32,000 nt of DNA from Candidatus Saccharimonadota bacterium (GTDB lineage Bacteria; Patescibacteriota; Gracilibacteria; BD1-5; UBA6164). Numbering within the stretch: position 1 is the first letter of the stretch; each line of letters begins with the position of its first letter. The stretch covers positions 1,170,001 through 1,202,000 of the forward strand of contig OZ245768.1 in the NCBI GenBank assembly GCA_965227835.1. Reading direction: 5' to 3'. Of this stretch, positions 1 through 32,000 are shown in pieces. A program made the position numbers and the translations under genes. Below the pieces are notes generated by a model. It was given only the letters and a program-made list of their open reading frames with translations, had not been told where the DNA came from and did not search any database.

Positions 1-99
1 TATTTTCACTTTATCAGAAATTTCTTTTAATATCTTGTCAACAACTTTCTTTTCTGGCTTTATGCTTGTGTTTTTTATGAATAAATTGTATCTAAACAT
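1..99 (-). CDS. 5' end of a hypothetical protein (continues beyond window start)
   Basis: ATG at 99-97 (minus) opens MFRYNLFIKNTSIKPEKKVVDKILKEISDKVKI with no stop down to position 1. No family recognised. Confidence 0.4.
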   Translation of the reverse strand, partial: MFRYNLFIKNTSIKPEKKVVDKILKEISDKVKI

Positions 100-142
100 C
101 TTATAATTTTTAGTAAAAAATTACCAAAAATTATACAAATAC

Positions 143-170
143 TTGAAAATTATACAAAAATAAATAGAAT
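143..170 (+). promoter_or_regulatory. sigma70-like promoter candidate (TTGAAA, 16 nt, TAGAAT)
   Basis: TTGAAA at 143-148 and TAGAAT at 165-170. It faces a roughly 250-nt unassigned region that ends at the hairpin at 399-427. Confidence 0.25.
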
Positions 171-398
171 AGTTTTCGTATAGGATCTATTTTAGAGGCT
201 GCATGCTTGGAATATTTTCTCTTACGGTAAATATAATTAAGAATCGCTTTACTACTTTCTATAGTAGGATCTTGTATGAGAATTAAGTTTTTCTGATGGA
301 TCGAAGGGTTCTTTAAATCTTTTGAATTTTAGGGAGTTACTAAATCTCTAAACTGACCTTGAAACGGATCTTGTATATTTGAATTTTATTTTATAAAA

Positions 399-427
399 AA
401 GCTAAATTTAAACGGTTTAGCTTTTTT
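399..427 (+). terminator. rho-independent terminator-like hairpin (A-run and T-run, possibly bidirectional)
   Basis: Stem AAGCTAAA (399-406) pairs with TTTAGCTT (416-423). It is preceded by an A-run and followed by a T-run. Confidence 0.5.
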
Positions 428-587
428 TATTACGAAAAAACTAATTGGGTTTATGGGAAAATATATAAAGTGTATTTTAGATTTAAAAAAGATTTTTTTA
501 GAAAAGTAACCCAAGAAAAATGAGCAACGAAAATTTGCAATTTTAGGGTTTTTTATATAATTATTTTTGCTTTTACAAAGCAAAAAA

Positions 588-674
588 GCCCAGGTGGTGA
601 AATTGGTATACACGGGGGACTCAAAATCCCCTGACCTTATGGTCGTAAGGGTTCAAGTCCCTTCCTGGGTACCA
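588..674 (+). tRNA. tRNA-Leu (anticodon CAA)
   Basis: 87-nt cloverleaf. Acceptor GCCCAGG/CCTGGGT; anticodon stem GGGGA/TCCCC with loop CTCAAAA (anticodon CAA). Long variable arm GACC-TTAT-GGTC, T arm AAGGG-TTCAAGT-CCCTT, encoded CCA. Confidence 0.9.
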
Positions 675-690
675 AAGTAAAAATTCAAAA

Positions 691-717
691 AATAGCACTT
701 AAAAAGTGCTATTTTTT
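691..717 (+). terminator. rho-independent terminator after tRNA-Leu
   Basis: 10-bp stem AATAGCACTT (691-700) / AAGTGCTATT (704-713) followed by a T-run. Confidence 0.7.
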
Positions 718-853
718 ATATAATTATATAAAACGGAATATTTCTATAAAATACAATTTAGAATAAATTTAAACATGAAAATAATATGTAATTTTCAAAA
801 AAGATGTTAAAACTTGAAAGGCAAACTTAAAAATTCTTTATTTAAAAATATGT

Positions 854-2260
854 CTAAGCAGTGTACCTTGGCCTATAATGAACCTCCAATTTATCTGGAT
901 CATTTAATATACGATCAACTTCAAGAGAAGATTTTTTAAAACTGTATTGTAAATAATCAGCAATAATAATACGGGTATTTTGCTTAAAAATTGGGCTATT
1001 CCTACTAATTTTACCTGCTTGATTAAAACTAGAACATGGATTTCCAAATTGATCTTCTAAATTAAGGTTAGAATATTTATTATTTATATTTCCATCTAAA
1101 ATTAAGTCTGGTTCACTAAACTGATACTCACGAATACAATATTGTACAAATATCAATTGTTCTCTTGTTAAATCATCTTTACTCAATTGATCTAAAATAT
1201 CAGAATATGGTTTTCATTCAGATATCATAACAAAGGCTCAAGATAAAATATTTCTTTGTTTCTCTTCGCTAGTAATATTTTCTGAATAACTATGTTCTAA
1301 ATCGGAAAATCTTATATAATTGGTATCTGATTCATTATACCCTAACCCAGGTTTTTCTCAATTAATATTATCTAATCTATATATTTTAGGAGATTTAGAA
1401 TAACCTTGGCTTTCTATTTTATTACTATTATTTCTATCCATTACATTATCTTTAGTTTTAGATTTTGAAGAAGAACCAATAAAAGGAATTAATCAGATAA
1501 GCCCTCTAAAATTTATTGAAGAAAAAAAAGATAAACTTTTTTCTTCTAATTCATTTTCGTCAGCTACCAAAGGCTTTATTCTTGAACGATGAAAAGCTTC
1601 TATTAAGTCAGATTTCAAACAATAAATACGAATAATCTTTGATGAATCAAGTTTTGAAGGTCTTTCTTTATACCACCTACCTTTTATTTCATCCCAAAAA
1701 ATACCCTGAGTTTTCATCCTTGCATGAATTCTAGGACTCCATTCTCTTTTTAAATTGAGTTGATTTATTCAAGATAAGTGATTATCATTAGAATGTTGAT
1801 TTTGAGAATCTAAAGCTTCATTAATTTCGTTAGTTTCATTAGTTTCTTCAGATTTTAATTCATCTGGAGTAATAATATCTTTAGGGAAAATTCATTCAAA
1901 TGGTTTTCTAGCTTCTTCTATTGCATTTCTAGGTTCATCAAGTTGGTTAAAAAGATCTGCCAAATATTTTGAATATTCAGGTCTTGGATCTTTTTGACTA
2001 AAATTTGGGGAAAAATCAAAAGAATCCATTGGGGGGTTCGACGAAAGTCATTCAGAATAATATTGATTTGATGGAGTTTCTGGAGTTTTTCAAGCTCTAG
2101 AAGAATTTGAAATTGCCCTTGCTTCTTCTGCTGTTATAATTCATTTCTCTTCCAATTCATCAACATATGAAGGTGTAGGATGAAAATTAAGGAATTTACT
2201 TCTAGATGTATCATAAACTTCTCAATTAAAATTAAATCAAGAATCATTTTTTCAATTCAT
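854..2260 (-). CDS. hypothetical protein, 468 aa, no recognisable domain
   Basis: Continuous frame under table 25 (1407 nt). It joins track ORFs 854-1186 and 1493-1717 through in-frame TGA codons. ATG at 2260, TAG at 854-856, and an in-frame TAA 24 nt upstream of the ATG. Confidence 0.75.
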
Positions 2261-2514
2261 TTTATAAAAAGTTAAAAAATATTTTTATATATAGTTTAAA
2301 AATTTTATCAATAAAGTCAAGTTTTTCGTGTGATTTTTTCAAAAAAGCATAATTTTAAAATTTAAAAATAGATTATTTTTAAATTTTTCTATTAAATTAA
2401 GAAATGATTTTAATTAAAATTAATATAAAAAACAAACAAACTTTTTAATAAATTAAAGCTTATATATAATATTATTATGTTTCATCTTTATTAAATATAA
2501 AAAAAAACATTTAA

Positions 2515-3228
2515 ATGTTTGAACTACTAAAAAACATAATTGCCCCTAAAAAGTGTTATTCTTGTTGTAAAGAGTGATTTTTTCTGTGCAATTCTTGCTT
2601 TGAGGAAATAGAGAAAAAAAATCCCTTTGATGAAATATGCTATGTTTGCAAAAAATATTCCAAAGATTTTGAAATACACAATAAATGTAAAAAAGAGATT
2701 TTTTATGACAAAACAATTATAGCTTCTCATTACAAAGAAAATCTAATAAAAAGACTAATAAAAGATTATAAATTTTATTGAAGAAAAGATATATTAAATG
2801 ATTTTTGAGAAATTTTGGTAGAAAAAATTATAAAATACATGAAAGAAGAACTTCAAAGTTTTAGAAAAAAAGATTTTCTAGTAGTTTGTCCACCAATGGA
2901 TTTTTTTAAGAAGATAAAAAGATGATACAATCATTCTGAACTTTTGGCTATATTTATATCAAAGTATTTTTGATTTAGGTTTGAAAAAAATCTAGTTTTA
3001 AAAACTAGAAAAACTAGACAGCAATCAAAATTAAGTAGACAAAAAAGAATTTTAAACTTAGAAAAAGCCTTTAAAATAAACGATAAAAAAGTAGACATTG
3101 TAGACAATAAGATAGTTTTAATAATTGATGATGTAGTTTCTACAGGTTCTACAGTCAATGAAATCTCAAGAGTTTTGAAAAAATCAAAAGCAAAAAAAGT
3201 AATAGTTATATCAATTGCTTCTGATTAA
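2515..3228 (+). CDS. comF: ComF-family protein (phosphoribosyltransferase-like competence protein)
   Basis: N-terminal Cys-rich motif KKCYSCCKEGFFLCNSCFEEI and C-terminal PRTase motif VLIIDDVVSTGSTVNEI. Several in-frame TGA. 714 nt, TAA stop. Confidence 0.85.
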
Positions 3229-3357
3229 AAAATTAAAAAAAATTTAAGCTAGAATCTAAAATGAGTTACATAAATTAATATTATTTTTTGCGAAGAATGA
3301 AAAATGACAATAACATAAGTTTGAACCTCTAATAATATTCAATATAGAAATTTCAAA

Positions 3358-4068
3358 TTAAATTCACATTCAGTTTTTTTCTAAAATTTTTAACAATTCA
3401 TCTAGTTCTTTTTTAGAAAGTTTTTTATATTCTCAATATTTCAAATTTCAAATTTTTATATTTTCAATTCTTACTCTTTTTAATCTCTTGACATCAAATC
3501 ATAGTTTTTTAACCATTCTTCTTATTTGTCTATTTCTTCATTCTTTTAATATTATACTAAATTTTCACGAAGATATTCTTTTTACTTCAGCTTTTTTTGT
3601 TTTGGATCACAATATAAACAATCACTTTCTCATAGAATCTAGAGAAAAATCATCTATAGGACCAAAAGTTTGCACCACATACTCTTTTTCATGTTCATAT
3701 TTAGGATGCATTAAATAATTTGCTAACCTTCAATCATTAGTAAGAATTATTAAACCTGATGTTTCTTTATCAAGTCTTCATATAGGAAAAACTCTCTGTT
3801 TTATGTCCACTATGTCTATAATATTTTTTTCACCATACTGGGCACAGGTGGTAATTATACCTCTAGGTTTGTTTATTTTATAGTAAACAAGATTTTTATT
3901 ATCTTCTAAAACTTTGTCTACTATCTCTATTTTGTCTACTTTACTGTCTACTATTTGTCATATATGAGCAATTTCTCAATTAACTTTTAATAAGCCCTTT
4001 TTTACATATTCTTCAGCTTTTCTTCTAGAACATATTCAAACTTGGCTCATGTATTTTTGAATTTTCAT
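3358..4068 (-). CDS. RsuA/RluB-family pseudouridine synthase with S4 domain
   Basis: MKIQKYMSQVGICSRRKAEEYVKKGLLKVNG (S4-like) and catalytic motif PIGRLDKETSGLIILTNDG. Many TGA at Gly positions. 711 nt. Confidence 0.85.
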
Positions 4069-4141
4069 AAAATTGACTATTTGTAATAATTTAATAAAAT
4101 AATAAAGATTTTTTTAGTTTTTCAAATAAAAGGAGTATTTA

Positions 4142-4246
4142 ATGTTTAAAAAAATCTCAAAAATTGTGCTTTATTTAGTTGCAAGTGCTATGTTACTAAC
4201 AGCTGGAATGTATTCTTTTTATTGGTTTGCAACACTATCATTTTAG
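4142..4246 (+). CDS. small hydrophobic protein, 34 aa
   Basis: AAAGGAG Shine-Dalgarno 7 nt upstream of the ATG. MFKKISKIVLYLVASAMLLTAGMYSFYWFATLSF has one predicted TM helix. TAG stop. Confidence 0.5.
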   Translation: MFKKISKIVLYLVASAMLLTAGMYSFYWFATLSF

Positions 4247-4304
4247 TATTTACTAGAGAAGCAGACTTAGTAAAAGAAAAATTCTTTTATAAAAGGAGGT
4301 TTTT

Positions 4305-4652
4305 ATGTATAAAATTACAAAAATAAATCTTATTTATTTAAGTATAATTTTATCACTATTTTTAGTTATTGCATTTATTGTATATTTAATATTTATGGCA
4401 ATTTTGCCAGATATAAACGAAACAACAATGAATACAATAGATAATTTTGTGTTAAACCTTCAACTTATTCTTTTATCAATTGGACTTGCGAGTCTTTTAG
4501 TTGGGATAATAGATTTGTATATTATTAACCCAAGATTAGATAAAATTGATTCTAATTATAAGTGAAAAGGTATTAAAGTATGTAGGTTTAAAAACCTACA
4601 TACTTTTTTAAAGCTAGTTTGAGAAGTTAAAAAAAGATTATTTTTTATATAA
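4305..4652 (+). CDS. small membrane protein (86 aa to the first TGA, 115 aa if TGA is Gly)
   Basis: AAAGGAGG Shine-Dalgarno upstream and two hydrophobic helices. The frame reaches TGA at 4563-4565. Under table 25 it continues to TAA at 4650-4652, running through the hairpin at 4575-4609. Confidence 0.55.
4575..4609 (+). terminator. strong terminator-like hairpin between convergent genes
   Basis: Stem GTATGTAGGT (4578-4587) / ACCTACATAC (4594-4603), flanked by AAA and a T-run. Confidence 0.6.
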
Positions 4653-4669
4653 AATGTTAATTTCTAAAA

Positions 4670-5557
4670 CTATCCTTGGTACACTATTTTTACCTCATTT
4701 ACAAGATCAATTCAAAACTTTTCTTTAACTTTAGCTTTTGCTAAATCTATTAATTCAAGCAAATCTTTATATGTTGCATTTCAATCATTCATCAAAAAAT
4801 TTGCATGTTTTTCAGAAAAATAGGCTCATCATATTCTATATCATTTAAGTCATGCCTGTTCTATCAAATATCATGCAGGTTGTTTGCTGTTTGGATTTTT
4901 AAAAAAGCTTCAAGCATTTAATCACTTTGGTTGCTTATTTTCTCTAAAATCTATGTTGTCTACATCACTTTTGTATTTTTCTACTTTTTTTGATAAATCA
5001 AAACTTGCTTTAATCAAAAAATATCTTCATTGATTTTGCTTTAAAAAAGAGTTTCTATAGGAAAAGTTTATATCTATTTTAGACATAGTAGACAATTGTC
5101 CACTATTTGTGTCTACAACTTCTGCTTGTAAAAAATTATTTTCTATTTCTAAACCAAAACATCAAGCATTTCAGTAAACAGCTCATCAAATACTTCCAGG
5201 AAGTCATATAAATCTATGCCATAGATTTTGTCAAAAAGAATTTTCTAAAGTTTCTGCAATATTTGATATATTTTCATTGGAATACGATTCCAATATTTTT
5301 GTTTCCTTGTCATAAGTCCATCAAAGCAAATTGTTCTTAATTATAATTCAATTAAAAATATCAAAAGCAAAAAGCAAATTAGTTCATCATCAAATAAAAA
5401 AAGTTTTCAATTTATTGTCTTTAGCAAATACAATAATTTCCTTCAAATTACTTAAATCTTTTTCATCTGTTATCTCAAAATAAAATTTGCTCTCTGCCTT
5501 TGTTTTAAAATTAGAAAATTTTGTAATATCTTTATTTTTTTCCAAAAAATCTAGCAT
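4670..5557 (-). CDS. murB: UDP-N-acetylenolpyruvoylglucosamine reductase
   Basis: FIGGGTNLLF (the three Gly are TGA TGA TGA), [56 protein letters not shown]. 888 nt. Confidence 0.95.
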
Positions 5558-5698
5558 AATTATTTGTTTTTATTGATATTTGCATTGTATTTATTAAACT
5601 AAAAATATTTAATCAGAATTTTTTCTATATTTATTTTTTATTGCTAATTAAAAATAGAATTATAATTTCTAAAATCTATTATAACAAATAAAAAAATA

Positions 5699-8602
5699 TT
5701 ATAAATTCTGCTTTTCTAAATATCTTTTTATAGCATCAGCAGTATATGATTTTTTACAACTTTTTACCTCTTCTATACTTCAGCTAGCAACTAAATTTCA
5801 TCATTTATCTCAACCTTCCAATCATATATCTATTATATAATCTGCATTTATTATTACATCCATATTATGCTCTATGACTAAAACAGAATTTCCTTTGTCT
5901 ACTAAAGAGTGTAGAATTGTCAAAAGTCTGTCTACGTCTTGAAAATGTAGTCCTGTAGTAGGCTCATCTAGTATATAGAATGTTTTTCAAGTAGACTTTT
6001 TAGACAACTCAGTAGACAGTTTTATTCTTTGAGATTCTCATCAAGAAAGAGTTGTCGAACTTTGTCATAGTTTGATATATCATAATCATACATCTACTAT
6101 AGTTTTTAATATTTTATTTATTTTACTATGATTAACAAAAAAAGATTGTGCCTCTATTGCGGTCATATTTAAAATATCAGATATATTTTTTCATTTATAT
6201 TTTACCTGAAGTGTATCTCTATTATATCTAGTTCAAGAACAGGATTCACATTCTACGTATATAGGTGGTAAAAAATGCATTTCTACCTTTTTTACTCAAT
6301 CTCAATCACAATTCTCACATCTTCAAGCTTTAGTATTAAAAGAGAATTGTCATGCAGAATATCATCTAAGTTGAGATTCTTCTACCATTGAAAATACCTC
6401 TCTTATAGGGGTAAAGACTCCAGTATAAGTAGCAGGATTACTTCTAGGAGTTTTTCATATAGGTGATTGATCTATAATTACAACCTTATCTAAATTCTCT
6501 AATCACATTATTTTGTCTACATGTCCATTTACCCTCTTGGCTCAATTAAGGTTATTTGCTAAATAGTTAGACAAAATATCATTCACAAGTGACGACTTTC
6601 AAGATCAAGAAACTCAAGTAACAACAACTAAGTTAGAAAGGGGAATATCAACATTTATATTTTTAAGATTATTTTGTTTAGCTCAAAAAATTTTCAGAAG
6701 TTTATTTTCTTTTTTCAAATCATTATATTTTGGTCTTTTATCCCTTTTTATAATAACTTTCCTTGAACTATCTAAGTATTTTCAAGTAACTGAATTCTTA
6801 TCTGAGATAATATCATTCAAACTACCTTCAGAAATTATATTTCATCATCATATTCATGCTTCTGGTCATATGTCTATTATATGATCTGATTCTCTCATAA
6901 TATCTTCATCATGCTCTACTATTATTAATGTATTTCATATATCTCTAAGTTTCTTCAAATTATTTATAAGCATATAGTTATCTCTAGGGTGTAATCATAT
7001 GCTAGGTTCATCCAAAACATAAATTATTCATTCAAGTTTAGTTCATATTTGAGTTGCAAGCCTTATTCTTTGAGCTTCTCATCAAGATAGGGTTCAAGAT
7101 CTTCTGGATATTGTCATATAGTCAAGTCAAACTCATTTTAGAAAATCTAGTCTATCAAGAGTATTTTTTAAAACTTTTTTTGTGATTTTTTGCTGAGATT
7201 TAGTTAATTCCAAAGTAGACAAAAAATCTATTGCTTTGTCTACTGGTTTATCTGATAGTTGTCAAATATTTAAATCTTTTATATAGACAGATAAACTTTC
7301 TTGTTTCAGCCTGTGTCAAAAACAATTTCAACATTCCATATCTACTACAAAATCATCATAATGTCATTTTTCTGCTCATCAATCAAAATATCTTCTTTTC
7401 AATGTATTTATAACTCATTCAAATTTAGAATTATATGTATTTGATTGTCAGAATTCGTTTCTAAAATTAACTCTATAAACTTTGTCTCAGGTTCAAAACA
7501 ATACTATATCTTTTTCTTTTTGAGAAAGAAGCTCCCAATTTTTATTAAGATCTATTGGTTTATGTTTAGATACTTCCTTCAAAATAGAAAAAAAATAATC
7601 TCATCAAAATCAAGGAGCTATAACAGCTCACTCCAACAAAGTATGATTTTTATTTATAATATTTTCTTCTAAAAAAACTTTTTTTACACCTAATCAATGA
7701 CAATCTGGACAAGCTCCAGAGTGGCTATTGAAAGTAAAACTTGAAATTGTTAGCTCTTCTGGTGTATGTCAACAATTTCAACAAACAAAAATATTAGAAA
7801 AGTTTTTTTCCTGTCAATTATTGTCATCTACTAATTTTATACAAAGCTTTCATTTTCATACTTTAAAAGCTAGGTTTAAGGAATCTTTTAGCCTTTTAGT
7901 TTCAGAAGAATGAGAATCAGAGTAGTCATTCACGACAAGCCTGTCTATAATTATGTCTACATTAAAAGTAGAAAAATTATTTAATTCATCAATAAAGCCA
8001 TCATTTACACTAAATAAAAATCAATTTATAGAAAACCTTATAAATCAAAGAGACAAAATCTCACTTTTTATTTTCTCAAAAATATCTTTTTTAAATGTAT
8101 TTTTGTAGTCTTTCGTTTTTACAAAATTTAAAATTAAAGGTGATTTTATCATAAATTTTGTATTTTTTTCTATTGTAGACAAATATTCTATTATATCACT
8201 AACAGAATCTTTTTTTACTTCACATCCACATTTAATACACTTTCTTTTTCATATGTTTAGAAATAAAAGCTTATAATAATCATATATTTCAGTTATAGTT
8301 CAAACAGTTGATCTAGGATTTTTATTAACTGTTTTTTGATCAATTGATATAGTTGGAGAAAGTCATTTTATTTCATCTACTACTGCCTCTTCTTTCATTC
8401 ATCATATAAACATTCTAGCATAACTACTTAAACTTTCTAAATATTTTTGCTGTCAAACAGAATATATAGTGTTAAATGCAAGTGAAGATTTTCAAGAGCC
8501 AGAAACACCTGTTATGACAGTCATTTTGTTTTTAGGTATTTTTACATTAATATTTTTTAAATTATGTGTTTTTGCTCAATATACTTCTAAAAAATCTGAC
8601 AT
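5699..8602 (-). CDS. uvrA: excinuclease ABC subunit A
   Basis: N-terminus [48 protein letters not shown]-terminus [16 protein letters not shown]...[11 protein letters not shown]...DIGLEGGDKGG. 2904 nt in one frame under table 25. Confidence 0.95.
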
Positions 8603-8731
8603 AACTATTTATTGTAAAATAAATTAATATTTGATTATAACAAAATTTATATTTATTCAAAAAGGACTTTTTAATTGATTTTTTTTAATTTTTTATTATT
8701 AAATATATATTAATTTTTAATATAATAATTT

Positions 8732-9601
8732 ATGAATAAAAAACTATTTACGATTCTGTTCTTGTTTTCTTTAGTTTTTACAAACTTCAACTTGCAAAAT
8801 ACTTTTGCTATTACAAAATATAATGCATGAGAGGCTTCAAAAAGTAGCTCTGTTTATATATGATTAACCGAAGATGAGGCTAAATCTAAAGCAAGGGAAA
8901 TTTGAGATATTTTTAGGGTAATAAAAAGGGACGGAGAAGACTTACTAGTAACAATGGATTTCAGACCTTGAAGAATAAATGCAATAATAGAAGATGATGT
9001 AGTTGTATCTGTTAAAATTGAATGAAAAAGCTTAGAAGGTAATTATGATATTGAAGAAGTTAAATGAAACAGAGAAGAAAGTTTTTCTACTGGAGAATAT
9101 GGCAAATGACAAAATTCAAGTAATATGTGAAGGGTAGGAATACTTAGTAGTGCTTACATAGGATTAACCGAAGATGAGGCTAAATCTAAAGCAAGGGAAA
9201 ATTGAGATATTTTTAGAGTAATAAAAAGGGACGGAGAAGACTTATTAGTAACAATGGATTTCAGACCTTGAAGAATAAATGCCGTAGTAAAAGATAGTTT
9301 AGTTATATCTATTAGTAGAGAGTGACAAAATTTAGAAAATAGTGCTAGAGCAAATTTTGTAGAGTCAAACAAGGAATCAATATCAAGAAATAAGGGTAAA
9401 TTCCAGAAAAAAATATGAAATAGATTAGAAAAAGTTTCTACTGATAAACTTGGAGAACTTCATTTAAAAATAGAAAAACTTATAGAAGATACATTTGAAA
9501 ATTCAGAAATTACCGAGGAAAGAAAAAATTCTATGTTATCTCAATTTGAAGCATTAAGAGAAATAGTAGAAAATGAGATATACAAAAGAGGTATTGAATA
9601 G
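8732..9601 (+). CDS. secreted protein with two tandem peptidase-inhibitor-I78-like domains
   Basis: Signal-peptide-like MNKKLFTILFLFSLVFTNF. It has two copies of GLTEDEAKSKARE.GDIFRVIKRDGEDLLVTMDFRPGRINA, matching the I78 pattern (..RVI.PG..VTMDYRPDRLN..). 870 nt. Confidence 0.75.
8862..9282 (+). repeat. intragenic direct repeat, two 121-bp copies exactly 300 bp apart
   Basis: 8862-8982 and 9162-9282 are near-identical; I saw three substitutions by eye. Confidence 0.9.
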
Positions 9602-9641
9602 TTTTAAAAGGATAAAATTTGGGGTTTCAACAAAATATAAA

Positions 9642-10559
9642 CTATAAATCTAAAATCTTTTTTACTAAATTAGAATCTTTTCTCCAGTTTCTCCTAACCT
9701 TAACTCTAATATGTAAAAAGATTTTTTTTTCAAAAATTCATTCTAAGTCAATTCTTGCTTTTTCTCATATGATTTTTATAATACTACCATTTTTTCAGAT
9801 TAATATCTGCTTTTGGGTATCTGTTTCAGTATATATATAAGAAACTATTTTTAGTAAATCTTCTCAAATTTTGGTTTTTTCTTCAGATAATTCCTCTACA
9901 TTCACATAGACGCAATGAGGAATTTCATCTTTTGTATTCAAAAAAATTTTCTCTCTTATATTTTCAGATATTCTAAAATACATATCTTGCTTAGTATATA
10001 AATCAGAGGAAAACAAAAAAGGTCAAAAAGGTAAACTTTTTTTTATTTCATTTATCAACTCACTAAAACCGTATTTTGTTTTTGAGCTAATCTTGAATAT
10101 ATTACTAGATTTTGAAAATTCTAGCTTAGGCTTTAGATCAGTCTTGGTATAAACCTTTAACAAAGGAATATTTACTTTTGATAATATATATTCTAGATTT
10201 TTTTCCTCTTCCCCATAATTCCTGGAAGAATCTATGAAATACAAAATTAAATCAGAATCTTCTAAAGATTTAACAGCTACATGATTTATATTTTGGTTTA
10301 TCTTTTTACTAGATTTATGTATTCAGGGAGTATCAAAAAATATTATTTGAGAATCTAGATCGTTATATATAGCTAAAATTTTATTTCTAGTAGTTTGAGG
10401 TATTTTTGAAACTATACTAACCTTTTCTCACAAAAGAGAGTTTAAAAAACTAGATTTTCATACATTTGGTCTCCCTACTATTGAAACATATCAAACTTTT
10501 CAGCTTTTATCCAGATCATCTGTACTTTTCAAAACATCTTTTAAATTTAATTCTTTCAT
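9642..10559 (-). CDS. era: GTPase Era
   Basis: G1 GRPNVGKSS (Gly is TGA at 10458-10460), DTPG, TKTD. KH domain [20 protein letters not shown], ends [14 protein letters not shown]. 918 nt. Confidence 0.95.
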
Positions 10560-10599
10560 TTATATTCAAATTTGTTTATCAAGAAATAAAGGTTTGTAA

Positions 10600-11230
10600 G
10601 TACCTTAAGTAAATATCTACCAGTAGAACTGGTAGCTTTAAATGGAAGCCCCTAGAAGGGGCTAAAATAGTTTTTACCAGTTTAAATCTAACTGATTTCC
10701 ATCAATGGTTTTATCCTTATGTTGCTGATGTTGAACATAATTTTTTATCATATCCAAGTCAAGTCAAACTGTACTTACATAGTATCATCTACTCCAGAAA
10801 TTCTTCGAGTACAGTCATTTCTTCTTACTATGTTTGTTATGAAGTATTATTGCACTCTTTCATTTCAATCTTCACAGAATTTCTGCAACAGAGTATTTTG
10901 GAGATATCCTCAAAACGAGATGAACATGATCTATCGTTATATTTCATTTTAATATCTCAAAATCATATCTCTTTGCAAGTTCATGAAATGTGTCTCGTAT
11001 ATCTTTTCTAACTGATTGAAAAAGTATTTTTTTTCGGTACTTTGGTACCACCACTATGTGGTAAGTGCAGTCCCAATTCACATGGGACTGCTTTGCGTAT
11101 TTGTGGGACATATCTTTAAAAAGTTATTCCCCTCCTAGGTGCTTCCTAGAAGATTATACACAACTACCGGAACGGTAAAACCTCCACTACTCGCACCAGC
11201 AGAGCTGGTGGTTTAGTGTTGGATTAATTA
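10600..11230 (-). mobile_element. IS200/IS605-family insertion sequence (tnpA only)
   Basis: The Y1 transposase gene is flanked by related subterminal hairpins: CTACCAGT-AGA-ACTGGTAG (10617-10635) and CACCAGC-AGA-GCTGGTG (11194-11210). A further hairpin lies at 10647-10663. The outer boundaries are approximate. Confidence 0.7.
10674..11111 (-). CDS. tnpA: IS200/IS605-family Y1 (HUH) transposase TnpA
   Basis: MSHKYAKQSHVNWDCTYHIVVVPKYRKKIL..., HUH motif IDHVHLVL, catalytic-Tyr region FWSRGYYVSTVG. Six in-frame TGA read as Gly. 438 nt. Confidence 0.9.
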
Positions 11231-11453
11231 TACATTTATATAAGCATAAATCCAAATTTTTTCCCAAAATAACAAAAAAGAGTCACAAACTATAATTGTA
11301 ACTCTTTCTTTAAGTAGATACTTTAAGAATTCTTTAGTTCCTATAAAATAATAAATTTTTTAGGTAATTTTTAAGAATAAAAATTAGCAAAAAAGAATTG
11401 CTTTTCTTTTAAATGAACTTTTTAAGGTTTCCTTAAATAATACATTTAAATAA

Positions 11454-11906
11454 CTAAAAAGGTAAGTCTTCCACAGATATTTCTTCTTCTTCTTGATTTT
11501 TAGTTTTTTTAACAGCAGGAGTCTTATTATCAACTGGCCTATCAGAACTAGAAATATTATCTATATTATTAACACTTCAGGCAGCAGATAACATTATCAT
11601 ATTTTCTCAAACTATCTCCGTTTTATACCTTTTTGTTCCATCTTGAGCTTCCCAGCTTCTAGTTTGAAGTCTACCTTCAATATAAACTTTTTTTCATTTT
11701 TGCAGGTATTGAGCAGCAATTTCTGCTAATTTTCACCACAAAACTACATTGTGGAATTCTGCTTGGTCTTGTTTAACTCAAGAACTATCTGTCCAAGACC
11801 TATTGGTAGCTACAGAAAGAGTAGTAACATTTTGACCATTTGGAGTCTGTCTCAACTCAACATCTTGTGTGATGTTTCATATAATTTGCACTTTGTTTAA
11901 GTCCAT
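11454..11906 (-). CDS. ssb: single-stranded DNA-binding protein
   Basis: MDLNKVQIIGNITQDVELRQTPNG...FHNVVLWGKLAE...YIEGRLQTRSWE and an acidic tail ending EDLPF. 453 nt. Confidence 0.95.
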
Positions 11907-12126
11907 ATCTAAAATTCATGTAAAGATCTAAAATAATGTTAATGTTTTAAGTTAACAATACAGATATTATTCATTGAGGCATATTTTGTCAAAATTTTTT
12001 ATATACTTTTTATATTTTTCTAAATAAAACTTACAAAAAGACAGCTAAAAATAGCAAAAAAATTTGCATTATAAAAAAAAAGTTCTATATTGTGCCTGTT
12101 ATCTTATTTATTTAATAACATTTATT

Positions 12127-12399
12127 ATGAAAAAACAAGACTTTATTAGAGTTGTTGCATCTGATGCTAACTTAAGTCAAGATGCTGTTTCTAGGGTATT
12201 AGGTTCTATTATTGACACTGTTACTAATGAACTTAAAGCTGGTAGGGAAGTTAATATTACTGGTTTTGGTGCATTTAAAGTATCAAAAAGAGCTGCTAGA
12301 AATTGAGTTAATCCAAGGACTTGAAGTAAAATTAAAATTGCAGCTATGAATTCTCCTGTTTTTAGAGCTGGTAAAACTTTAAAAGAAGCTGTAAGATAG
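12127..12399 (+). CDS. hup: DNA-binding protein HU
   Basis: MKKQDFIRVVA...[47 protein letters not shown]. The two Gly of ARNG.NPRTG are TGA at 12304-12306 and 12322-12324. Confidence 0.95.
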
Positions 12400-12444
12400 T
12401 TGTAAGTAAAGTAATTTAATACATTTAAATATTAAATTAAAAAA

Positions 12445-12476
12445 AACCAGGGATTTAAATCCTTGGTTTTTTTGAT
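12445..12476 (+). terminator. rho-independent terminator after hup
   Basis: AACCAGGGATTT/AAATCCTTGGTT hairpin followed by a T-run. Confidence 0.7.
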
Positions 12477-12536
12477 TTTTTTTAAATTTATGATATACTT
12501 TTTTAGTAATTTCTTTTTATCATAAGATCACTTTAA

Positions 12537-13073
12537 ATGGAACTGATAAATTTAGATATAAATAAAACCCCCGAAATAGGTAGTGATTTTTTTGAAAAAC
12601 TACTAGTAGATAAAGATTTTGAAATAAATATAGACTTTGTTTCTGATTTTAAAAGTGCAAAATTATTAAGAAACTTTGTTTCAAGCTTATCTGAAAAGAT
12701 ATCTATAGATAATATATGGAAATCTAGGCTAATTTTAGTAGCAGATGAGTTAAATAACAATGCTATAGAATATTGAAGCAAAAGTTGAGAGATGAATTTA
12801 TTCAAAATAACTATAACCCATATAGATAAAGGTTTTAATTTGAATATAGAAGTTCATGACACTTGAAATTGACCAAAAGCTAAAAAATCTTTTGAAATGG
12901 AAGAAATGAGAGATAATAAGAAAAAAGAATGATTTAGTAATCATAACTCTATAAGAGGTAGAGGGCTTTTTATGATAATAGAGAAACTTGTGGATGAACT
13001 TTATTTTAAAGACTCTGAAAGCTGATGACTTATAGTTTGAATAAATAAAAAATTTGAAGCTAAAACAGATTAA
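12537..13073 (+). CDS. GHKL/HATPase_c-type protein (anti-sigma-factor-kinase-like)
   Basis: N-box-like ADELNNNAIEYG, G1-like HDTGNG, G2-like IRGRGLFMIIEKL. 537 nt with several TGA Gly codons. Confidence 0.65.
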
Positions 13074-13116
13074 AGAAATACAAAAATAAGGATTTTTTTA
13101 GGAAATTTTAATTAAT

Positions 13117-13165
13117 AAAACCGATGTTATAATTTAGTAATTAAATATAATCATCGGTTTTTTGT
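13117..13165 (+). terminator. terminator-like hairpin
   Basis: AAAACCGATG (13117-13126) pairs with CATCGGTTTT (13152-13161), followed by a T-run. Confidence 0.5.
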
Positions 13166-13346
13166 GAAAAAGATTAACCTCGAGCTAATACACAAAATGT
13201 GTACAAAAAGAGAAATTTTTTACAACAGCAAAGGTCTAAAGCTCTCTATTGACAAAAAGTAAAAATTGTATTTTAAAAATAGTCTAACTTACGAGTTAGT
13301 TTACTATAGTATAAAGATAGCTTTGGCTCTTTGACCTTATATCTAT

Positions 13347-13374
13347 TTCAACAGAAGGCTTTAGCCTTCTGAGC
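13347..13374 (-). repeat. GGCTAAAGCC-type palindromic motif (M motif), isolated copy
   Basis: CAGAAGGC-TTTA-GCCTTCTG, an 8-bp stem (13352-13371), preceded by TTCAACAG. A related half-motif TCTAAAGCTCTCTATTGAC lies at 13235-13253. Confidence 0.7.
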
Positions 13375-13534
13375 TTTATTATTGGTCGATATAAGACTTT
13401 AGCATTTTTATATTGTAGAAAGTTTATATTTTTGAAAAAAGCCCCCAGTTTACACCAAGGATACTTTTAGTTTTTCATATTATTTGTCCATATATAATAA
13501 GATGACATTATAAAAACAAAGCTTTTCCCAGATT

Positions 13535-14275
13535 TTATGCTTTATAACCTTCTATTCTAAAAAAGGGAGCTAAAAGTAATATTTTAATTTTAGAATTAAA
13601 AAACATTTCAAAATAAGGTATTTTATAATCTTTTAAAATCTTTTTTATTGGTTCAAAAAGTATTCTAGACCAAGGATCTATATCATATAAATCTGACTTA
13701 ATCATAGATTCTACTTCTGAAATATCTAAAAATTCTCCACTATCTAATTCTCAATCCAAAAGCTCAAATTTATCTCACTTAACTTCTAATAAATAGGCTA
13801 TACCTATGTGAACTCTCCCAACTTCGTTGTTATCATCATTTATATATCAAACTAATTTTGTGTTAACTATATTGTCTTTTTTTATACTTAGTTCTTCCTC
13901 AACTTCTCTAATAAAGCTGTCTCTTATAGGATTCCTTGAAAATCTATCTTCTTTTTCTATATGACCTCAAACTCAAAATGATAGCTTATCATGTAGCCTA
14001 TGTTCTCAAGCACTAGATTTTGATCATCATCTCTTATAAACAAAGATCTTTTTTTTGTCATTTATTACCAGTCAGTAAGAAATAGGCTGTTTATATTCTA
14101 GATTGGTTTCAGCCTCTTTTCTTATCATATATTCGTAGTTGGATAAAACCTTTTGTTCAAAATCTGACTCTAAACTAGGATAAAATTTAGTTTCCCTATT
14201 TATATCACTAAAAAGTGCCTTATTAGGAACAACCATTATTTCCCTGTTCATTTTTGCTTCTACAACTTGGTTCAT
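13535..14275 (-). CDS. Nudix-like hydrolase / MutT-family phosphoesterase
   Basis: Extends track ORF 14072-14275 through TGA codons. Nudix-box-like GGHIEKEDRFSRNPIRDSFIREVEEEL preceded by EHRLHDKLSFGVGG. 741 nt. Confidence 0.6.
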
Positions 14276-14327
14276 TTATTTGATTATTAAATATTTAAAA
14301 ATAAATACACTAAACTATGAAAATTTA

Positions 14328-15089
14328 CTACATTCAAGTACAACTTTGATCAGCTAAACTTCAATCTTCTTGCCTTATTTGATATTCTCAATCTCATATA
14401 GATTTTCTTGCATCTTTTATCTCTTCACAGCTTTCAAAACTACTATTTTGAGAAAATGATCATCTAGACTCAGCTTTTACCAAAATAGTATCAAAATCAG
14501 TAGAATCACTTACAGGAGATGTTCATCAATCAAATAGGTAGGGCAAATTATGAGATAAATCATCAAATATAATTCTCTTTCTAAAATTTGTTACTTCAAC
14601 ACTGCTTGTAGATTCCATGGCTAAAATTATATTAGGCAAAACATTTTTTGCTACTGATTTATAATCTCACATAAGTATAGCTTTAGGGTTTTCATCATTT
14701 TCTAAGGTTCAAGCTATTTGAAATTCTGACTTATTTGTGGTTATACTATATAAAAATGGAATATCTGCTTCAGGATCTAAGGGGATTTTATCAATAGTTG
14801 ATAATCACACATTTGTTCAAAGTTTTCACTGCCAAACAACCACATTTGAAGATGAACTATTTGTTATAGTAAAATAATCTTCTGGGATAGGGTAGCTTCA
14901 TTTATTTTTACTATAAAGCTTCATAGCAGCAACTACTTGGGAAAGACTAGATTTTCTTTCTGCATCTCTAGAATAGCTTAAATTTCACACAAACGAACTA
15001 AATCATATAGCTCAAAGTATAGCAAGTATTACTGTTACTATTATAAGCTCTACAAAAGTAAAGGCAAGACTATATTTGGTTTTTAACAT
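14328..15089 (-). CDS. type IV pilin-like protein (prepilin-type N-terminus)
   Basis: MLKTKYSLA/FTFVELIIVTVILAILGAIGF: class III signal with Glu at +5 and an unusual Ala at -1. 253 aa with C-terminal Cys residues. Confidence 0.8.
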
Positions 15090-15143
15090 AAACTTTATGG
15101 TTTAAAAATTTATTATCACCATACCATATCTCTATATTCCATA

Positions 15144-15425
15144 CCTCCCCTCTCCTCCCAAAAGGAGAGGGGTTGGGGGTGAGGGCTTTAAGGAAAGGAT
15201 TTGGGGTGAGGGCTTTACAGGCTAGAGCTGGGGGTGAAGGTTATACGGAAGAGGCTAGGGTGAGGGTTATACGGAAGAGGATAAGGTGGGGGCTTTTACG
15301 GAAAGGACTTGGGGGTTAGGACTGTTCGAAAATGTTAGAATAAGGTTAATTTGGTAAGATAAGGTCTGTTCTATTCCCTCTCCTCTAAGGAGAGGGCTAG
15401 GGTGAGGTTAATTAAGGCTAGGTCT
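15144..15425 (+). repeat. GC-rich composite repeat, copy A (hairpin plus six G-rich tandem units plus a miniature second unit)
   Basis: Hairpin CCCCTCTCC (15147-15155) / GGAGAGGGG (15164-15172). Six 26-28-nt units of type TGGGGGTGAGGGNTNTACGGAAAGG follow (15173-15334). A second hairpin CCCTCTCC/GGAGAGGG lies at 15376-15396. Confidence 0.9.
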
Positions 15426-15556
15426 ATAAAAGTTATAGTAAGACCAAAACAGAGATTTTAGTATAAATAGATTATTTTCTCCGGATAACATCACTTTTTT
15501 CAAGACTTTCTTAAATATACAAAAAAAACAAAAAAGAGCTAATTTTTTTATTTGAA

Positions 15557-16951
15557 TTACAAATAAATAAGTTTATCCAAACTTATATCCCTTCAAGCAA
15601 TTTCAATACTTGGAGAAAAGTCTTTTTTTTCATCTTTAGATTCAAAAAAGAAATCATTGTAAGCATTTTCGTCCCTCAAAATATCTTTAAATTTTTTTTC
15701 TATTTCTTTCATAAGTCCCATTTTATCCATTACATCATAAATCCTCATTACAGCCTCATCATTGGAAAAATCAGTCATTCTAACTATTTGTTCAAGTCTC
15801 TCTCAACTAGCTTTAAATTTCATATCTCAAAGATAACTAATACGAGGTTTTTTATCTTCCACTCTATATTTTAAATCAAACAATTCTACCTCATCAGTAT
15901 AGTCTAAATTTTCAGATTTTTCTTTTTTTAAATTGGAAGATGAATAACTATCTATCAAAAAATCTTTTAAATCAGTTATTCATTCTTTTGTAGCAGAAGA
16001 AATCACAAAAACCTTTTTAGACTTATATTTAGATTTAAATTGCTCCAAAATAAATTTTTTCATCTCTTCATCAAGTAAATCTCATTTTGTAAAAACTATT
16101 ATTTCCTCTTTTTCATCTAGTTTCTTAGAATCATTATCATATTTAAAATCTTTAGAGAAGCATTCAAGTTCATATCTAATATTTTTGTAGTCTTCAAAGA
16201 TATTATCAAGTCTGGATAAATCTAGTAAATGAAGTAATACATTTGTTCTTTCTATATGCTTTAAAAATTTTATTCACAAACCTTTACCTTTACTAGCACC
16301 AGGTATTAAACCAGGTACATCTTCTAAAACTAAGGATTTTCATTTATGTTCCAAAACTCAAAGATTGGGAGTTATTGTAGTAAAAGGATAATCTCAAATC
16401 TTTGGTTTTATATTTGTGATATTTCAAATGAGGGTTGATTTTCAAGCAGAAGGAATTCATATAATTCAAATATCAGCAACAAGTTTTAATTCTAGCTTTA
16501 AATCTCTTTCTTCACTCACATCTCAAAGTTCGGCAAATCATGGAGCTTGTCTAGTGCTAGAACAAAAATGAGCATTTCCATATCATCATCTACCACCTTT
16601 AGCAACAAGTATTTTAGAGTTATTTAAATTTAAATCAGCTATTAAATCATTTGTATTAGAATCACGAATTACAGTTCAAACAGGAACACTCAAAATCAAA
16701 TCAGAAGCATCTGCTCCTGATTTAGTATTAGTTTTTCATGATTCTCAAGATTGAGCTTTTAATACCTTTTTATGTCTATATTCAGACAAGGTATTTATAT
16801 TATTATTTGTCTTTATATAAACATTTCAACCATTTCAACCATTTCATCACCAAGGTCATCATTTTGGTATATATTTCTCTCTCCTCCAAGATACTATTCC
16901 ATCTCAACCTTTTCAAGAAATTACTTTTATTTCTACTTCATCTATAAACAT
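15557..16951 (-). CDS. obg: GTPase Obg/CgtA
   Basis: [47 protein letters not shown]1 GIPSAGKST, DVPG. The C-terminal extension includes track ORF 15593-15778. 1395 nt. Confidence 0.95.
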
Positions 16952-16980
16952 AAAAATACAAGTTTTTTAAGAATTTTATA

Positions 16981-17055
16981 TGGTATCCCCAGCTGGAATC
17001 GAACCAACATCTAACCCTTAGGAGGGGTTTATTCTATCCATTGAACTATGAGGAC
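16981..17055 (-). tRNA. tRNA-Arg (anticodon CCU)
   Basis: 75-nt cloverleaf on the minus strand. Acceptor GTCCTCA/TGGGGAT (two G-U pairs); anticodon stem AACCC/GGGTT with loop CTCCTAA. T arm GTTGG-TTCGATT-CCAGC, encoded CCA. Confidence 0.85.
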
Positions 17056-17071
17056 ATTTTTAAGACCCTCC

Positions 17072-17656
17072 TTAAATAAAATCAAAAAAAAGAACTGATA
17101 AAAAAACCACAAAGAAAACACATATAAAAATTATCATAAGTTTATTAGTAGTCTTTTCATATTTCAATTTACCAACAAGCATTTGTTTTTCAGACAACTC
17201 TCTTTCTAGTTTTTTAGAAAACTCTTTATTTGATTGTTCTGCTAAAAATTGAGTTTTTTTATACTCCATTACATCAACTTTGTTATTATTCTGTTCCAAA
17301 GCCTTTCAAAGCTTTATAGACAACTCCTCTATCTTCTCATCTTTTTCTTTTATTTCAGATCTAAAAGTAGAATATATATTTTCAAATGTTTTTAATATTT
17401 TATCATAATCATCTTTTTTCACTAAATCAGAACCACTAGAAGAAACCAGTTCTTTTTTTGAAACAACATCCATTGAGCTTATAACATCTTGAACAGGTTT
17501 TATATTTGAGTTTAGATTTTTTATATCATCATCATTTAAAAGTATAGTCTTTCATTCTTTTTTAAATCTAATTTTTCCAGACTTAATATACCTATCTATA
17601 CTTCTTGTAGATAGGTTTAAAATAGAAGATGCCTGTTGTCTGTTTATATTATACAA
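17072..17656 (-). CDS. membrane-anchored helix-turn-helix protein (HTH, coiled coil, C-terminal TM helix)
   Basis: Codon-by-codon translation has no TAA or TAG. The N-terminus YNINRQQASSILNLSTRSIDRYIKSGKIRFKKEGKTILL resembles MerR/excisionase-type HTH. The middle is K/E-rich, and the C-terminus LMIIFICVFFVVFLSVLFFDFI is hydrophobic. The likely TTG start at 17656 follows an in-frame TAA. Confidence 0.65.
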
Positions 17657-17844
17657 TTCTATATTTTAAAAAATTAAGTAAAGGAAATCCTGAAAAATTC
17701 ACTTAAAAGAAAAAGAATTCTTCAGCCTTTCCTTAAAAAAGGATATTGTAGAAATTTCAGCAAAGCAAGCGAAATTATATATCTTATAGGGTCTTTTGCA
17801 AATTTATCAATAAAGCAAAATAATGAATTTCTCTGTTAAACAAA

Positions 17845-18099
17845 CTTGACAAAAATCTAAAGCTCTCTGTTGAAAGGAGTTTTCTACTTTATTATAATAA
17901 TCTCCATTCTCTACCTGTTCTATTCCTAACTGTTCTACTCCCCTCTCCTCCAAAGGAGAGGGGTTGGGGGTGAGGTCTGTACAGAGAGGGGCTGGGGGTG
18001 AGGTTGGTCCGGAGATGGACTGGGGGTGAGGTTTGTCCGGAAATGGGCTAGGGGTGAGGTTTGTCCGGAGAGGGTTAAGGTAAGGTCCAATCAAAAATG
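17845..18099 (+). repeat. GC-rich composite repeat, copy B
   Basis: M-like motif TCTAAAGCTCTCTGTTGAAAGG (17856-17877), CTGTTCTA direct repeats, and hairpin 17940-17948/17955-17963. Four exact-period 28-nt units CTGGGGGTGAGGTNTGTCCGGANATGGG (17964-18075) are followed by a decayed unit. Confidence 0.9.
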
Positions 18100-18104
18100 A
18101 TCAA

Positions 18105-18352
18105 TGGGCAAATGGCTAAAGCCATCTGTTGAAGGGATATACTAAATTTAGGGTAAATCCCCTATAATGGTAATTTCTGTTCTATTCATTCTGTTCTACT
18201 CCCCTCTCCTCCAAAGGAGAGGGGCTGGGGGTGAGGGCTGTACGGAGAGGGGCTGGGAGTGAGGTTTTCATGGGTGAAGGTGAGGTCTGCTCGGACTAGC
18301 TAGAGTGAGGGTTATACGGGAAAGGTTAGTGTAAGGTTTTCTTGGATTAGAC
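18105..18352 (+). repeat. GC-rich composite repeat, copy C (directly abutting copy B)
   Basis: M motif GGCTAAAGCCATCTGTTGAAGGG (18114-18136), CTGTTCTA repeats, hairpin 18201-18209/18216-18224, then progressively degenerate 28-nt units to about 18350. Confidence 0.9.
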
Positions 18353-18360
18353 TAAAATAC

Positions 18361-19392
18361 TTAACCTTCCCTCATCATAGTATGAAAAATATCATCTGTT
18401 TTTCTGGAATAAGAAACTCATATAAAAGGAATCTCATAAACATGACATAAAATAGCAGAATGAAGCCTCATAGAAAAACAAATATCCATATCTTTTTGCT
18501 TATAAACATTATAAACCTCCTGCATATTATCTTTTATATCAATATTAACTCCTGAAAAATCTTTTAAAAAACTATAATCATCACTATAAATATCATCTTT
18601 ACTAAAACTATGGGGCAAAAGAATAACCTTTCAAGAAGATTTAACTATATAGTTTACTATTTCTCTAAGTTTTCATTCCTCTATTTTAAGAGACATATTT
18701 GATTTTTCTGCAAGAAAACCTTTTCTAAAAGCTATCCCTACAGTCTTGTTTTCAAAATCAAACTCTTTTATCTTAGTCATATCAAAATTATAAGAATCTA
18801 TCTTTCATATAATTGATTTTTTCAAAGCCTTTTTATCTCTATCAAAAAAAACCGGGTCTTGCTCTAGGCTTGATTCTATTCAAGCTTTTTTCAATACATT
18901 TTGACTATACAAATCCCTAACACTAACCTCTAGGGCATTTTTAAATAGTTTTTTAAGAGCTTTTGTATTCTTTTTATCTTTGACATATACTCAAACCCTA
19001 AAAAAACAAACCTTTTTAAAAAGAAGACCTACTAGCCTTTTTCTAAAAATCAGGGAAGGAAGTGAGTTAGTTTTTTTTCAAACTTCTCAATCAAAAAACA
19101 ATCAACCTCATCCAAAAACTATCAAATCTGATTTAATTACAGATCAAACAAAACAAAAAAAACTAGATATATTTTTAAATATATATTTTAGATTTTTTAT
19201 ATTATCGGGAAAGTATGGTTTGTATTCTATATAATCCCTTTTATAAAAGGGATTTTTATGATCATAAGAAAAAACTAAGAATTTTGTATTTTTGTTTAAA
19301 TATCTCATTCTTAGTATTTCTATCTGATTTTTCAAGATTAACTCATCTCACAGATTTTTTTTTCAAATAGATGCAAAAATTGAAATAAGCAT
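18361..19392 (-). CDS. csaB: polysaccharide pyruvyl transferase (CsaB-like)
   Basis: GKKNLGDELIL near the N-terminus, DLIVFGGGGLFFD, C-terminal SMRLHSAILCHVYEIPFIGVSY. Joins track ORFs 18418-18618 and 19144-19335 in one frame. 1032 nt. Confidence 0.75.
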
Positions 19393-19440
19393 TGGGAATT
19401 TATAAATTATAATAAATTTGGACTATTTTGAGTTTTTTAA

Positions 19441-19683
19441 TTAATATCATTTATATACATCTCATCTTTTCTTTATTAACTCAATAGTAATATTTCAAGA
19501 AACATCTTTAAAAATAATTCTGTAAGTTCATACTCTTATTCTGTAAAGATTTTTGTATCAAGTCATTTTCTCAACATCATATAAACTATAATTTCAATTT
19601 AATATGTCCAAAATAATTTTATCAAAATCTATTTCAGTATTTGATTTAATGGCATTCAATTGCTTTATCCATTTTTTAACCAT
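19441..19683 (-). CDS. RelE/ParE-family type II toxin
   Basis: 80 aa containing KMTGYKNLYRIRVGTYRIIFKDVSGNITIELIKKRGDVYKGY, which matches the RelE/StbE pattern (yRiRvGdYRiiy...R.dvY). Confidence 0.75.
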
Positions 19684-19694
19684 AATACTTATTT

Positions 19695-19868
19695 TTAACT
19701 AGATAAATAACTCAAAAATTCTTTTTTTCATAGTCATTTTTTTCAAAAATCAACAACTGTTTGCCAGTTAGAATCATCTATTTTATATAACTCTTCTATA
19801 GTTATTGTTTCTTTAGTATTTATTTTCAAAGCTACAGATTCTGGAACTTCTACATTTATTACAGCCAT
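19695..19868 (-). CDS. putative antitoxin (57 aa)
   Basis: Small ORF ending 11 nt upstream of the toxin start, the typical antitoxin-toxin order. No family recognised. Confidence 0.5.
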
Positions 19869-19930
19869 AACCTTAATTTAAGTTTTAAAAACTTCAATAT
19901 TATATAACTTTTTACAAATTTGCAAAAAAC

Positions 19931-19964
19931 AAAAAAACCCCTGGCTAAAGCCAGGAGTTTTTTC
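19931..19964 (-). terminator. rho-independent terminator downstream of the S-layer-like gene (bidirectional shape)
   Basis: CCTGGC-TAAA-GCCAGG hairpin (19940-19955) flanked by an A-run and a T-run. The core is again GGCTAAAGCC. Confidence 0.7.
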
Positions 19965-31202: not shown

Positions 31203-32000
31203 TTATAAAGATAAATCAGCCCTACCATATTCAAATTTTATCTTAAAATCTGTTTTATATGTATAGTTTCATTCTCAAAAATAAGGTTTACTTTCAAAAG
31301 TTTTTTGTCTATCAAGAAGCTTAATATCGGGTATTTTGGATAAGTAATTTATGAAACTACTTGCTAAAGAAATGGATGTTCATTGTATAGTGTTTATTTT
31401 GTCTCAATCTATTCAAGGTATATTGTCATACCAAAGAGTTGAAAAAGCACCACATTTTGCTTCAAACACATTTCAAGTTATGGTAATACCATCACATTGT
31501 ATTTTTTTCTTATCAACAGAAGTAAACTCATTTATTATTTTGTCAAATTCATTGAGTATATAATATGGATCATTTTTATTTCTATATTTATCTATTATAA
31601 ATATAGATTCTTTAGAATTTTTTACATTATCTATTTCATAGGTTTTTTGTAGTATTGATATAATGCTTGTTAAATAGTCTTTTTGTAAACCTTTAATTTG
31701 ATCATCTACCTTTTTTGTAGAAACAGACAAAGCAGAACAAGTCTCTGAATAAGGAATATTTCAATTTAAAATCGAGCATACAGGGGCTAGATATTTTTGA
31801 TCTTTTAGAAACTCAGCATTTGTATTTTGCAAAAATATGTATCAAAGTCATAAACTTATCACTATAAACATGGTATAATTGAAAAACCTTAAAACATTTC
31901 AAAATTTATCTAAGTAATAAAAAATATCTTTTTTTATAGAACTTTCTAAATTATCAAAGTCTTTTTTGGTTTCCTCATCTATTTCAAATTCATCAAAAAT
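31203..32000 (-). CDS. hypothetical membrane protein, C-terminal part (gene continues beyond window end)
   Basis: The frame is open from 32000 to TAA at 31203-31205 and includes track ORF 31473-31730. One TM segment FFNYTMFIVISLGLGYIFL. It stops 9 nt before the next gene start. Confidence 0.55.

What the first reader, a model, noticed from the sequence alone, without database searches (positions are those of the whole stretch)
17845..18352. Tandem pair of GC-rich composite intergenic elements: conserved hairpin followed by 28-nt G-rich tandem arrays
Two adjacent units stand out as GC-rich islands in a very AT-rich genome. Each unit has four parts in order. (1) A GGCTAAAGCC/TCTAAAGCTC-type motif followed by TCTGTTGAAGG. 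(2) An AT-rich spacer of about 55 nt ending in two CTGTTCTA direct repeats. (3) A perfect 9-bp hairpin CCCCTCTCC-N6-GGAGAGGGG. (4) Four to five head-to-tail repeats of an exact 28-nt unit, CTGGGGGTGAGGTNTGTCCGGANATGGG at 17964-18075, which decay toward the 3' end. The arrays have no spacers, so they are not CRISPR. The G-runs (GGGG, GGGGG, GGG every 28 nt) could form G-quadruplexes on the G-rich strand. The same architecture recurs at 15144-15425 and, inverted, at 24611-24858 and 26198-26420. That makes five copies, all intergenic, in 32 kb. I do not recognise this as a described repeat or RNA family. Possible roles are a non-autonomous mobile element, a structured RNA, a protein-binding array, or a dedicated recombination landing pad.
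Basis: seen in the sequence. Interest (0 to 1): 0.8.

Follow-up and report, generated by a model that had tools for sequence, protein, structure and literature searches.

The report
Known BoxC-type triplex repeats, expanded
The GC-rich islands are clusters of a hairpin-plus-G-rich-tail DNA repeat already described in E. coli (BoxC, also called PIT element or triplex motif); here it is amplified into 28-base arrays in a very AT-rich candidate-phyla bacterium and is the exact landing site of an RNA-guided IS110 jumping gene.

Summary
In detail: the hairpins and the GGGTGAGG words are far beyond chance (12 vs 0.09 and 4 vs 0 expected). It is not an undescribed family. The core, CCCCTCTCC-loop-GGAGAGGGG-YTG-GGGGTGAGG, is a register-shifted member of the BoxC / PIT / TMECO class of G/C-rich class II intrastrand purine-motif triplex repeats (Holder 2015). 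The exact 21-mer occurs in more than 120 species of many phyla and more than 120 viral contigs. The host uses genetic code 25 (TGA=Gly) and belongs to the Gracilibacteria/Absconditabacteria group.

Three things are particular to this genome:
- The purine arm plus mirror arm is amplified into 28-nt arrays that decay away from the hairpin.
- The motif sits in a BIME-like mosaic with a lineage-specific hairpin (A) and spacer (S).
- The two "inverted copies" are one locus split by a 1339-bp IS110 element.

All six identical copies of this IS sit at the same CT inside the hairpin arm. Its bridge-RNA loop matches both flanks, and the guides covary with the flanks in three related IS lineages.

Most likely these are non-coding, structure-prone DNA repeats that expand by slippage and serve as IS110 landing sites. 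Why the motif is conserved across phyla remains unexplained.

The parts
17856..17877 (+). A module of unit I: degenerate GCTAAAGC hairpin followed by TCTGTTGAAAGG
17878..17939 (+). S spacer of unit I: AT-rich, ends in two CTGTTCTA repeats (17915, 17930). Contains the best sigma-70-like match of the region, TTGAAA-17-TATAAT at 17870-17898.
17940..17975 (+). Triplex motif 1. Y arm CCCCTCTCC 17940-17948, loop, R arm GGAGAGGGG 17955-17963, loop TTG, mirror (RH) arm GGGGTGAGG 17967-17975.
17955..18080 (+). 28-nt tandem array I. Each unit is R arm + CT + RH arm + 7-nt linker, with no Y arm. 4.3 units, decaying away from the hairpin.
18114..18136 (+). A module of unit II: GGCTAAAGCC hairpin followed by ATCTGTTGAAGGG
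18137..18200 (+). S spacer of unit II, with CTGTTCTA at 18177 and 18191
18201..18236 (+). Triplex motif 2: Y 18201-18209, R 18216-18224, RH 18228-18236
18216..18345 (+). Tandem array II, about 6 units. Identity to the consensus is 26, 25, 17, 18, 18, 9 of 28; GC falls from 0.69 to 0.22.
15147..15184 (+). Triplex motif 3: Y 15147-15155, R 15164-15172, RH 15176-15184
15164..15365 (+). Tandem array III: period 26-28, about 8 units, decaying
15366..15407 (+). CTGTTCTA remnant plus triplex motif 4, the 8-nt-stem variant TCCCTCTCC-TCTAA-GGAGAGGG-CTA-GGGTGAGG
26370..26420 (-). Decayed end of a G-rich array. It overlaps the last 10 nt of the methyltransferase gene 26411-27364.
26289..26358 (-). Two A modules (A7 at 26335-26358, A6 at 26289-26312), 45 nt apart
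26208..26288 (-). S spacer of the split unit
26198..26207 (-). Left half of the split hairpin arm: CTACTCCC followed by the CT core
24859..26197 (-). IS110-family insertion sequence, 1339 bp, with CT on both sides. Transposase CDS 24900-25922 contains 10 in-frame TGA=Gly codons.
26061..26127 (-). Putative bridge-RNA target-binding stem-loop. The left target guide TGTCCCCT (26102-26109) equals the left flank. The right target guide AAGAGAGT (26077-26084) is the reverse complement of the right flank.
   Evidence: model from PMC11208160
25961..26059 (-). Putative donor-binding stem-loop. AATAGG (26029-26040) matches the right end of the IS. AGTAG (25977-25986) is complementary to CT plus the left end.
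24824..24858 (-). Right half of the split motif: CT core, CTCCTCC, loop, R arm 24836-24844, RH arm 24824-24832
24745..24844 (-). Tandem array IV, 3 units
24611..24722 (-). Three A modules (A5 at 24698-24722, A4 at 24653-24679, A3 at 24611-24634), spaced about 44 nt
13346..13369 (-). Solitary A module: 8-bp hairpin CAGAAGGC-TAAA-GCCTTCTG followed by TTGAAA

Best explanation
Each island is built around a BoxC / PIT-type G/C-rich intrastrand triplex motif. This is a DNA-level, non-coding repeat with three blocks on one strand. The pyrimidine arm (Y) is CCCCTCTCC. Its Watson-Crick partner, the purine arm (R), is GGAGAGGGG. A third arm (RH), GGGGTGAGG, is the mirror image of R. It can lie antiparallel in the major groove with G.G, T.A and A.A contacts whenever that strand is single-stranded.

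Shown: the motif, its mirror rule, its cross-phylum spread, the arrays and their decay, and the IS insertions with matching guides.

Inferred:
- The hairpin/triplex forms transiently on single-stranded DNA during replication or repair and stalls synthesis. This promotes slipped-strand duplication of the R+RH half next to the intact motif. The result is 28-nt minisatellites whose older, distal units decay under the genome's AT pressure.
- Unequal recombination then builds the higher-order tandem units (A hairpins, S spacer, hairpin, array), giving a BIME-like mosaic.
- Because the sequence is repeated, intergenic and harmless to interrupt, an RNA-guided IS110 element has its bridge RNA programmed to the hairpin arm (TCCC-CT-CTCC). 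It uses the repeats as landing sites, and the repeats and IS copies in turn supply substrates for rearrangement.

No gene-regulatory or RNA role is assumed.
For: Motif identity:
- The published E. coli pattern is CCCTCNCCC-N3-6-GGGNGAGGG-N3-GGGNGAGGG, with triplex formation shown in vitro by CD and NMR.
- The window copies have the same Y-loop-R-loop-RH order with 9 of 9 allowed triads.

Mirror rule:
- In 123 variants that do not match my search word, the G-block lengths of RH follow R in the mirror sense (Spearman 0.64 and 0.73), not the direct sense (-0.17 and -0.06).
- 100 of 109 asymmetric arms are mirrored, including reversed-register cases.

Spread: the exact 21-mer is found in more than 120 species and more than 120 viral contigs, with unrelated flanks.

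Beyond chance in the window.

Arrays: they lie 3' of each hairpin and decay monotonically. Arrays of other periods (24, 28-29, 36 nt) arose next to the motif in other lineages.

DNA-level rather than RNA or coding:
- Both orientations occur relative to the upstream genes.
- The 28-nt period is not a multiple of 3.
- There is no Rfam match.

IS110:
- DEDD_Tnp_IS110 and Transposase_20 domains.
- 6 of 6 identical copies lie at ...CCCT|IS|CTCTCC..., one of them in the opposite arm.
- A two-stem-loop 5' non-coding region.
- Guides equal the flanks and covary in three related IS lineages. The geometry is the one described for bridge RNAs.
Against: - Triplex formation of this variant was not measured. 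For the E. coli motif it was seen only in single-stranded oligonucleotides, not in duplex DNA or by in vivo DMS footprinting.
- Slippage and growth at the hairpin-proximal end are inferred from the decay gradient alone. Across 209 motifs from other genomes, extra G-rich copies are as common upstream as downstream.
- Slippage does not explain how units with 72-92% identity over 100 nt or more reached different loci.
- It also does not explain why the 21-mer is identical across phyla.
- IS110 is not near the motif in 240 loci from other phyla, so the landing-pad use is lineage-specific and cannot be why the motif exists.
- The six IS sites come from one genome or population.
Confidence: 0.7

Rival explanations
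1. Non-autonomous mobile element (MITE- or REPIN-like). The A-S-hairpin-array unit would be copied to new sites in trans by a transposase, for example a Y1/HUH enzyme acting on the single-stranded hairpin or the IS110 recombinase itself.
For: - Composite segments of 100 nt or more recur at unrelated loci with 72-92% identity (L244 against window 18052-18157 is 92%).
- The module order A-S-hairpin-array is repeated in L242 12650-12990.
- An IS200-like Y1 transposase lies in the window at 10674-11123.
- The motif is carried on many viral contigs.
Against: - No terminal inverted repeats or target-site duplications are visible, and the boundaries are fuzzy.
- The Y1 gene has its own, different hairpins and no triplex motif within 2 kb.
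- No Y1 or IS110 gene lies next to the motif in 240 loci of other phyla.
- IS110 insertion and excision are expected to be precise at the CT core.
Confidence: 0.15
2. G-quadruplex / hairpin / duplex switch that regulates neighbouring genes, as proposed for the E. coli version of the motif.
For: - Kaplan et al. 2016 found K+-dependent G4 signatures for GGGAGAGGGTTAGGGTGAGGG.
- The arrays score 1.8-2.0 on a G4Hunter-like scale, and long-loop or two-tetrad patterns exist.
Against: - The variant here (G blocks 2-4-5-2) has no canonical G3N1-7 x4 pattern anywhere in the window.
- What is conserved is the mirror register with the Y arm.
- Both orientations and varied distances to genes occur.
- The literature found no promoter or terminator activity and no functional class of neighbouring genes.
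Confidence: 0.08
3. Structured RNA: a 3'-UTR stabiliser, a terminator or a small RNA gene transcribed from the TTGAAA-17-TATAAT in the spacer.
For: - A near-consensus promoter-like site lies at 17870-17898 just upstream of hairpin 1.
- The hairpin is stable: -11.7 kcal/mol, z = -2.7.
- Elements lie just downstream of genes.
Against: - The promoter-like spacing is not kept in units II and III.
- No T-run follows the hairpin.
- The elements lie in both orientations relative to the upstream gene.
- No Rfam family matches even at E up to 10.
- Array units decay like neutral DNA.
- Purine-motif triplexes are reported not to form in RNA.
Confidence: 0.04
4. Array of binding sites for a sequence-specific DNA-binding protein (nucleoid organisation, replication or segregation). 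This would also explain the nucleotide-level conservation across phyla.
For: The 21-mer is conserved exactly, including loop positions that structure alone would not fix, in genomes from 27 to 73% GC. It is also multimerised into arrays.
Against: - No candidate protein co-occurs.
- The motif is patchy between close relatives: absent from 61 kb of three related Gracilibacteria and from Salmonella as against E. coli.
- Array units decay, so they are not individually maintained.
Confidence: 0.05

Closest known systems
[quoted passage not shown] 2015, PMC4666352)
   Same: - Same three blocks in the same order: pyrimidine arm, 3-6 nt loop, purine arm, 3-nt loop, mirror arm.
- Same triad series, with G.G flanking one T.A and one A.A.
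- About 36 nt long, always intergenic, no strand bias.
- Multi-copy and patchy between relatives.
- Associated with variable DNA.
   Different: - The register is shifted: G blocks are 2+4 / 4+2 instead of 3+3 / 3+3, so the strict TMECO regex does not match.
- The R+RH half is amplified into 28-nt head-to-tail arrays, whereas the paper describes only single motifs and inverted pairs.
- It is embedded with lineage-specific A and S modules.
- The host is a 27% GC, code-25 candidate-phyla bacterium.
- The motif is also frequent on viral contigs, whereas the paper found none on phages for E. coli.
REP elements and BIMEs (bacterial interspersed mosaic elements) of enterobacteria and pseudomonads
   Same: - Short GC-rich palindromic units combined with other short motifs in a fixed order.
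- They form intergenic mosaics of variable copy number.
- They are used as insertion sites by IS110-family elements.
   Different: - No GTAG head.
- No associated RAYT gene found.
- The defining third (mirror) arm is not a feature of REPs.
IS621 / ISPpu9 / ISPpu10: bridge-RNA IS110 elements that insert into REP hairpins (PMC11208160; bioRxiv 10.64898/2026.03.19.712850)
   Same: - DEDD recombinase.
- CT core on both sides.
- 5' non-coding RNA with a target loop whose 5' side equals the left flank and whose 3' side is complementary to the right flank.
- The natural target is a repeated intergenic hairpin.
   Different: - The target is the arm of a BoxC-type triplex motif rather than a REP.
- The element is recoded for TGA=Gly.
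- No activity was tested.
HPG1/HPG2 G-quadruplex-hairpin-duplex switch (Kaplan et al. 2016, PMC5100583)
   Same: It is the same E. coli sequence family viewed as a G4-former. Its conservation beyond E. coli was noted.
   Different: The variant here lacks four G3 tracts with short loops.

Membership tests
BoxC / PIT / G/C-rich class II intrastrand triplex motif | Order 5'-pyrimidine arm, loop (3-6), purine arm, loop (1-6, typically 3), third arm-3', with stems of 8-9 nt | tested here: met
   My ITxF-like scan finds 15148, 15376, 17940 and 18201 with 0 mismatches.
BoxC / PIT / G/C-rich class II intrastrand triplex motif | The third arm is antiparallel-compatible with the purine arm (G.G-C, A.A-T, T.A-T triads) | tested here: met
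   9 of 9 triads are allowed in the window copies. The mirror rule holds in 100 of 109 asymmetric variants elsewhere.
BoxC / PIT / G/C-rich class II intrastrand triplex motif | Strict TMECO pattern CCCTCNCCC-N3-6-GGGNGAGGG-N3-GGGNGAGGG | tested here: not met
   The regex gives 0 hits in the window and 2 in the E. coli hrpB-mrcB control. The shifted-register regex gives 3 hits in the window. The window motif therefore belongs to the wider class, not to the E. coli sub-type.
BoxC / PIT / G/C-rich class II intrastrand triplex motif | Intergenic, multi-copy, no strand bias, patchy among relatives | tested here: met
   - Intergenic under code 25.
- Found on both strands.
- Absent from 61 kb of three related Gracilibacteria.
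BoxC / PIT / G/C-rich class II intrastrand triplex motif | Forms a stable triplex as single-stranded DNA (CD, NMR) | not testable with these tools
   Only the Watson-Crick hairpin could be folded: -11.7 kcal/mol. Triplex formation is shown in the literature for the E. coli variant only.
REP / BIME | Palindromic units in mosaic clusters with other fixed motifs | tested here: met
   The order A-S-hairpin-array recurs in the window and in L242 and L244.
REP / BIME | Associated RAYT (REP-associated Y1 transposase) flanked by the repeats, and a conserved GTAG head | tested here: not met
   The only Y1 gene (10674-11123) has different hairpins and no motif nearby. No GTAG head is present.
CRISPR array | Repeats separated by unique spacers of similar length, with cas genes nearby | tested here: not met
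   The units are head-to-tail. No cas-like gene appears among the window ORFs translated with code 4 or 25; only seven of them were scanned against Pfam.
MITE | Terminal inverted repeats and target-site duplication with sharp ends | tested here: inconclusive
   None are visible by eye or by BLAST of the copies, but the ends are blurred by decay and no empty site was available.
Canonical G-quadruplex motif | Four G3+ tracts with loops of 1-7 nt | tested here: not met
   0 matches in the window and 2 only with loops up to 12. The G4Hunter-like score is 1.8-2.0.
IS110 family with bridge RNA (for the element at 24859-26197) | DEDD_Tnp_IS110 and Transposase_20 domains; no inverted repeats; the same core dinucleotide on both sides | tested here: met
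   Pfam E-values 2e-20 and 2e-14. CT flanks both sides in 6 of 6 copies.
IS110 family with bridge RNA (for the element at 24859-26197) | 5' non-coding RNA with a target loop whose guides pair with the left-bottom and right-top strands including the core, and that covary with the target | tested here: met
   - Fold z = -2.45 with two stem-loops.
- In four IS lineages each guide matches its own flanks.
- The geometry is as.
- Activity was not tested.
Any Rfam RNA family | Covariance-model match | tested here: not met
   Only two tRNAs reach the gathering score. Nothing relevant appears at E up to 10.

The most novel reading that the evidence does not exclude
The BoxC-type motif would be a self-propagating DNA element in its own right. 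A still unknown, widely distributed, sequence-specific activity would recognise the hairpin-plus-mirror-arm fold on single-stranded DNA. It would copy the motif in a polar, templated way, producing the hairpin-proximal arrays, and spread it between phyla via phages. This would explain the identical 21-mer in genomes from 27 to 73% GC. RNA-guided IS110 elements would then have co-evolved with it, as seen in the guide-target covariation in Gracilibacteria/Absconditabacteria.
Probability: 0.1. Interest if true: 0.85.

Novelty: new variant of a known kind. Interest (0 to 1): 0.45.

Why it matters
BoxC/PIT motifs have been known for about 30 years, and the papers read here assign them no function or mode of spread.

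This locus adds three usable facts:
- The commonest cross-phylum form is a register-shifted variant. It keeps the triplex mirror rule but not the canonical quadruplex pattern, which argues for the triplex/hairpin geometry as the conserved property.
- The motif can seed polar, decaying minisatellites.
- In a code-25 candidate-phyla lineage, a bridge-RNA IS110 is programmed to the motif arm, and its guides change with the target in relatives.

The last point gives a natural, compact IS110 / bridge-RNA / target triple to test whether target structure (hairpin or triplex) gates RNA-guided recombination. It also shows a concrete way in which these repeats feed genome plasticity.

Tried and rejected
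- Standard-code gene calling gave almost no ORFs. Recoding showed TGA is a sense codon, and Walker A positions show it is Gly, hence code 25.
- CRISPR, protein-coding and Rfam readings were rejected.
- Full-text search for the 21-mers found no paper. The family was found only after I inferred the triplex geometry and searched for 'intrastrand triplex'.
- BLAST of the motif against E. coli genomes was uninformative because of the database size.
- RefSeq does not annotate BoxC in K-12.
- The orientation of the motif relative to ORFs in 120 loci was uninterpretable in GC-rich genomes.
- A metagenome scan with the lineage-specific spacer-hairpin junction found nothing.
- A general IS110-motif association was tested and rejected. 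tblastn and a profile of 74 IS110 proteins gave no hit in 240 cross-phylum loci.
- A general 3' polarity of extra copies was tested and not found.
- The promoter reading of the spacer was rejected because the spacing is not conserved between units.
Full report
**Context**

The window is 27% GC. With the standard code it has almost no long ORFs. Treating TGA as a sense codon restores a dense gene map. TGA falls at invariant glycines, for example the UvrA Walker A GSGKS. The genome therefore uses code 25, the code of Gracilibacteria and Absconditabacteria (SR1). The nearest Obg proteins (65-68% identity) are named Candidatus Gracilibacteria. A related IS110 transposase is named Candidatus Absconditabacteria. 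Under code 25 all the GC-rich islands are intergenic.

**The observation**

- Unit I has an A motif (17856-17877) and an AT-rich spacer ending in two CTGTTCTA.
- It then has a perfect 9-bp hairpin (17940-17948 with 17955-17963) and a period-28 array (17955-18074; 4.3 copies, 84% matches).
- Unit II repeats the order from 18114 to about 18345.
- GGGTGAGG occurs 12 times against 0.09 expected. The hairpin pattern occurs 4 times against 0 expected.

Three corrections are needed.
- The 28-nt units are not exact. They decay with distance from the hairpin: 26, 25, 25, 24, 17 and 26, 25, 17, 18, 18, 9 of 28 identical to the consensus, with GC falling to 0.22.
- 15144-15425 has two hairpin motifs and an array but lacks the A module.
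- The two 'inverted copies' are one locus split by a mobile element (see 'The insertion sequence' below).

The true module order is cyclic: hairpin, G-rich array, A hairpins (about 44-nt spacing), S spacer, hairpin. The multi-unit loci are thus higher-order tandem repeats.

**What the core is**

The 28-nt unit is the right hairpin arm GGAGAGGGG, then CT, then GGGGGTGAGG, then a 7-nt linker. The left arm is all pyrimidine and the right arm all purine. The following GGGGTGAGG is the mirror image of the purine arm: read antiparallel it gives G.G x4, T.A, G.G, A.A, G.G x2. That is the design of an intramolecular purine-motif triplex.

Searching the literature for that idea led to Holder et al. 2015 (PMC4666352). 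The motif is BoxC of E. coli, rediscovered as the PIT element by Hoyne and Maher and named TMECO. Its pattern is CCCTCNCCC-N3-6-GGGNGAGGG-N3-GGGNGAGGG.

According to that paper and the work it cites:
- It forms a stable triplex as single-stranded DNA in vitro (CD, NMR), but this was not detected in duplex DNA or in vivo.
- It has no promoter or terminator activity.
- It is always intergenic and shows no strand bias.
- It is patchy between relatives.
- It is associated with locally variable DNA.

Kaplan et al. 2016 (PMC5100583) described the same E. coli sequences as a G-quadruplex-hairpin switch.

The window motif is a register-shifted member of this class. Its G blocks are 2+4 and 4+2 rather than 3+3 and 3+3. 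It fails the strict TMECO regex, which does find the two E. coli control copies. It meets the general class II definition with 0 mismatches.

**Spread and the mirror rule**

These include Cyanobacteria, Chloroflexota, Bacteroidota, Planctomycetota, Acidobacteriota, Armatimonadota, Pseudomonas, Xanthomonas and a Nomurabacteria MAG. It also hit more than 120 IMG/VR viral contigs. The genomes range from 34 to 73% GC, the flanks are unrelated, and the pyrimidine arm is nearly always present upstream.

I examined 123 additional motif variants in those loci that do not match my search word.
- The G-block lengths of the third arm track the purine arm in the mirror sense (Spearman 0.64 and 0.73), not the direct sense (-0.17 and -0.06).
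- 100 of 109 asymmetric arms are mirrored, including reversed-register examples such as G5AGAG3 followed by G3AGAG5.
- These variants are partly related by descent, so the counts overstate independence. The reversed-register cases are genuine covariation.

By contrast, the window contains no canonical G3N1-7 quadruplex pattern. The conserved property therefore looks like the hairpin/triplex geometry.

**Arrays**

Tandem copies next to the motif are not unique to this genome.
- A Bacteroidota MAG (L010) has a decaying array of about 28 nt.
- Viral contigs L159, L183 and L194 have 24-nt arrays of the third arm.
- A Polyangiales MAG (L003) has a 36-nt array.
- An Anaerolineales MAG (L028) has tandem whole motifs.

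The different periods indicate independent origins and fit a structure-driven slippage process. A crude count over 209 motifs shows no general excess of extra copies downstream over upstream. The polarity seen in the window should therefore not be generalised.

**The insertion sequence**

Between the two 'inverted copies' lies an ORF with DEDD_Tnp_IS110 and Transposase_20 domains. Reading the minus strand, the sequence is ...CTGTTCTACTCCC-CT | 1339 bp | CT-CTCCTCCCAAAAGGAGAGGGG.... That is an insertion at the CT inside the pyrimidine arm, with CT on both sides.

The same protein is on five further contigs of ENA assembly ERZ25074195 and on a 1.49-Mb contig that I could not read. The database entry is the code-4 translation of this gene, differing only at the 10 TGA codons.
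- All six DNA copies are identical over 1339 bp.
- All sit at the same position, ...CCCT|IS|CTCTCC...GGAGAGG..., in different gene neighbourhoods.
- In L243 the hairpin is in the opposite orientation, so the element reads the arm sequence itself.

The 5' non-coding region folds into two stem-loops (z = -2.45).
- In the first loop, the 5' side UGUCCCCU equals the left flank plus core.
- The 3' side AAGAGAG is the reverse complement of core plus right flank.
- This is the geometry Durrant et al. 2024 describe for the target-binding loop of bridge RNAs.
- The second loop carries AAUAGG and AGUAG, matching the element's own ends.

Three related IS lineages (51-64% protein identity to the window transposase) keep the scaffold but change both guides together with their own flanks:

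| Locus | Flanks | Loop guides |
|---|---|---|
| L246 | GCCTCT \| CTTTCTCC | GCCUCU / AAGAAAG |
| L251 | CTTCCCT \| CTTAAGTC | CUUCCCU / AAUUAAG |
| L250 | CCTTCCCT \| CTCGGAGA | UUCCUUCCCU / UCUCUGAG |

At least one of their targets, in L251, is again a pyrimidine/purine hairpin next to an S-like CTGTTCTTACT. No IS110 gene lies near the motif in 240 loci from other phyla. I found no paper in the searched library linking IS110 to BoxC or triplex motifs.

**Lineage-specific parts**

The A module is an 8-bp hairpin with a TAAA loop followed by TCTGTTGA or TTGTCTAG, for example CAGAAGGC-TAAA-GCCTTCTG.
- The stem sequence differs between copies while mostly staying self-complementary (GGGC/GCCC, GGGT/ACCC, AGGC/GCCT).
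- It also occurs alone, in inverted pairs and as a 33-nt tandem array.
- It is therefore a separate dispersed repeat that co-locates with the triplex motif, much as BIMEs combine REPs with other motifs.

Composite segments recur at other loci with 72-92% identity. Three related Gracilibacteria (61 kb around Obg) have no motif at all. Excluding the IS-anchored sites, the five extra contigs hold about 4 motif loci in 73 kb. That extrapolates to roughly 80 or more per genome; this is an inference, not a count.

**Interpretation**

Shown:
- family identity and the mirror rule;
- cross-phylum and viral occurrence;
- arrays with decay;
- precise, repeated IS110 insertion with matching, covarying guides.

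Inferred:
- transient hairpin/triplex formation on single-stranded DNA causes stalling and slippage that amplify the purine-plus-mirror half beside the intact motif;
- AT-biased decay ages the distal units;
- unequal recombination builds the higher-order repeats;
- the IS exploits the repeats as safe, multi-copy targets.

Unexplained:
- how composite units reach new loci;
- why the 21-mer is identical across phyla.

The rivals (mobile element, G4 switch, RNA, protein-binding array) are listed with their tests.

**Verdict**

The array form, the mosaic context in a code-25 candidate-phyla genome and the dedicated bridge-RNA IS110 make it a new variant of a known kind, of moderate interest.

Noticed in passing
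whole window: The genome uses genetic code 25 (TGA = Gly). Every gene checked has in-frame TGA (1-70 per gene), and standard-code ORF calling fails. Public protein collections hold these genes as code-4 (TGA = Trp) translations.
   Followed up: yes
window 24859-26197 (-); L241-L245: An IS110-family element of 1339 bp is present in at least six 100% identical copies, so it is probably recently active. It carries a recognisable bridge RNA with target and donor loops, and its transposase is itself recoded with 10 TGA=Gly codons.
   Followed up: yes
window 10674-11123 (-) and 11130-11250: An IS200-like Y1 (HUH) transposase gene is preceded by its own set of short hairpins (CACCAGCTCTGCTGGTG, TTACCGTTCCGGTAG, CTTCTAGGAAGCACCTAGGAGG). 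These are unrelated to the triplex motif. A Y1 fragment also occurs in L243.
   Followed up: partly
window 13346-13369, 19930-19965; L241 1276/1405 and 15140/15308; L245 1895/1983; L242 12650-12780: The A module (GGCTAAAGCC-type hairpin followed by TCTGTTGA, often reading TTGACA) is an independent dispersed repeat. It is found alone, as inverted pairs and as a 33-nt tandem array. A similar hairpin with a T-run serves as the terminator-like site after the large surface-protein gene.
   Followed up: partly
L121 (IMG/VR contig, 7.3 kb); L159, L183, L194: Viral contigs carry the same motif. One has 4 copies in 7.3 kb sharing loop and flank, and others have 24-nt arrays of the third arm. The 2015 paper reported no association of the E. 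coli motif with phages.
   Followed up: partly
window 8729-9601 (+): A secreted-looking protein contains an internal tandem duplication of a domain of about 70 aa (…YIGLTEDEAKSKARExGDIFRVIKRDGEDLLVTMDFRPGRINA…, present twice).
   Followed up: no
window 19996-24189 (-): A very large (1381 aa), highly acidic, Asp/Ser/Thr-rich predicted surface protein with a signal-anchor-like N-terminus lies directly downstream of the split repeat locus.
   Followed up: no
window 26411-32000 (-) and 14328-15101 (-): The window holds type IV pilus genes (PilB-like ATPase at 28515-29774, PilC-like platform at 27365-28462, a pseudopilin at 14328-15101). These calls rest on sequence motifs I read in the translations; I did not run Pfam on the PilB- and PilC-like ORFs, and Pfam found no family for the pseudopilin.
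   Followed up: no
L254 3058-3131: In a related lineage (Logan SRR11582172) the IS110 relative lies next to a variant motif, CCCCTCTC-TTAAGTAA-GAGAGGGG-CTA-GGGGTGAG. It is itself truncated at its left end by a DDE_Tnp_1 transposase gene, giving nested insertions at a repeat locus.
   Followed up: partly
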